Virus genome (UHGV): UHGV-0149956
Origin: a virus
Direction: 5' to 3' (one strand)
Length of the DNA stretch: 64,000 nucleotides
Shown here: piece after piece, positions 1 through 64,000 of the stretch
Layout of the letters: each line of letters begins with the position of its first letter
Numbering within the stretch: position 1 is the first letter of the stretch
The notes under the pieces: generated by a model
What the model saw: the letters and a program-made list of their open reading frames with translations, nothing else
Told to the model about the DNA's origin: nothing
Databases searched by the model: none
Made by a program: the position numbers and the translations under genes

Positions 1-377
1 CAAAGGTTTACCCAACGTTAAAATTACCTGATTTACGCGGTGAGTTTATCCGTGGCTGGGATGATGGGCGAGGGATTGACTCTGGTCGCTCTATTTTAAG
101 CGAGCAAGGATATGCAACGGAGGATCATGCTCACGGATTACCGTCAAAATCAACCGTAGCAACTGACCGCTCAATTAATTTCTACTTTGACGAGGCATGG
201 GCTACTAGTGGTAATACGGGAGTTATCAGATGGGGGAACACAAGCGATGCAGGATTGCCAGCCCCTAATTATGGAACTTTTAAAACATATAAACAGTCCG
301 TAGCTAATTTAGGTACTGCTGGCTTAGAAACCCGCCCTCGTAATATTGCATTTAATTATATTGTGAGGGCGGATTAA
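1..377 (+). CDS. Tail-fibre C-terminal cassette, 5' truncated by window edge, opposite orientation to the main array
   Basis: Frame 3 translates to KVYPTLKLPDLRGEFIRGWDDGRGIDSGR...ETRPRNIAFNYIVRAD, stop TAA 375-377; shares the conserved N-proximal and C-terminal blocks of the minus-strand cassettes. Confidence 0.7.
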   Translation, partial: KVYPTLKLPDLRGEFIRGWDDGRGIDSGRSILSEQGYATEDHAHGLPSKSTVATDRSINFYFDEAWATSGNTGVIRWGNTSDAGLPAPNYGTFKTYKQSVANLGTAGLETRPRNIAFNYIVRAD

Positions 378-382
378 TTATA

Positions 383-994
383 TCAACTGGCTGTAGAAAG
401 TTGTTTTTCAGGCCAGTTGAGATCTGGTGCCGTGGTTAAATCCATCGCGTTCAGCTCGTCTATATAATCTAGCACGGAGTTAAGCTGCGTGGTTTCTGCC
501 TGCGTCAACTTCCGTCCAGCCCGTAATTTCAACTGAATCAGACTAATGGAATCCATCGCAGTATCAATCAATGACTGACGTTTTGTTTCTGCTGCCTCTA
601 CAGCTGCACTATGTTGAGCCTCAGTATCAACCACCCATTTCTCTCCATCCCATTTGTCGTATGGTGTTAGCGGGGCGATAGTGGTTGTATTTTCCGGATA
701 GTCACCCAACACCGTGATTTCTTCGGGATTCCCAGTGTCAATGCTATAGACAGTTTCGCCACGATGATCTGGCACATACTCCCATGAACTTAAATCCTCT
801 GAACGGAGAATCGCATAACCTGCTTTATGTGAGCCTGGAGCATCCAAACAAGAATTTGCCGGAATACCAACGCCAACAGCAAGATATTCAGTTGATGCAG
901 AAATATATTCCCGATTACCACCATCATAGTTATAAACGATAATGTTTCCTGCCTGTATGGCTATAAGTTCGCTATTTAATATCGCATTATCCAT
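383..994 (-). CDS. U: Tail fibre assembly chaperone (Tfa / U-like)
   Basis: 203-aa ORF immediately after the last fibre cassette; start overlaps the cassette stop by 1 nt (TAATG); composition typical of Tfa family. Confidence 0.65.
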   Translation of the reverse strand: MDNAILNSELIAIQAGNIIVYNYDGGNREYISASTEYLAVGVGIPANSCLDAPGSHKAGYAILRSEDLSSWEYVPDHRGETVYSIDTGNPEEITVLGDYPENTTTIAPLTPYDKWDGEKWVVDTEAQHSAAVEAAETKRQSLIDTAMDSISLIQLKLRAGRKLTQAETTQLNSVLDYIDELNAMDLTTAPDLNWPEKQLSTAS

Positions 995-1452
995 TATGCT
1001 GCTCTCACAATATAATTGAAGGCAATGTTACGTGGGCGGGTTTCATTCCCCCCAGATAACTCCGTTCTGTATTGACTGGTAAATTTACCATTAATCGCTC
1101 CTTGCCGGACGGCGTTATCTGTCGACAACAGACTATCCCCCCCTCTGTCATTTGGCACCAATACCGTGTTATCCCACGCGTCCCATGACCGAATATTATG
1201 ATAATGACTTCCTGTTAACCACCCCTGTATGCTTAAGATGACCCTTCCCGCATCCACACCTCGCCCATCATCCCAACCACGGATAAACTCACCGCGTAAA
1301 TCCGGTAATTTATTGGTGGGGTAGGCCTTTGCCAGTTTGGGATACATTTCAGAAGAAAATGCTGCACCATTGCATTTTAGCCAGCCCGTTGGTGGTGTTT
1401 CTAAGGGCCACGGAACGGGCACACCAACAGGCAGTGCAGAGCCTTCCCCCAA
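994..1452 (-). CDS. Tail-fibre C-terminal cassette 5 (receptor-binding tip module)
   Basis: Conserved ~70-aa block GEGSALPVGVPVPWP...LRGEFIRGWDDGRG, variable middle, conserved end RPRNIAFNYIVRAA; begins at TTG inside a crossover-like site. Confidence 0.6.
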   Translation of the reverse strand: MGEGSALPVGVPVPWPLETPPTGWLKCNGAAFSSEMYPKLAKAYPTNKLPDLRGEFIRGWDDGRGVDAGRVILSIQGWLTGSHYHNIRSWDAWDNTVLVPNDRGGDSLLSTDNAVRQGAINGKFTSQYRTELSGGNETRPRNIAFNYIVRAA

Positions 1453-1469
1453 ACCAACGTTTTTATGTG
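1444..1469 (-). other. Crossover-like site 5
   Basis: TTCCCCCAAACC-AA-CGTTTTTATGTG. Confidence 0.5.
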
Positions 1470-1966
1470 GCCCTTACAATGTAATTAAAAGCAACGTTGC
1501 GGGGGCGCATTGATATCCATGCCCCGGTAAAATTATCCTCTGCCGTCCTTTGAGTGCCTGTTATGGAGTTATCTGATGATGCTGGAACATAATCGCTATT
1601 ATCTCCTGCTTTAGGATTAGCAGGGTTTCCAACAGTTATAACAGAATCAGCAGTAGCATAAGCGATACCTACTTTGACATTAGTAGTCAGATCGACACCG
1701 TAATAATCCTGCAAAGCTGTACGAATAAATGTTGCAGTCTGACCACTTAGCAATGAACGCCCTGTATCAATCCCTCTCGAATCATCCCAACCACGGATAA
1801 ACTCACCGCGTAAATCAGGTAATTTTAACGTTGGGTAAACCTTTGCCAGATTTGGGTACTTTTCAGAAGAAAATGCTGCTCCGTTACATTTCAGCCACCC
1901 CGTTGGTGGTGTGGCGGAGGGCCATGGAACAGGTACACCAACGGGCAGCGCCGAGCCTTCCCCTAA
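1463..1966 (-). CDS. Tail-fibre C-terminal cassette 4 (in-frame module without start codon)
   Basis: Frame is open from the crossover-like site to stop at 1463; the codon corresponding to the TTG of other cassettes is TTA here, so the ORF track only shows 1463-1753. Confidence 0.55.
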   Translation of the reverse strand, partial: LGEGSALPVGVPVPWPSATPPTGWLKCNGAAFSSEKYPNLAKVYPTLKLPDLRGEFIRGWDDSRGIDTGRSLLSGQTATFIRTALQDYYGVDLTTNVKVGIAYATADSVITVGNPANPKAGDNSDYVPASSDNSITGTQRTAEDNFTGAWISMRPRNVAFNYIVRAT

Positions 1967-1983
1967 ACCAACGTTTTTATGCC
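1958..1983 (-). other. Crossover-like site 4
   Basis: TTCCCCTAAACC-AA-CGTTTTTATGCC. Confidence 0.5.
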
Positions 1984-2438
1984 GCCCTTACGATATAATT
2001 AAAGGCAATATTACGAGGACGGTTTTCATTAGCTGTTGGCACGACACGAGAGGCGTCGAATCCAAGGTCATCGGTTTTGCCTATATCAGTTGTGTTATTC
2101 GGCATTCTCGCAGATCGTGTTCCTGCATCATAAAAAGCCCCTCTGATTGCATCAAAAGACATGCCAATCCCGCCATCTGCGAACCCCTCAATATTTCTTA
2201 TTGCATCCCCCTGTGAAGATAATAATTGTCGCCCGGCATCCACACCACGTCCGTCATCCCAGCCACGAATAAATTCACCGCGTAAATCCGGCAATTTATT
2301 AGTAGGGTAAGCCTTTGCCAGATTTGGGTACTTTTCAGAAGAAAATGCTGCTCCGTTACATTTCAGCCACCCCGTTGGCGGAGTGGCTGAGGGCCACGGA
2401 ACAGGTACGCCAACAGGCAATGCTGAGCCTTCCCCCAA
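1977..2438 (-). CDS. Tail-fibre C-terminal cassette 3
   Basis: Same conserved N block and C-terminal RPRNIAFNYIVRAA with distinct variable core. Confidence 0.6.
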   Translation of the reverse strand: MGEGSALPVGVPVPWPSATPPTGWLKCNGAAFSSEKYPNLAKAYPTNKLPDLRGEFIRGWDDGRGVDAGRQLLSSQGDAIRNIEGFADGGIGMSFDAIRGAFYDAGTRSARMPNNTTDIGKTDDLGFDASRVVPTANENRPRNIAFNYIVRAA

Positions 2439-2455
2439 ACCAACGTTTTCATGCC
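2430..2455 (-). other. Crossover-like site 3
   Basis: TTCCCCCAAACC-AA-CGTTTTCATGCC. Confidence 0.5.
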
Positions 2456-2877
2456 GCCCTTACGATATAATTAAACGCAATGTTACGAGGACGAATGGTT
2501 ACATAATTAACCCCATCACCTCGTGAAGGCCCTGCAAATGAAAAACGGGAAAATCCTGGTTGGTTAGAAACAATTTGGTCATAGTTATTGATTGAATGAC
2601 CAGACCCAATGTCGAAATTACCTCCGTAATGAGAAAAACTTGTACCATCCTGCCCTGAAAGCAGGGTACGTCCCGCATCAATCCCGCGCCCATCATCCCA
2701 GCCACGGATAAATTCACCGCGTAAATCCGGTAATTTATTGGTGGGGTAGGCTTTTGCCAGTTTGGGATACATTTCAGAAGAAAATGCTGCACCATTGCAT
2801 TTTAGCCAGCCCGTTGGTGGTGTTTCTAAGGGCCACGGAACGGGCACACCAACAGGCAGTGCAGAGCCTTCCCCCAA
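2449..2877 (-). CDS. Tail-fibre C-terminal cassette 2
   Basis: Same conserved blocks, distinct variable core. Confidence 0.6.
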   Translation of the reverse strand: MGEGSALPVGVPVPWPLETPPTGWLKCNGAAFSSEMYPKLAKAYPTNKLPDLRGEFIRGWDDGRGIDAGRTLLSGQDGTSFSHYGGNFDIGSGHSINNYDQIVSNQPGFSRFSFAGPSRGDGVNYVTIRPRNIAFNYIVRAA

Positions 2878-2894
2878 ACCAACGTTTTTATGCC
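2869..2894 (-). other. Crossover-like site 2
   Basis: TTCCCCCAAACC-AA-CGTTTTTATGCC. Confidence 0.5.
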
Positions 2895-3355
2895 GCCCTT
2901 ACGATGTAATTAAATGCAATATTACGGGGGCGGGTTTCAGATGCTGTACGAACTGAGCGAGAGGCGTCGAATGTCCAGTTATAAGAGCCATAACCCTCAA
3001 TAATTTCCGTTTCCTTTAGGCCTGTAGATAATACTTGACCATGTTGACTAAATGGCCCTGAACTAAGTACATCTCTAAAAAGCTGAGTACGCCCGAAAGA
3101 ACCAACAATATTCTGAATTGCATCATTCTGTGCAGATAATAAATTACGGCCAGAGTCAATCCCCCGCCCGTCATCCCAGCCGCGAATAAATTCGCCCCGT
3201 AGATCCGGCAATTTATTAGTAGGGTAAACCTTTGCCAGATTTGGGTACTTTTCAGAAGAAAATGCTGCACCATTGCATTTCAGCCACCCCGTTGGCGGTG
3301 TGGCTGAGGGCCATGGAACAGGTACACCAACGGGCAGTGCCGAGCCTTCCCCCAA
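2888..3355 (-). CDS. Tail-fibre C-terminal cassette 1
   Basis: Same conserved blocks, distinct variable core; lies 10 nt after the stop of the main fibre gene. Confidence 0.6.
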   Translation of the reverse strand: MGEGSALPVGVPVPWPSATPPTGWLKCNGAAFSSEKYPNLAKVYPTNKLPDLRGEFIRGWDDGRGIDSGRNLLSAQNDAIQNIVGSFGRTQLFRDVLSSGPFSQHGQVLSTGLKETEIIEGYGSYNWTFDASRSVRTASETRPRNIAFNYIVRAA

Positions 3356-3372
3356 ACCAACGTTTTTATGCC
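3347..3372 (-). other. Crossover-like site 1
   Basis: TTCCCCCAAACC-AA-CGTTTTTATGCC, direct repeat of site 0 left half and core; spans stop of S and start of cassette 1. Confidence 0.5.
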
Positions 3373-5390
3373 GCCCTTACGATGTAATTAAATGCAACGT
3401 TGCGAGGGCGAGTTTCTGTACCTACATTTCCACTAATTTCACCATAACGTTTAACACTACGAGAGCTAATAGCTCGTAGTGAGGAAGGCACCTTATGACC
3501 GGGTTCGTCCGTTTTAACTATTCCCCCGTCACCGTATGTAGCTAGTATTCCTGGATTTACGCCTTCCCGTGCACTTCCTGCGGCGAGTCCGTCCCCTGTC
3601 CATAATTCCATATAGTGTGCATGGTCCAAAATTGTGTGTGGCTGCCAATTAAGCAAAGCGCGGCCAGCATCCACCCCGCGCCCATCATCCCAGCCACGGA
3701 TAAATTCACCGCGTAAATCAGGTAATTTTAACGTTGGGTAAACCTTTGCCAGATTTGGGTACTTTTCAGAAGAAAATGCTGCACCATTGCATTTCAGCCA
3801 CCCCGTTGGCGGTGTGGCTGAGGGCCATGGAATAGGTACACCAACGGGCAGCGCCGAGCCTTCCCCTAAACCAAGGTAATCAAGAACGCTCTGAATACTG
3901 GTCTTACCAAGAATGGCGCGTCCAACACTTGTCAATGCAGTTAACGCGGCACGATCAACACCTGTGAAATAAGGGAGTTTATCTGCTGCTGTAGCTAGTG
4001 CCGCTAGAGCAGTGAGCGTAGCGTCTGCCGCTTGCTTTCCATTAGCCAAATCATATGCAGCCTTGACAGCTTTCGGTGTGGCGGCCAGCACTTCAGACGT
4101 GCTGTTAGTGGCACTACTGAGCTGAGTGATGCCTTTCGCTGTCAATGAAGCTGTTGGCACACCAGTGATCTGATTCCAGGGATGTGTATGACTGGATGGT
4201 GCCTTTCCGGCTGCTAGATCGTATGCAGCTTTAACCGCTTTTGGAGTTGCAGCTAATGTTTCAGAAGTGCTGTTGGTGTCGCTACTGAGCTGAACTATCC
4301 CTTTTTGTGTCGTGGTTGCATCCTGGGCTGTATACTTCCCGTTAGCCAAATCATATGCAGCCTTGACAGCTTTCGGTGTGGCGGCCAGCACTTCGGACGT
4401 ACTGTTAGTGGCACTACTGAGCTGAGTGATGCCTTTCGCTGTCAATGAAGCTGTTGGCACACCAGTGATCTGATTCCAGGGATGTGTATGACTGGATGGT
4501 GCCTTTCCGGCTGCTAGATCGTATGCAGCTTTAACCGCTTTTGGAGTTGCAGCTAATGTTTCAGAAGTGCTGTTGGTGTCGCTACTGAGCTGAACTATCC
4601 CTTTTTGTGTCGTGGTTGCATCCTGGGCTGTATACTTCCCGTTAGCCAAATCATATGCAGCCTTGACAGCTTTCGGTGTGGCGGCCAGCACTTCGGACGT
4701 ACTGTTAGTGGCACTACTGAGCTGAACTAATCCCTTTTGCGTTGTGCTTGCATCCTGCGCCGTATATTTGCTTTTCGCCAGATCGTAGGCTTTTTTAACT
4801 GCCAGCGAACTCGCAGCAACATCACTTCTGGTACTGGTTACAGAGTCTGAAATATCAATGCCGATCGTGCGGTTGATACGCTCGGATGTATCAATCATCT
4901 CTTGAGTAATGGTAGATACGCCAGCAGGGATATTCACCGTACAAACCAGCAGTTCCCCATCACCTAACTGATATGAATCGGTATAGGTTCTGGCAACAAA
5001 TTCAGCTGCATGAATATGTGACGCGGTATTCACCTGATAGGTATCTTCTCCAAGAAGGTATCTTCCCTTCAGCACAATTGCATATTTCTTGCCTGCGTTA
5101 AGTGCAAGAGAGATATCCTTACGATGCTGAATAGTTACCTGGTAGAATTCACCAATATCCACTGACGCCGCGCCAGCGGTTTTATCTCCATCCACTGAGG
5201 TGATTAACAGGTTCATTCCACCGCCAGGCTTAGGCAAGAAACCAGCATAAAATCCCGGGTCAACAATTCCCCTGAATTTTCGGTTTAGAGCGGCTGACAG
5301 ATATGGTTCGTGGTATTGCACATCAGCCACCAGAGCCAACGACTCGGGTGATGGGTAAGTAACCGATGTAACAACTGTAACGTCATTCAT
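3366..5390 (-). CDS. S: Tail fibre protein (S-like) with ~30-aa repeats and expressed C-terminal tip
   Basis: ATG at 5390 with AAGGA 5-8 nt upstream; internal repeats TAQDA-TTQKG-VQLSS-TNSTSE-LAATPKAVKAAYDLA; C-terminal 150 aa homologous to the downstream cassettes. Confidence 0.8.
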   Translation of the reverse strand: MNDVTVVTSVTYPSPESLALVADVQYHEPYLSAALNRKFRGIVDPGFYAGFLPKPGGGMNLLITSVDGDKTAGAASVDIGEFYQVTIQHRKDISLALNAGKKYAIVLKGRYLLGEDTYQVNTASHIHAAEFVARTYTDSYQLGDGELLVCTVNIPAGVSTITQEMIDTSERINRTIGIDISDSVTSTRSDVAASSLAVKKAYDLAKSKYTAQDASTTQKGLVQLSSATNSTSEVLAATPKAVKAAYDLANGKYTAQDATTTQKGIVQLSSDTNSTSETLAATPKAVKAAYDLAAGKAPSSHTHPWNQITGVPTASLTAKGITQLSSATNSTSEVLAATPKAVKAAYDLANGKYTAQDATTTQKGIVQLSSDTNSTSETLAATPKAVKAAYDLAAGKAPSSHTHPWNQITGVPTASLTAKGITQLSSATNSTSEVLAATPKAVKAAYDLANGKQAADATLTALAALATAADKLPYFTGVDRAALTALTSVGRAILGKTSIQSVLDYLGLGEGSALPVGVPIPWPSATPPTGWLKCNGAAFSSEKYPNLAKVYPTLKLPDLRGEFIRGWDDGRGVDAGRALLNWQPHTILDHAHYMELWTGDGLAAGSAREGVNPGILATYGDGGIVKTDEPGHKVPSSLRAISSRSVKRYGEISGNVGTETRPRNVAFNYIVRAA
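3861..3886 (-). other. Crossover-like site 0 (Din/invertase-family-like 26-mer) at constant/variable junction of S
   Basis: TTCCCCTAAACC-AA-GGTAATCAAGAA; resembles hix/gix/cix sites as recalled (12-bp half sites flanking a 2-bp AA core). Confidence 0.55.
4021..4725. repeat. Near-perfect 300-bp tandem repeat (2.3 copies) inside the fibre gene
   Basis: Sequence lines starting at 4321 and 4621 are identical, and lines 4141/4441, 4201/4501, 4261/4561 are identical; period exactly 300 bp. Confidence 0.9.
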
Positions 5391-5401
5391 CAAGCATATC
5401 C

Positions 5402-5836
5402 TTATGCTGTAGTCGAGTTTATGGCCATAACTGCGGTATATGTTTTGCCCACATACAGCGAGTCTTCTTGGACACAAATAATGGCGATTGGCTTATTCTC
5501 GTTATCCAGAACAACCAGAGTGTTGAATGGGTAGTTTTTCCCTTCCTGCAACTGACTTTGATCAAGGTCCATTCGGACAGTAATTATCCCGCCTGAGTAG
5601 GTTGGGACGAGGTTGATGGTGCAAAATTGACTGGTCAGTTCTGCCAGATCGAAAGCCTTTGGCAGTTCTCCAATCTCATAAGTGCCATCTCCTTTCTTAG
5701 TAACCAGTGAACTGGTACCGAAAACGGCCTTGCTGATTAAAAATCGAGAGCCTTTGTTAATGGACGATTCAGCGCGCCGCTGATAGTAATAGTCCAACAA
5801 CTGACTCTTATAGAGGTTTGTTGAGACGTCAGACAT
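5402..5836 (-). CDS. Tail fibre-associated structural protein (R-like)
   Basis: 144-aa ORF ending 12 nt upstream of S start; operon position. Confidence 0.45.
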   Translation of the reverse strand: MSDVSTNLYKSQLLDYYYQRRAESSINKGSRFLISKAVFGTSSLVTKKGDGTYEIGELPKAFDLAELTSQFCTINLVPTYSGGIITVRMDLDQSQLQEGKNYPFNTLVVLDNENKPIAIICVQEDSLYVGKTYTAVMAINSTTA

Positions 5837-5914
5837 GATTTTCCCTAATCAATGTTGTGAAGCCTCATTGTAAGATAAGTAACTTGTCACCCCGCCCTGC
5901 GGACGGGGTGATTG

Positions 5915-6754
5915 TCACGCATCGCTATCCAACAGCAAATCATCTGCGCGGGTGCGATCAAACGTAGGCGTTGCTTTCACAATAGTGCCGCCCGGCGTTG
6001 CAGTGATCGGGGCGTTAATCGACGTAACTTCAGTAAGCGAAGTTGTATCCGAAGTTTCAAACCAGCAGAATGCTTTTTCGGTATCAGAAATCTCATTCAA
6101 AGTGATCATGTCGGCCTGTTCATTTACAACAACCGACAAATAGAGCGTAAGCCCATCAAACACTATATGCAGTGGCAGTAGAGGCTTTACGAACTGATTA
6201 AACTTTCTGAGAATTTCTTCTGTAATTGCGGACTGATCTATCGTTCCAGTAATACCCATTGTCCGGGCCAAGTCGTTTATGGGAATACTGATCATTCCTC
6301 TGGAAGTCAGAAACATCTCGCCGAATGTGCCGCCGGTGGTTTCCAGTGTGCTTTCTGGAATCAGGACCGTGCCATAGGGATGACGTTCAAAGTCCACCGG
6401 AGCATATATGGGATCCCATAAAACCGATATACCGTTAAATTCGCGATAAATTGTCTGGTTTATAGGGCGTTCAGTACCCTTAAAATGGATCTCATCAAAC
6501 CGCTGTTGTAACAACATCGGAACGGAAGATGAATTCGACGTTCTGATAGTAAAAAACTGGCCAAGTTCATTTGTCCTAGTCTCCAGATCCTCCTTGCTCA
6601 TGGAGAAAATAGACTTCCGGTTGGTAATTCGCTCCAACCATGGGTCAACAAAGGTGTCCATCATTGACTGAACCAAATCAGCCAATGATTTATAAAGTAA
6701 TGACTTTTGCTTAGCTGATGTAAGCCGGTTATTAAACCAGGAACGCTGCATCAC
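5915..6754 (-). CDS. Virion structural protein, probable baseplate component
   Basis: 279-aa ORF, ATGA overlap with upstream gene; position in baseplate/fibre operon. Confidence 0.4.
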   Translation of the reverse strand: MMQRSWFNNRLTSAKQKSLLYKSLADLVQSMMDTFVDPWLERITNRKSIFSMSKEDLETRTNELGQFFTIRTSNSSSVPMLLQQRFDEIHFKGTERPINQTIYREFNGISVLWDPIYAPVDFERHPYGTVLIPESTLETTGGTFGEMFLTSRGMISIPINDLARTMGITGTIDQSAITEEILRKFNQFVKPLLPLHIVFDGLTLYLSVVVNEQADMITLNEISDTEKAFCWFETSDTTSLTEVTSINAPITATPGGTIVKATPTFDRTRADDLLLDSDA

Positions 6755-8184
6755 TCCTCCTCATACGAAATATTAAAGGTGGAGTTTTCTGTATCCAGAT
6801 AAACGAAATCGTAAAAGCCGTTGGACTCATTCCACTCGACAAATTCCAGATAAAAGTCGCGGAAATAACCCAGCGTTTCGATAAATGCCCAAACGTCTTT
6901 TTTCTTGATTAGGATGTACTTGCCGACACGGTTCGGATCAAAGAAAGTTGAGTCACGCCCAAATTTTGTTTCCAGTGCCGACTTCAGCTCATCAGTCACG
7001 TTCTCAATGGTCAGGCTTGCCGATATCCGCCCAGTGATGGTGATCTTAAAGGGTAGTTTTCTGACCTCTTTATACGAGAATTTCTTGTTCAACTCATTCG
7101 GCACCTTCTTAAAGGCGGCCAGGATCATTTCTTCAAGCTCTGACTGGCTTTTGTTTGGATGCCATCCTGAAATAAATATCTTATTGATATTCCGAACATT
7201 ATAAGCACCATCTAATTTCTCTTGCTGGCCTTCGCCCCATGCCTTTACCCAGGACAGTCCCGGGATGTTACGCACCAGAAAATACGTATAGTCCCCGCCC
7301 CATACGACCTGATCATCATAGGCAAGGTAATATTGTGCACGGTTACGTGTGATCTCCGTTGTTTCAGCATCGGTACCTGCGGTTATAGGTGTCGTTGTCT
7401 TAACTGAAATCAAATTAGCTAAATTAGCCGCAGAATCAACAGGAGTCAGGTTTTGGCCAGCAACCAGGGTTATATCGCCGTTGGTGCACCATACCTTAAG
7501 CGTAATTGTCGAGCCTTCTGGCGGTATTTGCCCAATTAGCCCATCGCCGAATCGGACACCCAACTGTTCGGATGGTTTATAAAACTCAACGTAGACCTGG
7601 CTTTTACTACCAGCTAACCGGAACATTGTGCTGGAAGACCACTGCGTGGTCTTACCATCGGTCGTCACGAATACTTCCAGCTTATAGCAGACAGCAGTGA
7701 GAGCCTTTGATAACACGACTTCCAGAAATTCTTTGGCAGCCGTAACGGTATATGTCACCTCCTGGATTTCCAACTGTGCCACTTCTACCGTACCGGTGCC
7801 GTCAACCAACCTGCATACATCCATAGTCATGTAAGGGTACTGGTCGTCAGATATTAAAGGCATGTTTTTGGGAATTACCGCTGGGGCATCTTCACTTGTG
7901 GCGGTGATCTCAATCATCCCCGATGACGGTGTTGGCTTGGTACCAACGTAACTATTCGTTTCTGCCGCTGCCAGGATAGAGGAACGCCGCGTCGCGGTCG
8001 ATATAAAGCCTTCAGCCAGCGCCGCATCGGCATACTGAAAGCACCTGTAGACAATCTGGGTAATAAACAATGTCAGCATCGAGACAAATTGAGAGCCGAC
8101 AAACTTCGACCAGAATGAATCTTTCTCGACAAGCTCTTCAAACTCTGCACGAATACTGTCTTTAGTCGGTGTTGTTTTACTCAT
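6751..8184 (-). CDS. Virion structural protein, probable baseplate wedge
   Basis: 477-aa ORF translationally coupled on both sides. Confidence 0.4.
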   Translation of the reverse strand: MSKTTPTKDSIRAEFEELVEKDSFWSKFVGSQFVSMLTLFITQIVYRCFQYADAALAEGFISTATRRSSILAAAETNSYVGTKPTPSSGMIEITATSEDAPAVIPKNMPLISDDQYPYMTMDVCRLVDGTGTVEVAQLEIQEVTYTVTAAKEFLEVVLSKALTAVCYKLEVFVTTDGKTTQWSSSTMFRLAGSKSQVYVEFYKPSEQLGVRFGDGLIGQIPPEGSTITLKVWCTNGDITLVAGQNLTPVDSAANLANLISVKTTTPITAGTDAETTEITRNRAQYYLAYDDQVVWGGDYTYFLVRNIPGLSWVKAWGEGQQEKLDGAYNVRNINKIFISGWHPNKSQSELEEMILAAFKKVPNELNKKFSYKEVRKLPFKITITGRISASLTIENVTDELKSALETKFGRDSTFFDPNRVGKYILIKKKDVWAFIETLGYFRDFYLEFVEWNESNGFYDFVYLDTENSTFNISYEEE

Positions 8185-8540
8185 AGCACCACGTCCTGTG
8201 TGATAGTTATATCCCTGATACGAATGGATATTTTCAACTTATCAAAAGCATCTCCCTCGGCTACTGACAAGCCAGAAATCGGTATGTCAGGTAAATCTAC
8301 CGTCAGTTTTTGCAACAGCATTGCCTCAACCGCAATTTGAACATGCGACAAGTTGGTCGGTTCGTGTTTAAACAGCGGTAAAACATTGCCCCATGACGGA
8401 TCTCCGTATACCTCACCCTGATAAGTGTTTAGCCACTCATATAAACGAGCGCCCCAGGCCTCCTCCTGGGACTCATACGTTTTTACGCCGGATAACTCCA
8501 GCGTCAGCAAAGGATCAATTTCGTTATTGTTGGCCATCAA
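8181..8540 (-). CDS. Small baseplate-associated protein (W/gp25-like position)
   Basis: 119-aa ORF coupled between Sit-like gene and wedge gene. Confidence 0.35.
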   Translation of the reverse strand: MMANNNEIDPLLTLELSGVKTYESQEEAWGARLYEWLNTYQGEVYGDPSWGNVLPLFKHEPTNLSHVQIAVEAMLLQKLTVDLPDIPISGLSVAEGDAFDKLKISIRIRDITITQDVVL

Positions 8541-11500
8541 TCAACTCTCGCGTAGTCATTCATCAACGGATCATCAATTGACAGTGGTACCGTGCGCATA
8601 ACGCCCGGCTGAGGCGTGCTGACCTTTACGACAGTTCCCTGGCCTTTCGCCGAGTCTTTGGTGTGCTCTTCAATCCTGGCAAGCAATGAGGTCATCTGCG
8701 CAAACAGCCGCTTCGTTTCACCATCAAGTGAAACGGTATTATCAGCCAACTGCATTGTCGGCTTGGCACCGGAACCGCCAAGGTCACTAATAACCTGCCC
8801 GTCTATCTGCATACGACCGGTTGGTTGCTGCAAATCGTTGGCGGCAGTCGTCACCTGGGACGTGGAGGCTGGTTCAGGCGCATTATTTTTCCGCATCCCC
8901 GGCGAGTTGCGGAGTTTATCGAATAGTCCATCAATCCCCATTTGTGCGCCGAGATGGTCAAAGTAACTTGAGTTGTTGGCCACCGGACGCGCCTCTTCAA
9001 CTGGCATCGGAGTATCAACATACACATTGCCAGCTGCTGTTGCGGTCCCCTTCTCTCGTGCACGTTCTTCTAGCGTTCCCTGAACGACTTCCCGACGCAT
9101 CCCCCGGCCATTCATGAATTTGTTGACCAGATCGTTAACGCCAACAGCATTGCCGATTTTGTCGACCAGACCGCCTTTCTCAAACGGGCTATCACCAGGG
9201 GTAAACGCCAGGCCAGTATACTGATCGATAACAGCGTTATCAGGCAGTGGTCCCCTCACTCCATATTGCGCCCCACCCTGTGCTCCTGCTCCAGGTGTAT
9301 AGATTTCACCACCTAAATAGCGAGCACGATGAGTATTGACCTTGATCGCGTACTCACGGTTTTCTTTCGATAAGTCACCGGTGCCTTTTTTCCACTTATT
9401 AATAGTGCCAAACCCAGCATTATATGCAGTGATGGCCTCGTTTAAGTCTCCATTGGCTTGCTTAAGATACTTGCTCATGAGAAGAGCCGCAGCTTCTGCC
9501 GATTTCACAGGATCAAACGATTCACCTTCAGCTAAGCCAGTCTCTTCACGAGCAATCCCCGTGAACTGAAACATCCCCAGAGCACCGGTTTGGGATTTTG
9601 CATACGGATTACCACCAGATTCAGTTGCAGCAATCGCGTAAAGAGTGCCTTCTGGAAGACCGTATTTATTCTCTAGTTCGGCAAAATACGGAGCCAACTT
9701 ATCGAGATTTGCCTTACCTTCAGCGCCAAGACTTCCGACTTTTACATCTAAGTTGCCATTGTTGTAAGTATCCGCAGCTTTCTGAATGTCATTCCTGGTG
9801 CCAGTGGTATTAAGCGACGATGATGACGAGCTATTTTGACCAATAGCTTTATCAATTTTCTGCAACGCGCTATTGCCCGTTTCTACGGCATTTGCATTGA
9901 TAATCTGATTGGCAGTTTGTTTAACTGTTTTATTGCTATCTTTCGCTGTGTCCAGTGCCGCATTTATCACGCGGGTAGCAATATTACTCTGTTTGGCATC
10001 GGATTCAGTTTTAGAATCAGACGTCTCCTGGTGGCTATTAACCGGAGCTTTTAACTCCGGAGTGATTTCTTTCGCATTAGCCTCGCCGATCGGATTGGGT
10101 ATTTTTGATACAATCATTGCCGCAGGGGTATTTTTAACGGCATCAACCGCTGCATCTAATGCTTTACCAGGTAAATTTTTAACCCCATCCCAAATATTAC
10201 CAGCCGCCTCTTTAATGTGTTTCCCTGGGTTCTTAATGAAATCAATTGCACTATCAATTGCATCACTGAAAACCTGTTTCAGGTTATCAACAGTAAAGAA
10301 GTCTTTGATGGCATCCAGCTTTTCAAGCAGCTTATTAGATGTATCGCTAAACCATGCTGAAACAGCATCACCAATCTTTGCTGTGTAATCTTCGAACTTG
10401 GTAGAAATGGTGTCGCCAAGGTTAGAAATATATGTTTCTAAGTTGGTAATCCCACTATCAATGGCCTGGGCAATACTTTCCGTCGAAAATGATTGCAACA
10501 TATTGCCGATATCCTCAAATCCAAGTGATTTGAGAACCTCACCAATGGCGCTGCTAATACCAGATACCAGTCCCCCCATATCAAGAACATTGGCTAACGT
10601 ATAAGCGGCTTTTTGCTGGAATGATGGCTCTTGTCCTGATTTAAGCCCAAACGCTCGACGTTGCGCTTCTGTATCATTCCAACCGGTTACCGCATCATAA
10701 ATACCTCCAGCCACTGTGCCGACTAAGGGAATTGCGCGTAACGCCCCTTTACCAACTGCCTTTAATCCAAATTTACCTGCTGCCCGGGCAGCCAAATCTC
10801 CACCTTCATGGGCGATAGTCTTCTTGCCACCACCGCGTAGCATTCCTACAAGTTTCTTTGCCCCCAGAGCGCCAAAAGCGAGTGCTCCAGCTTTTTTCAG
10901 CATGCCACGCCCCATTAACAACGACGCGACGCCACCGGCCCCCTTCCCTAACAGGCTAAATAGTTTGGACAGCAAGCCGCCCTTCTTTTTCCCGGTGTTT
11001 TTGGCTATCTGATCAAGGGCGCTGAGAATCTTGTCATTGCCCTCTTTAATTTCGCTGGTCTGCTCCTGAAGTTCCTGAACCGTCCGTTTTTGGGTGTTAA
11101 CCTGAACGACATCGGCACTATTTTGCGATTTACGCCTAAAAAAACCTTTTCTACGGCTGTTATCGTCATTGCCACGAATCACATCGGCAATAGACTTTCT
11201 GGCGCCATTAAGCGATCCACCAACTTCTTTTGATATCCCGCCAAGCTCCTTCCCTGCTGCCCACAATGGACCAGCAACGGCATAACCTAACGCATCGACG
11301 GCACGAGTCTCTGAAGGGTTACCTATGCCTTCAGCTACTTTTGACAGTTTTTTTAATAAACCTGATTCAGCATTTAGACGCTCATCATCCTCTTTGCGCC
11401 TGGCCTTTTCAGCACGTTCAGCACGGGCATCTTCCGCTGCGGCCTTACTCCCTGACTTTCCAATAAAACGACCACGCGCATCGCGTTGGTTTTGGCTTTT

Positions 11501-11929
11501 TTGCGCACCGCCTTTTTGATCGAACATTTCGCGAGCGTGTTCGGCTGCTTCGGTCCGTTGTGCCTTTATATCCTCTGATATAGCCTTCCTGCGTCTTTTT
11601 TTACCCTTTGGTGTAGTTGATTTGGCCTGCTGTTCCTGTTGAGCAATGCCCTCCTGAACTACACGAGAAACGTCCCCTAAATTAAGCCGTTTCATTGCGT
11701 CAACAATAGGGTCTACTGATGGCGCATTGGCCACAAAGTCTGGCCGGGAATTTTCGATTGTTCGATTTAATGCCGACACACTGCGAGAGACAGGATCAAC
11801 AGTTGCAACTCGTTCCCCTTTCAAATCTTCAACAGCTTCCCGAATACCTGCAAGCTCTTCCAGCTCTTTCGCGCTGGCGGTTTCAACTGTCCTTATAACA
11901 TCGTCAATATTGGCGTTTTTTCTTTCCAT
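8537..11929 (-). CDS. sit: Injection/tape-measure-like protein with soluble lytic transglycosylase domain (Sit-like)
   Basis: 1130 aa; SLT motif AIAATESGGNPYAKSQTGALGMFQF; Lys/Ala/Gly-rich low-complexity regions. Confidence 0.7.
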   Translation of the reverse strand: MERKNANIDDVIRTVETASAKELEELAGIREAVEDLKGERVATVDPVSRSVSALNRTIENSRPDFVANAPSVDPIVDAMKRLNLGDVSRVVQEGIAQQEQQAKSTTPKGKKRRRKAISEDIKAQRTEAAEHAREMFDQKGGAQKSQNQRDARGRFIGKSGSKAAAEDARAERAEKARRKEDDERLNAESGLLKKLSKVAEGIGNPSETRAVDALGYAVAGPLWAAGKELGGISKEVGGSLNGARKSIADVIRGNDDNSRRKGFFRRKSQNSADVVQVNTQKRTVQELQEQTSEIKEGNDKILSALDQIAKNTGKKKGGLLSKLFSLLGKGAGGVASLLMGRGMLKKAGALAFGALGAKKLVGMLRGGGKKTIAHEGGDLAARAAGKFGLKAVGKGALRAIPLVGTVAGGIYDAVTGWNDTEAQRRAFGLKSGQEPSFQQKAAYTLANVLDMGGLVSGISSAIGEVLKSLGFEDIGNMLQSFSTESIAQAIDSGITNLETYISNLGDTISTKFEDYTAKIGDAVSAWFSDTSNKLLEKLDAIKDFFTVDNLKQVFSDAIDSAIDFIKNPGKHIKEAAGNIWDGVKNLPGKALDAAVDAVKNTPAAMIVSKIPNPIGEANAKEITPELKAPVNSHQETSDSKTESDAKQSNIATRVINAALDTAKDSNKTVKQTANQIINANAVETGNSALQKIDKAIGQNSSSSSSLNTTGTRNDIQKAADTYNNGNLDVKVGSLGAEGKANLDKLAPYFAELENKYGLPEGTLYAIAATESGGNPYAKSQTGALGMFQFTGIAREETGLAEGESFDPVKSAEAAALLMSKYLKQANGDLNEAITAYNAGFGTINKWKKGTGDLSKENREYAIKVNTHRARYLGGEIYTPGAGAQGGAQYGVRGPLPDNAVIDQYTGLAFTPGDSPFEKGGLVDKIGNAVGVNDLVNKFMNGRGMRREVVQGTLEERAREKGTATAAGNVYVDTPMPVEEARPVANNSSYFDHLGAQMGIDGLFDKLRNSPGMRKNNAPEPASTSQVTTAANDLQQPTGRMQIDGQVISDLGGSGAKPTMQLADNTVSLDGETKRLFAQMTSLLARIEEHTKDSAKGQGTVVKVSTPQPGVMRTVPLSIDDPLMNDYARVD

Positions 11930-12010
11930 GATCTTATCGCCTACCGTTTCGGTTTAAGTTTTTCTTCCAGTTTCTCCAACAGGAAAAACGCATAGGATTC
12001 AGTAAGCCTT

Positions 12011-12892
12011 TCAGCGTCCTGAATCGGTATACCCCCATACAAAACCAGGTTGGACACTAAGGTCTGATAGCTTTTCAATCCCCACCTGTGGAATGAAGTC
12101 GGTAGCCCGAAAGGGCACCCACAGACGGGTATACGCACCCTCTGTGGACTCCTTTGTATCCTGGTTTGGGCATTTGTGCGGCGGGAGACGAAGACGCATT
12201 TCGCCTTTATCGATGTAGCACGGTAAACCATGTTCGAGCTTTTCATGAGCCAGCCGGATGTGTGCCGCCAGCTTCATAAATTCAGTATCAATGGCCATCC
12301 GTTTGATCGTTTCATAACGACGCTCAGCCTGCTCTTCACGAGTACCGCTAACATCGTTATAAAGTTCACACTGATAAGCGAATTCCCAAAAACGCAAATC
12401 AACGATCGCTTCTTTGAATTCCGCGTCGTCTTCAGGTGGCAATGCTGCTCGGCGCATCTCCAGCATTTCCATTGCCCAACCATCAAGCGGCACGATACGC
12501 CATTGATAAGGCACGCCCTCTACAGACACCTCAATATCGTCAATGAACGGTTCCACTTCCAGGACCTGGATATCTTCAGCCAGAGCATTCATATCGCAAT
12601 CGTAATAATGCTCTTTACCGCAATGTTTACAGGTGTAGGTAAATGTCTCGATCGGTGTTTCGCGGGAGCCAGTAAATATCCACCATAACGCGGTAATCCG
12701 GTCCTGTGCCGTCCATTTCAGTGGATCATGTTTCGCAGCTTCAGCCAGCAAGGCTTTTAAATACGCTGTTGTCTGCTGTTCTTGTTCCTCCGGTGTTATC
12801 GAGTTGAAACGCATCGCATCAGCAATATTTGGCTGACGGAACTGGATTAATTCAGTTGGCCGCGATGGTAGCGGGAAAAGGGGTAAAAGCAT
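12011..12892 (-). CDS. Hypothetical virion/morphogenesis protein
   Basis: 293-aa ORF in same operon upstream of sit. Confidence 0.35.
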   Translation of the reverse strand: MLLPLFPLPSRPTELIQFRQPNIADAMRFNSITPEEQEQQTTAYLKALLAEAAKHDPLKWTAQDRITALWWIFTGSRETPIETFTYTCKHCGKEHYYDCDMNALAEDIQVLEVEPFIDDIEVSVEGVPYQWRIVPLDGWAMEMLEMRRAALPPEDDAEFKEAIVDLRFWEFAYQCELYNDVSGTREEQAERRYETIKRMAIDTEFMKLAAHIRLAHEKLEHGLPCYIDKGEMRLRLPPHKCPNQDTKESTEGAYTRLWVPFRATDFIPQVGIEKLSDLSVQPGFVWGYTDSGR

Positions 12893-12906
12893 CCTTGCTC
12901 CTTAAT

Positions 12907-13518
12907 TTAAAGCGAAAAACTAAAGCCCAGAAGGGAAGCTAAAGAACTTGAGGATTGGTTAAACGTGCTGTGCAACGCGAAGGTCATTGGGAATGACTTA
13001 AATTCCGTAACCTGATCCCGCGCATAGGTGACATCGCCGGTAGTGACCGGGAATACCGTCATCTCATTTTCCAGTTTGGTTAAACCGGAGGACAGCAACC
13101 GATAAATACGCACATTGAGCAAATATTTAGACGGTATATTCCCGGTACCGTCCGGATTGATCACCCGACTTTTTGCCGTCTTAAACCAGTCCAAAACGAG
13201 GCCATCAACGGTATCCCTGACCATCATTGTTATCTGCCCAGGCGAACGCTCCGTTGGCTGAAGGATATTCCCTCCGCCGATTTTAATCGTTTCATATTCG
13301 ATGCTGTAATCGTGGTAGGTAATGTCTTTAGCAAAGAAGTCTGCCCCCTCCAGACCATCAACTTCGACAGAGAACTGCCATCCTTGCGCGAACAGCATTT
13401 TGTTCATGATGATTGACGTCAGCTTGCCAACTTCCCGCTCACCAACGCCGGAGCCAAATAATGTCGTCGTTAATGCCGAAGATACATAAGACTTTACTGA
13501 AGCAACATTAAGCCCCAT
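12907..13518 (-). CDS. Hypothetical protein
   Basis: 203-aa ORF, tight operon spacing. Confidence 0.35.
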   Translation of the reverse strand: MGLNVASVKSYVSSALTTTLFGSGVGEREVGKLTSIIMNKMLFAQGWQFSVEVDGLEGADFFAKDITYHDYSIEYETIKIGGGNILQPTERSPGQITMMVRDTVDGLVLDWFKTAKSRVINPDGTGNIPSKYLLNVRIYRLLSSGLTKLENEMTVFPVTTGDVTYARDQVTEFKSFPMTFALHSTFNQSSSSLASLLGFSFSL

Positions 13519-13528
13519 ATCAGCCCCC

Positions 13529-14119
<591 letters not shown>

Positions 14120-14153
14120 TTAACCGATTCTACGAGTAGTCATTTGTGACAGG

Positions 14154-14630
14154 TCATTTTGCGCGCTTCAGGCAGCCATCTTCAGGTGCCGCGTTGAAAA
14201 GCTCTGCGGCCTTACGTAGCGTAAATGTTGCGATTTTTTTTCCGTCTACGTATGCATCGAATGTTTTTACTTCCATATCAGGGGTATCTGACCAAAAACC
14301 ATACCAGTAACTATCACCCACAGAGGAACCGATAGAACTTATAGGATATTCATCATCACCAACTTTCAGCGTTATTTGTTCTTTTTTAGCATCAAATGAC
14401 TCACCGCCAGGTTCTGTTTTCATGAGAGTGAGTAGTCGTGTTCCTACTTGATTGGGATCCGTATTATTAAATCCAACATCGCACTCAAATGTAAGCGTAT
14501 AATTATCTTTGCTGGAAACAGCATAAGAACGAACACCATGAGTCTCGCCGGTTGACCATTTGCTTACATTTGCCATTGATGAAAATGGAGTAAGCAAAGC
14601 AAGAATTAGAAAAAATCGTTTGATGCGCAT
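14154..14630 (-). CDS. Secreted/periplasmic protein with signal peptide
   Basis: N-terminus MRIKRFFLILALLTPFSSMA is a classic Sec signal peptide. Confidence 0.5.
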   Translation of the reverse strand: MRIKRFFLILALLTPFSSMANVSKWSTGETHGVRSYAVSSKDNYTLTFECDVGFNNTDPNQVGTRLLTLMKTEPGGESFDAKKEQITLKVGDDEYPISSIGSSVGDSYWYGFWSDTPDMEVKTFDAYVDGKKIATFTLRKAAELFNAAPEDGCLKRAK

Positions 14631-14691
14631 TAATTTATCTCCTTTGGATATTAACGATTATCAATATTTTAATTGGTTATCCATAATATAT

Positions 14692-15366
14692 TTACCATTC
14701 ATATGGTAAATTAAGCGCTTTTAAACCTTGCTGAAAGGTATTAAGTGAGCCGTTCTTTTGTTGTTCCATTTGTTCGCGTGCCGCTTTCTCATACTGCTCC
14801 ATCCGTTGGTTATACTCTTGCAATTCCTCTGGTGAGAGGTTTCCCATTGGGGAGTTTGTACCCGGCCCCCTGGCCCGCTCTTCAAGCGTACCCTGCACGT
14901 TTTGATGGCGCATTCCAGGGGCATTTCTGATTGAGTCAATGCCATTTCTTCCAACGTCTTCTTTATTAACGGCATTGCTCGCCACCAGCACACCCCAGCT
15001 AGGAATAGCAAAATCAGGAGCGGTTTCGCATGCCTTTACCATATAATCGAAAGAGCTTCGATTGATCTCGTTTGCGTCGGGATTTAACAGGCGAGAATAT
15101 TGATATTTAGCATTTTCGTTGGTTGCGACTTTATACAGTTCTTGCTGCACCATCGCTTCAGAAAGTTTAAGGCGTTTCATATCTGACAGTAACTTCTTGC
15201 GCATGGATTCGTCTTGACTGACAGCAAAGCCGTAAACGTGCCCAAGGTATTTCGTATAATCGGTACAAATCTCCTTTACGCTTGATGCTGCATTAACAGT
15301 CCCAGCCATAAATAATAACGGTAGTAATAGTTTTCTCATTATAACCTCACCTGCCTTATAACTCAT
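14692..15366 (-). CDS. Secreted protein, candidate superinfection-exclusion (Sim-like); shares a motif with Sit
   Basis: Signal peptide MRKLLLPLLFMAGTVNA (true start probably 15339); GMRHQNVQGTLEERA matches GMRREVVQGTLEERA in the Sit-like protein. Confidence 0.4.
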   Translation of the reverse strand: MSYKAGEVIMRKLLLPLLFMAGTVNAASSVKEICTDYTKYLGHVYGFAVSQDESMRKKLLSDMKRLKLSEAMVQQELYKVATNENAKYQYSRLLNPDANEINRSSFDYMVKACETAPDFAIPSWGVLVASNAVNKEDVGRNGIDSIRNAPGMRHQNVQGTLEERARGPGTNSPMGNLSPEELQEYNQRMEQYEKAAREQMEQQKNGSLNTFQQGLKALNLPYEW

Positions 15367-15435
15367 TTAGGGTACATATTTTCGCCTTTAAAAAAAAGAG
15401 GTTATTAGATCCAATTGTGTATTTATTAAGCACAC

Positions 15436-15452
15436 AATGCTCTAATAAATTT
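15436..15452 (+). promoter_or_regulatory. C1-repressor-type operator 17-mer
   Basis: AATGCTCTAATAAATTT versus recalled P1 consensus ATTGCTCTAATAAATTT. Confidence 0.65.
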
Positions 15453-15559
15453 GTATTTTTAAGTCGCGAATGCTATCTTTTCGCATCATATTGACCTTTT
15501 AATCGTTCAGGCTTATAGTTCCGCCGTCGTAGCAAATTCTGCGACCGGGTTTAGCAGCC

Positions 15560-15650
15560 TGAATGTTAGTGCGGACAACCGCAGATATCCGATATTGCGG
15601 TATTTTTGTGTCCGTAAAACCGCGTTACGCCCAAATTATGGTGGGGCGTG
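15560..15650 (+). ncRNA. Candidate c4-like antisense regulatory RNA region
   Basis: Structured segment (inverted repeats CGGACAA...TTGTGTCCG and CCGCAGATAT...ATATTGCGG) between the operator and icd, the expected place for c4 in an immI region; boundaries approximate. Confidence 0.3.
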
Positions 15651-15766
15651 ATGGGGAGGCTTCGGCCTGCTGGTTTCACTAACGCCAGTCTGCTAACCCC
15701 GTCACGTCCTGCCACCTGTTTAGCAGCGGGTAGCAGGTTGTTAAACCTGTTAGTGAGGCCGTAACT

Positions 15767-15988
15767 ATGGTTAATGCCAATCCTTGCGCACGCCAAGAAT
15801 TCATCTGGCGTTTCTATTCCTGTAAAAAACACCACTATCACTTCGTTATCGCAGCAACAGAAGACGAAGCACGCTCTCAATTGCCTGATGGCCCCTGCAT
15901 TTTTACTGCCCGTTTTTCAACTAACTCGCGCAATTCACTTAGTTACTGGAGCCTCCCCTTCTCTGCCGACGTTCAGGGGGGTTTATGA
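15767..15988 (+). CDS. icd: Icd-like small protein
   Basis: 73-aa ORF whose stop overlaps the ant start (ATGA). Confidence 0.5.
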   Translation: MVNANPCARQEFIWRFYSCKKHHYHFVIAATEDEARSQLPDGPCIFTARFSTNSRNSLSYWSLPFSADVQGGL

Positions 15989-17019
15989 AAACACCTCTCG
16001 TCACCCGTAATGAAATAGCCGAAGCGATCGCCTTGCATACAATCTGTATGCCGACACGGGAGATCCCCGGCGCAATTGCCAACTATTTCATGATAACCAG
16101 GCGTTTTTATACCCGAACAGATAAGGCTGTGATCAACAGGCTACTGATAGCCGAGATCAGGGATTATTTGATTGAACAAGGACGTCTACGTTACGCAACA
16201 GTGGCAGCAGAAATGAGAAAGGAGGCACATAGAATGACCGGTAATAATTTAAATGTTGAAAAACCAGCACCTGTTGCTTCAGCTACGCCAGCACCAGCCC
16301 TGAATGTCATCCCCAACACCGGAGACACAATCGACAGCCAAACATTGTTGAAGATGGTCAATGAGGCACGGAAATTATGTAGCGAAAAACCAGTTCGCAA
16401 CAATGATTTCATTGCCAGAGTTAAGGATGAGCTTGAAGGAGAAACCTACGAAATTTTCGTAGGTCAAAAAAACGGCGCAGAAATAGATATTATAACCATG
16501 ACCTACAAACAAGCCCTGCGAGTTGCCGCGCGCGAGTCAAAAGCGGTCCGCCGTTCGCTGATCGACAAACTGGAAGAATTACAGCAGGCAAACTCCCCTA
16601 CCCCATCGATCCCCCAAACATTACCAGAAGCCCTACGCCTGGCTGCCGAGTTGGCAGAACAGAAAATGCATCTGGAACAACAGCTGGTGGCCGCAGCACC
16701 TAAAGTCGATTTTGCCGACCGGGTATCAGTGGCTAATGGAATCCTGATCGGTAACTTTGCAAAGGTCGTTGGACTTAAGCAAAACGCCCTTTTCTCATGG
16801 TTGCGCCAGAACGGCATTCTCATGGCTTTTGGTGCGCGCAAAAACGTACCGCGCCAGCAGTACATTAACGCCGGGTATTTCACGGTGAAAGAAGTGGTGC
16901 TGGATGATGAAAATGGCTATCAGATACGGCTGACGCCACAATTAACGGGTAAAGGCCAGCAGTGGTTAACTCGCAAGCTACTTGATGCTGGTTTGTTAAA
17001 ACCAGTAGCAATAGGTTAA
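15985..17019 (+). CDS. ant1: Antirepressor (Ant-like, KilAC-type C-terminal domain)
   Basis: 344 aa; C-terminal block LPEALRLAAELAEQK...GKGQQWL shared with KilA; SD AGGGGGG before ATG. Confidence 0.6.
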   Translation: MKTPLVTRNEIAEAIALHTICMPTREIPGAIANYFMITRRFYTRTDKAVINRLLIAEIRDYLIEQGRLRYATVAAEMRKEAHRMTGNNLNVEKPAPVASATPAPALNVIPNTGDTIDSQTLLKMVNEARKLCSEKPVRNNDFIARVKDELEGETYEIFVGQKNGAEIDIITMTYKQALRVAARESKAVRRSLIDKLEELQQANSPTPSIPQTLPEALRLAAELAEQKMHLEQQLVAAAPKVDFADRVSVANGILIGNFAKVVGLKQNALFSWLRQNGILMAFGARKNVPRQQYINAGYFTVKEVVLDDENGYQIRLTPQLTGKGQQWLTRKLLDAGLLKPVAIG

Positions 17020-17097
17020 CAAAAGAAAAAAACCTGCCAGCAAACTGGCAGGTTTCTGAGCAGATCGTCCAACCCGATCTGGATCGAGTCAGAAAAA

Positions 17098-17114
17098 TTT
17101 GCTCTAATAAATTT
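17098..17114 (+). promoter_or_regulatory. C1-repressor-type operator 17-mer upstream of kilA-repL
   Basis: TTTGCTCTAATAAATTT. Confidence 0.6.
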
Positions 17115-17183
17115 CGTTTTCTAAGTGCAAAGAATCACCATTTCGAGCTGGTGATTGAAGGTTGATGCAAATTTGGAGAAAAA

Positions 17184-17984
17184 ATGCAACAAACATTCAA
17201 TGCGGATATGAATATATCAAACCTTCATCAAAATGTCGATCCTTCAACCACTCTTCCTGTTATTTGTGGTGTTGAAATTACGACCGACCGCGCTGGCCGT
17301 TACAACCTTAATGCTCTACACAGAGCGAGCGGACTCGGTGCCCATAAAGCGCCAGCTCAATGGCTAAGAACGCTGTCAGCAAAACAGCTCATCGAAGAGC
17401 TTGAAAAAGAAACTATGCAGAATTGCATAGTTTCGTTCGAAGGCCGTGGCGGCGGCACGTTTGCCCATGAATTGCTCGCTGTGGAGTACGCAGGCTGGAT
17501 TTCTCCCGCGTTTCGGCTGAAGGTAAACCAGACATTTATCGACTATCGAGCCGGAAGATTACAACCTGCTATTCCGCAGAGTCTCCCTGAAGCTCTCCGT
17601 TTGGCTGCCGACCTGGCAGAGCAAAAGCAACGGCTGGAACAAAAAATGCTTATGGATGCACCTAAAGTCGAATTCGCCGAACGCGTTGCTACCGCCAGCG
17701 GGGTTCTAATCGGCAACTATGCCAAAGTGCTCGGTCTGGGCCAAAACTATCTCTTCACCTGGTTGCGTGATAACGGAATTCTGATCGCAACCGGTGAACG
17801 CAGGAACGTCCCCAAACAAGAATACATATCCCGTGGGTATTTCACCCTTAAAGAAACCGTGATCGATACAAGCAATGGAAGCAGGATTTCTTTCACGACT
17901 CGTATAACCGGCAAAGGTCAGCAGTGGCTGATGAAGCGATTGCTTGATACTGGTGTGCTGGTACCTGTCGCGGCAACGCGCTAA
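17184..17984 (+). CDS. kilA: KilA (KilA-N domain plus Ant-like C-terminal domain)
   Basis: 266 aa; C-terminal region paralogous to the Ant-like protein; followed by repL-like gene. Confidence 0.6.
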   Translation: MQQTFNADMNISNLHQNVDPSTTLPVICGVEITTDRAGRYNLNALHRASGLGAHKAPAQWLRTLSAKQLIEELEKETMQNCIVSFEGRGGGTFAHELLAVEYAGWISPAFRLKVNQTFIDYRAGRLQPAIPQSLPEALRLAADLAEQKQRLEQKMLMDAPKVEFAERVATASGVLIGNYAKVLGLGQNYLFTWLRDNGILIATGERRNVPKQEYISRGYFTLKETVIDTSNGSRISFTTRITGKGQQWLMKRLLDTGVLVPVAATR

Positions 17985-18013
17985 CAGACGTAGTAAGAAC
18001 CACCAGCATTGTA

Positions 18014-18859
18014 ATGCTGGCTAAAGTCACTTTCCTGAGCTGTATAACGATGAGCGATTTTACTTTTTCTGGCTATGAATTGGCCTGCTTTGTAACACAC
18101 TCCGGTCTATCCCGTAGCGCCGGGCATATCCTGTCGCAATGTGCAAATCTAGCGGCAACAACCAGTGAATACTTCATTCACAAGCCTCACCGCCTGATCG
18201 CGGCAGAAACTGGTTATAGCCAATCAACCGTCGTTCGTGCATTCCGTGAAGCTGTAAACAAAGGAATTCTGTCTGTAGAGATTGTTATCGGCGATCACCG
18301 TGAACGTCGCGCTAACCTGTACCGGTTTACACCATCCTTTTTGGCCTTCGCACAACAAGCCAAAAATGCGCTGATTGAAAGCAAATTAAAGATCTCTTCA
18401 GCGGCAACCAAGGTTAAAGCTGTTCTCGCTAAGACATTGGCTTTATTTAATTTTTTATCCACACCCCCATGTCAAAATGATACCCCCTCCCCCTGTCAGG
18501 ATGACGTGGCAATAAAGAATAAGAAGTCACAAGTTAAAAAAACAAAAAGATCAGTTTCCGGCGGTGCCGGAACGACCAGACTCAAAAAATTGACTTCATG
18601 GATCGCTGAGGCAAAAGCAAAGGCTGACAATCTGCGGTTATCCAAAAAACGCGCTCAAAAACATGAGTTCAAGCAGAAAGTAGAGGCGGCAGCGCGGAAA
18701 TATGCTTACCTGAAGGACAAGCGTTCTCCTGATATTGGCGGGATATCAAACTTCGATAATCTGCCGCATTGCATGACGGTAAACGAAGCTCTTAATGCGG
18801 TTTTAGCCAAAAATAAAGATAACGAACAATGGGGTATACCGGCAGGATTCAGAGGGTGA
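18014..18859 (+). CDS. repL: Lytic replication protein (RepL-like)
   Basis: 281-aa basic protein directly downstream of kilA; operon order. Confidence 0.5.
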   Translation: MLAKVTFLSCITMSDFTFSGYELACFVTHSGLSRSAGHILSQCANLAATTSEYFIHKPHRLIAAETGYSQSTVVRAFREAVNKGILSVEIVIGDHRERRANLYRFTPSFLAFAQQAKNALIESKLKISSAATKVKAVLAKTLALFNFLSTPPCQNDTPSPCQDDVAIKNKKSQVKKTKRSVSGGAGTTRLKKLTSWIAEAKAKADNLRLSKKRAQKHEFKQKVEAAARKYAYLKDKRSPDIGGISNFDNLPHCMTVNEALNAVLAKNKDNEQWGIPAGFRG

Positions 18860-19155
18860 TAGATTGCTCTAATCTGGAGTCACCTGGCGTTTTCAGTTTG
18901 AGGTCGGAGATGCAATCTAATTTTTTACAGTTAGCGATCGCTTTTGCAGGATATGTTTGTATTGGCTTCTGTGTATACATGATCAGCCGAAAAATGCTTG
19001 TCGATATCGACCGCAAAGAACGAGCAGAGGAGATCTTAGTATGGATTTTCTTTGGCGCGGTCTGGCCATTAGGGATCATGTTTGCTGCAACATTTCTTCT
19101 GATGTGGATATTCACCCTTCCAGGTGATTTCTATAGAAAAAAAGCCAGACATTGA
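18829..19155 (+). CDS. Small membrane protein
   Basis: Two hydrophobic helices (LQLAIAFAGYVCIGFCVYMI, FGAVWPLGIMFAATFLLMWIF); true start may be internal near 18910. Confidence 0.35.
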   Translation: MGYTGRIQRVIDCSNLESPGVFSLRSEMQSNFLQLAIAFAGYVCIGFCVYMISRKMLVDIDRKERAEEILVWIFFGAVWPLGIMFAATFLLMWIFTLPGDFYRKKARH

Positions 19156-19259
19156 TACAATCGTTGCGGGTGCTTGAGGCTATCTGCTTCAGGCATTACC
19201 CGAAAAGCAGATAGAAGAAAGCCCCAGATAACATTACGCGTCCTGCAAGACGCTTAACA

Positions 19260-19335
19260 TTAATCTGAGGCCATATCTATGCTTAGCATACGTAGATTAG
19301 CCTCTTACCGACCAAAAGGTCAAGGAGAAGCAGGC
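19260..19335 (-). ncRNA. Expected sok-like antisense RNA of the hok locus (position inferred)
   Basis: Hok/Sok architecture places the antisense RNA opposite the mok leader; no promoter verified. Confidence 0.3.
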
Positions 19336-19485
19336 TATGAAGCAGCAAAAAGCGATGTTAATCGCTCTGATCGTCATCTGTTTAACCGTCATTGTGACGG
19401 CACTGGTAACGAGGAAAGACCTCTGCGAGGTACGAATCCGAACCGGCCAGACGGAGGTCACTGTCTTCACAGCCTACGAATCTGA
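19279..19485 (+). CDS. mok: Mok-like overlapping reading frame
   Basis: 68-aa ORF beginning upstream of and overlapping hok in another frame. Confidence 0.5.
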   Translation: MLSIRRLASYRPKGQGEAGYEAAKSDVNRSDRHLFNRHCDGTGNEERPLRGTNPNRPDGGHCLHSLRI

Positions 19486-19492
19486 AAGGTAA
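19337..19492 (+). CDS. hok: Hok/Gef-family type I toxin
   Basis: MKQQKAMLIALIVICLTVIVTALVTRKDLCEVRIRTGQTEVTVFTAYESER; close to the Gef/Hok sequence as recalled. Confidence 0.85.
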   Translation: MKQQKAMLIALIVICLTVIVTALVTRKDLCEVRIRTGQTEVTVFTAYESER

Positions 19493-19560
19493 GAGACCTG
19501 GCGGGGAGAGATCTCCGCCACTCTTAGTGTGTCAGGTATCCTCAATGCACCCTTTCATCT

Positions 19561-19588
19561 CCAAATAAAAAAGCTCCCGAAGGAGCTT
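19561..19588 (-). terminator. Rho-independent terminator (bidirectional hairpin)
   Basis: Stem AAGCTCC/GGAGCTT with CGAA loop; T-run on minus strand after the 169-aa gene. Confidence 0.6.
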
Positions 19589-19608
19589 TAAAATACAAGG
19601 GATGACTC

Positions 19609-20118
19609 TTAATCCCACTCAATCCAGTTGTAGACGATACGAAGTGACGGGCGCACAGCGGCAGTCACATCTTCGGTACTAAAGTCGATTGCATCACTGT
19701 AGATTTTGCAGTCCAACATTTCAATTGTTGTAGCAGCTTTTGTTACAGCGTTAACCCCGGAAGATTTGGATTCAGGGGTAGCAGCCATCGTGATATCAAC
19801 ATAGTCCTTCGCCGCAATGCGATCCTTGATGAACTGAAGAATATCGCCTTCGATAGTCTCCACGCACTGGACCTGGATTTCCCCAGAGTTTCGAATTGGT
19901 CCGTGCTGGTTGAACTTCACACCATTCGGACCATAGTCCTCCACATCCTCGCGGGTCATTTCAGGAATTTGCGACGTGCGAACCAGTACGCTGATATCTT
20001 CATGGCCTGCAAAAGTGAGCTGGAATTCAGAAGATACCAGTCGTTCGCCTTTGGCCGCGTTGGCAGTATAGCGGCCCTTAATAAATTTACGGTTTCCCTT
20101 AGTGTTATTGTGCCCCAT
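19609..20118 (-). CDS. Tail structural protein (possible tail tube)
   Basis: 169-aa ORF downstream of sheath-like gene. Confidence 0.4.
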   Translation of the reverse strand: MGHNNTKGNRKFIKGRYTANAAKGERLVSSEFQLTFAGHEDISVLVRTSQIPEMTREDVEDYGPNGVKFNQHGPIRNSGEIQVQCVETIEGDILQFIKDRIAAKDYVDITMAATPESKSSGVNAVTKAATTIEMLDCKIYSDAIDFSTEDVTAAVRPSLRIVYNWIEWD

Positions 20119-20129
20119 ATAAAATCCTT

Positions 20130-20711
20130 TTACTGGAACGCCCGAACAATATCGGAGCTGTTATATATCGAAGAACCGGTCAACTGGAGGTTGACGGTGT
20201 TTTTCAGGAAATGCCCATTGCTGTCCCTGGGCGCATCGAGATCGAAACTTATGTCCTGGATAGCGACATCAATGATGTTGATCCGGCGACCAATGTTTAG
20301 CGTCACACGCTCCGGGATTCGACCACCAATACTGGCATCTTTAAGTTCCGGGCTAATCATCGCTGACAATGCGGCGATAGCTCCTGAAACCTCCGTGAAT
20401 GGGTCAAACAAAGCGATGAAAGTTACTGGCAGCGTGAAAGTCGGCGGTGTTCCCCCCTCCCAAACCATTAAGCTGTTCCAACGGGCCACCGACGTTGTTT
20501 CAGTACCAACCTGCGCAAAACCACTGAAAGCACCAGCAACAGACCCCATGGACATACCGGTAAACGGCGCTTCCCAATTCTGGGCCATATTCATTGCTGC
20601 CCCCTGGCTGATATATCCGGTAACCTGGTACTGAGAGTTCGTTAAAGTAACTTTCAGAAATGGCGATACACCGTCAGCCTGGCTGTAAACCCCATAAGGT
20701 ATAGGTGCCAT
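20130..20711 (-). CDS. Tail structural protein
   Basis: 193-aa ORF in the same operon. Confidence 0.35.
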   Translation of the reverse strand: MAPIPYGVYSQADGVSPFLKVTLTNSQYQVTGYISQGAAMNMAQNWEAPFTGMSMGSVAGAFSGFAQVGTETTSVARWNSLMVWEGGTPPTFTLPVTFIALFDPFTEVSGAIAALSAMISPELKDASIGGRIPERVTLNIGRRINIIDVAIQDISFDLDAPRDSNGHFLKNTVNLQLTGSSIYNSSDIVRAFQ

Positions 20712-20746
20712 TCAAGTTAAAGGCCGGAGTTCTCCGGCCTCCTCCT

Positions 20747-21562
20747 TTAGCCAAGGCGCTTACGGCGCAGTTTCATTGACTTTTTGCGGGCAAGTTTTGC
20801 CGCGCCGGTCTGGGCTTTTCGACGCGCTTTTTTCAGCGCCGATTTTTGAGCCGCAGTCAGACGTTTTTTACGCAGGCGTTTACGGATGAGTTTGATCTCA
20901 CCGTTACGAACAACCTTCTTAAATGCTTCAGTCAGCATTTCATCAGAAGTGCCAGCTACAACAAACGCCGCTTCCAGTTCGTCACGGTCGTCGCTATCTA
21001 AACCAGCGATAGAGGCACCAACATCAGCTGCTGCGTCGTCGTCTTCATCGTCAGCCAGTGCTTCGATCAGGTCATCATCTACACCGCATGCTGCGAGGAA
21101 GTCAGCAACATTTGCCCATGCTTCGTTATAGGCATCGTCCTGTTCTTCTGTAACTTCGGCGTCGTCGTCATCAGAGATACCAGCGATAGCCTGAACGAAA
21201 CCATCAAGGGAGTCGAAAGTCAGATCACCGCTATCAGCCCAGGCGAAAACGGCGTCGGCCGCATCACTCAACGCATTCTGCATAGCACTTCGATTTGCAG
21301 CTTCCAGAATCATCTGGTGCGCCTGTTCGACGGTCCATTCTTTACCGTCTTTCCCTTCCAGGATTTGCTCAGGAGCCGGGGCAGATGGAACGTTATCGTT
21401 AGTCTGTGCCGCCGGTTCCGGATTATTATTAATAACCGGATCTGTTGGCGGTTCGGCGCTTGCTCGGGCAGACTCCATCAGCTGCACAGGATCAGAGTTC
21501 AAAGCGAAACGGGACAGTCCATTCCCCAAAAATGCCCCGGATTGAAAAAAGTTTTTGCTCAT
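20747..21562 (-). CDS. Acidic protein with highly basic C-terminal tail
   Basis: Asp/Glu-rich body, C-terminus KLIRKRLRKKRL...KLRRKRLG. Confidence 0.35.
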   Translation of the reverse strand: MSKNFFQSGAFLGNGLSRFALNSDPVQLMESARASAEPPTDPVINNNPEPAAQTNDNVPSAPAPEQILEGKDGKEWTVEQAHQMILEAANRSAMQNALSDAADAVFAWADSGDLTFDSLDGFVQAIAGISDDDDAEVTEEQDDAYNEAWANVADFLAACGVDDDLIEALADDEDDDAAADVGASIAGLDSDDRDELEAAFVVAGTSDEMLTEAFKKVVRNGEIKLIRKRLRKKRLTAAQKSALKKARRKAQTGAAKLARKKSMKLRRKRLG

Positions 21563-21571
21563 TGTATTCCC

Positions 21572-23161
21572 TTACTTAATAAGCAGCGGTACGCCCTGGA
21601 TACGACGGGCTACGCCAGTCGGGCAGCAGGCCCAGACTACTTCCCATTTATCGAATTCCGCCTGCGTAACTTTCAGCACATACGGTTCTGTACCGTCAGC
21701 ATCAGGATCACGAGGAGCCACCAGAGCGCCGGAGGCGACAAAGCGATCTAAAAGTTTGGTCATCCCTTTAGTCAGGCCAGCCGCAGTAATACCGTCCGGG
21801 CTATGCTTCATCTGTCGGGCTAACTGGACAAAGAAACGGCTGATTGCATTCATCAGGGATGGGACGTGCTGGAAGTGCAGATAGTTATCCTGCGTGCAGC
21901 AAGTTAAAGCATCGTCGATGATCATCTGGCCAGAGGTGCCAACAGATACTTTATTGAGACGGCCCTTGACCATTGCTTCTTCGTCCGGGGTATCTTCCGG
22001 ATACAGCGGTTGAATTGACGCACGAGCAATGACGGCACGTTCTTCACCAGCCGGTGAGTAATGCCAACCGCCGACATCAGAGTTTTTCTTGACGCCGCGA
22101 GCTTTCGCCGCATACGCCGCGCCAGACAGACCGAAGACCACACGGGATTGGGTCCATTTGTCTTTGCAGGAGAACGGGAAGTGATAGACAGCACAGCTTA
22201 CATAATCGGCACCAAGTAAACCGGTATCTTCAACAGCAGAGATCGCTTCCGTGTACGTCAATGTCGGTTTGACATCAAAGAAGCCATCAATCAGGCGATC
22301 TGCACAGATTTTACCTAATGCGGTGATAGCCGCATTGTCATAGCAGCCCAGGCCAAGAACAGCGGTGTACATGTACGGCGCATTATTCAGCACTTTAACC
22401 GCACGTAGGTACGCAGCGGTTGAGATTTTCGACTGATCACCGTTGGTACCACCAGTGAACGCCAGCGATTTTTTATTTGTTACTTTCGCCGTCGAAATCA
22501 GCTCTTCATTAACAACCGCGCGCAGATATTTAGAACGGGCTTCCAGAGCCGTAGGCAGATAACACAAGCGGCCCATGTCATCTTTCGCTTCTTCCGCCAA
22601 AGATACAGTGTGTGTCTCCAGGGTCGTTACCACGCCGAGCGAAGTCGTCTGGGTCAGTTTTAAGAGGAAGCGTTCATTACCCGCGCTATCCGCTGTTGCC
22701 GTTTCGATGGTTAACTCACGGGTAGGTGAAATACACGGATCACCATCATCAACGTAGATAGCAAAGGCTTCGCCACTATCAAGTTCAATTTCAGAACCGT
22801 ATGGCAACGCACTGTAAGCCGGTTCGCCTGATTCATCGAACATAATAATCGGGAACTTCGCATCATCCGGAACAGCACGAACAACATAACCAGACGTTTG
22901 CTGAATAGCTTCGTACACATGACGAATTGGTTCGAACTGTGAGCCGGAAGACGGCTTCAGCGGTTCGCCGAGAACATCTTCGTAATTGGACTCAGTAACC
23001 GCCAGAACAGTAAACGGCTTGCCACGCGCAAATACGCCAATACCAGCCCACAAGCTGCTATTTAATGCAACACCGGTAGATAACGTCGCATCGGCATTGA
23101 TCGGGCTAACCGCGACGCCGGATGCATTACCTAATGACTGTTGAATTGAATATTGAGACAT
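21572..23161 (-). CDS. Contractile tail sheath protein
   Basis: 529 aa; size and composition typical of myovirus sheath proteins; operon context with tube-sized genes. Confidence 0.5.
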   Translation of the reverse strand: MSQYSIQQSLGNASGVAVSPINADATLSTGVALNSSLWAGIGVFARGKPFTVLAVTESNYEDVLGEPLKPSSGSQFEPIRHVYEAIQQTSGYVVRAVPDDAKFPIIMFDESGEPAYSALPYGSEIELDSGEAFAIYVDDGDPCISPTRELTIETATADSAGNERFLLKLTQTTSLGVVTTLETHTVSLAEEAKDDMGRLCYLPTALEARSKYLRAVVNEELISTAKVTNKKSLAFTGGTNGDQSKISTAAYLRAVKVLNNAPYMYTAVLGLGCYDNAAITALGKICADRLIDGFFDVKPTLTYTEAISAVEDTGLLGADYVSCAVYHFPFSCKDKWTQSRVVFGLSGAAYAAKARGVKKNSDVGGWHYSPAGEERAVIARASIQPLYPEDTPDEEAMVKGRLNKVSVGTSGQMIIDDALTCCTQDNYLHFQHVPSLMNAISRFFVQLARQMKHSPDGITAAGLTKGMTKLLDRFVASGALVAPRDPDADGTEPYVLKVTQAEFDKWEVVWACCPTGVARRIQGVPLLIK

Positions 23162-23221
23162 AACTTTCCCTGTTATGCGCCCCGCACGGGGGCGCTATGT
23201 TAAACGGAGAACTTCCCCTGA

Positions 23222-24949
23222 TTACTCAGAGTCACCGGCATCAATCGTGTCGCCGCTTATGAAGTTAAGCCCGCCTTTTTTGGCCATTGTCAGCGTTACA
23301 CGAGTGAAGTAATCAGCGCCGTTGCGTGGGTGCATATCGTTGATAGCCGAACCCCACAGCGTGGTACGGTTGACCAGCGCCGGAGTGGTCGGATGCTGGA
23401 ACGGGATGGCCGGGACAGCATCACCAGTCACGAAGCCTGCTTTACCCGGATTTTCATCACGGACGTAGCACAGCACATCCATCGAGCTGAACTGAATGTT
23501 CTCTGTCGTTAAGTTCTTACAAATACCAGCAGGTACTTCGTACACTTTCACGTTACCGAACAGGGTACCGATGTAGTGAACATACGGAGTCTGGATATAG
23601 TCTTCGGCTGGCTGGAAGAAATCCTTCGGCAACTGTTTGAAGAAAGATGCTGCATCAGCACCAGCAAACATCCCCATCGCACCAGAAGATTTAACGCGCT
23701 CAATAATGTCGCGATATACAGTCTGGAATTTGCCACGAATGATGGTTGCCCATACATCAAAGGACTGGTTAACCGGCAGAGCGATGTCAAAGGTGTCGGT
23801 CGCAAGAGTGCGCCAGATCATGATGCGAAGACGCAGCATATCCTGTTCATGAGACAGGTATTCCTTCAGGGTGCGGAACTGTAGGGACCCCAGGTCCAGA
23901 CCAAATTCACGCTGTGCTTCATACGCCGCCTGTACCGTGTGCTCAGCCGCGATAACGAACTGACTTGGGAACAGGGTGTATTTCTTCATTTCGTGGTTGA
24001 TCAGCGGGATCAGCTCAGGAGCGGCTTCAATATTGATTTCCGTCTCAATTGCGATCTCAGTGCCTTTATCCGGCGCTTTGGAGAACGACAGGGCAATCTG
24101 ACCAATGTTGTAGTTCAGAGAGCAGGTAACAGTGATTTGCTCACCAGCAGCATTAGTAAACGAGTGAAGTAGGCTGCCGGAACCGTTATCAACAACAGAC
24201 TTAATACGGTTAACGTAGATGTTAGTGCGACCTTTTCGGATTGGTACATTCTGGCCTTCGAAGTCTTCCATCTTGAAGGTTGCGGTTTTGCTGGTGCCAT
24301 CGGAGCTTGCCACCAGCACATAGCGGCGACGTAACTGGCTGTACACACCGACGGATTGCATGTCCAGAACATCACCAGCAGCATAAGAACCAAAAGATGA
24401 ACCTGCCACGTTAAAGACTTCATAGATGTCGGACTGGTCACGCGTAACCGGAATGAAGGTACACGCATCAGCGGTAGCTGCCCCCAACTGAACAGGCAGG
24501 ATCATCGCGAGGAATAAAGGCAGACGCATAACACCGTCAGAAACGCTCATCATCTCTGCTGCGACGGATTCCAGCATCGCTTTATTAGTGGCATCCATGC
24601 TATTGCGGGTGGACTCAATCAGGCAGTTTTCCAGCGTCTGGTGGCAGGAGGCCAGAATTTCCGGACGCGGCATAGATTTATGTGCTGCGGCGTAGTCAGC
24701 CAGTGCACTTGCCCACGCTGTAGCGATTTGAGCGGTGGCATTATCAGAGATACCCGCAAAAACTGGGTCTTTACGTGCAGCTTCAAGGATAGATGCGGCA
24801 CGCGCGGCATCATCTTTAATGAATTGGTTATCAGTACCGAACTGCGCAGTGCTTGCCCAGCCAAGCACAGCTTTAGAGCGTTTTGCGATATCTGCAATAC
24901 GATTCTGGTATTCGCGTAAGTTACTCAATTTACTCTTCCTTAAACACAA
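23222..24949 (-). CDS. Major virion structural protein (possible major head protein); start probably internal
   Basis: 575-aa ORF at head of structural operon. Confidence 0.35.
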   Translation of the reverse strand: MCLRKSKLSNLREYQNRIADIAKRSKAVLGWASTAQFGTDNQFIKDDAARAASILEAARKDPVFAGISDNATAQIATAWASALADYAAAHKSMPRPEILASCHQTLENCLIESTRNSMDATNKAMLESVAAEMMSVSDGVMRLPLFLAMILPVQLGAATADACTFIPVTRDQSDIYEVFNVAGSSFGSYAAGDVLDMQSVGVYSQLRRRYVLVASSDGTSKTATFKMEDFEGQNVPIRKGRTNIYVNRIKSVVDNGSGSLLHSFTNAAGEQITVTCSLNYNIGQIALSFSKAPDKGTEIAIETEINIEAAPELIPLINHEMKKYTLFPSQFVIAAEHTVQAAYEAQREFGLDLGSLQFRTLKEYLSHEQDMLRLRIMIWRTLATDTFDIALPVNQSFDVWATIIRGKFQTVYRDIIERVKSSGAMGMFAGADAASFFKQLPKDFFQPAEDYIQTPYVHYIGTLFGNVKVYEVPAGICKNLTTENIQFSSMDVLCYVRDENPGKAGFVTGDAVPAIPFQHPTTPALVNRTTLWGSAINDMHPRNGADYFTRVTLTMAKKGGLNFISGDTIDAGDSE

Positions 24950-25065
24950 GGCACTTGTGTGAATCCCTTTTCGGAAGAGATTTTATTGAAAGTCACTTGT
25001 TGACTTTCTCGTGACAAGCAATTTTTTTATTTTTTCGGGAGGAGGGGAGGAAGGTAAAATCCAAG

Positions 25066-25148
25066 GTGAAATCGTGGCGATTTCACCTTGAAATTTTAGA
25101 GTAATTTACTTTAAAAACAGTCAGTTAATAGTGAAATTTGAATGGCGA
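25066..25148. promoter_or_regulatory. parS-like partition site
   Basis: GTGAAATCGTGGCGATTTCAC and GTGAAATTTGAATGGCGA: ATTTCAC heptamers plus TCGCCA hexamers immediately downstream of parB. Confidence 0.65.
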
Positions 25149-25152
25149 AAGT

Positions 25153-26154
25153 TTAAGGCTTCGGCTTTTTATCGAGGCTCTTTCTAAGGATATGCCCAAT
25201 CATCCTGTCGAGTTCTTCCTGTAACTCTTTTGAGAGTCGATTAAACTCATAAGAAAATGCACGGCCTTTCACGCGCTTCCTTGCAAAGCGATCCTTGTCC
25301 TCAAATTTCCATAATTCAGTAACTACGGACTTATCTTTAGAACCTTTATCCGTGAGTAGTGAGGCTTCCTTTGTTATCAAGCGCAGGATTTTATTTTTAA
25401 CTTCATCTTCGGCCATTTCTTCAATGGATAAGATGTCGTTTATTTCCGGGGATATGTTTTGAATAAGCTGATCAAACTCTAAATTCTTGTTCCCCATTTC
25501 GTCGCCAACAGCACAAAGCGTTTTGTAGTCCGAAAAGGTTAATTCCGACTGCACAGGGAAAAGGGCGACTAATTCTTCCGGAGCACTCGCTGCCTGGAGA
25601 GCACGCGTGACCTTCGCCTGAGACAGCCCTTCTTTGGCTGCAATATCCTTCTGACTCATCCCATCATTTTTCATTCGCATCAAACGCAGACCTATTTCTC
25701 GAATGCTGTGCTGCAATGCTGTCTGAACGTCTTTCGCTAAATTTTGCGCTTCCTGAACGCTGATCTCCTGGTCCGTGACTAAAACCCGCAACCCTACGTT
25801 CTCTAAGATGGCAGAAGCTCGACGCCGGGAACCATCCAAAATTTCAATTTTCCCTGTAGCCCGTCTGACACCTATTGCAGGGTAAAATTGCTGATGCTTA
25901 ATAGTGCTTCGGATACTTTTTAATGATTTTGGCGTAAGAGATGCCTGGTCACGCCCGTTGTTATGCTGATCAACAAAGGTATCGCTTTCTACCTGGTTCG
26001 GAGGTATTACCTCTTCAATAAATGTGGCCTGGCGACCAGTTGATAACTTGAATACCTGCTCGACTCGATCGCCAGAGGCTGAAGAACTATCAAATCCGCT
26101 TAATATTGAAGGATTAAGGGTTCGCCCAATTGTTGGTCTGTTTTTCTTTGACAT
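25153..26154 (-). CDS. parB: Partition protein ParB
   Basis: 333 aa; ParB-like motif GSRRRASAILENVGLRVLV and HTH region; follows parA. Confidence 0.8.
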   Translation of the reverse strand: MSKKNRPTIGRTLNPSILSGFDSSSASGDRVEQVFKLSTGRQATFIEEVIPPNQVESDTFVDQHNNGRDQASLTPKSLKSIRSTIKHQQFYPAIGVRRATGKIEILDGSRRRASAILENVGLRVLVTDQEISVQEAQNLAKDVQTALQHSIREIGLRLMRMKNDGMSQKDIAAKEGLSQAKVTRALQAASAPEELVALFPVQSELTFSDYKTLCAVGDEMGNKNLEFDQLIQNISPEINDILSIEEMAEDEVKNKILRLITKEASLLTDKGSKDKSVVTELWKFEDKDRFARKRVKGRAFSYEFNRLSKELQEELDRMIGHILRKSLDKKPKP

Positions 26155-26170
26155 GGGGGTTTCTTACTCC

Positions 26171-27367
26171 TCAGTTAGATCTGATAAATTCAATACGGTC
26201 AAAAACTGCTTTAGCAAAATCTTCCGCAGCAATTCGCGCGTTCTTCAATGCATCAGCACTACCAACATACGTTGCCGGGTTAGCTGAAATAACAGTGTCA
26301 AAAGACTCGCCGCAGCGTTCAAAACCGTCAAGGCGAGGGAGGACAACATCAAGCATATCCCCACCGAACACTTCTTTAGCCAGGCTATGGCAATACTTAT
26401 GGTCTGCCTTGTTACTCAACTTGGACATAAATCCAATGTTAGTTGCAAGCTGACACTCACAGCCTTCATCCGAAATGAGTTTCACCAACTCAGGAAGGCG
26501 GGCAACGTATTTAAGCGATGAGTGGAAATCAACCGTTGCAGGCGGCAGAGGTGTAAACAGTATATTGGCCGAGGCCAAAGCATTTTTCAGGAAGGCGTCA
26601 AGGTGAGGACCACTATCAACGAGGATAAAGTCATAATCGCTCTTCAGCTTATCAATCACATTTTCTTTCAGGACTGCATGGATGTTCTGACCCGGTAGAT
26701 GCTCATTGCACAGCTCTCTCCAATCGGATGCAATAAAGGCATCGTCAATCGACGCAGGCATAACGTCAACCCCAGGTACAACAGAAGGAACAATAAACTC
26801 CTCTAACAGCTCTTCACGGCTTACATTCTGCAACATAGCCTGTGCAGATGTTGCGTTTACGATACCAATAGAGTGTTTATGGCTTAAAAACATCGTTGCT
26901 GAAGATTGCGGATCAAGGTCAATAACCAGAATCCTTAAATCTTCCATCAGAAGATGAGGATGAGCACGCATTGCATGCGCCAGAGAAACCGTCGATACAG
27001 TTTTTGACACACCGCCTTTAAGATTGGAGATGAAAATCACATACGCTTCGCTGTAGCGATCCCGGTATTTTGGCACTCCGCGATGTTCATATATGTCAAT
27101 GATGTTCTGAATTGACATCGCATATTTCATTGAAGAGCCAGCAGGGCGTTTATCGAAAACATAACCCTTTTCTTCCATTTCACTTACGGCATAGTCAACG
27201 TTCGCACGAGTCAGTAGAGGCAATTTTGCCAGTGCCGCTTTCGCATAGACCTGGTAAAACTCGTTCGCGTGTAGCTCATCCTTTTGCAACTGTACTTGTT
27301 CAGTCAGAACATTGAGCATTCTATTTGCTCTTTGAGCAACCTTGTGAAGCTGGCTGGAATCACTCAT
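26171..27367 (-). CDS. parA: Partition ATPase ParA (type Ia, long N-terminal extension)
   Basis: 398 aa; deviant Walker A NLKGGVSKT; ILVIDLDPQ motif. Confidence 0.85.
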   Translation of the reverse strand: MSDSSQLHKVAQRANRMLNVLTEQVQLQKDELHANEFYQVYAKAALAKLPLLTRANVDYAVSEMEEKGYVFDKRPAGSSMKYAMSIQNIIDIYEHRGVPKYRDRYSEAYVIFISNLKGGVSKTVSTVSLAHAMRAHPHLLMEDLRILVIDLDPQSSATMFLSHKHSIGIVNATSAQAMLQNVSREELLEEFIVPSVVPGVDVMPASIDDAFIASDWRELCNEHLPGQNIHAVLKENVIDKLKSDYDFILVDSGPHLDAFLKNALASANILFTPLPPATVDFHSSLKYVARLPELVKLISDEGCECQLATNIGFMSKLSNKADHKYCHSLAKEVFGGDMLDVVLPRLDGFERCGESFDTVISANPATYVGSADALKNARIAAEDFAKAVFDRIEFIRSN

Positions 27368-27535
27368 CGAAAGTCATCCTTTATGCTGTATTTTTGAATT
27401 TAATTAAAAATGCTGCATAAAATAATAATGTATGCGTAGATGCTTGTACATAGCATTCTCTGCATGTTTGGTTCATTTTGCACGATTGAGAGTTACAAGG
27501 AGGGCACAAAAAAGCCCCGTTCAGGGGCATCAGTG

Positions 27536-28345
27536 TTATTTGCTAAGAGCAGCGAATAATCGTTCGAAATCGATAGTATCTATAGCACGCGTAAGCGCCG
27601 GAAGTTCAGCCTCAAAGTACCCGTGTCGATCGTAAAAGAAGGGACCGAAGAGCGAGGCATGTTGGATTCTACTTCGCCCCAGCCCGGACACACAGTTAAG
27701 CCCATTACCGGCTAAAAGGCTAAAAAACTTCTCTGGATTATCGTGGTAAAGCTGGGAATCAATGGTGGCGGTTAACTCTTCCATAGGGAAGCACACCCGC
27801 CCTGTATCCCAGGGATATTTAGTCCGAAGCATAAACATTGCTTTCAGCAATTCACATTGAGCGCGGATCGCGTCCGGTTCATAGCCAGATATGGAGACAT
27901 AAGCCACGTCCCTCATTCCTGCGTCATCTTTGAAAGTCACGATAGAAGTAACATCCAGCTCTTTTTCGAAAGAGCAAGCAGCATCTACTGGACGCTGAAG
28001 TAAATCATTCGACTTAATGCGCTCGAGAATCCCTCCCCACATATCATTTAGATATTCGATATGAGCCAAAACCTTATCAAGACACTCTCGTGTAAACCAT
28101 TCAGTATGCCCGCCACCGACGCTTTTCTCCCACGGCGCATTCCAGGGGAAAAAGGTTGCGTGTAAAGCCCGCTCAAGATTAACCATTGCCAAACGCGTAC
28201 CACGATAGACCCGTGAAAGCGCAAAATCGGGACTCACTTGTAGTCCTTTAAACCGTGCCAATGGACCACATGAAATGCCGATTTTAAAAGTATCTCCGTT
28301 CTCTGGCACCAGAACGTAGAGGTAGTGTTGTTTCTCTTCTTGCAT
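27536..28345 (-). CDS. T5orf172/GIY-YIG-like domain protein (cargo gene between iterons and parA)
   Basis: N-terminus YLYVLVPENGDTFKIGISCGPLARFKGLQ fits the T5orf172 motif. Confidence 0.4.
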   Translation of the reverse strand: MQEEKQHYLYVLVPENGDTFKIGISCGPLARFKGLQVSPDFALSRVYRGTRLAMVNLERALHATFFPWNAPWEKSVGGGHTEWFTRECLDKVLAHIEYLNDMWGGILERIKSNDLLQRPVDAACSFEKELDVTSIVTFKDDAGMRDVAYVSISGYEPDAIRAQCELLKAMFMLRTKYPWDTGRVCFPMEELTATIDSQLYHDNPEKFFSLLAGNGLNCVSGLGRSRIQHASLFGPFFYDRHGYFEAELPALTRAIDTIDFERLFAALSK

Positions 28346-28380
28346 ATCAATACCACTGCTTGATGAGAACCGCGCAAATG

Positions 28381-28518
28381 TTGACTATGCGCGAAGGTTA
28401 ATGTGAATAGTTGACTATGCGCGATGTGACTACAGTCAAAAGTTGACTGTAGTCGATTTAACTCCACCAAAGATCGACTATGTAAGATATTGTCGGGAGA
28501 AACGTTGACTATACGCGA
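28381..28518. repeat. Iteron array downstream of repA (incA-like copy-control locus)
   Basis: TTGACTATGCGCGA at 28381 and 28411, TTGACTGTAGTCGA at 28443, TTGACTATACGCGA at 28505, plus inverted GTGACTACAGTCAA. Confidence 0.7.
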
Positions 28519-28637
28519 TGAAATGCCCCTAAAAGCCATCTCAATAGCGACTTGCAGAATATTGACGCCAGCAAAAATCCACCAGCGTCAACGAATGTCG
28601 CCTATAGTCAACTTCTCGCTATCGCATATAGTCAATA

Positions 28638-29522
28638 TTATGGATTGCGCTTATGGATCTGGAAGCCGATTTTCCTGCCGTTTTTTATCTCTGAAAATTT
28701 AAGATATTCAATAGCTTCCAAATCTTTCATGGCTTTTCTGATAACGCTATTTTGCACGCTAACGGATGATTTGAGATTAAGCCTCGCTCTAAGGCGCTCA
28801 ATGCTGACAGGTGCCGGGTTGGCGGGTAGAGCCTCAAAGAATGTATACAGTACCTTGGCCGTCTCTTTGCGCCCTAGTTTATCCAGCATCTTCAGCTTCA
28901 GGATTCGCTTATAGTCAACATAGTAAAGTTCAGATAGCTGTTTCTGCGGCTGGATCTCGATAACATCAAGCTCGGTATTCAGGCTGCTATATGCCAACAA
29001 GTTGACGTTAATGTTATTGAGATGACCTTTTGCCGCCGGGAAGCGGAATTTGACAACTGTCTGCTGAATGCGTGTCAGAGAGTCATCAATACTTTTACGG
29101 AACGCCTTTGAAAGGCGCTTACGTGGATAGCCGCATCGATCGGCAAACTCGGAGAATGGCAGGGTGATTATGCCGTCATCATCAGGTGCGTAGTCAAACA
29201 ACGCGGAAGTTATGCCCACCCACACCTTAAAATCAGTATCCATATCCAGGCGTGGACCATGAATTTCAATTCCCTCATAGCCTTCCTGCTCAACAATTTT
29301 GAGGCTTGATAGTTCTTCAGTTGCGTTCGTTGTGTTTGTTGTAACTGACGATCCGCGACGTAGCGCCACATTGGTAGATTTTAAGGTTGGCACAAACACA
29401 CCTAAGCGCAACAAAGCGATGGGTTGTATAGTGCTGTTGTTATTGGGCTTCAGGCTGTGGATTTCTCCTGTATTTCCTGCAACTTCTTCAACGCTAAGGA
29501 AGCCTTTACTTTCTTCCGGCAT
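28638..29522 (-). CDS. repA: Iteron-binding replication initiator RepA (RepFIB/P1 RepA family)
   Basis: Motifs NNNSTIQPIALLRLGVFVPTLKS, ITGPRLDMDTDFKVWVGI, AKVLYTFFEALP; ATG at 29522 with GGAG 9 nt upstream. Confidence 0.8.
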   Translation of the reverse strand: MPEESKGFLSVEEVAGNTGEIHSLKPNNNSTIQPIALLRLGVFVPTLKSTNVALRRGSSVTTNTTNATEELSSLKIVEQEGYEGIEIHGPRLDMDTDFKVWVGITSALFDYAPDDDGIITLPFSEFADRCGYPRKRLSKAFRKSIDDSLTRIQQTVVKFRFPAAKGHLNNINVNLLAYSSLNTELDVIEIQPQKQLSELYYVDYKRILKLKMLDKLGRKETAKVLYTFFEALPANPAPVSIERLRARLNLKSSVSVQNSVIRKAMKDLEAIEYLKFSEIKNGRKIGFQIHKRNP

Positions 29523-29603
29523 CACGGTTTCTCCATGTGTGGCGCGGCCTGACGTCAATTTGGATGGCTGTTATCAACAGCTGTGAATATTCAGACTCTA
29601 AAA

Positions 29604-29814
29604 TCGCTTACAGTCAATGTTTCTGTCGCGTATAGTCAACAATAAATCGCGTGCAGTCAACAATAAATCGTGCACAGTCAACATAAAATCGCGTATAGTC
29701 AATGTTGATCCCATTTCAGGCCAGTAATGACGCGGCTTACAGCGATCCGGGATCTTCTTTGGATCTTCCTAGGTTCTCTTTAGGATCTGTTTATTGGATC
29801 TATGCTGTGGATAA
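29604..29814. other. Plasmid origin region: iterons, GATC cluster and DnaA box (oriR/incC-like)
   Basis: Five iterons CGCGTATAGTCAA-like at 21-22 bp spacing (29604-29701), five GATC within 29744-29800, DnaA box TGTGGATAA at 29806-29814. Confidence 0.7.
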
Positions 29815-29857
29815 GTTGAATAAACCGGCCAACAAAGCCGGTTGGAAGGAAGTCATA

Positions 29858-30250
29858 TTATTCTACGCTTTCGATAAGAAGACCATGTTCATAACATTTA
29901 AGCTCATCGCCTTCATACAGGAATTGGTATCCAACACCACCATCTTCATGGACATTAGGGAATAACTCATAACTCACTGAAGAGCAAATCACACCAATGC
30001 AGCGATCAACTCCTTCTCGTTCTTCAGTGCTGAAAAAATCCTCTTCGGTAAGAACATGAGTACATTGCTCATCAGCATAGGTCGGAAATACATGCTCAAT
30101 GCAATCCGGGTGTTTTAAACCAAGCTGATCGGCAAGCTCGAAAGCACGACGGTATTGTTCAGATCCTGGCTTGCCAACAGTGATTTGCTCAATTTTGTAG
30201 ATTGAAGTCGCTTTGTTGATAGTTTGCTTTACTGTTACTTTATCAGACAT
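29858..30250 (-). CDS. Hypothetical acidic protein
   Basis: 130-aa ORF downstream of origin; hairpin 29824-29850 after its 3' end. Confidence 0.4.
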   Translation of the reverse strand: MSDKVTVKQTINKATSIYKIEQITVGKPGSEQYRRAFELADQLGLKHPDCIEHVFPTYADEQCTHVLTEEDFFSTEEREGVDRCIGVICSSVSYELFPNVHEDGGVGYQFLYEGDELKCYEHGLLIESVE

Positions 30251-30261
30251 AAAAATCCCTT

Positions 30262-30516
30262 TTAGTTACCGCTAATAGCTCGGTTGTAATCATTAACGTT
30301 GCGATTCTTCCTGTTAATCCCCATCAGCATCGTTTCTGTATCGAGGATATACGCTGGCAGATCATCAAAATATTCACTGCTAAACTCTGGCATCCTGCAC
30401 ATAAATGCACTTTTGGGGGCAGGGTGGTTAACCTTTGTCGGCGTCGGCGTTAAATTCGCTGATCGACTCCCGGAGCAACCGCTGAGTGTCAGCAGGAATA
30501 CGCTGGCGAACATTAC
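30262..30516 (-). CDS. Outer-membrane lipoprotein, o-spanin-like (Rz1-type), overlapping frame
   Basis: Lipobox LLTLSGC followed by Pro-rich TPTPTKVNHPAPKS; start inside the upstream gene in another frame. Confidence 0.45.
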   Translation of the reverse strand, partial: VMFASVFLLTLSGCSGSRSANLTPTPTKVNHPAPKSAFMCRMPEFSSEYFDDLPAYILDTETMLMGINRKNRNVNDYNRAISGN

Positions 30517-30850
30517 CCGCCGCAACCAGTTGTTTCTGAACTTCAGCTTTTCGTTCCATTTGCCTGTCAGCATACTTGGCTTGTTCTGATTCATTTTTCA
30601 CTTCCTGGCTGTGAAAATGTTGCTCTGCTTTGTTCATCGTCTCGATGGTCTGGTTAAGATCCATTATTGACTTATCACGTTCCTTAACAGCCTGATCAAG
30701 ACTGCCAATTTTCTCCATGGCTTGCTTTAGCTGATGACGTTCCCATGCAAACCCAGCACCAACAAGTGCGCAAATCAGAACAAGAACACCAGTAGCAGCA
30801 AGTTTCTCCTTCAAAGACAAAGCTGTTTTTAACGTAGAAAAGAATGACAT
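30428..30850 (-). CDS. Membrane-anchored coiled-coil protein, i-spanin-like (Rz-type)
   Basis: N-terminal TM helix GVLVLICALVGAGFAW then charged coiled-coil; 3' end overlaps the lipoprotein gene. Confidence 0.45.
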   Translation of the reverse strand: MSFFSTLKTALSLKEKLAATGVLVLICALVGAGFAWERHQLKQAMEKIGSLDQAVKERDKSIMDLNQTIETMNKAEQHFHSQEVKNESEQAKYADRQMERKAEVQKQLVAAGNVRQRIPADTQRLLRESISEFNADADKG

Positions 30851-30889
30851 GTCTTCCTCCTGAAGAAAAATTATCAATGAAGTCCTTTG

Positions 30890-31735
30890 TTACTGTGCCG
30901 CTTTGTTTAATTCATCAAGAACAGAATCAGGAACCAAAGCGGCGACTGCGCTGGATGTGCTGGTCTTATTTGCTGATGCTTCCGCAAGCGCGGTACCGAT
31001 AGCATGGTTATAAGCAGTTATGGCTACGTTGGCGCTTTCCTTCGCTCGTTCATACTGCTGTTGTAACGCAGTTGTGGGCGCTGTTGTCTGGTTGAAAACA
31101 ACCCCAAACTGTTCAGTTGCTACTTTCAGAGATTCAATTTGCTCTTCTGTTAGTGCTGGTGGGGGAGTGGCAGTGCCGCCGCCTGAACCAGAGCCTGACG
31201 AGCTTCCTGAGCCAGTGTTAAGGGTCTGGTTAATCTCCCCCATAGCAGCGACTAAACTTGATGTATTAAGCGCGTTAACAGCGTCCTCAAGCGATTTAGT
31301 AATATTCACATCACCAATGGCAATAGAGATCGGCAGTTCTGAAACTTCTCGCTCATTAGCACGGCAGTAAACATCCCAACCAATATCGAGTTGAAGCAGC
31401 ATTGACAGATCTGCATAACCAGCCAACAGGTCCGCGTGCTTAGTTGCCAGTTCTCCAATGTTCGTTAAGCCGGTTGTGGTTGTTCTGATCGTTGAAACAT
31501 AGCTGGTAATAGTGTCGGGATAGACAATTGTATCCAGAATTAATCCGGTCAATTCTTCTGCAAGCAGTTTTGCTGTGTTAGCACTGTTTCGTGCCGATGT
31601 TATGGCACCAGGTGTTTTCATCCCACCGGCGGCGGCCAATTTTTTATATGCGGATAACTGGTAGTCTTTTTCCAGCATGATATCTCCTAACTTACCTGAA
31701 CCAGGCCGTCTCCGGACGCTACGGTAGATCCGCAT
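30890..31735 (-). CDS. Hypothetical protein with Gly/Ser linker
   Basis: 281-aa ORF with SGSGSSSGSGSGGG tract; start possibly internal. Confidence 0.35.
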   Translation of the reverse strand: MRIYRSVRRRPGSGKLGDIMLEKDYQLSAYKKLAAAGGMKTPGAITSARNSANTAKLLAEELTGLILDTIVYPDTITSYVSTIRTTTTGLTNIGELATKHADLLAGYADLSMLLQLDIGWDVYCRANEREVSELPISIAIGDVNITKSLEDAVNALNTSSLVAAMGEINQTLNTGSGSSSGSGSGGGTATPPPALTEEQIESLKVATEQFGVVFNQTTAPTTALQQQYERAKESANVAITAYNHAIGTALAEASANKTSTSSAVAALVPDSVLDELNKAAQ

Positions 31736-31971
31736 GAAACAGGGTCACCAACGCATACGATCCCTTTACCATTGACGGTAAACCATGCCCTGGTTGATAT
31801 AGCTTGCCCACCGTGCGTACTGTTTCCATCGGTATGCTGTGCATATTGCTTACCATCAACTAACACTTCTACTCCGTTGACTTTAAGTAGTGGTTCACTC
31901 TCTACAGGAGGCCTGGATGGGAATCCTCCGTGCCCCGAACAAATGCTGTCTTTTGTTGCAATACTTGCCAC
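31687..31971 (-). CDS. PAAR-like domain protein
   Basis: 94 aa, Gly/His/Cys-rich with PAAR-like spacing (SGHGG, HGG, VCVGDPVSCGSTV). Confidence 0.45.
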   Translation of the reverse strand: MASIATKDSICSGHGGFPSRPPVESEPLLKVNGVEVLVDGKQYAQHTDGNSTHGGQAISTRAWFTVNGKGIVCVGDPVSCGSTVASGDGLVQVS

Positions 31972-32052
31972 GTCATCACCAATTATTTGCTCTGATTTTC
32001 GTTATTTTAACTCAGGTTGTTTGTGGTCTAAATGGAGTTCAATTATTGCAAA

Positions 32053-32069
32053 ATTGCTCTAATAAATAT
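32053..32069 (+). promoter_or_regulatory. C1-repressor-type operator 17-mer upstream of uhr-hrdC-dmt
   Basis: ATTGCTCTAATAAATAT. Confidence 0.65.
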
Positions 32070-32140
32070 TGTTTTTTATGTCGTATTTTCGGTACCATTC
32101 AGCCATCGCCCTTCAATGGGCATTTGTTTGGAGTCGTCAG

Positions 32141-32425
32141 ATGCAGATGGAGCTAATAAGCCGCAAAGAGTTCGATAGCCGTGTAACCAGCGGTGAACTC
32201 GACAACTTGCAGGCTATCAAGGTGAAAGAAGGCTTTTGCCTCATTGGGAATCAGAGCGGAACAAATCGCGTTTTTATGCTTCGCCGTACGGATTTGAAGC
32301 CATTTGTCTGGAAGAACGAAATTGGTCCCAGCTCATACGCTCAAACGAGGGGGTGCCACAACCTGGCCTTTTTCTACAAAGACGAGCTTTCTGTGGTTGA
32401 TATTCAAGGGTTACAACATGTTTAA
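32141..32425 (+). CDS. Small protein upstream of hrdC
   Basis: ORF whose stop overlaps the hrdC start; start chosen at MQMELISRK. Confidence 0.4.
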
Positions 32426-33323
32426 GCACTGGAAAAACATTACTATTTATAAACTTTCTCGTGAGGCGGATCTGACCGACTTAGAAGATAAAAAGAAAAT
32501 GATCCTTTTCACGCCATGCGGTAGTCAGGATATGGCCAAGTTCGGTTTTGTATCTCCATTTGGTGATAATTCCGAAGTTATCGCTATGCATGGAAATGGT
32601 TTTATCCTTGTTGAAGCAAAGCGCGAAACAAAAATTCTTCCCCCGCCGGTTATCCAGCGAGCTATTCAAGAAAAAATTGAAAAACTTGAGCAAGAACAAG
32701 CGCGTAAACTGAAGAAAACAGAGAAGGACTCCCTGAAAGACGAAGTTCTGCATTCTCTTCTGCCACGGGCTTTTTCAAAGTTTTCTGTTATCCAGGCGAT
32801 CTACGACGGTTCAACTAAACGTATCTATATCAATGCCAGCGCGCGGCAGGCAGAGGATATGCTCGCGCTTATGCGTAAGTCTCTGGGTTCTCTTCCTGTT
32901 GTTCCCCTGAGTGTTGAAAATCCCATTGAATTAACGCTGACCGACTGGGTACGTGATGGTAGTGCTCCACAGGGATTTCAAATGGGGGATGCGGCAGAAC
33001 TTAAGGCAGTGCTTGAGGATGGCGGTATTGCCCGGGTGAAAAAGCAGGATTTGGGAAGCGATGAAATTTCCACACACCTGGAAGCTGGCAAGCTCGTCAC
33101 TAAGTTGGCACTCGACTGGCAGAACCGCATTAAATTTACACTGGACCATAACTTCAGCCTTACCAGCGTCAAATTTGCGGATGAATTGCTTGAGCAGAAC
33201 TCTGATATTGATAGTGAAGATGTTGCGCAGCGACTGGACGCAGATTTCTTCCTGTTGACCAGTGAAATTTCGTGCCTGGTTGATGCTCTGGTAAATGCCC
33301 TTGGTGGAGAGGCTAAGCAGTGA
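32418..33323 (+). CDS. hrdC: Recombination-associated protein RdgC homolog
   Basis: [52 protein letters not shown] closely follow E. coli RdgC as recalled; SD AAGGG. Confidence 0.85.
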
Positions 33324-35584
33324 AAGAGCTGTGCTATGGATCTGTTTGCAGTGGAATTGAAGCCGCGAGTATTGCCTGGGAACCGTTGGGTATGCGTCCG
33401 GTGTGGTTTGCTGAAATCGAGTCTTTTCCATCTGCCGTTCTTGCGCACCGCTGGCCCCATGTCGCCAACCTTGGCGACATGACAAAACTTGCCAAAAAAG
33501 TCCTGGCTGGGGAAATCGAATCCCCTGATGTGCTCGTCGGGGGAACACCTTGTCAGGCATTCAGTATCGCGGGATTACGTGGTGGGCTTGATGATGAGCG
33601 TGGCGCGCTAACTTTAAAGTATGTGGAGCTTGCAAATGCAATTGACGACAAACGGGCTGAGTCATTTCTCAAACCAGCCGTTATCGTCTGGGAAAATGTC
33701 CCAGGAGTCTTGTCTTCGGCAGATAACGCCTTCGGATGTTTCCTTGCCGGATTGGCTGGAGAAGATGTGCCATTTGAACCAGGTGATCGACCTGAATCAG
33801 GAAAAAGCAACGCGTTCTGGCGGTGGGATGGCAAAACCGGTTGCCATGTTCCAAAGTGGCCGCAGTGTGGTTGTATTTATGGACCGCAGCGAAAGGTGGC
33901 CTGGAGAATCCTTGATGCCCAATACTTCGGAGTGGCACAACGACGCCGACGCGTGTTTGTTGTCGCAAGTGCTCGAACAGACCTCGATCCCGCAACGGTA
34001 CTTTTTGAGTTCGAAGGCGTGCGCCGGAATATTGCGCCGAGCCGAAAAAAGAAGGAAATCGCTTCCGCCATTACTGCAAATGGCGCTGCAATCAGTGGCG
34101 AAAGCCTAAATCCATGCCTACACGCTGGCATGTCCCCCGGTATGAAATCGACGAAAGCCGTAAACGGTTTCAGGATGGCGGCATTTGGGGAATATATTGA
34201 CGATGAAACCGCATCGACAGTAAAGGCAAGAGACTTTAAAGATGCCACTGACCTTGCCGTTTTTAGCAGCACTGGAGCAGGTTTTTGGTCAGAAGGGCAT
34301 GGTACATTGCGGGCGCGTGAGCAAGAAAGCCATGAGCATCTTGTTACATTGGCTTTTCCTGAGCGTATGAGTGGTACACAACATGCAGCAACTAAGAATA
34401 CTTCACCATCTCTAATGGCTCAAAATCCAACTGCTGTTTGCTATGAAGTAAGAAACGAAGAAGTAGCTGTCCGCCGTCTTACCCCTGTCGAATGTGAGAG
34501 ACTTCAAGGTTTTCCTGATGGGCATACGTTGATCCCTACGGAAAAGCGTAAAAAAGTTAATTCAGATGAACTGGCATATCTGCACAATCACTATCCAGAT
34601 TTAAGCGAAGAAGAGGCCGCGATGCTTGCAGCTGACGGACCGCGTTACAAAGCGATCGGCAATAGTATGGCAATACCAGTAATGCGCTGGATTGGCGATC
34701 GGATTACTAAGGCCGTATGTCGGCAGAAAGAAGGAAGTGAAACAAAAGAGCGAAAAGTTAAACCAGCGGCAGAATTCGAACGGTCCATATTCAAATGGGC
34801 TGGTGGAAAATTTGGTGTTCTGGAACAAATCTTTCGCTATTTGCCAGAAGGGAAGCGCCTGATCGAACCTTTTGTCGGTGGCGGAGCTGTCTTCACGAAT
34901 GCCGGATACCAGGAAAATCTGCTAAATGATGTGAATGCTGACCTGATTAACTTTTACAAGACTCTGCAACGCGAGGCGCATTCACTTATCACACTGGCGC
35001 ATCGGTTTTTCCAGGACTACAACACACAGGAAGGATACCTGGCAGTACGGAATGCGTTTAACAAACAAGTCTATGATGATTTACATCGCGCAGCGGCGTT
35101 TTTGTTCCTGAACCGACATTGTTTTAACGGATTGACGCGTTACAACCAGGCCGGTGAGTTCAATGTCGGTTATGGGAAGTATAAAACTCCGTATTTCCCA
35201 TTACAGGAGATGGAAGCCTTCCTCGGTGCGGAAGGGCGTTCTGAGTTTGTATGTGGTGATTTTGCTGCGGTAATTGAAGCTGCCGGAGAAGGAGATGTCA
35301 TTTTTTGCGATCCGCCATATGAACCGCTTCCAAATACAGAGGGATTCACGAACTATTCCGGTCATGACTTTAAGTTTGAAGAGCAAAAACGCCTGGTGTC
35401 TCTGTTGACGGATGCTCATCGTCGAGGTGCAAAGGTTCTCATTACTAACAGTGGCGCGCCAAACATCAGAGAGCTTTATCATGACAGTGGCTTCAGAGTG
35501 GAACCTCTTTTTGCCAGACGTTCTGTGTCTTGTAAGGGGGACACTCGAGGTGTAGCTCATGACGTTTTGGGTATATTGCTCTAA
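33320..35584 (+). CDS. dmt: Fused DNA methyltransferase: N-terminal C5-cytosine MTase plus C-terminal Dam-like N6-adenine MTase
   Basis: 754 aa; C5 motifs [11 protein letters not shown] and VWENVPG; Dam motifs FKWAGGK and CDPPYEP. Confidence 0.85.
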
Positions 35585-35591
35585 TAAATTT
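35575..35591 (+). promoter_or_regulatory. C1-repressor-type operator 17-mer
   Basis: ATTGCTCTAATAAATTT, perfect match to recalled consensus; overlaps dmt stop. Confidence 0.7.
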
Positions 35592-35765
35592 ATTAGTGTA
35601 ATATCGCCTCAATGAATCGTGATTTATAGAGCGATTTAGCTGTTAGCCGCGACAGGCGCGGCGGTAAGCATGGCTGGGCCTAGTCCTCCCAGACAAACCA
35701 CCGAGTTGCCAGGTTGACCATGCGCCTAAGTGGCAACGCCGAAGTGCGTTACGAGCTTCCAGTTT

Positions 35766-35790
35766 GCCCATCTTCGGGTGGGCTTTTTTA
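35766..35790 (+). terminator. Rho-independent terminator
   Basis: GCCCATCTTCGGGTGGGC hairpin followed by TTTTTTA. Confidence 0.6.
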
Positions 35791-36253
35791 GGGTTTTCGT
35801 CATGGTTAGCGACTTTGCGGCGGTTTAGAACCCGACCATTAAAGTAAATGCAAACGATGATCTGATGATGGTAGCGGCCTAAGAAGCCAGACGCCACGGG
35901 GTATGAGTCGTCCCCCGTCAAAAAATCGACCGCAGAGTGTCCCCGTCTGTGTATTAGGGAACGGGGAGGCACAACAGGTAAGGGCGCTGGTGTGATTAAC
36001 CAGATGAACGAGAAGGGGCCATCTGTTGGTCAGCGTCCTTTCCTGTTGCGTCTTCTTTTCAGCGTAACAGCGGTGCTTAACAGCACTTTGGGTACAGTTC
36101 CACGAATTTACGGGTATATCCCGTCATGCTGAAGGCGCTAATCACGCTGGAAGCCAGGGTTGTGCATCCCCTGTTACCGAATTGCAGCCAGGGCGCGGTG
36201 CGCCGAAAAGCATACGGAGGTGGAAGCCCTCGCCGGAGACGTACCCGGCAAGT

Positions 36254-36329
36254 GATGGTGTAGCTCAGCGGTTAGAGCGGTTGACTGTTAATCAACGGGT
36301 CGATGGTTCAAATCCATCCACCATCGCCA
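36254..36329 (+). tRNA. tRNA-Asn (anticodon GTT)
   Basis: Cloverleaf built by hand: acceptor GATGGTG/CACCATC, D-stem GCTC/GAGC, anticodon loop CTGTTAA, T-arm GATGG-TTCAAAT-CCATC, 3' GCCA. Confidence 0.85.
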
Positions 36330-36331
36330 AT

Positions 36332-36407
36332 GCCGGTTTAGCTCAGTTGGTAGAGCGCCTGCCTTGTAAGCAGGATGTCAGCGGTTCGAGTCCGTTAATC
36401 GGCACCA
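36332..36407 (+). tRNA. tRNA-Thr (anticodon TGT)
   Basis: Acceptor GCCGGTT/AATCGGC, anticodon stem CCTGC/GCAGG with loop CTTGTAA, T-loop TTCGAGT, 3' ACCA. Confidence 0.85.
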
Positions 36408-36420
36408 GCACAACAGGTAA

Positions 36421-36484
36421 GGGTATTTTGCGACGTCGGAGATCGCCGAGCTTGGCAGAGGGTTCGAATCCCTACGAAGTACCC
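36421..36484 (+). ncRNA. Truncated tRNA-like element (acceptor, D-like and T arms, no anticodon arm) within an extended helix
   Basis: GGGTATT...AGTACCC acceptor pairing, GCGA/TCGC stem, canonical T-loop TTCGAAT; flanking CAACAGGTAAGGG / CCCTTACCGTTG extend the helix. Confidence 0.3.
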
Positions 36485-37097
36485 TTACCGTTGTGATGAA
36501 GTGCAGCTCTTTGAAGCAACCAGAAGATAAGCATCTGGCTTCACAACATAAACCGCAGGAACGACCAATAAACGGTAGTCCGTATGGAGAACACCCCGTT
36601 GAGGAAGAGGCCTGGCCGGAACCGTAACCGGCACTACAACGTTGAGAACACTGGCGTAACGGGGTCATATCCCAATCTACGAATAAATGTTGCGTTGCAG
36701 CGTGACAACCAGTGTTCTCAACATTGTGGTGAATGCACAGGCTGATGTGCCGCAACTACAGTAGTGCGCGCTTTGCGGGGCTTGCTACAACCCTGTGTCG
36801 GAGTTCAGCACCGACCATCACAGTTCGATTCTCTGGCATGAGCATAACGCTGAAATAAGTCCAGTCTGGTGCGGCCCGATCACCCGCCGTTAGCTCCACG
36901 AAACGGAGCACGTAACAGGTAAGAGCATTCTCCTGTAACGGGTTCATATCCCAATCTACAGGTCCACCAGGAATGCTCTTTCCGTTGCGGTGAATGCGGC
37001 TAAGCGCACGCGGAACAGTTAAAACAATCCTCCTTAATGGTTAAACATTCCGGCGTTAATTGTTAACTGGTTAACGTCACCGGGAGGCACTCGGCAC

Positions 37098-37114
37098 CGC
37101 AATCTAATAAATAT
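37098..37114 (+). promoter_or_regulatory. Degenerate C1-operator-like site upstream of the TerB-ban operon
   Basis: CGCAATCTAATAAATAT, 11/17 to recalled consensus with conserved CTAATAAAT core. Confidence 0.3.
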
Positions 37115-37138
37115 GTCACTTTTATTGAGGGATAACCA

Positions 37139-37573
37139 ATGTTCGGTAAATTGTTCGGCAAGAAAGTCGCTTCTGCAAAAGTAGAGCTGAAAAAAGTTGA
37201 GAATCGCGATCTGATGGAGGCCATCATCGGTGGCTGTTTGTTGGTGTCTGCCGCTGATGGTGAAATCGAAAAAGAAGAAACAGCGAAACTTGATCAGCTT
37301 GTCCGCTCTAATCCGCGTCTTAGTCATTTTGGTAACGAAATTACTGCAACAATTACCCGCTTTACCGAGCAACTGGAAGCTGGCTTCCGTGTTGGTCGCA
37401 TGAATATCCTTCGCGAAATTGAAGATATCAAAAACGATCCAAAAGAAGCGGAAGAAGTATTCGTTAACATGCTGACAATTGCAGAAGCGGACGGTGAAAT
37501 CGAGCCAGCAGAACACAAAGTACTGGAAGAAGTAGGCCGTCGTTTGGGTCTTCGTGTGGAAGATTATCTGTAA
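37139..37573 (+). CDS. TerB-like (tellurite-resistance family) protein
   Basis: 144 aa with duplicated ADGEIE-x-EE motif characteristic of TerB. Confidence 0.6.
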   Translation: MFGKLFGKKVASAKVELKKVENRDLMEAIIGGCLLVSAADGEIEKEETAKLDQLVRSNPRLSHFGNEITATITRFTEQLEAGFRVGRMNILREIEDIKNDPKEAEEVFVNMLTIAEADGEIEPAEHKVLEEVGRRLGLRVEDYL

Positions 37574-37737
37574 TGGCAAGCAAGGCACGTATCGCAATCG
37601 CCATTGGTTTTCTCTTGCTGTCCGTGCTGGTGGATTTCACCAGCACAATCCTGTCAGTTTTATCGGACGGGGCGTTGGTGGCAGTAGCTGTAACATTGGT
37701 ATGGCCGATATTAAAAACAGCTTCTAAGGATCAGTGA
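37573..37737 (+). CDS. Small hydrophobic membrane peptide (54 aa)
   Basis: MASKARIAIAIGFLLLSVLVDF...; start overlaps TerB stop (TAATG); not in ORF track because shorter than 60 aa. Confidence 0.45.
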   Translation: MASKARIAIAIGFLLLSVLVDFTSTILSVLSDGALVAVAVTLVWPILKTASKDQ

Positions 37738-37844
37738 TGGGCTTCTGGGATTTTGCTGACAAGCATCCAATTGTTCTCGTTGTCATTGCTGGCATAGTTG
37801 TAGGCGGTATTGCTGGCGTCATAGAAGCACTCAGGAAACAGTAA
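37737..37844 (+). CDS. Small hydrophobic membrane peptide (35 aa)
   Basis: MGFWDFADKHPIVLVVIAGIVVGGIAGVIEALRKQ; TGATG overlap with preceding ORF. Confidence 0.4.
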   Translation: MGFWDFADKHPIVLVVIAGIVVGGIAGVIEALRKQ

Positions 37845-37847
37845 TCC

Positions 37848-37923
37848 GGCCCTTTAGCTCAGTGGTTAGAGCTGGCGACTCATAATCGCACGGTCACCGG
37901 TTCAAGTCCGGTAGGGGCCACCA
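37848..37923 (+). tRNA. tRNA-Ile2-like (anticodon CAT; could be read as Met)
   Basis: Close to E. coli ileX as recalled: GGCCCTT acceptor, anticodon loop CTCATAA, T-arm ACCGG-TTCAAGT-CCGGT, 3' ACCA. Confidence 0.8.
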
Positions 37924-38209
37924 TATTTGGTTGTAACACGGCGTCTGGCACATGCGTCGTTAGCGGTCTGGTGACGTTAAAAGGGGGGAACCTTGCCCCT
38001 AGCTCAGGCAACGAACCAGGTAGCCGGAATGTGCAAGCCACCGTTTGTTGTTTCTCGGGTAAAGGGATTCACCATCCTGGCGATTCGGTGTGACAGCCGG
38101 GAAGAGTCCGGCGCATTAATCCTGATTTTCTGGTGATGACTCATATCGTTAGGAGTGATTTGAGTATGCCGATTATATCTGACATTCAGCACGCCTGGGT
38201 GGAGTGCTA

Positions 38210-51484: not shown

Positions 51485-51500
51485 TTGCTCTAATAAATCT
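51484..51500 (+). promoter_or_regulatory. C1-repressor-type operator 17-mer
   Basis: ATTGCTCTAATAAATCT, 16/17. Confidence 0.6.
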
Positions 51501-51678
51501 TGATTTTTAAAACAGAGAAAGTGAAAATAAAAACATGCCGCAAGGCGCGGCATGTATCCAATCAATCACAGGAGCTGAAAATATGAACACGGCATTCAAA
51601 ATCATTATGGCCGCGATCTATTTCTGGCTGTTCTCTATCACTTTTGGCGGCATTGTCGCGCATGGGTAAGGGGGATGC

Positions 51679-52407
51679 ATGAAAGGCGAAGTGAAAGAGC
51701 GCGGCATGATTTTCAACGATGAGATGGTCCGGGCCATCATCGAAGGAAGGAAAACGCAGACGCGGCGGATAATGAAAAATCAGCCTGCGGAAGTTGGTCC
51801 AGAAGCACCAGTGATGGTTAGAAAAATTGGTGCAGGTTTTCAGTGGTACGGGGCTGATGGTGTAAGCAGTGTCTTCAATTGCCCCTTTGGTATCGTCGGC
51901 GATCGAATTTGGGTTCGTGAAACATGGGCGATATTAGGCAATGAGGATGGTTGTAGTGTGGACTGGAACGACAACCTTTGTCGTGGTGATGAGAAGAACG
52001 CAGCAAGGATTTATCGGGCCAGTTGTGAGCAAAAGCCTGGTGATTACGGCTTATGGTCGATACCCGATGATGCCGACTGGAAACCTCACACTGTGAATGA
52101 AAAGTTTGATGGTGGGTGGCGTCCATCAATTCACATGCCGCGATGGGCATCACGCATTCTGTTGGAAATTACCAACGTGCGCGTTGAGCGGTTGAACGAT
52201 ATCAGCGAATGCGATGCAGGGGCTGAGGGCGTTCCGCCTGCTGGAAGTTTGCTTCCTGATTACCCGGAAACATTCCTTACTCCCAAGGGGGATTTCGCAA
52301 TGGCCAAGGTTGCGTTCCAGCGTCTGTGGGAATCCATCTATGGTGAAGAAAGCTGGAACGCTAATCCCTGGGTATGGGTAATTGAGTTTAAGCGCATTCA
52401 GGAATAA
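51679..52407 (+). CDS. Hypothetical protein
   Basis: 242-aa ORF, first gene after operator; conserved-looking N-terminus MIFNDEMVRAIIEGRKTQTRR. Confidence 0.4.
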   Translation: MKGEVKERGMIFNDEMVRAIIEGRKTQTRRIMKNQPAEVGPEAPVMVRKIGAGFQWYGADGVSSVFNCPFGIVGDRIWVRETWAILGNEDGCSVDWNDNLCRGDEKNAARIYRASCEQKPGDYGLWSIPDDADWKPHTVNEKFDGGWRPSIHMPRWASRILLEITNVRVERLNDISECDAGAEGVPPAGSLLPDYPETFLTPKGDFAMAKVAFQRLWESIYGEESWNANPWVWVIEFKRIQE

Positions 52408-52410
52408 ACC

Positions 52411-52596
52411 GTGAGTATGCATCAAGTCGTCAGCTTTTCAGGTGACGGGATTGCCAGAATGTATGCCGACAGCGACTACAGAAATTTGTATCAGGCGATG
52501 GTGCAGGCCAAGCGGTTTGATACTGGTTCGTGTTCCGAATCATGTGAAATCTGGGGTGACCAATTGGAGTTGAAATTCGAAGAGGTAGTGGCATGA
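52411..52596 (+). CDS. Small hypothetical protein
   Basis: 61-aa ORF, 4-nt spacing from neighbours. Confidence 0.3.
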   Translation: MSMHQVVSFSGDGIARMYADSDYRNLYQAMVQAKRFDTGSCSESCEIWGDQLELKFEEVVA

Positions 52597-52796
52597 CAAT
52601 CGTAAAAACCCATACCGGTACCGTGATCACCAAAGATGGCCCGCAGGTAAAAAAACTGCACCAAACAGAGCGGATGTGGGTCGTTGGCAAAAACGAGTTT
52701 TACCACAAAGAAACTGGACGCCGCCATTTTGCAGAAAATACGCGCCGCCGACTGCTGTTAGACACCATCAAGCCTATCGAGGTGAAGCATGTTTAA
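52593..52796 (+). CDS. Small hypothetical protein
   Basis: 67-aa ORF with ATGA coupling. Confidence 0.3.
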   Translation: MTIVKTHTGTVITKDGPQVKKLHQTERMWVVGKNEFYHKETGRRHFAENTRRRLLLDTIKPIEVKHV

Positions 52797-53028
52797 ACAG
52801 AACGAAAAAGCTATCGCTCAAATTGCTGATTATATCCCGCGTGCGTGCCGGGGTATGCAGTTGCAGGAAGCCAAAGCGCGCCTGGAGAAAAAAATTGCGC
52901 TCTATATTGATGACGGCTGTGATGCCGCCGTTCTTAACGAGGCGTTCGCACCAGCTCTTAACAGTCATACTCGGGAGTCCTTTCTTTCGTGCATCGCAGC
53001 GCAACTCCACCAAGGAGGCATCCAGTGA
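52789..53028 (+). CDS. Small hypothetical protein
   Basis: 79-aa ORF; ends with HQGGIQ followed by AAGGAGG-N-GTG junction. Confidence 0.3.
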   Translation: MFKQNEKAIAQIADYIPRACRGMQLQEAKARLEKKIALYIDDGCDAAVLNEAFAPALNSHTRESFLSCIAAQLHQGGIQ

Positions 53029-53669
53029 GTAACCGTTTTTACATGATGTGCTTGCGTGAAACTGTGGGTAATAACGCCTCATTCCATTGCCATAACGGCA
53101 ATGGTTACAGTTCTGATATCGATCGCGCTCATGTTTACACGCTGGAAGAAGCCCAAAAAGCCTGGAATTGTGGGCGAGATATCGATCAGCCTGTTTGTGC
53201 CGATAGTGTGGATGCAATTGCTGTGTGGCACGTTGATTGCCAGTACATCCCTACAGAAAGCCTGATTGAGTCAGATTGCACTGCGTATGTGGCCTACAAA
53301 AAAGGTAGCTGGAACGGCAACGATGTTTACTGGCTTCAACACGGTGGATTGCCAACAGATGATTTCAGTAAAGCGACCATCTTTAGCGTCGCCAACAAAA
53401 ACGAACCAGGAATAGTTTGGTTGCCATTTCCCATTGCTGATGCAGCAAAGCGCCGGACGTTCAATATCAATAACTTTAACCGCAGAACAATGGTTCAGGG
53501 CGCAGGTTTGGTCATGCCTGACTGGTTGAAAGAGCAGAACAGAAGAAAGAAGTCGCGAAGCGGGAAGGTGCGTTGGAATTGTCCGCATTGCGGAAAAATC
53601 ACCTGGCAGTACAGCCCATATGATTTTGAAGGCTGTAGTGATTACAACTGTGAAGGATGGCGAGAATGA
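53025..53669 (+). CDS. Cys-rich hypothetical protein (zinc-ribbon-like C-terminus)
   Basis: GTG start with AAGGAGG SD; C-terminus CPHCGKITWQ...CSDYNCEGW. Confidence 0.35.
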   Translation: MSNRFYMMCLRETVGNNASFHCHNGNGYSSDIDRAHVYTLEEAQKAWNCGRDIDQPVCADSVDAIAVWHVDCQYIPTESLIESDCTAYVAYKKGSWNGNDVYWLQHGGLPTDDFSKATIFSVANKNEPGIVWLPFPIADAAKRRTFNINNFNRRTMVQGAGLVMPDWLKEQNRRKKSRSGKVRWNCPHCGKITWQYSPYDFEGCSDYNCEGWRE

Positions 53670-54349
53670 CAATTGACTATCAGGTACTGCGCGAGGCGGC
53701 GGAACAGGCAACGCAAGATGAATGGGTAGCATATATTTTGCCGGGGCAAAACGGCACTTATCCTGCGCATACGTCTGAGGGTAGGCATTGCGGATACTTT
53801 ATTGACTGGCCTGGCATTGATGGACAGAGAAACGCTGGTGCCAATGCCCGTTATATCGCGGCTATCCCACCCAAAGTTGTGCTGGCTCTACTGGATGAAA
53901 TTAAGCGCCTGGAGGACACAAATATTGATGCTATGTGTCGAATTGCAGAGCTTGAGACTAATCTCGCGGCGCTGGTGGCGGAGAATGTGGGGCTAAAGGC
54001 GATATGTGATGACCGTCGCAGGTTCATCATGAATGGGGTGCAGATGGGTTATATCAAGGTGCCAGCAGCGGAAACAGATCCAGACCTTGAGACAATTCGC
54101 ATTGCTATATCACCACAAAAGCCCATTCCAGCCACTGATGCTTTCCTGTCTGAAGTGCGGGCGCAGGGGGTGGATGCTGCTATAGAAGCTGCAAAAAATC
54201 TGGTGGTCCAAGAATATGAGTATAAGGATTTCAAAGCGGCGCAGAGTGATTGCTGTATGCACCCTGGTTCAGACCTGGTAGGGAAGGTTGAAATGACTGA
54301 GTGGTTAGTTGACTTTGCTGCCCAGCTTCGCAAAGGAGGCAACCAGTGA
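53666..54349 (+). CDS. Ead/Ea22-like protein (paralog 1)
   Basis: N-terminus IDYQVLREAAEQ and VVLALLDEIKRLED shared with next gene. Confidence 0.4.
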   Translation: MTIDYQVLREAAEQATQDEWVAYILPGQNGTYPAHTSEGRHCGYFIDWPGIDGQRNAGANARYIAAIPPKVVLALLDEIKRLEDTNIDAMCRIAELETNLAALVAENVGLKAICDDRRRFIMNGVQMGYIKVPAAETDPDLETIRIAISPQKPIPATDAFLSEVRAQGVDAAIEAAKNLVVQEYEYKDFKAAQSDCCMHPGSDLVGKVEMTEWLVDFAAQLRKGGNQ

Positions 54350-54942
54350 GCGAAATTAATTACCAGGCACTGCGTGAGGCAGCACAGAACGCGAAAGATT
54401 TAGGTGAGATTAAGAATTACAAGCGAGGTGAGCAAGCTGTTGCCGAATTTGAGTCCTTAATAACGCCACGCATTGTGCTGGCGCTTCTGGATGAACGGGA
54501 AAGAAACCAGCAATACATCAAACGTCGCGACCAGGAGAACGAGGATATTGCGCTAACGGTAGGGAAACTGTTAATCGAAAACGGTCAGCTTGTTGCCGAT
54601 ACGCTACGCCACTTAGCTGATAACGAAATCGACTCTGATTATTTTGCTATCACCTCAACGAATGAGAACGGTACTGAAATTGATCATGAGATGGCTATTA
54701 CCGATTACGCACTGCAAGCTGCCGGAACTGTAGACGAATTGGTTGCAGCGCTGGAATCCGCAGAGAAGCGCATAGCAGAACTGTCTGCTAGCCACAGCAA
54801 ATTGCGCGACACAATGGCTGGCATCCACAACACAATCCGAATGGATGGCGGATATACGCCACTGACAGCAATCCTTAACGCTGCTAAACGCGCATATGAA
54901 GAATCAGCAAGCGCAGCTGGCATTCGCATCAAAGGAGAGTGA
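54346..54942 (+). CDS. Ead/Ea22-like protein (paralog 2)
   Basis: INYQALREAAQN and IVLALLDERERN; GTG start after AAGGAGG. Confidence 0.4.
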   Translation: MSEINYQALREAAQNAKDLGEIKNYKRGEQAVAEFESLITPRIVLALLDERERNQQYIKRRDQENEDIALTVGKLLIENGQLVADTLRHLADNEIDSDYFAITSTNENGTEIDHEMAITDYALQAAGTVDELVAALESAEKRIAELSASHSKLRDTMAGIHNTIRMDGGYTPLTAILNAAKRAYEESASAAGIRIKGE

Positions 54943-54943
54943 T

Positions 54944-55459
54944 ATGGCGTTAACACACCGCGAACTCTGTCAGATTGCGTACAAGTTCCTTAAGCGCAAC
55001 GGGTTCAAGGTTTGTTTTCATGACCGCTTTATAGCTGTAACCAGTACCGGAGAACAGCCAGATGCTATGGGATTCAGAAATTCAGCATCATGCCTGATAG
55101 AGGCGAAATGTTCTCGTGCTGACTTGTTGGCAGATAGAAAAAAGCGTTTTCGTAAAAATCCGTCTCTTGGAATGGGAGACTGGCGATTCTTTATTAGTGA
55201 GCCGGGAATTATTTCAATTGAGGATTTACCACCTGGCTGGGGATTACTTCACGTTGTTAACGGAAGAGTACGGAAAGTACATGGGTGGCCCAAGGGTAAT
55301 TGCTGTTGGGGTAATCCTGACGATAAGCCATTTACTGGAAATAAGCAGGTTGAATGCGATTACATGTTATCTGCATTAAGGCGCATGGAGTTGAGAGGGC
55401 ACCTTAATGAAATATATGACGGTGTAATTGTTAATAAGAAAGAAGGAAACGCGGCATGA
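54944..55459 (+). CDS. Hypothetical protein
   Basis: ORF with start at MALTHREL immediately after upstream stop. Confidence 0.3.
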   Translation: MALTHRELCQIAYKFLKRNGFKVCFHDRFIAVTSTGEQPDAMGFRNSASCLIEAKCSRADLLADRKKRFRKNPSLGMGDWRFFISEPGIISIEDLPPGWGLLHVVNGRVRKVHGWPKGNCCWGNPDDKPFTGNKQVECDYMLSALRRMELRGHLNEIYDGVIVNKKEGNAA

Positions 55460-55842
55460 TCACTATTACCAAAGAGCGACTGCTGACAATCAAGCAGTGG
55501 CGCGAAACATACGGACCGGGTAGCAACGTTGTACTGCCAGCAGAAGAAGCGGAAGAACTGGCACGAATTGCTCTGGCATCGCTGGAAGCAAAACCAATAG
55601 GTGCATTCCACATTGCAGAACAGCAAGTTGACGGCACAAGTGACTACATCAAGGATGGGGAGTGGCCTATTGATAATGGAATTATTGAGGTCTACGCCGC
55701 TCCCCCCGTTCCAGTAGTACCGGAAGAAAAACCAATGCCTAATCCTCTTAGCATGTACGCGGTTGATGCTGTTGCCGCTATTGCAGAGGTAAGAGGCTGG
55801 AATGCCTGCCGCGCGGCTATGCTTCATGGGAAAGGAAAGTGA
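55456..55842 (+). CDS. Hypothetical protein with ALASLEA motif
   Basis: 128 aa; ARIALASLEAKP shared with the 423-aa protein. Confidence 0.35.
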   Translation: MITITKERLLTIKQWRETYGPGSNVVLPAEEAEELARIALASLEAKPIGAFHIAEQQVDGTSDYIKDGEWPIDNGIIEVYAAPPVPVVPEEKPMPNPLSMYAVDAVAAIAEVRGWNACRAAMLHGKGK

Positions 55843-55843
55843 T

Positions 55844-56065
55844 ATGGCTAACTCATTACTTGAAACCTGCAACAACTGGCAGATTCAGAGGGCGGAGATT
55901 TTATCTCGCAATCCAGATATGGCAATGACAATTGATAATCTGGACACGCTAATTGAACGGACCGTGCGTTCTGCAATTGATATAGCACATCGAGTGGATT
56001 GGGATTTCAGAGAAGCGGAGCGGCTTGCTAAAGAGCAGGAGAAAGCAGCGGGTAAAGGAGACTGA
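55844..56065 (+). CDS. Small hypothetical protein
   Basis: Start at MANSLLETC after upstream stop. Confidence 0.3.
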   Translation: MANSLLETCNNWQIQRAEILSRNPDMAMTIDNLDTLIERTVRSAIDIAHRVDWDFREAERLAKEQEKAAGKGD

Positions 56066-56066
56066 T

Positions 56067-56264
56067 ATGGATAAAAACACCACTGCTTACTGGAATCTGT
56101 CACTTGATACCGAATGCCCAAAATGCGGTCACAATTTCGATCTGCTTTGTGATCCAGATTTCTGGGAATTTTCTGGAGCAAAACAGGCATGTGAAGAAAT
56201 AAAAGGTTACGAAACATGCTGTCCAGAATGTAACCATGAATTTAAAACAGATTTTGTGTATTGA
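56067..56264 (+). CDS. Small zinc-ribbon protein
   Basis: CPKCGH...CCPECNH two CxxC pairs. Confidence 0.35.
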   Translation: MDKNTTAYWNLSLDTECPKCGHNFDLLCDPDFWEFSGAKQACEEIKGYETCCPECNHEFKTDFVY

Positions 56265-56274
56265 GGCATAACGA

Positions 56275-57546
56275 ATGACCACTTTTACTAAAGAACAATT
56301 AATAGAGATGATTAAGCGCAATATAACGATTATGGATCGTTATCCTGATTTAGTAACTGCACAAATGGATCTGGAAGTATACAAAATTGCGCTGGCATCA
56401 CTGGAAGCAGAACCAGTTGCTTATATTTTCAAACATCCGGCCGGGAAATTATTCTGGGCTTTAACGGATGAAAGCAATAAAGAGCAAGCGGACGTTATTC
56501 CTGTTTATGCTGCCGCGCCTGCGTCGGTTGTGCCGGATAATGCATCAGAGCCTCTTGCTTATGCTTACAAAGAGCTTACGCCTGAGATTATGCGCAACCA
56601 TTTAGCTGTATTCGAGCGATATGGAATAGCCCCAAACGATAGCTCTACCACAATTCAGGCACTGCGAATCGCGCTGGATGGTATAGAGCGGAGCGACGCC
56701 ATGCTTCAGTCCGGAAACTTTCGGAAAAACAAGAATTCGTCAACCAATAATTTTCGGGAAATCGCGGAAACGTCAACCAACTATCCGGTAATTCCTAGTG
56801 AGGTGTTGTCCGCAATCCTGAAGGTTGCCAAGATTCGTGCCGATTTCGATGATTTTGACGGTGACAGGCGAGGTATCGATGATTGTCTGGATGAGGCTGA
56901 GCAAGAGCTTATCGTTACCATTAACAAATATGCCAGTCAGTTGGCAGCAGAACCGATAGCGACTAATGACGTTCGAGAGCAAACAGCCGTTCCGCCAGTT
57001 CCGGTAATACAGGCTGATGTCGCGCAGGCAATTGAAAAACTCAAACGGAAATTAGTGGAATGCAATCGCTATAACTACTGCGCAGATGCAGTTAAAGGCG
57101 TTGAGGATGCCTGCCGTGCTGTTAGCTATAGCCATGCCGACAATCAACCAGCATCTGGCAACCAGGCAGCCGAATCCAATCGCGGTAATGAGTGGACCGG
57201 CAATCCTGATATTGATAACGCCATCATCATGCTCGATCGCATAGATACGCTGGAAAGTTGCGATGATGACCGTATTGAGGCTGTTAAGGCTGTTTTGCGT
57301 AGACTAGCTGGCAACTCTCCGGTAACTCCGGATGGTTGGATAAGCTGTAGTGAGCGAATGCCGGATACCAAAACAGCCGTTCTTGTTGCCGTGGAGTTTG
57401 ACAGGAAAGGTGACTGGCGAATGAAATGGGCTACTTACATCCCGGGGCATCCTGACGCTAATGATGGGTGGATAATTCCTGGTGCGTCGTGGAAACCGTC
57501 ACACTGGATGCCGCTACCAGAACCGCCGCAGGAGGTGAATCAATGA
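56275..57546 (+). CDS. Hypothetical protein with C-terminal DUF551-like domain
   Basis: C-terminus DGWISCSERMPD...GWIIPGASWKPSHWMPLPEPP typical of the prophage DUF551 pattern. Confidence 0.4.
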   Translation: MTTFTKEQLIEMIKRNITIMDRYPDLVTAQMDLEVYKIALASLEAEPVAYIFKHPAGKLFWALTDESNKEQADVIPVYAAAPASVVPDNASEPLAYAYKELTPEIMRNHLAVFERYGIAPNDSSTTIQALRIALDGIERSDAMLQSGNFRKNKNSSTNNFREIAETSTNYPVIPSEVLSAILKVAKIRADFDDFDGDRRGIDDCLDEAEQELIVTINKYASQLAAEPIATNDVREQTAVPPVPVIQADVAQAIEKLKRKLVECNRYNYCADAVKGVEDACRAVSYSHADNQPASGNQAAESNRGNEWTGNPDIDNAIIMLDRIDTLESCDDDRIEAVKAVLRRLAGNSPVTPDGWISCSERMPDTKTAVLVAVEFDRKGDWRMKWATYIPGHPDANDGWIIPGASWKPSHWMPLPEPPQEVNQ

Positions 57547-57610
57547 GCTGGCCTGAAGCATTCACCACGGTAGGAATTGTGATGGCGGCAGCACTGGGTT
57601 TGTATTCAAT

Positions 57611-57862
57611 TTGTCGCTGGTGGTAACGATGGGAAAAATAACTTTTGTAGTCGAATTTGAGGATGGTAAAGAGCCACCTGTTAGCGCCAATCTTGATGTT
57701 GCTGGTGGCAGGCTTGTTTCGGTTCTATTTGGTGACTACCGAGATGATTTCTTCCAACCAGAAGAAGTTGATGTGGTGCGAGAGGCATTAAACGAGTTAA
57801 GTGTTGATAACGATGATGCTCATGCGGAAATCATCCAAAAAATGGAGCTGCTAACTCACTAA
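57611..57862 (+). CDS. Small hypothetical protein
   Basis: 83-aa ORF. Confidence 0.3.
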   Translation: MSLVVTMGKITFVVEFEDGKEPPVSANLDVAGGRLVSVLFGDYRDDFFQPEEVDVVREALNELSVDNDDAHAEIIQKMELLTH

Positions 57863-57910
57863 ATTATCAATTATGGTGCTATCACCTACGACACCGAGAG
57901 AAAATTTATA

Positions 57911-58333
57911 ATGTCAAAAGTAAATGTTTTGATTTTTCAGCAATTGTTGGCTTTGGTTTTACTGCCGGAGTGCAGATTTATATTACGTGGGAAAAAATCA
58001 TCAACTACGCATGGAGTTGTTTTATTAAGTGAGGTAAGTATGTGGAGAGGTAATAGTCATGGCAAAAGCCAGATGATACTTACCGAATATCAGCTCGACC
58101 ACAAAACCAATAAATCACGTTCAGTATATTTGCTTCGCCACAATAGCCGCGTAAGGAATACCGTACTGGAGCAAAATCTGACCGTTGAAATGGATAATTA
58201 CGGGGGCTTCAAGCCAACAATATCGCTTGATGATTTTCCTCGTGGTTTAAGCGAAAGAGAAGCAATGCTGAAATTAGCAGAATGGCTACAAAGATTAAGC
58301 ATTGCTATTGAAGATAACTGGTCTGAACCTTAA
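57911..58333 (+). CDS. Hypothetical protein
   Basis: 140-aa ORF. Confidence 0.3.
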   Translation: MSKVNVLIFQQLLALVLLPECRFILRGKKSSTTHGVVLLSEVSMWRGNSHGKSQMILTEYQLDHKTNKSRSVYLLRHNSRVRNTVLEQNLTVEMDNYGGFKPTISLDDFPRGLSEREAMLKLAEWLQRLSIAIEDNWSEP

Positions 58334-58339
58334 ATTAAT

Positions 58340-58714
58340 ATGATGACACTAAAACATTTTCTTGACCGCCCATTATGGGCGGCAGCCGCAGGCTATGACT
58401 TTAATTATATGGATTGCATGTCTTATACTGCCAATGCATACGACCATTCGTTCAGCCTGCTGTTTAATTCTTTAAGAATATTGCCGGAAACAGAAGTTGG
58501 AGAGCTTCATTTATGGATATTGGGCTTTATCGCGGCTGTCGTTGGTATTGCTGTATGGCCTTTTATTTTCTGGCTGGTGGCTGTTGTAGTGTGGTTTAAG
58601 TGCAAGACATACCGGAGAAAGTATTTCTTAGGTGATGGAATGACTGATATTGCCAAAATGAACATTGAAAAATGGACTAAGGAATGTGAAAAGAAATGGC
58701 GCAAAAAGAAATGA
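58340..58714 (+). CDS. Membrane protein
   Basis: Hydrophobic helices LWILGFIAAVVGIAVWPFIFWLVAVVVWF. Confidence 0.35.
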   Translation: MMTLKHFLDRPLWAAAAGYDFNYMDCMSYTANAYDHSFSLLFNSLRILPETEVGELHLWILGFIAAVVGIAVWPFIFWLVAVVVWFKCKTYRRKYFLGDGMTDIAKMNIEKWTKECEKKWRKKK

Positions 58715-59634
58715 CCAGAATCACTGAAGAGCGTATATCAGAGATTATTTCCCGTATCGAAATGTATGGTCACGGTGCTGGATATACGGCAGATGAAGTA
58801 TTGGCACTTGCCCAAATGGCTTTGGCGGCTTGCAAAGATGATAAAAAAATGAAGCTTATCGACTTGTTAGTGAAGGAGCTGCCTAAGTGCGGCGGGTGGC
58901 CTGATGGAATGAGTTATTGTTACCTACCCAGTGTCAATTTAATGGCACCATGCGCGACTTTTGCTTTTGGCTCAGACCACAAAAAAGACACTTTCTTTGG
59001 GCGCAATTTTTGTTGTGAGATTGAGCTTCCAATTGGTGACCTTGATAGCGATGAATACCAGTCAGTTGTCACTCGCGAACAATACGAATCAGCTCTCATA
59101 GCGTCGCAGAAAGTCGAGTTCAATGGTGATGAACCTGAAAGTAAGACTTACAGGTTGGATTTTGGGCAATGGCTGGAACAGCAACGCGGAAAGATCGATG
59201 TGGACTGTGGTTGTGTGTCCACTGAAACATTCATGCACTGGCTGCGGGTAGCTTACGAGGCTGGCAACTATCCGGATATTCCGGATAGTTCGGTGTCAGC
59301 GCCAGGAAAGGGCGTCACCGGTGGACGTATCCGCATTAAGCCGCATGTTTATCGCGAACTGGTTAACCGTCTCCACGATACAGCGATCAAGTGTGCTGGC
59401 ACCCAGCAATTACGAGAAAGAATTAGCCGTGTTTTGGGCGACGTTATTACGCCAGATCATCATAAACAAGCCGAGAAAAGTGGCTTGGAAAGGTGTCACC
59501 TTGAGGCGGCATTAAACATTAAGCCGGGGCATACGCTTGGCATTATTGATGCACTATTGGTTCATAAGATGGCCAGGGCTTTATTGCCGCTGGTGGCTGA
59601 AAAGCATGAGGCGGACCATGCCAACGAAAGCTGA
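58696..59634 (+). CDS. Hypothetical protein
   Basis: 312-aa ORF. Confidence 0.3.
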   Translation: MAQKEMTRITEERISEIISRIEMYGHGAGYTADEVLALAQMALAACKDDKKMKLIDLLVKELPKCGGWPDGMSYCYLPSVNLMAPCATFAFGSDHKKDTFFGRNFCCEIELPIGDLDSDEYQSVVTREQYESALIASQKVEFNGDEPESKTYRLDFGQWLEQQRGKIDVDCGCVSTETFMHWLRVAYEAGNYPDIPDSSVSAPGKGVTGGRIRIKPHVYRELVNRLHDTAIKCAGTQQLRERISRVLGDVITPDHHKQAEKSGLERCHLEAALNIKPGHTLGIIDALLVHKMARALLPLVAEKHEADHANES

Positions 59635-59902
59635 GTTACAGGCGCGCATAGAGATTCTTGAAAAAGAGAATGCGAGTCTAAAAGGAATGCTGGCGCGGGC
59701 GGAAAGGGAATTATCAGGCAAATTATTGCCAGAAGAGCTGCCACCAGCAGATATACCTGATCGAGTGTCCTGGTGGATGAAGTATTTCCGTGCACCGTGG
59801 GAGGCGTTTTGGTGCTACGACCATCGCAGATGGTGTGATGAGCTTGATAGCAGTTTCCCCTATTTTGCGGAAGGGAACTCTTGCCCTGAATGTAGGAGTT
59901 AA
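59618..59902 (+). CDS. Coiled-coil zinc-ribbon protein (tandem paralog 1)
   Basis: C-terminus PWEAFWCYDHRRWCDELDSSFPYFAEGNSCPECRS. Confidence 0.4.
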   Translation: MPTKAELQARIEILEKENASLKGMLARAERELSGKLLPEELPPADIPDRVSWWMKYFRAPWEAFWCYDHRRWCDELDSSFPYFAEGNSCPECRS

Positions 59903-60207
59903 TGATGACCGGCGAGCTTTATTTTAAAATGGCACGGGAGCGGCGTGTGCATCTGGATCGGATATTTCATCTCCAGAAGAGAGTAGAAGAACTGGAACGT
60001 CGTCTGAACTGTTATCCTGTTGATATGGTGTCTGCAATACCGCCGATTCCAATAGAAATGCAGATCCGCCTATGGATGGAAGAATATGGAATGCCGTGGG
60101 AGATATTTTTCTGCTTCGACCATAAACAGTGGGTAGATGAGCTGGATAATAGTTTCCCATATTTCACAGAGAACACATGCCCAGTATGCAGGAAGAACGG
60201 AATATGA
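59902..60207 (+). CDS. Coiled-coil zinc-ribbon protein (tandem paralog 2)
   Basis: C-terminus PWEIFFCFDHKQWVDELDNSFPYFTENTCPVCRK. Confidence 0.4.
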   Translation: MMTGELYFKMARERRVHLDRIFHLQKRVEELERRLNCYPVDMVSAIPPIPIEMQIRLWMEEYGMPWEIFFCFDHKQWVDELDNSFPYFTENTCPVCRKNGI

Positions 60208-60728
60208 CAAAATTTGGAAAGCTGGAAGCTCATTTGCTAACTCGTAACTACCGCCATGATATACACCCATATAGACAGTGGATCGATGAAAGCGAAGGAG
60301 TAGTTACATTCCCTCTATACAGGTTTGATGGGATGTTGGCTGGGTATCAGACATATAGACCAGGTGCTCATAAGCAGCATAGCAATCCGAAGATGGCCCG
60401 GTATTTCACGCGATCACACGGCAGACAGTTACTTTGGGGAACCTATCTTCCTTTAAAAGATGGCCCAATATGGATAACTGAGTCTATTTTTAAGAGCGCA
60501 GCTGTACACAACGCGGGCGGCAATTCGTGGGCGCTGTTAGGTTCGACTTTCTCCGCAGGATTACGCCGTCAACTTGCGATGCTGCCGTATGACTTTCGTG
60601 TAATAGGTGACAATGATGCGGCTGGTGAATTACTTGTGAAGTCTTTCGGAAAAGGTTTTGTGGCCCCGGATCTTGACGAGCTACAACCACATGAAGTGTC
60701 TCATTTGATTTTTAGCCATAGCCAATAA
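60204..60728 (+). CDS. Hypothetical protein
   Basis: Start at MTKFGKLE overlapping upstream stop (ATGA). Confidence 0.3.
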   Translation: MTKFGKLEAHLLTRNYRHDIHPYRQWIDESEGVVTFPLYRFDGMLAGYQTYRPGAHKQHSNPKMARYFTRSHGRQLLWGTYLPLKDGPIWITESIFKSAAVHNAGGNSWALLGSTFSAGLRRQLAMLPYDFRVIGDNDAAGELLVKSFGKGFVAPDLDELQPHEVSHLIFSHSQ

Positions 60729-60742
60729 GCATCTCTCCCCTT

Positions 60743-60775
60743 TGAGGCCACAACTAGTGGCCTTAAACAATTTGT
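60743..60775 (+). terminator. Rho-independent terminator
   Basis: GGCCAC-aacta-GTGGCC hairpin followed by T-rich run. Confidence 0.55.
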
Positions 60776-60850
60776 TTTCTACGTTTTCTTATTTGAGAAA
60801 ATCACGTTGTTGGCAGCTCATAGGCTCGTTGTTATACATGGCTGTATAGA

Positions 60851-61207
60851 TTATGAGCGTAAATTATTAGCGGATTTTAAGCCATATTCACCGTTGTAGA
60901 AATTACTCATGTTCCATTCATTGGGAAGCTCTTTTCTGTCCAATGTATAGTGGCGCACGATATAACGATCTTCATCTTCTTCGATGGACAGGCGGACATA
61001 GCCAATGTGGATCACCGATACGGGCGGTGTTCGTATTGCATAGATGTCGCGGAGATATACCGGTAGCTCGACAAATGCATCAGGTGCATCTGTGATGCTC
61101 GTTTTTTCACAGTATTCATATAACGCATCGTTGATATCGTTAAGAGATTCATGATCGTATATTTCCAGGTAATTACCGCGATCGCGATGGTACTCGATTT
61201 TAGCCAT
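60851..61207 (-). CDS. Hypothetical protein
   Basis: 118-aa ORF adjacent to the 194-aa gene. Confidence 0.35.
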   Translation of the reverse strand: MAKIEYHRDRGNYLEIYDHESLNDINDALYEYCEKTSITDAPDAFVELPVYLRDIYAIRTPPVSVIHIGYVRLSIEEDEDRYIVRHYTLDRKELPNEWNMSNFYNGEYGLKSANNLRS

Positions 61208-61792
61208 TCAAAATCCCCTGTTATCGTTTTGCATTTCTCTAATCCGGTTCAGAACTACTTCATGCTGGGCTTGGATAGCGGCTTTTTCGTTTTCAAGTCG
61301 GGCAATAGACATCTCTAATTCTTTGCTGTACCAGGCGAGTTGGGCCAGGTTCATCCGGTTGTGGTCGAGAGTTGGAGACACTTCGACGCGATCCCTTTCT
61401 TCCTGCTTTAATGAGAAGAGATTCATCTCATCCCTAGAGGAAAATTCAGCAACAATTTCTTGTTGATGATCCGGTCGCTGCGGCATCCTCGCCAGTATAA
61501 ATGGCGGTTCTTTTGAAAACATGAATGTCGGTTCAGACCGTGTTTTTACCCAGCTTGCCTGCTGTCTTTCGGCAAGTTCACAGGCTTCATCATAGTTATC
61601 TGCCAAACAAAGCACGGATGGACGGTCCCACGCCCCACCATTCAGACAATAAACTACAATTTTCCCGTCAGGTTGTGTAACCCCATATGGATGGTCCCAC
61701 CAGGCGTCCAGCTGAGCTTTAGAGCGTTTCTCGTTAGGAGTGCAGTCAAAATTTTTGGGCAATACAGGAGCGAGAGGAATGCGATTAGGCAT
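61208..61792 (-). CDS. Hypothetical protein, divergent from humD (possibly SOS-regulated)
   Basis: 194-aa ORF; C-terminal coiled-coil; shares the control region containing a LexA box. Confidence 0.35.
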   Translation of the reverse strand: MPNRIPLAPVLPKNFDCTPNEKRSKAQLDAWWDHPYGVTQPDGKIVVYCLNGGAWDRPSVLCLADNYDEACELAERQQASWVKTRSEPTFMFSKEPPFILARMPQRPDHQQEIVAEFSSRDEMNLFSLKQEERDRVEVSPTLDHNRMNLAQLAWYSKELEMSIARLENEKAAIQAQHEVVLNRIREMQNDNRGF

Positions 61793-61927
61793 AGCTAATT
61801 CCTTATTAACTGATTGGCAACGAGGTTACGCTGATCCGTTGGTGATGAATAGTAGCAAAGAGCACAAAATCATCAGCGGTGGTTGATGTACGTAACGCGT
61901 TTGCACCAAAGGTGTCTCTTTAATGTA

Positions 61928-61947
61928 TACTGTATAAATGAACAGTA
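61928..61947. promoter_or_regulatory. LexA (SOS) box
   Basis: TACTGTATAAATGAACAGTA matches CTGT-N8-ACAG, 20 nt upstream of humD ATG. Confidence 0.85.
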
Positions 61948-61966
61948 TTATTGAGGTGAAAACGCT

Positions 61967-62356
61967 ATGGGCTTCCCTTCTCCTGCGGCGGATTATGTTG
62001 AAAGCCGAATTTCTCTTGATCAGCAACTAATCAGGCATCCATCAGCAACCTACTTCATGCGGGCAGCTGATAGCCATCACCGTGAGGGAATATTGCAGGG
62101 TGCTTTGCTGGTGGTTGATTCCTCGCTTACTCCGGTTGATGGTTCTCTGCTTGTGTGCGCTATGGAGGGTGAATATCGCATAAAGAGATACAGGAAGTAT
62201 CCGCGCCAGCACCTGGAGGATTTAAGCACCGGGAAGAAAGAGGCGTTACCAGTAGATGACGATGGATACACGGGCAGTAATGCTGTTTTTGGTGTGATCA
62301 CTCATGTCATCAATGATGCCCGAAGTGGGGAATTTGATGATTGTCCGGTTATTTAA
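61967..62356 (+). CDS. humD: UmuD'-like protein (HumD)
   Basis: 129 aa, LexA/UmuD C-terminal peptidase-fold family without the N-terminal cleavage arm; SOS box upstream. Confidence 0.75.
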   Translation: MGFPSPAADYVESRISLDQQLIRHPSATYFMRAADSHHREGILQGALLVVDSSLTPVDGSLLVCAMEGEYRIKRYRKYPRQHLEDLSTGKKEALPVDDDGYTGSNAVFGVITHVINDARSGEFDDCPVI

Positions 62357-62391
62357 GCTGCAAAGTGCTGGTGCTTTATGCCTGTGAAGTT

Positions 62392-62420
62392 TATAATTGT
62401 GTACACATAACGAGTACACG
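62392..62420 (+). promoter_or_regulatory. phd-doc promoter -10 and palindromic operator
   Basis: TATAAT at 62392-62397 followed by GTGTACAC-ataacga-GTACAC repeats. Confidence 0.55.
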
Positions 62421-62428
62421 AGGTGTTT

Positions 62429-62650
62429 ATGCAATCCATTAACTTCCGTACCGCGCGTGGCAACCTTTCTGAAGTGCTCAACAATGTTGAAGCCGGGGAA
62501 GAGGTTGAAATCACCCGCAGAGGCCGTGAGCCAGCAGTAATTGTCAGCAAGGCTACTTTCGAAGCCTACAAAAAAGCGGCGCTGGATGCTGAATTTGCAT
62601 CCCTGTTTGACACCCTGGACTCCACCAACAAGGAACTGGTTAACCGATAA
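62429..62650 (+). CDS. phd: Antitoxin Phd
   Basis: [39 protein letters not shown], Phd/YefM fold; AGGTG SD. Confidence 0.9.
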
Positions 62651-63030
62651 TGAGGCATATATCACCGGAAGAACTTATTGCGCTTCATGATGCGAATATA
62701 AGCCGCTACGGCGGCCTGCCGGGAATGTCAGATCCGGGTAGGGCAGAGGCCATTATCGGGAGAGTTCAGGCCAGAGTTGCCTACGAAGAGATCACCGACC
62801 TTTTCGAAGTCTCCGCCACCTACCTGGTGGCTACAGCGAGAGGGCATATATTCAATGATGCCAATAAGCGTACCGCGCTAAACAGTGCGCTGCTATTTCT
62901 ACGCCGTAACGGGGTGCAGGTATTTGATTCACCTGAACTGGCAGACCTTACTGTAGGCGCTGCGACTGGCGAGATATCTGTATCTTCTGTCGCCGACACG
63001 TTACGTAGATTGTATGGTTCTGCGGAGTAG
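62650..63030 (+). CDS. doc: Toxin Doc (Fic-fold kinase)
   Basis: 126 aa with Fic-like motif [12 protein letters not shown]; start overlaps phd stop. Confidence 0.9.
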
Positions 63031-63214
63031 ATTAATGGCACGCAAATACAACAAATTGTCCCGTGAAGCGTTAAAGATGCTTCTTGATGGCGTGAGTCGC
63101 CGCAAGGTAAAGCAATACCTGGTTGGTAAGCAAATTGGAGTCAGGACCGCTATTGCTGTGTTATGCCGTCAGGAAATGGTTGTGCTTAAACAGAGAATGC
63201 CGGGCAGCAGATAA
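63014..63214 (+). CDS. Small hypothetical protein
   Basis: 66-aa ORF overlapping doc 3' end. Confidence 0.3.
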
Positions 63215-63241
63215 AGCCCAATCAGTGATGAAAGGTGTGAT

Positions 63242-64000
63242 GTGAAAGCCGTAATTACTCCCTTTGTACAAAAAGAGCTTGGCGTCGCCACATTCAAAGT
63301 GGATCAGGAAGTCAGAAAGCTGGTGGAGGCTGGCCGTAAATTTATTATGGAGCCGGTGCCGCGTGAGTTAATCGAGCACATGGAAGACGGCCTCGTTGTT
63401 ACCGAGCAAACCATGGCAACAAATGAGGCGTTGCAGCCGTTTTTTAACAGCGATGAACTGTTTCGCCGTATTGGTGGAATTGACTCGCTGGTGGCGTGGT
63501 TGCGCAGGAAAGAGGGGCAATGCCAGGCCGCAGATCGTAGCTGGTGTGACAACCATATTGTCCACGCAGAACGAGACAATAGCGCGGTGTTGTTGTGCTG
63601 GCATCACGATAACCATTACCGGATGCGTGGTTTTAATGAGCTGAAAGAAACGCTGCACAATAATCGCGTTAACTGGATACTGGATGTCGCCCGTCAGGAA
63701 ATGGGCCTTTCAAATAGCCATGATTTAAGTATTCAGGAGCTGTGCTGGTGGGCTTTCATGCGCAACATGATGCACCTGATGCCGGAAGAAGTCTGCCGCA
63801 TATCAATAAATAAGATGAAGGCTACTCCGCAGGATAGCGGACCTCTGAAAGAGGCGGATATTCGCCCGTATGACGATCGCGCTACAGCATATGTTCAGAT
63901 GATGGAAGAACGCGCCGCGCCGATGCGTGCAAAAGTATGCCCTGTGGATGTTGACTCCGACCCAGGTATGGCGCATTTCAAAATACCAAAACTTCAATCG
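63242..64000 (+). CDS. Hypothetical protein, 3' truncated by window edge
   Basis: Open frame from GTG 63242 to window end, at least 252 codons; not in ORF track because no stop in window. Confidence 0.45.

Follow-up and report, generated by a model that had tools for sequence, protein, structure and literature searches.

The left end of the window (the whole 64,000-nt stretch of virus genome UHGV-0149956 that we analysed) is, with a probability of about 0.9, a Min-type multiple DNA-inversion ("M") region that acts as the host-range switch of a P1-family, p15B-like phage-plasmid. The Min multiple-inversion system of the E. coli 15T- plasmid p15B was reportedly described by Sandmeier, Iida, Arber and co-workers in 1990-92. 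Because the same tip-swapping system has been known from p15B since about 1990, the system in the window is real but ordinary. The identity with p15B itself is a probable one that draws on UniRef names and secondary citations.

The window has a backbone that is 98% identical to P1-family phages over positions 5500-30000 and 39500-64000, and its relatives are typed as IncY. Besides this backbone, the window itself contains the P1 late promoter, the crossover sites, and cassettes with intact reading frames whose products are homologous to the tip of T4 gp37. Our evidence for an adjacent invertase, for conservative inversions at the TT core of the sites, and for different tips on the constant shaft comes wholly from near-identical relatives. 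(Compared loci are designated by L numbers.)

In the mechanism that we propose, LPs transcribes R and S, and the S shaft (Sc) ends in a 26-bp site of the cix/mix type; downstream of it come the alternative tips, at least eight in number and about 150 aa long. A tip opens with a right half-site, continues with a collar domain and a variable distal core, and closes with a conserved C-terminal strand; its stop codon and tail supply the left half of the site that follows. Only inverted pairs of sites would be recombined, with strand exchange at the central TT, by a Din-family serine invertase whose gene would lie just past the outermost site and off the window's left edge. Since every inversion would include a central block, F-tfa / X, the region would stay as two convergent arrays, and a few inversions would suffice to place any tip at Sc. 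The silent cassettes, having neither a promoter nor a start codon, would be expressed only once fused to Sc, and the outcome would be a phage population with mixed receptor specificity. To judge from P1 C and Mu G, different tips probably change the host range.

Table 1. Features of the tail-fibre region in window coordinates (hyphens within a site set off the TT core).
Feature	Position	Strand	Remarks
P1 late promoter LPs (-22 box and -10)	5867..5885	-	19/19 identical to annotated P1 LPs
Gene R, tail-fibre structure/assembly protein, 144 aa	5402..5836	-	ORF
S, whole expressed fibre gene	3366-5390	-	ATG at 5390, MNDVTVV…, P1 S-like
Sc, constant 5' part of S (shaft)	3873..5390	-	6 Phage_fiber_2 repeats (Pfam PF03406 x6)
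300-nt tandem repeat inside Sc	4035..4725	.	2.3 copies, 98% matches
Site at Sc/tip A junction	3861..3886	-	TTCTTGATTACC-TT-GGTTTAGGGGAA; aligns with P1 cixR, same position in S
Tip A, fused to Sc, 168 aa + stop	3366-3872	-	Collar domain, HxH-containing core, conserved C-terminal strand
Site heading cassette B	3347..3372	-	GGCATAAAAACG-TT-GGTTTGGGGGAA
Silent cassette B, 156 aa + stop	2888-3358	-	
Site heading cassette C	2869..2894	-	
Silent cassette C, 143 aa + stop	2449-2880	-	Has PDB matches
Site heading cassette D	2430..2455	-	
Silent cassette D, 154 aa + stop	1977-2441	-	
Site heading cassette E	1958..1983	-	
Silent cassette E, 168 aa + stop	1463-1969	-	Intact
Site heading cassette F	1444..1469	-	
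Silent cassette F, 153 aa + stop	994-1455	-	
tfa, tail-fibre assembly (chaperone) gene, 203 aa	383..994	-	Pfam Caudo_TAP 3e-30
Tip cassette X, inverted, 166 aa when complete	1..377	+	Cut by window edge

The expressed fibre gene and its cassettes

LPs, the sole late promoter that matched in this region, controls R, S and any sequence that follows them. The match to R is annotated as R in the P1 and P7 records (95-96% identity), and the identical R gene of relatives contains the Pfam domain Phage_P1_tail_fiber_R. Sc is 95.5% identical to P1 Sc over window positions 4702-5500, and it ends at the crossover core. The 300-nt tandem repeat inside Sc is a source of variation in shaft length: a near-identical ENA scaffold (L025) is 200 nt shorter at this repeat.

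A repeat search grouped six direct copies of a 300-nt unit into one family (76-82% identity, with a spacing of 439-514 nt) and identified a 52-nt 3' block in six copies. Positions 1-100 and 327-377 matched all of the repeat copies in inverted orientation. The repetition is real and greatly exceeds what chance would give. From the conserved GGT codon onwards, the six minus-strand units (A to F) all stay open until a stop, with lengths of 143-168 aa, and all of the in-window tips are in frame with Sc. The repeats and the intact frames confirm the preliminary description, which had placed five further promoterless cassettes behind S on the same strand and one inverted cassette at the edge. Its division of each module into a conserved N block, a variable core and a common end also holds: in a protein alignment, all cassettes have a near-invariant N-terminal block of about 72 aa, a core of about 55-80 aa that is unalignable between cassettes, and an invariant end, RPRN(I/V)AFNYIVRA. 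As for the fold of the tips, which it had suggested examining, they are homologous to the solved tip of T4 gp37: they match T4 gp37 (2XGF) and 9CUY at E values of 1e-13 to 1e-23 (for tip A, 4.5e-16 and 4.4e-16, respectively), and the C-terminal motif NIAFNYIVR is shared with the gp37 tip. The silent cassettes are all intact, with a pooled pN/pS of 0.12 in the collar block and 0.32 in the core.

Between F and X sits tfa, which is absent from the preliminary description. F is always directly upstream of tfa, and its stop codon overlaps the tfa start (ATGA). The exact tfa sequence occurs in 4053 blocks of the assembly collection. Across the compared loci, F-tfa / X is a fixed central block. A point against the proposed mechanism is that, in isomers with X on Sc, tfa is antisense to S, and we found no promoter to express it. 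X is visible in full in L025, which extends 174 nt to the left of the window; the crossover site of X, about 126 nt left of position 1, is intact there and is the seventh site, and L025 also shows an eighth cassette beyond X.

Crossover sites

Each cassette is headed by a 26-bp crossover site (…AAAACG-TT-GGTTTGGGGGAA), and the first site lies exactly at the junction of the constant and variable parts of S, where it is identical to P1 cixR at 20 of 26 positions. TTGGTTT(A/G)GGGGAA is common to the 6/6 in-window sites, all of which have the TT core, and aligning the sites with P1 cixL and cixR leaves the invariant pattern AC.TTGGTTT..G.GAA. The left half of the site that heads cassette B consists of the stop codon and the tail of the preceding tip. 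The crossover sites of the region, which number more than two, delimit invertible segments that overlap, and one variable gene is assembled from a constant 5' part and several 3' parts.

The invertase is probably encoded beyond the window's edge

The array continues past the window's left edge, which accounts for the missing invertase: a search with tblastn over the whole 64 kb found no invertase gene, so we infer its presence in the element from relatives. In the relatives whose region was retrieved in full, a 190-aa serine invertase (Resolvase and HTH_7 domains) is encoded within about 0.1 kb of the outermost site. It is 74% identical to P1 Cin and corresponds to UniRef Q05517_ECOLX ("DNA-invertase"). 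Din-family systems have a Fis-dependent recombinational enhancer in the 5' part of the invertase gene; in one relative (L005), a candidate for it spans nucleotides 19-90 of that gene and agrees with the annotated enhancer of P1 at 58 of 72 positions. Thus, the nearby recombinase gene that the preliminary description had suggested looking for is present in the fully retrieved relatives but not in the 64-kb window. Extrapolating from these relatives, this particular copy probably has an intact invertase and switches.

The lack of an invertase gene in the window would also fit a frozen relic, in which a Min-type array was built but no longer switches: the invertase would be lost or inactive, tip A would be permanent, with no further use for the remaining cassettes. 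Also in favor of a relic, the relatives L004, L008 and L010 have damage such as cassette truncations or frameshifts, inserted IS elements or a disrupted S, L003 contains ISApl1-mcr-1, and a truncated cin or an altered C segment has been described in P1-like plasmids (PMC6906374). However, 6/6 cassettes and 6/6 sites in the window are intact, as is the seventh, off-window site; the related plasmids whose region was retrieved in full have the invertase; and clean inversions separate near-identical plasmids. We consider a relic unlikely.

Isomers among related plasmids

We made comparative maps of 20 loci. The region always consists of two convergent arrays around the fixed F-tfa / X block, with 2 to 9 crossover sites per locus; the isomer in the window is Sc-A B C D E F tfa> <X <(Y…). 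Across these loci, the tips on Sc are of six types (A, H, X, F, I and D), the same types are silent elsewhere, and they recur in other orders and orientations among more than 20 related plasmids. Tip A is silent in L001, L003, L005, L009, L011, L016 and L021, and cassette B is at other positions or orientations in L001, L002, L004, L009, L016, L018 and L019. Sc carries an F-type tip in L003, L013, L015 and L021, X in L002, L016, L018 and L023, and a D-type tip, which is hence expressed, in L010.

Near-identical plasmids also reveal where the crossovers occur. Two Klebsiella plasmids, NZ_LR890206 and NZ_LR890724, share a length of 95,815 bp, and their flanks differ at 4 of 4857 and 0 of 4611 positions. 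Eight sites divide the region into seven segments, which are identical between the two plasmids (7/7); four segments are inverted and their order is reversed, so that the sole difference is two conservative inversions. The crossover intervals (-1 to +7 nt) lie within the 7-nt TTGGTTT.

These maps support the central claims of the preliminary description: that the cassettes are alternative receptor-binding tips joined to the constant S shaft, that they are exchanged through site-specific DNA inversion as in Mu G, P1 C or p15B Min, and that rearranged isomers should be found. It had also considered so many modules in the same orientation to be unusual, but they are not: because the region is always two convergent arrays, "all same orientation" is one expected isomer, with most cassettes here on the S side. 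Similarly, six cassettes lie behind S in p50EVA-2 (L005) and four in INF277 (L022).

The isomers also bear on whether the cores might instead be swapped by gene conversion or homologous recombination with silent cassettes (as in pilE/pilS or vlsE), with RecA acting via the 210-nt collar and 52-nt 3' blocks. Both flanks of the core are indeed conserved. Also, for each core type, differences between plasmids are much greater in the collar than in the core (pooled pS of 0.098 versus 0.012), and there are 38 collar DNA variants for 14 core types, which implies some recombination within the collar blocks on evolutionary time scales. But the segments of the Klebsiella pair were all kept and were inverted or reordered, which is reciprocal and not copy-and-replace, and their crossovers lie in the 7-nt TTGGTTT instead of being scattered through the collar. 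Conservation of the N and C blocks can be explained structurally (a collar domain and a returning C-terminal strand, with NIAFNYIVR as in T4 gp37), and the array is accompanied by a dedicated invertase. Non-reciprocal copying of the pilE/pilS or vlsE kind does not fit isomers that arise by reciprocal inversion of identical segments with crossover at the site core, and we view gene conversion as even less probable than a relic.

Finally, it is barely credible that the cassettes are small, independently translated proteins (starting from a TTG at codon 2) that form separate tail or adhesin subunits and not S ends: 4/5 silent cassettes do have an in-frame TTG near the head, which is why ORF finders and RefSeq call "phage tail protein" genes there, but neither a Shine-Dalgarno sequence nor a promoter precedes the cassettes, TTA replaces TTG in cassettes A and E (so that E is only 96 aa in the ORF list), other plasmids have the same units joined in frame to Sc, and a collar-plus-tip fragment would have no shaft or baseplate attachment part.

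Comparison with known inversion systems

The inversion region in the window most resembles the Min system of p15B, which is cited in PMC2481393, PMC5903667 and PMC6906374. Both are found in P1-related IncY phage-plasmids in which a constant 5' part of S is joined to alternative 3' ends; both have several 26-bp crossover sites and overlapping invertible segments; and in p15B, as in the relatives of the window's element, a Din-family invertase gene adjoins the region and points outward. The UniRef names point the same way, as the exact tfa sequence of the window is TFAB_ECOLX and the invertase of relatives is Q05517_ECOLX. Furthermore, an exhaustive search of the inversion model from the observed layout gave 2·(n-1)! 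isomers, or 2·5! = 240 for n = 6, which is the figure quoted for p15B Min in PMC2481393. The preliminary description named p15B Min as a comparison but did not recognize it as what is probably the same system, given TFAB_ECOLX and the 240 isomers. It also suggested that the repertoire could be larger: p15B has six sites and tips and this element has at least eight (relatives have up to nine sites), so the repertoire is larger, but only modestly.

The C segment of P1, which is inverted by Cin (and is akin to Mu Gin/G and e14 Pin/P), shares the position of the site in S, the family of the invertase found in relatives, and the purpose of providing alternative tail-fibre tips; LPs, R and Sc are the same. 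However, P1 has two sites, one invertible segment and two tips, in contrast to the many sites and tandem cassettes here. P1 also has a tfa-like gene for each tip (U and U'), where this region has a single tfa; its tips are of the Mu/P1 Sv type and not of the gp37/collar type; and its cin gene points towards the segment, while the invertase gene of the relatives points away.

The R64 shufflon (Rci/sfx, pilV) similarly uses multiple inversions to pick one C-terminal end for a constant N-terminal part. But it relies on a tyrosine recombinase (Rci) and 19-bp sfx repeats, and its target is a pilus adhesin and not a phage fibre. We rejected membership in the R64 type because the relatives have a serine resolvase/invertase as their associated recombinase, and 26-mers resembling cix serve as sites.

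Invertible tail-fibre segments of P2-like E. coli prophages have near-identical sites (…ATTACCTT-GGTTTAGGAGAA and …AAACGTT-GGTTTGGGGGAA), and after the site comes an extended, roughly 200-bp repeat, the counterpart of the collar block here. In the E. coli prophage EC958 Phi2, which has nearly the same sites with a 197-bp extension, switching was detected by PacBio sequencing (PMC4134206), and a three-site P2-like "shufflon" of EPEC has four coexisting variants (PMC4272514); both studies demonstrated by experiment that isomers coexist. These segments have two or three sites, a P2-type tail module and a chromosomal location, unlike the 8-9-site array on a P1-type plasmid. Nevertheless, the P2-like prophages L014, L017 and L020 contain the very F-tfa-X block together with an invertase, and the tail-fibre gene of the P2-like phage SKA5 carries DNA that is 90.5% identical to cassette D.

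Tail-fibre tips in tandem

Apart from the fibre tips, the sequence of the window agrees at 98% identity with genomes of the P1 family. According to the ORF listing, a tail module of the P1 type takes up its first 12 kb, on the minus strand (table). A repeat search found a 300-nt unit in six copies 3' of the tail-fibre gene S, at a spacing of 439-514 nt, and a 52-nt 3' block likewise in six copies; inverted matches to all copies of the array lie at 1-100 and 327-377, in cassette X. All six minus-strand units are open for 143-168 codons from a conserved GGT codon, and they share the end RPRN(I/V)AFNYIVRA(A/T). (The ORF list shows unit E as if broken, owing only to the lack of a TTG close to its head.) In the protein alignment, the N block of each cassette (about 72 amino acids) is near-invariant, the C-terminal end is invariant, and the core between them cannot be aligned. 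Pfam identifies six Phage_fiber_2 repeats and a Collar domain in S, a Collar domain in each of the cassette N blocks, and Caudo_TAP in the product of tfa (the tail-fibre assembly gene). These repeats, open frames, and three-part proteins bear out the tandem array of tip cassettes in the preliminary description, to which we add the tfa gene between F and X. Decaying duplications are ruled out by the intact frames. An exact look-up of the protein formed by S and its present tip, A, returned no identical entry on record. A 101-nt stretch across the junction of A and B likewise had no exact match in the collections of viral, genome, and metagenome contigs.

Features of the window mentioned in the text
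Feature	Position	Strand	Remarks
Inverted cassette X	1-377	+	Stop codon 5 nt from the end of tfa
tfa (203 aa)	383-994	-	Directly after cassette F, whose stop codon overlaps the tfa start codon
S (tail fibre)	3366-5390	-	ORF
Tandem repeat within Sc	4035-4725		300-nt unit, 2.3 copies, 98-100% identical
R	5402-5836	-	ORF
Gene at the P1 bplA position	6751-8184		
Sit-like transglycosylase	8537-11929	-	ORF
Three baseplate genes	In the first 12 kb, P1-type tail module	-	ORF
Three tRNA genes	36254-37923		Asn-GTT, Thr-TGT, and a CAT-anticodon tRNA (Met per ARAGORN)

The cassettes had also been described as promoterless, and we agree. A scan of 1-6200 for P1 late promoters matched only LPs, which lies upstream of R and is conserved with P1 at 19/19 positions, and sigma-70-like sites in the same interval were not in excess over chance.

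The tips resemble the receptor-binding tip of T4 gp37 (2XGF, E = 1e-13 to 1e-19) and a "short tail fiber" structure (9CUY, E as low as 1e-23), with weaker matches to gp12. The alignment of tip A with 2XGF has a common HxH motif (DHAHYMELW vs EHSHYIEAW) and a common NIAFNYIVR at the extreme C-terminus. In the gp37 tip, each chain goes out along the needle and then back to the collar. Because a chain of this type returns to the collar, the cassettes are conserved at both ends and variable in the middle; the conserved ends are not required to be recombination arms, as the tip fold suffices to account for them.

Crossover sites and the invertase

We defined crossover sites from the heads of the cassettes. 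The site at the junction of Sc (the constant part of S) with the tip is TTCTTGATTACC-TT-GGTTTAGGGGAA, and the five cassette-head sites are GGCATAAAAACG-TT-GGTTTGGGGGAA, whose left half consists of the stop codon and the tail of the preceding tip. The P1 annotation places cixR, TTATCCAATACC-TT-GGTTTAAGAGAA, at the junction of the constant and variable parts of the P1 fibre gene. The sites in the window align column for column with cixR and cixL, with the invariant pattern AC.TTGGTTT..G.GAA. They are invertase sites of the Din type, and their position in S is the homologous one. (A window-wide search with the generic pattern AAACCNNGGTTT, taken alone, did no better than chance.)

The 64-kb window has no gene for a serine recombinase. 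In relatives, a 573-bp gene for a protein with Resolvase and HTH_7 domains, 74% identical to P1 Cin, adjoins the outer site. Of the 72 positions in nucleotides 19-90 of this gene, 58 agree with the recombinational enhancer of P1. An exact match to the Sit-like protein led us to a metagenomic scaffold of 95,723 bp (ENA ERZ28591505 scaffold_22, or L025), which differs from the window by 2 mismatches in 4070 nt and 0 in 17,559 nt. The sole further difference is that L025 has 200 nt fewer in the 300-nt tandem repeat of Sc. L025 is the same plasmid in the same isomer. Position 1 of the window is position 175 of this contig. Within positions 1-174 lies the missing head of X, where the site is intact (GGCATAAAAACG-TT-GGTTTAGGGGAA), and ahead of that site a further plus-strand cassette comes to its 3' end (…PRNIAFNYIVRAA*). 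This brings the element to at least 8 sites and tips, and its predicted invertase would lie further left still. The contig starts inside the conserved 3' end of that other cassette, and it was evidently within the repeats that the assembler opened the circle.

The annotated S genes of the relatives that we fetched range from 1,509 to 2,919 bp. Together with the shorter repeat in L025, this range implies that the shaft is variable in length or that assemblers have collapsed the repeat.

Related loci

The region matches 575 plasmids in PLSDB, mostly from E. coli, as well as 1,774 records of complete E. coli genomes, and within single records the matches are always in many separate pieces. Most of the fetched relatives are typed as IncY. 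For 20 loci, we drew maps of the sites, the tip types, and tfa. Every locus has two convergent arrays that meet where the stop codons of tfa and X adjoin, and the block of F, tfa, and X is fixed; the order and the arm of the recurring tip types differ among loci. The mapped loci have 2 to 9 sites each and 14 core types. The tip fused to Sc is A in the window, L012, and L019; H in L001; X in L002, L016, and L018, and also in L023; F in L003, L013, L015, and L021; I in L005; and D in L010. At the outer end, the fixed half-site AAGACTAAAACG has B, D, E, G, H, X, or one more type, N8, attached to it. The preliminary description considered a same-orientation array behind the expressed copy to be unusual. 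This did not hold up: plasmid p50EVA-2 (L005) is laid out like the window, with S followed by six cassettes and tfa, and beyond these a pair of inverted cassettes and the invertase gene, so the same-orientation array is just one isomer among many.

Several loci have features of their own. In the mcr-1 plasmid pD72-mcr1 (L003, NZ_CP035313), ISApl1 and mcr-1 are inserted at 2715-5914 between a truncated X and tfa, so that a colistin-resistance gene is carried within the invertible tail-fibre region. Short arrays of the L013 kind, for instance Sc joined to F, followed by tfa and inverted X, would arise if an all-direct isomer such as that of the window lost the DNA between direct sites. In assembly GCF_052122755.1, S on the full plasmid (L008) bears the annotation "truncated", and the invertible region also occurs on a separate contig of 2.5 kb (L006). 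The extra contig is probably an assembly artefact of mixed isomers; as evidence of isomers within the culture it is uninformative, as its cassette adjacency is the same as in L008.

Site-specific inversion

NZ_LR890206 and NZ_LR890724, plasmids of K. pneumoniae that came from the same hospital, each have a length of 95,815 bp and carry S and the invertase gene at identical coordinates, with 4/4857 and 0/4611 differences in the flanks. When we cut both plasmids through the TT core of every one of the eight predicted sites, all 7 of the resulting segments were 100% identical between the plasmids, with 4 of them inverted and their order reversed, and a central block of 1581 bp was unchanged. The difference between the plasmids is the product of two successive inversions. 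We also compared the recombinant junctions with their two parents: at two junctions, the exchange maps from -1 to +7 nt relative to the first T, inside TTGGTTT, and at the third it maps from -7 to +10 nt. Recombination in this pair was conservative, reciprocal, and site-specific at the predicted cores, not inside the 210-nt collar block. The switching that had been proposed for this array is thus seen directly in close relatives, and for the window copy we infer it.

We modelled the isomers by exhaustive search, with n sites, fixed ends, and inversion only between oppositely oriented sites. There are 2·(n-1)! isomers (4 for three sites, 240 for six, 1,440 for seven, 10,080 for eight, and, by the formula, 80,640 for nine), and every tip can reach Sc. 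The six-site value equals the 240 isomers quoted for the Min system of plasmid p15B (PMC2481393), and the three-site value equals the four coexisting variants of a P2-like prophage of EPEC (PMC4272514).

It is quite improbable that the array in the window is a frozen relic that no longer switches, as all of its frames and sites are intact and close relatives do switch. Homologous recombination or gene conversion between cassettes would be another way to switch tips, and there is more mosaicism in collars than in cores: across plasmids with the same core type, pooled pS is 0.098 vs 0.012, with 38 DNA variants of the collar against 14 types of core. Over longer time scales, then, collar blocks seem to undergo gene conversion or homologous exchange in addition to site-specific inversion. 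As the switching mechanism itself, such recombination is very improbable, because it is contradicted by the inverted, identical segments of the Klebsiella pair and by crossovers at the cores of the sites. That the cassettes are translated independently is highly unlikely, as they lack a Shine-Dalgarno sequence, two heads have no TTG, and the same units are found elsewhere fused to Sc.

Relationship to known systems

The array in the window is a Min-type multiple inversion system, as in the P1-related plasmid p15B, and so of a kind already known. Multiple inversion of this type was reportedly first described in p15B by Sandmeier et al. in 1990-92. The window's tfa product has the UniRef name TFAB_ECOLX, and the invertase of relatives has the name Q05517_ECOLX ("DNA-invertase"); we take both to be p15B entries. 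The p15B papers of Sandmeier are cited for the Min system in PMC5903667, PMC2481393, and PMC6906374. Switching in prophage Phi2 of E. coli EC958 was seen by PacBio sequencing; this prophage has nearly the same sites as the window, followed by a 197-bp extended repeat (PMC4134206). In contrast to P1 Cin, Mu Gin, and e14 Pin, the system described here has many sites, tandem cassettes, gp37-type tips, and a single tfa, and its invertase gene points away from the segment.

Other kinds of cassette system do not fit. A shufflon of the R64 type has the wrong class of recombinase, as R64 uses the tyrosine recombinase Rci; the array is not a gene-conversion cassette system; and a diversity-generating retroelement is unlikely, as the cores are unalignable wholesale and do not differ at scattered positions.

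Min-type systems are widely present in sequenced P1-like plasmids. With p15B worked out in 1990-92 and similar sequence in so many PLSDB plasmids, the array carries little weight as a discovery. The practical consequences are that annotations routinely, and wrongly, present the silent cassettes as "phage tail protein" genes in their own right and that assemblers break or duplicate contigs in the array. Furthermore, P1-like phage-plasmids carry mcr-1 and ESBL genes, and by analogy their host range may be set in part by the tip that is fused, out of 8-9, so the choice of tip on S would be relevant to forecasting the spread of plasmids and to engineering P1-based delivery vectors.

A possible shared pool of tips and the flipping of tfa

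The block of F, tfa, and X, together with a serine invertase, forms a simple two-site switch in three P2-like chromosomal prophages (L014, L017, and L020), where it lies behind P2-type baseplate genes and the tfa protein is 100% identical. Judging from these sequences, the tip module is common to P1-like plasmids and P2-like prophages. The array has a single tfa for all of its tips, and this gene flips along with the central block. In the isomers with X on Sc, tfa reads antisense to S, and X is not followed by a chaperone gene. Scans for sigma-70 and P1 late promoters found none above chance, other than LPs, for the flipped tfa or the silent cassettes.

We tentatively propose, although we consider it rather unlikely, that two further layers lie on top of the Min array. 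First, the 210-nt collar block might be a homology handle for the gene conversion and exchange of tips among those P1-like plasmids and P2-like prophages that have the module of F, tfa, X, and invertase in common, so that they would draw on one pool of 14 or more tip types. Second, the flipping of tfa would leave some isomers, for instance those with X on Sc, without a co-transcribed chaperone. If so, the switch would govern the competence of fibre assembly as well as the choice of receptor.

Other genes of the backbone

The gene at the position of the P1 baseplate gene bplA is labelled "bleomycin hydrolase" in many RefSeq and GenBank records. In relatives (such as L001 and L002), the gene at this position has a weak match to the Pfam family Gp6-like_1st, and the label is likely a propagated mis-annotation. 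The window also encodes three tRNAs (table), and P1 presumably has a similar set.

Follow-up and report, generated by a model that had tools for sequence, protein, structure and literature searches.

How can a single tail fiber assembly gene (tfa) serve an array of many alternative fiber tips, and how is it expressed when the invertible DNA that carries it lies backwards? The question arises at the left end of a 64,000-nucleotide stretch of the virus genome UHGV-0149956, the whole of which is referred to here as the window. There, the tail fiber operon of a P1-like phage-plasmid has its variable end, a multiple-inversion host range switch of the p15B type. Switches of this kind (the "Min" type) are already known; the one unexplained point is the supply of chaperone when tfa lies backwards. 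The reading favored here, at a probability of roughly 70%, is that in this Min-type array one Tfa of the lambda/HK97 type suffices for all tips by recognizing a constant scaffold.

The fiber operon and its tip cassettes

The operon is read on the minus strand. Its P1-type late promoter, LPs, is located only upstream of R and is marked by a -22 box (AAGTTACTT, positions 5877 to 5885) that P1 shares exactly in its annotated LPs and LPdar; three exact matches to this box are present in the window, and none is inside the array. The first gene of the operon, R (5402 to 5836), encodes 144 amino acids and shares 96 to 97% DNA identity with R of P1 and P7. The constant part of the fiber gene S (Sc, 3873 to 5390) begins with an ATG 11 nt past the R stop, as in P1, and contains six Phage_fiber_2 repeats and a perfect 100-amino-acid tandem duplication. 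As now assembled, S extends from 5390 to 3366 and encodes 674 amino acids, ending in cassette A (168 amino acids, 3366 to 3872), which is fused to Sc and is therefore the expressed tip. Five silent cassettes are found on the same strand, namely, B (156 amino acids, 2888 to 3358), C (143 amino acids, 2449 to 2880), D (154 amino acids, 1977 to 2441), E (168 amino acids, 1463 to 1969), and F (153 amino acids, 994 to 1455), the last being the sole tip joined to tfa (383 to 994, minus strand). Cassette E was given only 96 amino acids in the program-made list of open reading frames because it carries TTA where the other cassettes carry TTG; it is complete and intact. Cassette G (1 to 377) is on the plus strand, convergent with tfa, and is represented by its C-terminal 124 amino acids, its start and its crossover site being beyond the window edge; full-length G-type cassettes are present in the related loci L001, L002, L005, and L008 to L011. 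No strong terminator was found on the operon strand across the array.

Each cassette consists of a conserved 70-amino-acid collar, a variable insert of 58 to 83 amino acids, and a conserved C-terminal tail, and each full cassette matches the collar family PF07484 (E values of approximately 1e-15). The first-pass annotation had stated that all cassettes end in the same peptide. The motif RPRN[IV]AFNYIVRA is indeed present in seven of seven cassettes, and a six-frame translation of all 64 kb contains it at exactly seven places, in each case one residue before the end of a cassette; the full 16-mer ETRPRNIAFNYIVRAA, however, is exact in B and F only. Cassette A has V for I, the two residues preceding RPRN are TI in C, EN in D, and SM in E, and the last residue is T in E and D in G. 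The invariant core is therefore 13 amino acids.

Crossover sites, isomers, and known inversion systems

Six Din-type sites of 26 bp were identified in the window, all in direct orientation. One is located at the Sc/Sv junction (3861 to 3886, minus strand, TTCTTGATTACC TT GGTTTAGGGGAA), and five are internal. The internal site at 3347 to 3372 (GGCATAAAAACG TT GGTTTGGGGGAA, minus strand) has a left half shared with the final two codons and stop of cassette A; the others, also on the minus strand, lie between cassettes B and C (2869 to 2894), C and D (2430 to 2455), and D and E (1958 to 1983) and at the left boundary of the unit formed by F, tfa, and the inverted G (1444 to 1469). There is no crossover site between cassette G and tfa. 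The sites share the half GGTTT[GA]GGGGAA and a TT core, with none expected by chance, and the crossover position corresponds to ..YL|GLGEG.. at the constant/variable junction and before each cassette. Two 12-bp half-sites, which resemble those of the annotated P1 cix, flank a 2-bp core; this organization of 12, 2, and 12 bp is that of gix and hix.

Related arrays contain between 2 and 10 sites, in both orientations, and carry an invertase of 190 amino acids (Resolvase and HTH_7 domains, 74% identical to P1 Cin) approximately 45 bp outside the terminal site. No serine invertase gene was found in the annotated part of the window (1 to 8000); judging from these relatives, a Cin/Pin-like serine invertase probably lies just past the left edge. 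Such an enzyme would recombine the 26-bp sites and thereby could join any cassette in frame with Sc. A shufflon dependent on the Rci tyrosine recombinase and a diversity-generating retroelement were both rejected, as the sites and the recombinase of the relatives are of the Din serine-invertase type. Alternative isomers were readily identified: loci L001, L002, and L005 to L011 encode identical Tfa proteins and have cassettes A to G in permuted order, with S joined to different tips. By megablast, hundreds of P1-like IncY plasmids share segments of the array in varied places and orders, the hits being split into 5 to 17 places per plasmid. The Min-type array is spread over hundreds of sequenced plasmids of E. 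coli, Klebsiella, and Salmonella, some of which carry mcr-1 or extended-spectrum beta-lactamase (ESBL) genes.

The closest known counterpart is the Min system of plasmid p15B from E. coli 15T-, which was reportedly described by Sandmeier, Iida, Arber, and coworkers from 1990 to 1992 and is said to have six cassettes. Both have an IncY backbone related to P1 and an S gene whose constant 5' part is joined by a Din-family invertase to one of several 3' cassettes at 26-bp sites; they also share the cassette family itself and an invertase that, unlike P1 cin, reads away from the array. They differ in the number of cassettes, which is at least seven in the window and up to 10 in its relatives. A 5-kb segment of plasmid pMCR_SCKP-LL83 (hit H34 of the window), corresponding to the region described here, matches the p15B min region with 99% identity, and the accompanying gene table contains a single tfaE (PMC5786510).

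The two-state segments of Mu (G, with gin), P1 (C, with cin), and P2-like prophages (as in L054) likewise combine a serine invertase, sites at the Sc/Sv junction, and alternative C-terminal fiber parts with a Tfa/U gene directly downstream of the tip. In these systems, however, there are two tips, each with a co-oriented U or U' gene, whereas the window combines a single Tfa with many tips that all belong to the same family and has an inverted tip without a U' gene. The contrast that the first-pass annotation drew with Mu and P1 is correct in this respect, but it sets unlike things side by side, as the Mu and P1 tips belong to another family (ending in ..INGTWYN..) and U and U' share with the window protein only the Tfa C-terminal domain. 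The Stf-Tfa pairs of lambda and HK97 share with the window the collar (GLGEGSALPVGVPVPWP.. in HK97), the tail, and a TAATG junction whose ATG is preceded by GTGAGG or GTAAGG; there the tip is single and fixed, and there is no inversion.

One tfa gene and a shared tip scaffold

The Tfa of the window (203 amino acids) matches Caudo_TAP (PF02413, E = 3e-30) and phrog_105, annotated "tail fiber assembly" (E = 1e-92), and is 76% identical to HK97 Tfa; it is a putative chaperone for the fiber trimer. It can be divided into an N-domain (approximately residues 1 to 125) and a conserved C-domain (approximately 129 to 198). A close-homologue search returned relatives of only 76 to 91% identity, and more diverse sequences were obtained from a search of representative sequences. 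A profile of 74 Tfa homologues matched Mu TfaU (PDB 5YVQ_B) in the C-domain only (E = 2e-14), which fits the published modular model, in which the N-domain is variable and binds the fiber and the C-domain is conserved and trimerizes (PMC9608196, PMC7291167). The Mu TfaU-fiber complex (PDB 5YVQ; North et al. 2019) is alike in being a modular chaperone with a conserved C-domain, and differs in an N-domain that cannot be aligned with that of the window Tfa; the Mu fiber tip is itself structurally unlike tips of the lambda/T4 type (PMC7291167).

Several further properties of the family were recorded. Across diverse Tfa sequences, conservation scored column by column did not set the N-domain apart, and searches of NCBIfam gave no match for Tfa, cassette F, or R. 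Residues 39 to 88 of Tfa have weak BLAST similarity to the collar (E = 0.037 pairwise) that recurs against every cassette. The idea that the N-domain mimics the collar was nevertheless rejected: when 92 diverse Tfa sequences were compared with the collars by hhalign, the probability was 2.9% and the match spanned just 16 columns, around ..PDxRGE... In Pfam, no match to the Collar domain was found in the N-domain even at E values of up to 10. Within a tip type, the N-domains are on average 94% identical, as against 87% between types, with overlapping ranges; this slight within-type excess could reflect fine tuning and not linkage alone.

That the array has a single U-like gene, as first annotated, was borne out. 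The open reading frame at 383 to 994 is Tfa, and tblastn with this protein, HK97 Tfa, and the U and U' proteins of P1 and Mu revealed no second tfa-like gene in the window. Cassette G (stop at 375 to 377) and tfa (stop at 383 to 385) converge and are separated by 5 bp, leaving no room for a U' gene. A second tfa to the left of the window is not expected, as Min-type arrays L001, L002, L005 to L017, and L019 to L025 have one tfa each, the exception being L018, in which the whole unit is duplicated in inverted orientation. Against plasmids, tblastn identified 611 places in 586 records, and among the matches listed every record with at least 98% identity had one place. Translational coupling of tfa to the last cassette had also been proposed. 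The tfa ATG (994 to 992) does overlap the TAA of cassette F (996 to 994) as TAATG, a junction likewise found in lambda, HK97, EtG, and 503046, but coupling could operate only in isomers in which F is joined to S, and F is silent here. An F-type tip is located just upstream of tfa in all Min-type arrays examined except L013. The F-tfa pair may be seen as a candidate ancestral stf-tfa pair, with its TAATG junction as in lambda and HK97, and the other cassettes would be tips that entered the array without chaperone genes.

Comparison across loci argues that one Tfa can accompany very different tips. Directly before members of this Tfa family in prophages with a single fiber, at least 11 clusters of tips were found, with variable regions only 18 to 50% identical to one another, whereas the Tfa N-domains were 78 to 97% identical and the collars 83 to 97%; Tfa and tip do not co-vary. 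This and the single-tfa arrays support the earlier suggestion that one Tfa serves all tips. Every Tfa relative of 77 to 100% identity with an upstream open reading frame in its locus follows a fiber that ends in the tail motif, and homologues of only 37 to 57% identity (EtG, 503046, 683R1, lambda, and pMT1) are still found behind fibers ending in ..NIAFNYI[IV]R... Conversely, in the two-state segments like that of L054, the alternative tip is of another fold (PF21882), lacks collar and tail, and carries its own Tfa of 150 amino acids, which has only the C-domain in common with the array Tfa. Four of the window tips have counterparts that are the sole tip beside a Tfa of this family: the variable region of A is 95 to 98% identical to those of L028, L048, and L078, that of B is 96% identical to that of L032, that of E is 73 to 93% identical to those of L065, L068, and L081, and G has counterparts (75% identical) in L035, L042, and L046, where each precedes a co-oriented Tfa of its own. 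Cassette C bears a likeness, judged by eye and not scored, to the tip that phage 683R1 carries in front of a Tfa sharing 53% identity with the window protein, and the nearest single-tip relatives of D share just 44 to 45% identity in the variable region.

These patterns would be explained if the Tfa N-domain recognizes the collar and tail and not the variable insert, with the conserved C-domain driving trimerization. On this proposal, the scaffold is constant and the insert is all that distinguishes one tip from another, and a single Tfa would be enough because its N-domain reads the scaffold. We infer from the comparison that Tfa acts on all seven tips by binding the scaffold, and the exact place of binding would fall somewhere within collar and tail.

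The likely structure of this scaffold is indicated by T4. The collar matches chain residues 27 to 91 of the gp37 tip construct (PDB 2XGF, E = 7e-16), and the tail matches its last 23 residues; both also align to T4 gp12. The tail motif is terminal in T4 gp37 (..NIAFNYIVRLA) and lambda Stf, near the end of T4 gp12 (ETRPWNISLNYIIK), and, in a related form, internal (residues 290 to 303) in a short tail fiber of 554 amino acids; from this distribution it appears to be ancient. In the gp37-type fold the chain comes back from the head to the collar domain (PMC12609058). By analogy, the tail of the window tips would run back to the collar and complete it; it is therefore probably first of all a structural element of the conserved collar scaffold, buried in the trimer. 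An AlphaFold2 model of the cassette F monomer, made with an alignment of the seven window cassettes, was uninformative (pLDDT of 35, pTM of 0.14), as expected for a single chain of an intertwined trimer, and packing of the tail on the collar rests on homology with gp37. The long HxH-repeat needle of gp37, with its metal sites, is absent; in its place are the inserts of 58 to 83 amino acids, with HxH occurring at most once per cassette (HAH in A and G, HYH in F, and none in B, D, and E). The window tips are short-insert variants of the gp37/Stf-type fold, like the HK97 Stf tip.

Why the tail is conserved can be addressed from its codons. It is very improbable that the shared tail is a by-product at the DNA level, arising from the recombination site or from gene conversion that homogenizes cassettes. 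Such an origin is suggested by the left half, GGCATAAAAACG, of each internal site, which extends over the stop and final two codons of the cassette before it, and by collar haplotypes that are mosaic among cassettes and relatives (LETPP..EMYPKLAKA versus SATPP..EKYPNLAKV), indicating recombination between cassettes. However, just 7 or so of the 42 tail nucleotides are inside the site, F and G keep the tail with no site after them, and the tail is kept in lambda, HK97, T4, and P2-like fibers outside inversion systems. The explanation is largely refuted by the codons themselves: across the 13 tail codons of the seven cassettes there are 110 synonymous and 21 nonsynonymous pairwise differences, and 10 of the codons vary synonymously with the amino acid fixed. 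The tail is conserved mainly through selection on the protein. Its last codons carry two more overlapping signals, a Shine-Dalgarno-like GT[GA]AG[GA] before tfa and the left half-site of the crossover site that follows.

Selection on the protein could mean that the tail of 13 to 14 amino acids is itself the peptide that Tfa binds, as the first-pass annotation had suggested in calling it a docking element. This is rather unlikely, although several observations are consistent with it: the tail is invariant across the seven cassettes, every fiber found before a lambda/HK97-type Tfa has it, down to 37% Tfa identity, tips of another fold without the tail bring a different Tfa N-domain, and gp37 and lambda Stf share the tail when compared by sequence. 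Lambda Tfa can reportedly stand in for T4 gp38 in the assembly of gp37 (Montag and Henning, 1987). The 70-amino-acid collar, however, is equally conserved and equally tied to the Tfa family, so that the tail cannot be singled out and recognition of the one is inseparable from recognition of the other. The tail is also found in T4 gp37 and gp12, which are assembled not with a Tfa but with gp57A, and in the case of gp37 also with gp38. The tail-like motif of gp12, which requires gp57A and no Tfa, and that inside the 554-amino-acid short tail fiber count against docking in the same way. The last codons are moreover bound by the crossover half-site and the Shine-Dalgarno-like stretch, and the gp37-type C terminus returns to the collar (PMC12609058), making a buried tail more probable than a free tag.

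A different objection to scaffold recognition would be that tfa serves only the linked cassette F, as the remnant of an stf-tfa pair, and that the other tips fold without a dedicated chaperone or with host factors or other factors of the phage. The TAATG junction to tfa is limited to F-type tips in the arrays examined, with one exception; F-type tips were found solely beside the array Tfa; co-transcription of G with tfa is impossible; and the cassettes are intact although most deposited isomers have tfa running antisense to S. We nevertheless consider this improbable, as close relatives of A, B, E, and G, with variable regions 73 to 98% identical, and likewise a C-like tip, stand directly before their own Tfa of this family as the sole tip of a prophage, which argues that such tips normally use this kind of chaperone. 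In the sister system of P1, U is essential by CRISPR interference (PMC10695390), which also counts against a role restricted to F.

Recognition of the scaffold by one Tfa, if confirmed by experiment, would allow many tips to be grafted at the GLGEG junction of engineered fibers with a single chaperone, for example in lambda stf chimeras, P1 or P2 delivery particles, and tailocins. What the comparison usefully offers at present is evidence that one Tfa of the lambda/HK97 type follows the constant scaffold of collar plus tail alone, whatever the variable receptor-binding insert.

Orientation of tfa and the supply of chaperone

The tfa gene is antisense to S in 8 of the 13 loci in which S is visible. 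Since G is convergent with tfa and no site lies between them, a phage with S joined to G never co-transcribes tfa from LPs (as in L002 and L008); with tfa inside invertible DNA and no partner on the opposite strand, tip G is always expressed with tfa antisense. When the F-tfa unit is inverted, tfa is likewise antisense to the fiber operon for any expressed tip. In the window, where tfa has the same orientation as S, the S stop and tfa lie approximately 2.4 kb apart, and the untranslated cassettes between them could expose the transcript to Rho-dependent polarity.

A promoter dedicated to tfa was sought in the array. No P1 late-promoter box for it was found on either strand, and no convincing sigma-70 promoter was found, sigma-70-like matches being no commoner than in shuffled sequence; in the flank adjoining the invertase there was just a poor leftward -10 (TATAGG). 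One of three explanations must hold: tfa has an undetected promoter that is independent of orientation, some collar-type tips fold without Tfa, or many isomers are fiber defective. That inversion, besides selecting the tip, also governs chaperone supply is conceivable, though on balance doubtful. The antisense tfa thus poses a concrete, testable question of how multiple-inversion systems keep accessory genes expressed, and if many isomers do yield fiber-defective particles, the host range switch would contain a hidden ON/OFF layer.

The fibre operon and its inversion system

Over its first 5.9 kb, the window carries the terminal part of a P1-like phage-plasmid's tail-fibre operon, encoded on the minus strand; 4702-6000 shares 96-97% DNA identity with the R-S region of P1 and P7. 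A match to the P1 late-promoter box (AAGTTACTT, 5877-5885) lies upstream of R (5402-5836, minus), the first gene of the operon, and no other such box was found in the fibre/array region. S (5390-3366, minus; 674 aa) starts 11 nt past R, a P1-like spacing, and carries cassette A fused to its constant part, Sc. Downstream of S on the same strand are the open cassettes B (2888-3358), C (2449-2880), D (1977-2441), E (1463-1969), and F (994-1455), with a spacing of 10 bp between successive cassettes. F adjoins tfa (383-994, minus), a 203-aa ORF, and the seventh cassette, G (1-377), lies on the opposite strand to the others and is cut by the window edge. Matches to the region in hundreds of IncY plasmids of E. 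coli, Klebsiella, and Salmonella were broken into many separate pieces. At approximately 3441-4640 (within 3366-5390, minus), a 100-aa (300-bp) block of Sc (GKYTAQDATTTQKGIVQLSSDTNSTSE...AYDLAN, twice) is perfectly duplicated in tandem, in addition to six Phage_fiber_2 repeats, perhaps through a recent change in shaft length; twin terminator-like matches at 4224 and 4524, 300 bp apart, reflect this duplication.

Each cassette starts at a 26-bp Din-type (Gin/Hin/Cin/Pin) crossover-like site, reading GGCATAAAAACG-TT-GGTTTGGGGGAA at the internal sites and TTCTTGATTACC-TT-GGTTTAGGGGAA at the site within S (3861-3886). The six sites in the window share one orientation, and the seventh, that of G, must be inverted and just off the window. 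The crossover point lies between ..VLDYL and GLGEGSALP.., which allows in-frame fusion of any cassette to the constant part of S. In relatives with an identical Tfa, these cassettes occur in different order and orientation, S is joined to different tips, and the arrays have 2 to 10 crossover sites; a resolvase-family invertase of 190 aa (74% identity to P1 Cin) is encoded approximately 45 bp beyond the terminal site, pointing away from the array. From the Din-type sites, together with the permuted cassettes and the Cin-like invertase of the relatives, the window is classed as a multiple-inversion host-range switch of the p15B/Min type, a system reportedly first described in 1990-92. The type of switch is thereby known, p15B Min being its proper comparator, and the window adds another member built from the same parts, with an array larger than the six cassettes that p15B is said to have. 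For plasmid pMCR_SCKP-LL83, which the window matched, PMC5786510 reports 99% identity between its 5-kb counterpart and the p15B min region and has one tfaE in its gene table, between the cassettes and pin.

In the related loci L001, L002, and L005 to L024, the invertase ATG is always approximately 45 bp outside the terminal site, and the direction of the gene is opposite to that of P1 cin. With a start at this distance, the promoter would overlap the site or lie in the last cassette, or the gene would be served by read-through from the fibre operon; if so, invertase expression would be coupled to late transcription or to whichever cassette is last.

The tip cassettes and their conserved tail

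Every full cassette encodes a conserved Phage Tail Collar domain of 70 residues (PF07484; E, ~1e-15), followed by a variable segment of 58-83 residues and a conserved C-terminal tail. The first-pass annotation had assigned a common C-terminal peptide to the cassettes; all seven do end alike, but the 16-residue string quoted is exact in B and F only, and the invariant core is 13 residues. This core, RPRN[IV]AFNYIVRA, occurs exactly seven times in the six frames of the 64 kb, each time at a cassette end. A search of solved structures matched both ends of the T4 gp37 tip construct 2XGF, its start with the collar (E, 7e-16) and its last 23 residues (..ENTVKNIAFNYIVRLA) with the tail. Lambda Stf also has ..ENTVKNIAFNYIVRLA at its C-terminus, T4 gp12 has ..ETRPWNISLNYIIK close to its end, a tail-like ..ENRPKNIAVMYIIK is internal in a 554-residue short tail fibre, and HK97 Stf shares the GLGEGSALPVGVPVPWP collar and terminates in ..ENRPRNIAFNYIVRAV. 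In the gp37-type fold, the chain goes from the collar to the head, doubles back, and rejoins the collar (PMC12609058; PMC7291167), which would place the tail at the fibre-proximal and not the distal end of the tip. Most simply, the tail would be the strand that closes a constant collar scaffold, a placement that rests on homology, the structure model of one cassette having a pLDDT of 35.

The seven cassettes show synonymous variation with a fixed amino acid at 10 of the 13 tail codons, and pairwise comparison gave 110 synonymous versus 21 nonsynonymous differences, an excess indicating that constraint acts on the protein. Two DNA signals overlap the tail, both confined to its last few codons. 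One is the left half-site of the following crossover site, extending over the last two codons, the stop, and 5 nt; the other is a Shine-Dalgarno-like stretch formed by the V-R codons, located 8-11 nt ahead of the tfa start codon (GTGAGA in F; in lambda, HK97, EtG, and 503046, GTGAGG or GTAAGG). Given the protein-level constraint and this limited overlap, the possibility that the tail is mainly a by-product of the recombination site was rejected.

Two collar haplotypes are present, LETPP..EMYPKLAKAYPTN in C and F and SATPP..EKYPNLAK[VA]YPT[LN] in A, B, D, and E, and relatives carry the same tip with the other or a mosaic collar (e.g., F of locus L002 has LETPP with EKYPNLAKVYPTLK). Such sequence patterns indicate homologous exchange between cassettes on top of site-specific inversion. 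A single HxH motif occurs shortly after the collar in A (HAH, approximately 3630-3640), F (HYH, approximately 1205-1215), and G (HAH, approximately 127-135), where gp37-type needles bear metal-binding HxH repeats; B, D, and E are without it.

One chaperone gene and many tips

The ORF at 383-994, first annotated as the one U-like gene of the array and as translationally coupled to the last cassette, was confirmed to encode a tail fibre assembly protein (Pfam Caudo_TAP; E, 3e-30; phrog_105; E, 1e-92) whose ATG overlaps the TAA of F (TAATG). The stops of the convergent G and tfa genes are 5 bp apart, which leaves no space for a U' gene, and a homology search of the whole 64 kb found no second tfa-like gene. 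The contrast drawn with Mu and P1 stood as to their Sv-U/U'-Sv' layout; however, neither their tips nor their U N-domains are of the families seen here, and lambda/HK97 Stf-Tfa is the proper comparator for the tip-chaperone pair. In precomputed domain annotation, close Tfa relatives all carry a second Pfam family, PF28596.1, beside PF02413. The former, absent from the Pfam copy used on the window, where PF02413 alone matched, probably models an N-terminal domain specific to lambda/HK97-type Tfa.

Scanning IMG/VR with Tfa identified 80 loci at 77-100% identity, in which the upstream ORF, where present, was always a fibre gene with a terminal tail motif; plasmids yielded 611 tfa matches in 586 records. 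The Min-type arrays examined bore out a single chaperone gene per array, joined to an F-type tip except in L013, with a convergent tip past tfa of G type in the 100%-identity group and GNTGGSET type in the 83% group. Two copies of tfa were found only in L018, where the entire unit is duplicated in inverted orientation at 4058-7164 ([GNTGGSET tip > < tfa < F][F > tfa > < GNTGGSET tip]), which could reflect a genuine palindromic rearrangement or misassembly of mixed isomers.

In single-tip P2-like and HK97-like prophages, essentially the same Tfa lies downstream of at least 11 tip types, across which the Tfa N-domain is 78-97%, the C-domain 70-99%, and the collars 83-97% identical, with a mutual identity of only 18-50% in the variable regions. 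Mean N-domain identity was 94% for Tfa proteins of the same tip type and 87% across types; the ranges overlapped, a pattern that linkage alone would produce. Sole-tip prophage counterparts of A, B, E, and G (variable-region identity of 95-98%, 96%, 73-93%, and 75%, respectively) are each directly followed by a Tfa of the same family, and the gene after the C-like tip of phage 683R1 encodes a Tfa 53% identical to that of the window. A natural control was provided by L054-like two-state invertible prophage segments, consisting of a fibre with a collar tip and its Tfa, then U'-Sv' on the opposite strand, and then an invertase. The Sv' of these segments has a different fold (PF21882), without collar or tail, and its own 150-aa Tfa, in which the C-terminal domain is the only shared part. 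A profile of 74 diverse Tfa homologues matched Mu TfaU (5YVQ_B) at residues 129-198 only (E, 2e-14), in line with a published model in which Tfa is modular, its N-domain variable and fibre binding and its C-domain conserved and trimerising (PMC9608196, PMC7291167). The N-domain type stays linked to the collar-plus-tail scaffold in Tfa proteins as little as 37% identical (those of lambda, Y. pestis pMT1, Erwinia EtG, 503046, and 683R1).

These comparisons support the use of one Tfa for all tips. In our best reading, Tfa would recognise the constant collar-plus-tail scaffold, and one chaperone gene would suffice for tips differing only in their insert; by appearance, F-tfa would be the ancestral stf-tfa pair and the remaining cassettes tips that entered the array leaving their chaperone genes behind. 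That the tail peptide itself is the docking element, as first proposed, is one of two possibilities and seems rather unlikely: tail and collar are not separable as a contact surface by the comparative data, and the tail occurs in T4 gp12 and gp37 too, which are folded by gp57A and gp38 and are not known to use a Tfa, arguing against a dedicated Tfa tag. Montag and Henning are said to have found in 1987 that lambda Tfa can substitute for gp38 on gp37, which fits recognition of a shared scaffold without locating the contact.

A weak local similarity links residues 39-88 of Tfa, in its N-domain, to the collar of every cassette (AVGVGIPANS..VPDHRGETVY versus ALPVGVPVPWP..LPDLRGEFIRG; BLASTP E, 0.037). 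The N-domain was rejected as a collar homologue on profile-profile comparison, with an hhalign probability of 2.9% and only PDxRGE in common.

Orientation of tfa relative to the operon promoter

The tfa gene is part of the invertible DNA, and no crossover site separates it from the convergent G, so that S-G isomers (e.g., L002 and L008) have tfa antisense to the sole operon promoter found. With any other tip, tfa is likewise antisense when the F-tfa unit is inverted, and among 13 related loci with S visible it was co-oriented with S in five and antisense in eight. The invertase and lysis genes beyond run in the same direction as S in the relatives and so do not read back into the array, and neither a late-promoter box nor a convincing sigma-70 promoter was found upstream of tfa. 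In this window, 2.4 kb of untranslated cassettes separates the S stop from tfa; as F is untranslated in this isomer, the TAATG coupling is idle, and tfa must initiate on its own weak Shine-Dalgarno. Yet G-type tips elsewhere retain a co-oriented Tfa, and G remains intact in arrays. Either an orientation-independent tfa promoter escaped detection, or some tips can be Tfa independent, or many isomers give fibre-defective particles. The interest of the region lies chiefly in this antisense tfa and in the practical implication for fibre engineering.

In plasmid pA338_p0 (L001, 6994-7452), the F cassette upstream of tfa is frameshifted, leaving a 72-aa ORF beside a tfa that is 100% identical to that of the window; silent cassettes can thus decay without loss of tfa.

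Follow-up and report, generated by a model that had tools for sequence, protein, structure and literature searches.

Six directly repeated mix sites as the probable S-proximal arm of a Min-type DNA-inversion region in a P1-like phage-plasmid

The stretch of UHGV virus genome UHGV-0149956 that we analysed (64 kb in full, hereafter the window) very probably carries, near its left end, the S-proximal arm of a Min-type multiple DNA-inversion region, as known from plasmid p15B, in a P1-like phage-plasmid. Judged by their sequence, the six 26-bp repeats that punctuate this region are mix crossover sites of the Min system. Their uniformly direct orientation (6/6 on the + strand), which an earlier note on this DNA had found puzzling for serine invertase sites, is the normal appearance of one arm of a two-armed Min system and no anomaly. 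The window comes from an E. coli P1-like phage-plasmid, of which it covers the tail-fibre end; its backbone is shared at 98.6% identity with hundreds of P1-like plasmids of E. coli, and the constant part of its tail-fibre gene (Sc), gene R and the late promoter LPs are 97–100% P1-like.

The sequence TTCCCCNAAACCAA has exactly six exact matches in the window, all on the + strand (1444, 1958, 2430, 2869, 3347, and 3861), compared with a mean of 0.10 matches in shuffled sequence, where 0/100 shuffles reached six. The claim of six directly repeated 26-bp sites at cassette boundaries is thus borne out, and re-reading all six gave the same 26-mers as the earlier note. The 26-mer at 3861, placed at the constant/variable junction of S, reads TTCCCCTAAACC-AA-GGTAATCAAGAA, and those at 2869 and 3347 read TTCCCCCAAACC-AA-CGTTTTTATGCC; the remaining three are variants, with T at position 7 (1958), the half CGTTTTCATGCC (2430), or the ending ...ATGTG (1444). 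Every one of the six sites is a cassette start with an intact downstream reading frame (6/6; 144–169 aa). Read on the coding (−) strand, the core TT supplies the second and third positions of a GTT or CTT codon, after which GLGEGSALPVG is encoded, and the sites join, in frame, the constant 5′ part of the tail-fibre gene to exchangeable 3′ parts. Each 26-mer lies inside a conserved block of ~260 bp, made up of ~45 bp of the preceding cassette's 3′ end and ~210 bp of the next cassette's 5′ end. Because of this embedding, repetition alone is no proof of function, and the functional claim is made because the sites are identical to experimentally defined mix sites.

Alignment to published cix, mix, gix, and hix sites, which the earlier note had suggested as a check, separates these families clearly. 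The window sites share 26/26 positions with published p15B mix sites at 1444 and 1958 and 25/26 at the other four, compared with only 11–20/26 for hix, gix, cix, and pix, and 11 of the 12 window half-sites are published mix halves. The proposed likeness to Din-family crossover sites is therefore real and closer than was supposed; the hixL sequence quoted for that proposal agrees with the published site list, which includes mix and hixL (Table 3 of PMC3241671). In each of the six, two 12-bp halves flank an AA core (12-2-12), in line with the pattern TTC---AAAC- -A -GTTT---GAA. The half that opens each cassette (h-half) fits TTC...AAAC fully, and the halves that end a cassette (t-half) or Sc fit partly, as in published mix sites.

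The sites (all + strand) can be read in order from S towards the left edge. At the Sc/Sv junction of S (3861..3886; 25/26 to mixQ′′R′, both halves published), the flank half GGTAATCAAGAA comes from Sc and the half TTCCCCTAAACC from the expressed cassette A. The site at 3347..3372 joins the 3′ end of cassette A, with its TAA stop inside the site, to the start of cassette B (25/26, both halves published), and the site at 2869..2894 (25/26) joins the end of B to the start of C. At 2430..2455 (25/26), cassette C ends in the variant half CGTTTTCATGCC with a TGA stop and cassette D starts; the same variant half also follows cassette C in two relatives, L004 and L008. The last two sites match published sites completely: 1958..1983, from the end of D to the start of E (26/26 to mixMr′′N′/O′′P′/P′′Q′), and 1444..1469, from the end of E (half CGTTTTTATGTG) to the start of F (26/26 to mixN′′O′).

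These sites divide a tail-fibre operon and a series of alternative tips, all on the − strand except cassette G. LPs (5867..5885) matches the annotated P1 element at 19/19 positions and precedes the P1-like gene R (5402..5836), the upstream partner of S in the operon. Sc (3875..5390) is 97% identical to P1/P7 Sc, carries Phage_fiber_2 repeats and a 300-bp tandem repeat (4035–4725), and probably starts at the ATG at 5390, as indicated by alignment of MNDVTVV... with P1 S. Cassette A (3366..3872), with a tail collar domain and a variable C-terminus, is the S tip now fused to Sc and is, because of this fusion, taken to be the expressed one. LPs would then drive R and S together with whichever cassette adjoins Sc by fusion. 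Five promoterless but intact S-tip cassettes begin at the sites other than the Sc junction. Cassette B (2888..3358) is silent, intact, promoterless, and co-oriented with S; L003 and L008 have 100% identical copies of it, in inverted orientation, on their invertase side. The silent cassettes C (2449..2880), D (1977..2441), and E (1463..1969) also have intact frames; C recurs in relatives, D is fused to Sc in L003, and E appears only in its distal part in the open reading frame list because it lacks an early TTG. Cassette F (994..1455), which is fused to Sc in pD72-mcr1 (L004), forms the S-side arm of a pivot piece, and its stop overlaps the start of a U-like tail-fibre assembly chaperone gene at the pivot centre (383..994; Caudo_TAP, 3e-30). 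This U gene is the sole one in the region, and all relatives have it annotated as a tail fibre assembly protein. The 3′ part of cassette G, on the + strand (1..377; frame 3, ending ...RPRNIAFNYIVRAD*), makes up the invertase-side arm of the pivot. A scan of window positions 1–6000 for sigma-70 promoters and terminators gave no more hits than shuffled sequence (8 against 9.9 and 5 against 5.7, respectively) and is uninformative on independent expression of U.

The direct orientation of the sites follows from this architecture. Because the 3′ end of a cassette always meets the 5′ end of its neighbour at a site, the cassettes on the S side of the pivot must be co-oriented with S, and the same rule (t-half, AA, h-half) requires the modules between the pivot and the invertase gene to be inverted. 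The pivot lies at the left edge of the window, with F and U on the − strand and G on the + strand. No inverted mix site occurs within the 64-kb window, and tblastn found no invertase gene there. Relatives that are 99.5–100% identical over window positions 1–1460/1507 carry the cassette G site 88–113 bp left of the position equivalent to window position 1 (distances taken from L003 and CP088508.1), followed by further inverted cassettes and then a serine invertase gene. The first inverted site is therefore predicted to lie ~90–115 bp beyond the left edge (position 1), with the min gene beyond it, as in six relatives. Of the two explanations that had been offered for the direct array, inverted partners left of the window are supported by cassette G and the relatives, and gene conversion or deletion-type switching is unneeded and fits the breakpoints poorly. 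The earlier note had also suggested a search of flanking DNA for a cin/min-like gene and an enhancer. The same intact 190-aa invertase adjoins the region in 6/6 relatives whose gene table lists the flank. It has Resolvase and HTH_7 domains, is identical to Cin at 138/190 positions (~73%), and has Gin invertase as its best solved-structure (PDB) match (4e-92). The part of the relatives' min that corresponds to the annotated P1 enhancer matches it at 58/72 positions and is a putative enhancer. From these relatives, we infer that the window's replicon also holds min and inverted sites and that inversion is active. No record with the window's arrangement was found among phages, plasmids, and E. 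coli genomes, nor any place in them covering at least 80% of window 1–6000.

Comparison of relatives suggests how the region is rearranged. In six relatives the order is min, an outer site, inverted cassettes, the U pivot, co-oriented cassettes, the Sc junction site, and Sc; the flank half of the outer site is CGTTTTAGTCTT, the outer half of published mixMl′′L′. The pivot is the single point at which site orientation changes in 6/6 relatives, which have 6–10 sites each; L005 and L010, with homopolymer-type errors in their sites, were used for orientation only. Copies of window cassettes A–G that are 99.6–100% identical occur in other orders and orientations in L003, L004, L008, and L009, and each h-half or t-half variant stays linked to its cassette across isomers. 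Window 285–1457 matches pD72-mcr1, in which F is fused to Sc and 100% identity ends at the core (1456–1457); window 1767–2443 matches L003, in which identity likewise stops at the core; and window 2671–3877 is inverted in L003. The traceable isomer breakpoints (1457, 2443, and 3877) thus lie at or within 3 nt of the AA core. This comparative evidence indicates that inversions occur with exchange at the core.

We propose a model in which LPs would drive R and S, with S consisting of Sc, ending in a half-site, plus one exchangeable tip cassette. An ordinary cassette would be a module of h-half, body, and t-half, in which the cassette's opening GLGEG comes from the h-half (TTCCCCNAAACC on the + strand) and its stop codon from the t-half (CGTTTTTATGCC and variants). 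The single pivot piece (h-F-U/G-h) would have h-halves at both ends. Every functional site would then be t-AA-h, such that modules from Sc to the pivot are co-oriented with S and give direct sites, and modules from the pivot to the invertase are necessarily inverted. The serine invertase Min, presumably encoded just past the far end of the region with a Fis-type enhancer in the 5′ end of its own gene, would cut at the central AA and exchange only oppositely oriented sites. Serial inversions would permute the modules until any cassette can reach Sc; from the window's state, G would require one inversion and B–F two. A search allowing inversions only reached 2(N−1)! states, or 240 for N = 6, and six co-oriented sites are found in one sixth of the N = 7 isomers.

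Three other readings of the array can be weighed against this Min-type arrangement. The invertase or another enzyme might recombine direct sites and irreversibly remove the cassettes that lie between Sc and one further downstream, which would thereby be expressed. Such deletion-type switching would suit the range of 6 to 10 sites in plasmids whose backbones are ~98.6% identical, and the clean t-AA-h junctions, the only kind in shorter arrays. However, it would steadily erode the repertoire, yet all six cassettes are intact here and up to ten persist in relatives, whose shuffled orders and orientations require inversion. Direct sites are also strongly disfavoured by Din invertases acting with Fis and an enhancer. 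Deletions besides inversions have been reported for Gin, according to the title of Plasterk 1983, and even so we consider deletion-type switching highly improbable. Just as little weight is given to homologous recombination or gene conversion between the ~210-bp conserved 5′ blocks, with the 26-mers as a mere part of the homology. The blocks are highly similar and form a mosaic of two variant types among cassettes (PLETPP...EMYPKLAKAYPTNKL vs PSATPP...EKYPNLAKVYPTLKL), suggesting some exchange over evolutionary time, but between isomers each cassette keeps its entire 5′ block, and identity breaks off at the AA core or no more than 3 nt from it (1457, 2443, and 3877). Homology cannot place the junction at the core because Sc has no homology to cassette 3′ ends upstream of it, and the 26-mers equal experimentally defined mix sites.

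A frozen relic, in which the invertase of the window's replicon is missing or truncated and the array is fixed, is somewhat less improbable than either of these, though still unlikely. Some P1-like plasmids are described as having truncated cin/min genes and disrupted C/M regions, so activity cannot be taken for granted in this replicon; min is absent from the window, and one relative has an ISApl1-mcr-1 insertion in the region. Against a relic stand the intact cassettes, U, Sc, and LPs, together with the intact invertase beside the region in the relatives. An R64-type shufflon (Rci/sfx) was also considered and rejected: the sites are dix-type and the relatives' recombinase is a serine resolvase/invertase, not a tyrosine recombinase.

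The Min system is already known, including in P1-like plasmids, and is not a new system here. That of p15B (E. coli 15T−; GenBank X62121) was reportedly described by Sandmeier, Iida, Arber, and colleagues in 1990–1992, with a reported 240 isomers, the number that the inversion-only model gives for six sites. A 5-kb invertible region of a P1/P7-like plasmid has been reported to be 99% identical to the p15B min region. The window resembles p15B in its site sequences, in their placement at the Sc/Sv junction and cassette starts, in the flank halves GGTAATCAAGAA beside Sc and (in relatives) CGTTTTAGTCTT beside the invertase, and in its tail-fibre target and P1-like IncY-type backbone. It differs in site number, with six in p15B, six plus at least one predicted off-window here, and ten in the relative holding all window cassettes, and in the t-half variant CGTTTTCATGCC, which is not in the published list. 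P1 Cin/cix, Mu Gin/gix, Hin/hix, and Pin/pix share 26-bp sites of 12-2-12 layout centred on AA (GA in gix) and a serine invertase whose gene contains an enhancer. In P1, too, the C-terminal part of S is exchanged at a fixed Sc junction, and Sc, R, and the late promoter are 97–100% identical. In contrast, P1 has two sites, two tips, and two U genes, compared with one U for many tips here; its cix sites are 15–20/26 identical to the window sites; and cin points into the invertible region, whereas the relatives' invertase gene points away. The R64 shufflon similarly swaps the C-terminal ends of one protein by multiple inversion to give many isomers, but with a tyrosine recombinase and asymmetric sfx sites.

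As a discovery, the explanation of a puzzling direct array of invertase sites as the expected view of one Min arm is minor. Through the Min switch, P1-like phage-plasmids can display many alternative tail-fibre tips, with a change of host range as the result. We raise, with considerable doubt, the possibility that the region has expanded past the six-site p15B prototype (at least seven sites here, ten in the relative with all cassettes) with one shared U, modules perhaps quickly gained and lost, and direct sites perhaps not fully inert. If so, ten sites would allow ~725,000 isomers, and rare invertase-catalysed exchange between direct sites would be one possible route of module gain and loss; the range of 6 to 10 sites among such similar backbones might reflect fast turnover of whole modules. 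The modular rule (t-half, AA, h-half, single pivot) offers a simple parsing of the region and a count of its tip repertoire. Such plasmids are common in E. coli, and some carry mcr-1 or ESBL genes; their assemblies and annotations can be expected to show arbitrary isomers, seemingly "truncated" tail genes, and even circularisation artefacts in this region. CP088508.1, which was left out of the counts, has 16 sites and contains both the Sc-junction site and the pivot piece twice, with one pivot copy at the record's end, a duplication that is probably a circularisation overlap of two isomers.

The six repeated sites belong to the already known Min multiple-inversion tail-fibre switch, a system driven by the serine invertase Min. 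Min-like invertases are on record in P1-like plasmids (PMC6906374), and in a P7-like mcr-1 plasmid a putative invertible segment of 5 kb was reported to match the min region of p15B at 99% identity (PMC5786510). Only the size is mildly new: the p15B Min region has six sites, whereas this replicon has at least seven and a close relative ten, with a single U gene.

A search with the pattern TTCCCCNAAACCAA returned six matches in the 64-kb window, all on the + strand (1444, 1958, 2430, 2869, 3347 and 3861), against a mean of 0.10 in shuffled sequence. These are the six direct 26-bp sites described in the earlier note, whose 26-mers read back identically from the window. On the coding (-) strand, a reading frame starts with ...GLGEGSALPVGVPVPWP at every site. 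At the rightmost, 3861, the constant part (Sc) of the 674-aa tail-fibre gene S meets the gene's present C-terminal part, and the other five each precede an intact, promoterless cassette of 144-169 aa. Since conserved sequence of about 260 bp encloses the sites, their repetition alone is no proof of function. A lone match resembling a cassette-start half-site at 50793-50818 (-), with two mismatches (TTCCTCTAAACC CA ATTCGACAACCA), is remote from the tail-fibre region and has neither the AA core nor a cassette context; we set it down to chance.

Din-family sites, including the six p15B mix sites (Sandmeier 1990, X62121), are tabulated in Table 3 of PMC3241671. Site 1444 is identical to mixN''O' and site 1958 to mixMr''N'/O''P'/P''Q' (26/26 each), sites 2430, 2869, 3347 and 3861 match published mix sites at 25/26, and published mix halves account for 11 of the 12 window half-sites. 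The likeness to Din-family invertase sites described in the earlier note is thus borne out by alignment; with 25-26/26 identity to mix and only 11-20/26 to hix, gix, cix and pix, the window sites are themselves mix sites, beyond mere resemblance to invertase targets.

The plan of the region was compared in six relatives (p1506-2, pD72-mcr1, p779-3, pPEC145_2, pA338_p0 and pHeN100_02). In all six, a gene for a 190-aa serine invertase is followed by an outer site, whose flank half, CGTTTTAGTCTT, is the outer half of published mixMl''L'. Beyond it lie cassettes directed away from the invertase, then a piece with the sole U gene between two oppositely oriented cassettes, then cassettes co-oriented with S, the Sc junction site and Sc. 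Each plasmid has 6-10 real sites, whose orientation switches exactly once, at the U-bearing piece. A site consists of a t-half (cassette 3' end, with stop codon), the AA core and an h-half (the next cassette's 5' end, GLGEG). Ordinary modules run h...t and the U-bearing pivot h...h, so a module's orientation is set by its side of the pivot. The window reads Sc, modules A-E and pivot, the latter with cassette F and U (Caudo_TAP assembly chaperone by Pfam, 383-994) on the - strand and the end of a further cassette, G (1-377), on the + strand, which yields six co-oriented sites. The pivot's second site is expected 88-113 bp to the left of window position 1, corresponding to the G-side pivot site of p1506-2 and CP088508.1, both 99.5-100% identical across window 1-1460/1507. 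Inverted partners left of the window, the first explanation offered for the direct orientation, are therefore backed by the relatives' architecture and site positions.

Comparison with the relatives gives evidence that inversion takes place at the core. Cassettes 99.6-100% identical to A-G occur there in different orders and orientations, and pPEC145_2 holds all seven within a ten-site region. In pD72-mcr1, F is joined to Sc, and window 285-1457 finds a 100% match that stops at the core (1456-1457); p1506-2 has D joined to Sc and matches window 1767-2443 up to the core at 2442-2443, and in it stretches 2671-3877 and 1-1507 stand inverted. Half-site variants move with their own cassettes (C or T at h-half position 7, ...ATGTG after E, ...TCATGCC after C). 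The whole conserved 210-bp 5' block stays with its cassette among the relatives' isomers, which speaks against switching by homologous recombination. The cassette 5' blocks (about 210 bp, window 994-3872) are of two types, PLETPP...EMYPKLAKAYPTNKL and PSATPP...EKYPNLAKVYPTLKL, and the mosaic intermediates in B and D suggest that gene conversion may occasionally have occurred among cassettes over evolutionary time. CP088508.1 has 16 mix sites, a pair of Sc-junction sites and the pivot piece in duplicate, one copy at the record end; its end and start are probably a circularisation overlap holding two isomers of one region, which, if so, would point indirectly to a mixed isomer population.

The relatives' invertase, WP_001165547.1 (UniRef Q05517_ECOLX, "DNA-invertase"), has Resolvase and HTH_7 domains and shares 138/190 residues with P1 Cin; its top solved-structure matches are the "DNA-invertase" chains 4m6f and 3uj3 (4e-92), which we take to be Mu Gin. 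Over the stretch equivalent to the annotated P1 enhancer, 58 of 72 positions agree. No invertase gene lies within the 64-kb window; judging from the relatives, we infer that this replicon carries an intact min gene. In Min-type relatives the gene points out of the invertible region, and its 5' end and the enhancer equivalent lie no more than about 100 bp from the outer site (compared at 8356-8436 of the p1506-2 locus), whereas P1 cin (861-1435 in the P1 locus) reads into the C segment and its 3' end overlaps cixL.

In a breadth-first search permitting only inversions between oppositely oriented t-AA-h sites, exactly 2(N-1)! arrangements were reachable (240 for N=6, 1440 for N=7 and 80,640 for N=9), 240 being the number of isomers known for p15B. 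Malformed junctions never arose. At N=7, six co-oriented sites are seen in one sixth of the isomers, and from the window state G reaches expression by one inversion and B-F by two. There is a single U gene for all tips, translationally coupled to cassette F; if the pivot were flipped to bring G next to Sc, U would run antisense to S transcription. A promoter scan gave no informative signal on U expression.

Phages P1 and P7 share 96-97% identity with the window in Sc, gene R and gene 16. The 19-nt P1 late promoter LPs occurs without any change at 5885-5867, and the following 24.6 kb matches hundreds of E. coli P1-like plasmids at 98.6% identity. Pfam assigns tail-fibre repeats and a tail collar domain to S, and a collar domain to the cassettes. 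Sc also holds a 300-bp tandem repeat (4035-4725; 2.3 copies, 98% match) within the Phage_fiber_2 repeat region; since annotated S lengths in relatives (1512, 1683, 2226 and 2382 bp) differ partly in steps of about 300 bp, fibre-shaft length may vary with repeat copy number. In pD72-mcr1 (NZ_CP035313.1), the invertible region carries an ISApl1-mcr-1 unit (7163-10857 in the pD72-mcr1 locus, at about window 285/286) within the 3' part of the G-equivalent cassette, with flanks 100% identical to the window on both sides.

Follow-up and report, generated by a model that had tools for sequence, protein, structure and literature searches.

The window analysed here is the whole 64-kb stretch (64,000 nucleotides) of UHGV virus genome UHGV-0149956, near the left end of which a row of tail-fibre tip cassettes lies behind gene S. 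In cassettes 1, 2, 3 and 5 the first-pass annotation saw the reading frame begin at a TTG codon within a crossover-like site, and it described cassette 4 as having lost this start codon since TTA stands in its place. The difference itself is real (TTA at 1964-1966, inside the 26-bp site), as is the open frame, whose 168 codons run to the conserved end as 167 sense codons and a stop at 1463-1465. This raises the question of what the codon does in this position and how such a frame would come to be expressed. We consider it very probable (roughly 0.88) that the window holds the right-hand part of a p15B-like, Min-type multiple DNA inversion region of a P1-like phage-plasmid, whose silent tips would be joined to the constant part of gene S, Sc, by inversion.

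Anatomy of the tail-fibre region

The tail-fibre end of a P1-like phage-plasmid makes up the left 5.5 kb of the window, with all relevant features on the minus strand. The S-R-16 region of P1, P7, SJ46 and RCS47 is matched at 97% identity by positions 4702-6000, and the window's first 4 kb is matched by 222 PLSDB plasmids, nearly all of them non-mobilizable Escherichia plasmids. An IncY replicon is present in 2 relatives fetched from the PLSDB search, CP142560.1 (L002) and NZ_CP044439.1 (L003). The phage, plasmid and E. coli collections contained no identical record; the best match to the window reached 96.4% identity over 84%, and the missing left flank is therefore not recoverable.

Gene S as now assembled (3366..5390, minus strand) encodes 674 aa and consists of Sc and the expressed tip B0 (3366..3869, minus strand, 167 aa). 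Its P1-type start, MNDVTVV, corresponds to an ATG at 5390, the mechanical ORF reaching further to a TTG at 5477, and the protein contains six Phage_fiber_2 repeats and a Collar domain. Sc and B0 meet at the active crossover site (3861..3886, minus strand), which in the sense of S reads TTCTTGATTACC TT GGTTTAGGGGAA and contains a leucine codon TTA at 3867-3869. Within Sc, a 300-bp tandem repeat occupies 4035-4725 in 2.3 copies that are 98% identical. S is 674 aa long in the window and 974 aa in NZ_CP027133.1, and shaft length therefore differs among relatives by repeat copy number.

Five silent cassettes follow on the same strand, each opening at its own copy of the site. Cassette 1 with site 1 (3347-3372) spans 2888..3372, encodes 155 aa and has its TTG at 3353-3355 (cassette unit 2888-3355); cassette 2 with site 2 (2869-2894) spans 2449..2894, encodes 142 aa and has its TTG at 2875-2877 (unit 2449-2877); and cassette 3 with site 3 (2430-2455) spans 1977..2455, encodes 153 aa and has its TTG at 2436-2438 (unit 1977-2438). 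Cassette 4 with site 4 (1958-1983) spans 1463..1983 and encodes 167 aa (unit 1463-1966), and cassette 5 with site 5 (1444-1469) spans 994..1469, encodes 152 aa and has its TTG at 1450-1452 (unit 994-1452). These are followed by the tail fibre assembly gene tfa (383..994, minus strand, 203 aa; Caudo_TAP 3e-30, phrog_105 1e-92), which has the same orientation as S in the window isomer. At the extreme left, on the plus strand, lies the 3′ part of another tip cassette (1..377), which ends in …RPRNIAFNYIVRAD and a stop and is cut by the window edge before it reaches its own site. Its tip type is also found in L002, L004, L005, L007 and L044. The crossover site of this opposite-oriented cassette must be located beyond the left window edge, as must the invertase gene and any more cassettes. 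With 6 sites in the window and one cut-off cassette, the element has at least 7 cassettes.

The crossover sites share a 14-mer, TTCCCCYAAACCAA, that occurs in six copies on the plus strand at 1444, 1958, 2430, 2869, 3347 and 3861. Matches to the crossover site number 7, against a mean of 1.02 in dinucleotide shuffles, and 0/100 shuffles reach 7. The full sites are about 26 bp long and consist of two imperfectly symmetric 12-bp halves that flank a 2-bp core; in the sense of S (minus strand) the 12-bp left half is followed by the core TT and by the right half GGTTT(G/A)GGGGAA. The right half, GGTTTRGGGGAA, encodes G-L-G-E, and each of the six sites sits exactly at the opening of a cassette frame, the one at 3861-3886 lying in frame at the Sc/tip boundary.

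All six sites are direct repeats, and only this single orientation is visible in the 64-kb window. Scanning the window and 84 fetched loci for the site showed that both orientations are present in 17 related loci, and that in 17/17 of these multi-site loci the sites fall into two successive runs of opposite orientation that are never interleaved. This is the pattern that shuffling by inversion alone preserves. The two further multi-site sources, L006 and the window, show a single orientation because they are cut. Relatives carry 5 to 9 sites, with up to 9 cassettes in CP142560.1. A TTT at seven sites was considered as a third allele and excluded, as it reflects one-base losses in the G5 run of two frameshift-ridden assemblies, L001 (ON470615.2) and L003 (NZ_CP044439.1). 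In many cassettes of both records the site's G5 run has shrunk to G4 and the frame is shifted, which fragments the tail-fibre annotation; errors of long-read assembly are the probable cause.

The TTR codon is an internal leucine codon of S

The junction of the expressed S gene reads GAT TAC CTT GGT TTA GGG GAA (…D-Y-L-G-L-G-E…) and thus also carries TTA, a point missed in the first reading of the sequence. The TTR codon is therefore an internal leucine of S (…DYLG-L-GEGS…). The TTG of cassettes 1, 2, 3 and 5 does lie inside the site, as had been claimed, but its use as a start does not hold, and nothing has been lost from cassette 4: TTA and TTG are synonymous spellings of leucine, and both occur at active junctions (8 TTA, 37 TTG). 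Automatic ORF finders and annotation pipelines take the TTG for a start once the sequence upstream of it has been removed. Cassette 4 and B0 additionally share neighbouring variants, GCG versus GCA and AACGTTAAAATTACCT, so the TTA is part of a common 5′-block haplotype and no private lesion. It is a synonymous third-position polymorphism of an internal leucine codon within the half-site. The lone G/A difference is not in itself beyond chance; the non-random part is the intact 167-codon frame, which ends in the conserved terminus RPRNVAFNYIVRAT with the shared motif RPRNVAFNYIVRA.

The remark that none of the cassettes has a convincing ribosome-binding site was borne out. Within GCATAAAAACGTTGGT, the 16 nt preceding the TTR codon, nothing resembles a Shine-Dalgarno sequence at a usable spacing. 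In 5/5 silent cassettes the frame opens just 7 codons before the TTR codon (a stop, then GRHKNVG), and in none of them do these 7 codons include an ATG, GTG or TTG. Promoter-like sites across the cassette region number 8, not above the 9.8 ± 3.0 found in shuffles. A duplex-energy score against the anti-Shine-Dalgarno sequence over 20 nt was discarded as non-discriminating: it gives -4.8 kcal/mol for most cassettes, near the value for real genes (median -5.4), and is uninformative because it is driven by GGCGG at -20 to -16, too far from the codon. Read-through or frameshifting from one cassette into the next was also considered; the frames shift +1 at each cassette junction, where no canonical slippery heptamer occurs.

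Cassettes fused in some relatives are silent in others

Each cassette holds a complete Collar domain (E 3.9e-15 in cassette 4). Cassette 4 matches full-length fibre profiles, and these matches are confined to their C-terminal ends, within the last ~160 positions (phrog_523 at 480-638 of 673, phrog_3100 at 212-381 of 382 and phrog_2631 at 475-642 of 644). Further matches are to the T4 gp37 receptor-binding tip (2xgf, E 9e-13) and to a short tail fibre (9cuy, E 3e-14). Cassette 4 is a distal collar-plus-tip module with nothing to anchor it to a baseplate. Its variable part is found in at least 75 PLSDB plasmids and is at least 99% identical in 49 of them, which is not the behaviour of a decaying pseudogene.

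We classified 142 clean cassettes from the window and the 84 fetched loci as fused, with at least 60 codons open upstream, or silent, with the frame closing within a few codons. TTA and TTG were found in 8 and 37 fused cassettes and in 17 and 78 silent ones, respectively (Fisher test, odds ratio 0.99, p = 1.0). The spelling of the codon is therefore unrelated to whether a tip is in use; selection may act in the silent state, and against this the Fisher test is powerless because each cassette alternates between the two states. The comparison also shows that right halves with A are recombination-competent. TTG is about 4.6 times commoner than TTA overall, with TTA in 18% of cassettes, and this excess may reflect site preference, shared ancestry or something else.

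The cassette-4 type shows both spellings in both states, its 11 copies in the sampled loci comprising 3 fused with TTA, 2 fused with TTG, 3 silent with TTA and 3 silent with TTG. In NZ_CP027133.1 (L004, 5185-8109) an annotated 974-aa tail fibre has cassette 4 as its in-frame C-terminus; this protein ends …SVLNYLG-LGEGSALPVGVPVPWPSATPP…NFTGAWISMRPRNVAFNYIVRAA and equals cassette 4 save for the last residue. The IMG/VR contig L005 contains a 100%-identical cassette 4 after the Sc-type left half TTCTTAATTACC, with 201 open codons upstream. Fused in these two loci, the same cassette is silent in the window and in L002, L006, L007, L085 and L086. Conversely, B0, which is expressed in the window, is a silent cassette in L006 (where it has TTG), L002 and L064, and types B2, B3 and B5 are also seen in both states (type 2 fused in 2 relatives, type 3 in 1). 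Junctions in the fused genes fall exactly on the 2-bp core, with an Sc-type left half. A synthetic query for the junction of Sc with cassette 4 gave no clean single-piece match among plasmids because the Sc repeats vary in number, and the fusions were resolved by reading the loci directly. The proposal that the cassettes are silent modules, expressed only once joined to the constant region of S, is supported by the Sc-fused copies of cassette 4 in L004 and L005, by the silent copies of B0 elsewhere and by the C-terminal profile matches.

The 3′ end of cassette 4 and the adjoining left half-site have two alleles. One ends …IVRAT and a stop with CACATAAAAACG as the next left half and is found in the window (1463-1469), L002, L006, L007, L085 and L086; the other ends …IVRAA and a stop with AGCATGAAAACG and is found in L004 (8103) and L005 (9512), which are both of the loci where the cassette is fused. 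In L005 (IMGVR_UViG_2690316325_000011, 7955-9000) the Sc fragment fused to cassette 4 is directly preceded by a terminal-type left half, AAGACTAAAACG, and a broken cassette of 8 codons. This order is unlike the usual layout, and the contig may be misassembled or rearranged.

A proposed route from storage to expression

Sc ends in a 26-bp site with a store of alternative receptor-binding tips behind it. Each tip opens with the cassette-side half-site and closes with the conserved …RPRNIAFNYIVRAA, whose stop codon already belongs to the following site's left half. We propose that a Gin/Pin/Min-type serine invertase would swap half-sites between inverted sites, exchange at the 2-bp core joining the left half of one to the right half of the other, and could in this way place any tip in frame behind Sc. 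The fused tip alone would be translated, the stored tips having no promoter, ribosome-binding site or start codon of their own. The moving unit would comprise a right half, a tip, its conserved end with the stop and the next left half. The layout predicted to be invariant is Sc, k forward units, a central unit (tip5 - tfa > < tipX) bounded by two right halves, reversed units and a terminal left half with the invertase. The window has k = 5, followed by the first part of the central unit.

Because all six window sites have the same orientation, cassette 4 would need an inverted site left of the window and at least two inversions to reach Sc. In the first, site 4 would recombine with an opposite-oriented site beyond the left window edge; in the second, the Sc site would recombine with site 4, by then reversed, to yield Sc-tip4-tip5-tfa in the correct orientation.

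A tblastn search found no invertase gene in the 64-kb window; opposite-oriented sites likewise lie outside it, and the expected position of the gene is left of the edge. In relatives L002 and L003 a 190-aa serine invertase adjoins the terminal site, with E 2e-91 to the Mu Gin structure 3uj3. The terminal site in relatives reads AAGACTAAAACG TT GGTTTRGGGGAA and is followed by this serine recombinase at the far end of the region. The recombinase of the relatives belongs to the resolvase/invertase family and is not a tyrosine recombinase such as Rci. With these relatives as the guide, the window element would be expected to have invertase activity and to use the two-step route. Fis/enhancer-dependent invertases prefer inverted over direct sites. 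A preference for inverted over same-oriented sites has also been described in multiple-inversion systems (PMC11850598).

The single tfa gene and mosaicism among cassettes

Five untranslated cassettes separate tfa from S in the window isomer and place it 2.37 kb beyond the S stop. The ATG of tfa overlaps the stop of cassette 5 (TAATG, 992-996), so translational coupling would work only with cassette 5 as the fused tip. The left-edge cassette (1-377) converges on tfa and is without an assembly gene of its own; its fusion to Sc would leave tfa antisense to S. For such an isomer P1 and Mu possess a second tfa, U′, whereas the region in the window has a single tfa.

The conserved 5′ blocks of the cassettes, ~190 bp long in an alignment of window 1223-3900, are mosaic, with B2 and B5 nearly identical. 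The AACGTTAAAATTACCT variant (…PTLKLPD…) is common to B0, B4 and the left-edge cassette. This mosaicism suggests gene conversion among cassettes.

Alternative explanations

RefSeq annotates the cassettes as independent small tail genes starting at TTG, which would make cassette 4 a start-less gene, dead or dying. The complete Collar domain in each cassette fits such genes, as do the PGAP CDSs of 142-155 aa that start at TTG in many plasmids and the excess of TTG over TTA (~4.6 to 1), but Shine-Dalgarno sequences and promoters are absent, and in 37 full-length fibre genes this TTG serves as an internal leucine codon. Cassette 4 is moreover intact over 167 codons, at least 99% identical in its variable part in 49 plasmids and the C-terminus of S in L004 and L005, and the annotation of TTA cassettes is opportunistic (from a GTG at codon 11 in L085, absent in L086, a 96-aa fragment in L002). 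Lacking the Sc shaft, a tip would also presumably be unable to attach to the baseplate. We regard independent genes as very improbable. This agrees with the first-pass view that the cassettes are not five independent genes, which is supported by the missing Shine-Dalgarno sequences, by a start-like codon that is TTA in 18% of cassettes and by its place as an internal leucine codon in 45 fused genes. It is about as improbable, or marginally less so, that the TTG serves a translation relay in which ribosomes stop at the TAA of a tip and re-initiate 10 nt downstream at the TTG of the next cassette, shielding the distant tfa from transcriptional polarity, a relay that the TTA of cassette 4 would break. 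TTG predominates, the spacing from stop to TTG is a constant 13 nt at every junction, and the distance of tfa from the S stop and the TAATG overlap with cassette 5 are in keeping with such coupling; however, spacing and sequence are fixed anyway by the crossover site, and TTA occurs in 18% of cassettes, including 6/11 copies of the cassette-4 type. If the relay were true, cassette order would influence fibre assembly and not tip identity alone. The broader idea that the site TTG has a second role, either in a re-initiation relay or, in a milder variant, through a G/A difference that tunes the invertase's use of a given site, seems to us only slightly less far-fetched.

Marginally more credible than these, and still very improbable, is that tips are switched mainly by homologous recombination, through gene conversion or deletion in the manner of pilS/pilE, with exchange in the conserved 5′ blocks (~190 bp) and 3′ ends (~45 bp) of the cassettes. 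The direct orientation of all six window sites would suit this process, as would the variation among relatives from 5 to 9 sites, and the 5′ blocks, 88% identical and mosaic, point to past gene conversion in the variants shared by B0 and B4 (TTA, GCG and AACGTTAAAATTACCT) and in the similarity of B2 to B5. Against it, relatives have a Gin-like invertase and both site orientations, fused junctions lie exactly at the 2-bp core with an Sc-type left half, and wherever a locus shows both orientations its sites keep the convergent arrangement. Homologous exchange is probably a process that moulds the repertoire on an evolutionary time scale and not the means of switching tips, and we retain site-specific inversion as the explanation for the joining of tips to Sc.

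Relation to known inversion systems

The finding is real but ordinary: a system of this kind has been known since the p15B Min work of 1990-92, and the biology described here adds little to it. Sandmeier, Iida and Arber reportedly described the Min multiple DNA inversion system of the plasmid prophage p15B in 1990 and 1992. With at least 7 cassettes in the window element and as many as 9 in relatives, the difference from p15B, which has six crossover sites, is one of degree. The two regions agree in their P1-like IncY backbone and in a lone S gene whose 5′ part is constant; both have several 26-bp sites, each opening an alternative 3′ tip in frame, one tfa gene within the invertible region and, at the far end, a Din-family serine invertase, the last of which is taken here from relatives. 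They differ in that the invertase and opposite-oriented sites of the window element lie outside the window. A passage in PMC6109161, citing Sandmeier 1992, describes the Min shufflon of p15B as a serine recombinase that makes multiple inversions leading to variable tail fibres, and the Min work is also cited in passages of PMC5903667 (Sandmeier 1990) and PMC6906374. On a similar plasmid, pJIE250-3, the invertase is 98.5% identical to Min (PMC6906374).

Among the systems with two alternative tips, the Cin/C-segment of P1 and the Gin/G-segment of Mu likewise join a constant Sc to an alternative Sv at a crossover site and use the same recombinase family, and the window shares the S-R-16 backbone of P1 at 97% identity to P1/P7. 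P1 and Mu, however, make do with two sites, a single invertible segment and two tips, and have a pair of tfa genes (U, U′), whereas many tips, nested segments and one tfa are found here. The shufflon of R64 and IncI plasmids (Rci, sfx, pilV) also combines a constant 5′ part with alternative 3′ ends chosen by multiple inversions with a bias towards inverted over direct sites (PMC11850598), but it uses the tyrosine recombinase Rci and unrelated sites, has a pilus adhesin as its target and is not homologous. The Rin shufflon of Bifidobacterium prophages similarly acts on a receptor-binding protein, with several Rv cassettes between short crossover sites (PMC6109161), but it has a tyrosine invertase, 11-bp sites and an unrelated phage lineage.

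Consequences for annotation

RefSeq/PGAP calls TTG cassettes as "phage tail protein" CDSs of 142-155 aa, starting at the site, in many plasmids, and the treatment of cassette 4 with TTA varies. In pD72-mcr1 it is annotated from a GTG at codon 11 (L085, 1345-1818); in pSA186_4 (L086), where codon 11 is GTA, no annotation is listed; and in CP142560.1 (L002) there is a 96-aa "hypothetical protein" identical to the window ORF 1463-1753. The annotated cassette "starts" are opportunistic. In pD72-mcr1 (NZ_CP035313.1, 1901-3318) mcr-1.1 lies ~0.8 kb past the last annotated tip cassette, and the resistance insertion therefore abuts or truncates the inversion region.

The practical value of this analysis is in annotation, and some of the plasmids with cassette 4 also carry mcr-1. 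Pipelines call stored tips independent genes when the site reads TTG, and when it reads TTA the cassette is truncated or dropped. Such misannotation inflates protein families and hides the true host-range repertoire of widespread P1-like phage-plasmids.

What the first reader, a model, noticed from the sequence alone, without database searches (positions are those of the whole stretch)
4021..4725. Near-identical 300-bp tandem duplication inside the fibre shaft
Two full copies and one partial copy of a 300-bp unit are almost base-for-base identical, encoding reiterated ~30-aa shaft repeats. Such perfect identity implies very recent expansion or ongoing concerted evolution; the copy number probably varies between relatives and changes fibre length. 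It is also an assembly hazard.
Basis: seen in the sequence. Interest (0 to 1): 0.45.

Follow-up and report, generated by a model that had tools for sequence, protein, structure and literature searches.

The report
Expandable shaft repeat in P1-type tail fibre
A real, in-frame 300-base tandem duplication sits in the shaft of the tail-fibre gene of a P1/p15B-like phage-plasmid; relatives carry none to six or more copies, so it is a common, already recognised kind of length variation and not a new mechanism.

Summary
Window 4035-4725 holds 2.3 copies of a 300-bp unit: 296/300 identical between the full copies, 91/91 for the partial one. It lies on the minus strand in the constant (Sc) part of tail-fibre gene S (3366-5390) of a P1-like phage-plasmid. 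The protein matches the p15B Sc/SvN protein except for two 44-aa modules.

Each unit encodes two Phage_fiber_2 modules, A (44 aa) and B (56 aa, with an SSHTHPW motif). The shaft reads A0-[A-B]x2-linker-crossover site-receptor-binding cassette. The "partial copy" is the 3' tail of A0, which is identical to the tail of B1.

SNP patterns in the window and six relatives show that internal B tails are A0-like at the 3' end. Only the last B keeps its own variants. This is the signature of unequal crossover or slippage between these tails.

Relatives with nearly identical N-termini carry 0 to 6 or more units, in 23 different module strings. Units are homogeneous within an array and differ between arrays. 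Many short-read contigs break here.

The effect on fibre length and host reach is inferred. The copy number in this assembly is a lower bound.

The verdict is an ordinary, well-explained feature of modest interest.

The parts
3366..5390 (-). Tail-fibre gene S (674 aa) of a P1/p15B-like phage-plasmid, made of the constant part Sc plus the currently expressed variable cassette.
   Evidence: ORF. Pfam Phage_fiber_2 (6 stretches, E=1e-108) and Collar. 95.5% nt identity to P1 S/R over the 5' 776 nt. 653 identical residues with p15B Sc/SvN (P0102), the only gaps being two 44-aa modules.
4770..5390 (-). N-terminal constant region (aa 1-207). It ends with a 12-aa partial module (LAVKKAYDLAKS, 4770-4805), equivalent to P1 'repeated element a0'.
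4638..4769 (-). Module A0 (44 aa), equivalent to P1 'repeated element a1'.
4338..4637 (-). Unit 1, made of module A1 (4506-4637, 44 aa) and module B1 (4338-4505, 56 aa, with SSHTHPWNQITG). This is the internal, 'new' unit, and its B tail is entirely A0-like.
4038..4337 (-). Unit 2, made of module A2 (4206-4337) and module B2 (4038-4205). This is the last unit. Its tail carries 4 private synonymous variants, and it is 1 nt different from the single unit of one-copy relatives.
3873..4037 (-). Linker (KQAADATLTALAALATAADKLPYFTG...SVLDYL) between the repeat array and the crossover site.
3861..3886 (-). Putative invertase crossover site at the Sc/Sv junction (TTCTTGATTACC TT GGTTTAGGGGAA). It marks the end of the constant part.
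   Evidence: The right half is shared with the five cassette-boundary sites. No test of recombination was possible.
3366..3860 (-). Currently expressed receptor-binding cassette (Collar domain plus variable tip, ending NYIVRAA*).
   Evidence: It matches the p15B SvN cassette.
994..3353 (-). Context: five intact silent alternative cassettes (2888-3353, 2449-2875, 1977-2436, 1463-1964, 994-1450). Each is preceded by the core AAACCAACGTTT.
383..994 (-). Context: tail-fibre assembly protein (Caudo_TAP).
1..377 (+). Context: 3' part of an oppositely oriented cassette, cut by the window edge.

Best explanation
The array is a genuine, recent, in-frame tandem duplication of a 300-bp double module (A + B, 100 aa) in the constant shaft region of the P1/p15B-type tail-fibre gene S. 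The one-unit state A0-A-B already contains an 88-91-bp direct repeat at 300-bp spacing, because the 3' tails of A0 and B are the same. Unequal homologous recombination, or replication slippage, between these tails adds or removes whole 300-bp units without disturbing the reading frame. Repeated rounds, plus gene conversion, keep the units of one array nearly identical while arrays in different plasmids drift or are replaced. Each unit adds 100 residues per chain to the trimeric shaft. It therefore probably lengthens the fibre by several nanometres, whichever alternative tip the neighbouring inversion system has placed on the end. Shown here: the anatomy, the junction signature, the copy-number polymorphism and the within-array homogeneity. 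Inferred: the recombination pathway, the change in fibre length and any effect on adsorption or host range.
For: Array and identity. Gene identity. Module map A0-A-B-A-B-linker. Junction signature: in the window B1's tail equals A0's tail (91/91), while B2 carries private variants at tail positions 27, 33, 87 and 90. In p1303_95, pMB9880_2 and L003 the internal B tails are chimeric, B-like at positions 27 and 33 and A0-like ('CC' at 78-79) at the 3' end. In p1303_95 and pMB9880_2 the last B, which abuts the KQAAD linker, lacks CC and carries T87/A90; in L003 the array is followed by a further A module and its last B is also A0-like. The single unit of one-copy plasmids (pHNSHP24, pF1140-3) differs by 1 nt from the window's last unit and by 3 nt from its internal unit. 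Recency: there are 0 synonymous differences between A1 and A2, against 24/44 codons differing synonymously between A0 and A1. Polymorphism: 92 protein clusters with 2 or fewer differences in the N-terminal 206 aa show 23 different module strings, with 1 to 6 or more units. DNA loci with 0-2 differences in the first 620 nt carry 1, 2 or 5 units. Homogenisation: the five units of CP063155 are 0-1 nt apart but 9-13 nt from the window's units. A divergent lineage (L090) has five units, four of them identical, about 97% identical to the window's although its S N-terminus is unrelated at DNA level. Independent complete genomes carry exactly the same two-unit arrangement, colinear over 1201 nt (PEC399, USDA5905, VTB96937v, p1303_95), and others carry one unit.
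Against: No reads are available, so the copy number in this particular assembly cannot be verified. Two units is also what a short-read graph would output for any array of two or more units in which internal units are identical and only the last differs. In the window the switch to A0-like sequence must lie within the first ~27 nt of the shared tail or be due to later conversion, so simple RecA crossover is not the only possible route. The single-sequence AlphaFold model was unusable (pLDDT 38.5), and no solved structure covers these modules beyond one Mu gpS segment. The length effect is therefore not demonstrated. No data here link copy number to host or phenotype.
Confidence: 0.85

Rival explanations
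1. Assembly artefact. Either the duplication was created by the assembler, or (the more realistic form) the true array has a different number of units, probably more, and was collapsed to two.
For: Twelve of 17 closely related IMG/VR contigs end inside S, six of them at or in the array. Complete contigs from those draft assemblies show 0-2 units, whereas the top-scoring NCBI proteins, many from ~95-kb plasmid-sized contigs, mostly show 3-4. That comparison is biased, because the protein list is ranked by score. Internal units are identical in long arrays, so a de Bruijn loop traversed once yields exactly two units.
Against: The two copies differ at four positions, in a pattern that matches the biology seen in independent plasmids, so the B-head to A0-like-tail junction must exist in the data. 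At least four independent complete E. coli genomes carry the same two-unit arrangement. A spurious duplication would give identical copies.
Confidence: 0.12
2. An ancient duplication whose copies stay alike because the shaft peptide is under strong purifying selection.
For: The encoded modules are highly conserved at protein level across many tail fibres.
Against: Selection on the peptide does not preserve synonymous sites. A0 and A1 share 39/44 residues, yet 24 codons differ synonymously. A1 and A2 differ at none, and B1 and B2 at 4. Copy number differs between backbones that are otherwise 0-2 nt apart over 620 nt.
Confidence: 0.02
3. A programmed diversification device: a template/variable repeat pair of a diversity-generating retroelement, or extra target sites of the Min-type invertase.
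For: The repeat lies in a host-range gene next to a site-specific inversion system.
Against: The four mismatches are all synonymous transitions and are not adenine-specific. The copies are adjacent and in frame within one shaft, not a tip domain. No crossover core occurs inside 4035-4725. The rest of the window is about 98% P1-like backbone. That the P1 backbone has no reverse transcriptase is my own knowledge; I did not scan every ORF.
Confidence: 0.01

Closest known systems
Plasmid p15B tail-fibre protein Sc/SvN (UniProt Q47430; Min inversion region; Sandmeier, Iida & Arber 1992, J Bacteriol 174:3936, citation seen, paper not readable here)
   Same: 653 residues are identical. The N-terminus, the A and B modules, the linker, the crossover junction (DYL|GLGEGS) and the expressed cassette are all the same. 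The shaft also contains amplified modules.
   Different: The p15B module string is A-A-B-A'-A-B-A', a 144-aa (432-bp) period. The window's string is A-A-B-A-B, a 100-aa (300-bp) period, so p15B has two extra 44-aa modules.
Phage P1 gene S constant part, with annotated repeated elements a0, a1, b1 and b2 (GenBank M81956 and NC_005856)
   Same: The operon position is the same (R-S-invertible cassettes). The first 776 nt are 95.5% identical. P1's a0/a1 correspond to the window's partial module and A0, shifted by one codon. P1 also has a two-copy tandem repeat directly after a1.
   Different: P1's repeat unit (b1/b2, 222 bp) is a different sequence and is old, with 139/222 identical. P1 lacks the A-B units and has a two-state Cin C-segment, not the multi-cassette array seen here.
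Pfam PF03406 Phage_fiber_2 repeats in lambda Stf, Rac StfR and EHEC prophage fibres
   Same: The repeat family is the same, and it occurs in variable numbers in side tail fibres.
   Different: Those arrays are generally diverged copies within different fibre architectures. Here the copies are near-identical at DNA level and polymorphic between nearly identical backbones.
Adenovirus fibre shaft pseudo-repeats (own knowledge, analogy only)
   Same: The number of shaft repeats differs between relatives, sets fibre length and leaves the receptor-binding knob unchanged.
   Different: The fold, repeat length (about 15 aa) and virus are unrelated. There is no homology.

Membership tests
P1/p15B tail-fibre gene S, constant part Sc | Position in the operon: downstream of R and gene 16, upstream of the alternative 3' cassettes and the tail-fibre assembly gene. 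| tested here: met
   The P1 map is. Sibling locus L089 has gp16, R, S, Collar cassettes, Tfa and invertase.
P1/p15B tail-fibre gene S, constant part Sc | N-terminal sequence homologous to gpS of P1 and p15B. | tested here: met
   95.5% nt identity to P1. Residues 1-322 are identical to p15B Sc/SvN.
P1/p15B tail-fibre gene S, constant part Sc | Contains the 'a'-type repeated element (132 bp) followed by amplified elements. | tested here: met
   A0 coincides with the annotated a1, with 102/132 nt identical to P1. The tandem A-B units follow it.
Pfam PF03406 Phage_fiber_2 repeat | Score above the curated gathering threshold, with multiple repeat stretches. | tested here: met
   355 bits against a cut-off of 22, with six stretches.
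Min/Cin/Gin/Pin-type invertible tail-fibre switch (context, not the repeat itself) | Crossover sites at the constant/variable junction and at each alternative cassette. | tested here: met
   The identical core AAACCAACGTTT lies at all five cassette boundaries, and a related site lies at the expressed junction.
Min/Cin/Gin/Pin-type invertible tail-fibre switch (context, not the repeat itself) | Adjacent serine invertase gene and oppositely oriented cassettes. | tested here: inconclusive
   One + strand cassette fragment lies at 1-377. The invertase would lie beyond the window edge. It is present in sibling L089 as Resolvase + HTH_7.
Diversity-generating retroelement (template/variable repeat) | Adenine-specific mismatches between the repeats, and a nearby reverse transcriptase. 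| tested here: not met
   The mismatches are four synonymous transitions, not adenine-specific. The backbone is P1-like. Not every ORF was scanned for a reverse transcriptase.
Classical contingency locus (phase variation by repeat slippage) | A change in repeat number switches the gene on or off by frameshift or promoter spacing. | tested here: not met
   The unit is 300 bp (modules of 132 and 168 bp), so every copy number keeps the frame. All complete relatives remain open. The exceptions are two phage records whose frameshifts lie inside a module, not in the repeat number.

The most novel reading that the evidence does not exclude
The A-B array may act as a fast-switching 'length dial'. On this reading, recombination changes the number of 100-aa shaft units at a rate far above point mutation. 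A single phage-plasmid lineage would then continually produce virions with different fibre reach, tuned to O-antigen or capsule depth. That would be a second, orthogonal host-range variation system working alongside the Min tip-swapping inversions. The evidence does not exclude it: backbones 0-2 nt apart over 620 nt carry 1, 2 or 5 units, and there are 23 module strings among near-identical N-termini. Nothing here shows selection on length or within-population heterogeneity.
Probability: 0.15. Interest if true: 0.55.

Novelty: new member of a known kind. Interest (0 to 1): 0.25.

Why it matters
For annotation and assembly, the S gene of P1-like phage-plasmids is widespread, and these elements often carry resistance genes. 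The gene cannot be trusted from short reads, because copy number may be collapsed and contigs break at the array. Comparisons of "tail fibre protein" lengths are therefore partly technical.

For phage biology and engineering, the array is a natural, frame-preserving module for changing shaft length without touching the baseplate-binding end or the receptor-binding tip. That is convenient for testing how fibre reach affects adsorption to smooth or encapsulated hosts.

It does not reveal a new mechanism. Amplified repeated elements in this very gene were already annotated for P1, and p15B carries an amplified array of the same modules.

Tried and rejected
- **Structure prediction.** AlphaFold2 single-sequence prediction of aa 190-470 (A0 to the linker) gave mean pLDDT 38.5 and pTM 0.22. 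That is too poor for fold search or length estimation. I used only the crude pattern of strands followed by an 11-residue helix per module, and drew no conclusion from it.
- **Solved structures.** A sequence search found the Collar/tip region (T4 gp37, a short tail fibre) and one 65-residue stretch of Mu gpS aligned to A0. Nothing covers an A-B unit.
- **Literature.** Searches for descriptions of this copy-number polymorphism found only general statements on P1-like tail-fibre variability and on Pf2 domains of unknown structure. The key 1992 paper and the P1 genome paper are not held, so their content is cited from GenBank annotations and my own recollection.
- **Missing locus.** The look-up of encoding contigs had no record for the six-unit protein P0007.
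- **Rejected readings.** I rejected a diversity-generating retroelement pair, invertase target sites inside the array, a Chi-stimulated hotspot (no Chi site in the gene), and an alternative gene on the + strand (only ORFs of 47 aa or fewer, repeating with the unit).
- **Search not run.** I ran no further search on an unbiased copy-number distribution. The listed distribution (mostly 3-4 units) is biased towards high copy number, because hits are ranked by summed score.

Full report
**1. Observation**

Tandem Repeats Finder reports a single array at 4035-4725 with period 300, 2.3 copies, 98% matches and no indels. The repeat finder gives 4035-4334 and 4335-4634 at 99%. A base-by-base comparison finds four mismatches in 300 between the full copies and none in the 91-nt partial copy. 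Similarity vanishes immediately outside the array.

**2. What the sequence is**

- The array lies on the minus strand inside ORF 3366-5390, 674 aa from the first ATG.
- Pfam gives Phage_fiber_2 (six stretches, E=1e-108) and a Collar domain. Downstream lie several Collar-domain segments and a tail-fibre assembly protein. Upstream lies a baseplate J/gp6-like protein.
- The 5' 776 nt and the upstream gene match the S and R genes of phage P1 and P7 at 95-96%.
- The rest of the window is about 98% identical to P1-like phages over 90-100% of its length, with three clustered tRNA genes.
- Hundreds of ~95-kb E. coli, Salmonella and Klebsiella plasmids share the gene.
- The protein is identical to the p15B Sc/SvN protein except for a few substitutions and two 44-aa segments present only in p15B.

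The window is therefore a P1/p15B-type phage-plasmid, and the repeat is in the constant (Sc) shaft part of tail-fibre gene S.

**3. Anatomy**

In gene orientation the shaft reads as follows:

| Element | Window coordinates | Notes |
|---|---|---|
| Partial module | 4770-4805 | LAVKKAYDLAKS |
| A0 | 4638-4769 | 44 aa |
| A1 | 4506-4637 | 44 aa |
| B1 | 4338-4505 | 56 aa, with SSHTHPWNQITG |
| A2 | 4206-4337 | 44 aa |
| B2 | 4038-4205 | 56 aa |
| Linker | 3873-4037 | 55 aa |
| Crossover-like site | about 3861-3886 | |
| Expressed Collar cassette | 3366-3860 | |

The partial module and A0 correspond to the elements annotated a0 and a1 in the P1 GenBank records. No ORF longer than 47 aa lies on the other strand.

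**4. Age of the duplication**

A0 and A1 share 39 of 44 residues, yet 24 of their codons differ synonymously. A1 and A2 are identical (132/132). B1 and B2 differ at four synonymous sites. The identity is therefore not maintained by selection on the peptide. The copies are young or are being homogenised.

**5. How it arose**

- The one-unit state A0-A-B, seen in pHNSHP24, pF1140-3 and two IMG/VR contigs, already has a direct repeat of about 90 nt at 300-nt spacing, formed by the tails of A0 and B.
- In two-unit plasmids the internal B tail is chimeric or fully A0-like. In p1303_95 and pMB9880_2 it is B-like at tail positions 27 and 33 and A0-like ("CC" at 78-79) at the 3' end. In the window it is A0-like throughout.
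- Where the array is followed by the KQAAD linker, the last B carries T87/A90, as it does in the one-unit plasmids.
- The window's last unit differs from the single unit of one-copy plasmids by 1 nt, and its internal unit by 3 nt.

This is the pattern expected from unequal crossover, or slippage, between the A0 and B tails. The pathway itself is inferred. No Chi site is present.

**6. Variation among relatives**

- Among the 120 best protein clusters, the 100-aa unit occurs 0-7 times by a lenient count that also picks up offset partial matches in B-B strings. Most proteins have 3 or 4.
- Parsed into modules, 37 different strings occur, including A(AB)n with n up to 6 and irregular strings with B-B or A-A-B periods.
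- 92 clusters with 2 or fewer differences in the N-terminal 206 residues show 23 different strings. This list is ranked by summed score and so favours high copy number.
- At DNA level, loci 0-2 nt apart in the first 620 nt carry 1, 2 or 5 units.
- Complete E. coli genomes include at least four with exactly the window's two-unit arrangement, and several with one unit.
- Two phage genomes (vB_EcoM-673R5 and vB_EcoM-813R1) also differ in copy number, and their S genes are broken by frameshifts inside a B module.

**7. Homogenisation and exchange**

The five units of plasmid CP063155 are 0-1 nt apart but 9-13 nt from the window's units. Its N-terminal 620 nt differ from the window's by only 2 nt. 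A divergent P1-like lineage (L090) has an S N-terminus with no DNA similarity to the window's. It nevertheless carries five units about 97% identical to the window's, four of them identical to each other and all carrying the same SNHIH variant. Arrays are thus amplified or homogenised locally, and the unit moves between lineages.

**8. Assembly hazard**

Of 17 IMG/VR contigs with 98.7% or more identity in the 5' part of S, 12 end inside the gene. Six end at or within the A-B array and six at or just after the crossover site. Internal units are identical in long arrays and only the last unit is distinct. A short-read graph traversed minimally would therefore give exactly two units for any true number of two or more. 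The window's count should be read as a lower bound. The existence of the duplication junction is not in doubt, given the four distinguishing SNPs and the independent two-unit genomes.

**9. Function**

Copy-number changes preserve the frame, the baseplate-proximal N-terminus and the tip. The only predictable consequence is a longer or shorter trimeric shaft, by 100 residues per chain per unit.

I could not quantify this. The single-sequence model was unusable. Solved structures cover only the Collar/tip region and one Mu gpS segment aligned to A0. Literature on Pf2 domains says little about their structure.

From the ratio of residues to length in T4 long tail fibres (my own knowledge), a few nanometres per unit is plausible. 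Any effect on adsorption through O-antigen or capsule is speculation.

**10. Comparison with what is known**

Amplified repeated elements in this gene are annotated in the P1 records (a0, a1, b1, b2). From my recollection of the abstract, Sandmeier, Iida & Arber (1992) discussed them for P1 and p15B. The citation is confirmed, but the paper is not held.

P1's own b1/b2 pair is a different sequence and is old, with 139/222 identical. p15B has the same A and B modules in a 144-aa period.

The window is thus another allele of a known, plastic shaft. I found no paper describing the population-wide copy-number polymorphism or the junction signature. It follows from ordinary recombination between repeats and would not surprise a specialist.

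**11. Surroundings**

Downstream of S lie five intact silent cassettes in the same orientation. Each begins GEGSALPVGVP and ends NYIVRAA*, and each is preceded by the identical core AAACCAACGTTT. A tail-fibre assembly gene follows, then a cassette on the opposite strand that is cut by the window edge. A sibling plasmid shows the full layout, ending in a serine invertase gene. This is the p15B Min-type multiple-inversion host-range switch. The repeat array sits in the part shared by all tips.

**12. Verdict**

The feature is a new member of a known kind, with interest 0.25.

Noticed in passing
window 1-3365 (sites at 1451, 1965, 2437, 2876, 3354; expressed junction about 3861-3886): This is a Min/p15B-like multiple-inversion region. 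Five intact silent receptor-binding cassettes are co-oriented with S (2888-3353, 2449-2875, 1977-2436, 1463-1964, 994-1450). A tail-fibre assembly gene follows at 383-994, and a + strand cassette fragment at 1-377 is cut by the window edge. That gives at least seven alternative tips, each preceded by the identical core AAACCAACGTTT. The invertase gene is outside the window.
   Followed up: partly
window 3147-3363 and 3661-3877: A 217-nt direct repeat at 90% identity forms the conserved Collar-encoding 5' part of the expressed cassette and of the first silent cassette. Such co-oriented homology could also allow cassette deletion or replacement by homologous recombination, independent of the invertase.
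   Followed up: no
L087 (ON470615.2) and L088 (ON470617.2), S gene: In both published phage genomes the S gene is interrupted by a frameshift inside a B module, just after KAPSSHTHP, and is annotated as 'fragments'. This is either sequencing error in the repeat or genuinely defective fibres.
   Followed up: partly
L004 (IMGVR_UViG_3300030379_000127), S gene end: The constant part runs into non-cassette sequence exactly at the crossover site (…SVLDYLPFLLKHP*). This is either an unusual inversion isomer or a mis-join at the invertible region.
   Followed up: no
L090 (PFXW01000019.1) 4001-6736: A divergent P1-like lineage has an S N-terminus, R and gene 16 with little or no DNA similarity to the window. 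It nevertheless carries five copies of the same 300-bp unit at about 97% identity, all with an SNHIH variant. This indicates horizontal exchange of the shaft module.
   Followed up: partly
L005-L019 (IMG/VR contigs): Twelve of 17 closely related contigs terminate inside S, either at the start of the A-B array or at the crossover site. Draft assemblies systematically lose or truncate this gene.
   Followed up: yes
L002 (P1 NC_005856) 5490-5933: P1's annotated tandem elements b1/b2 (222 bp each) are only 139/222 identical. This is an old duplication at the position where the window has its young A-B array.
   Followed up: yes
window 36254-36407 and 37848-37923: Three tRNA genes (Asn-GTT, Thr-TGT and a CAT-anticodon tRNA) lie on the + strand, in a backbone that is otherwise about 98% P1-like.
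   Followed up: no
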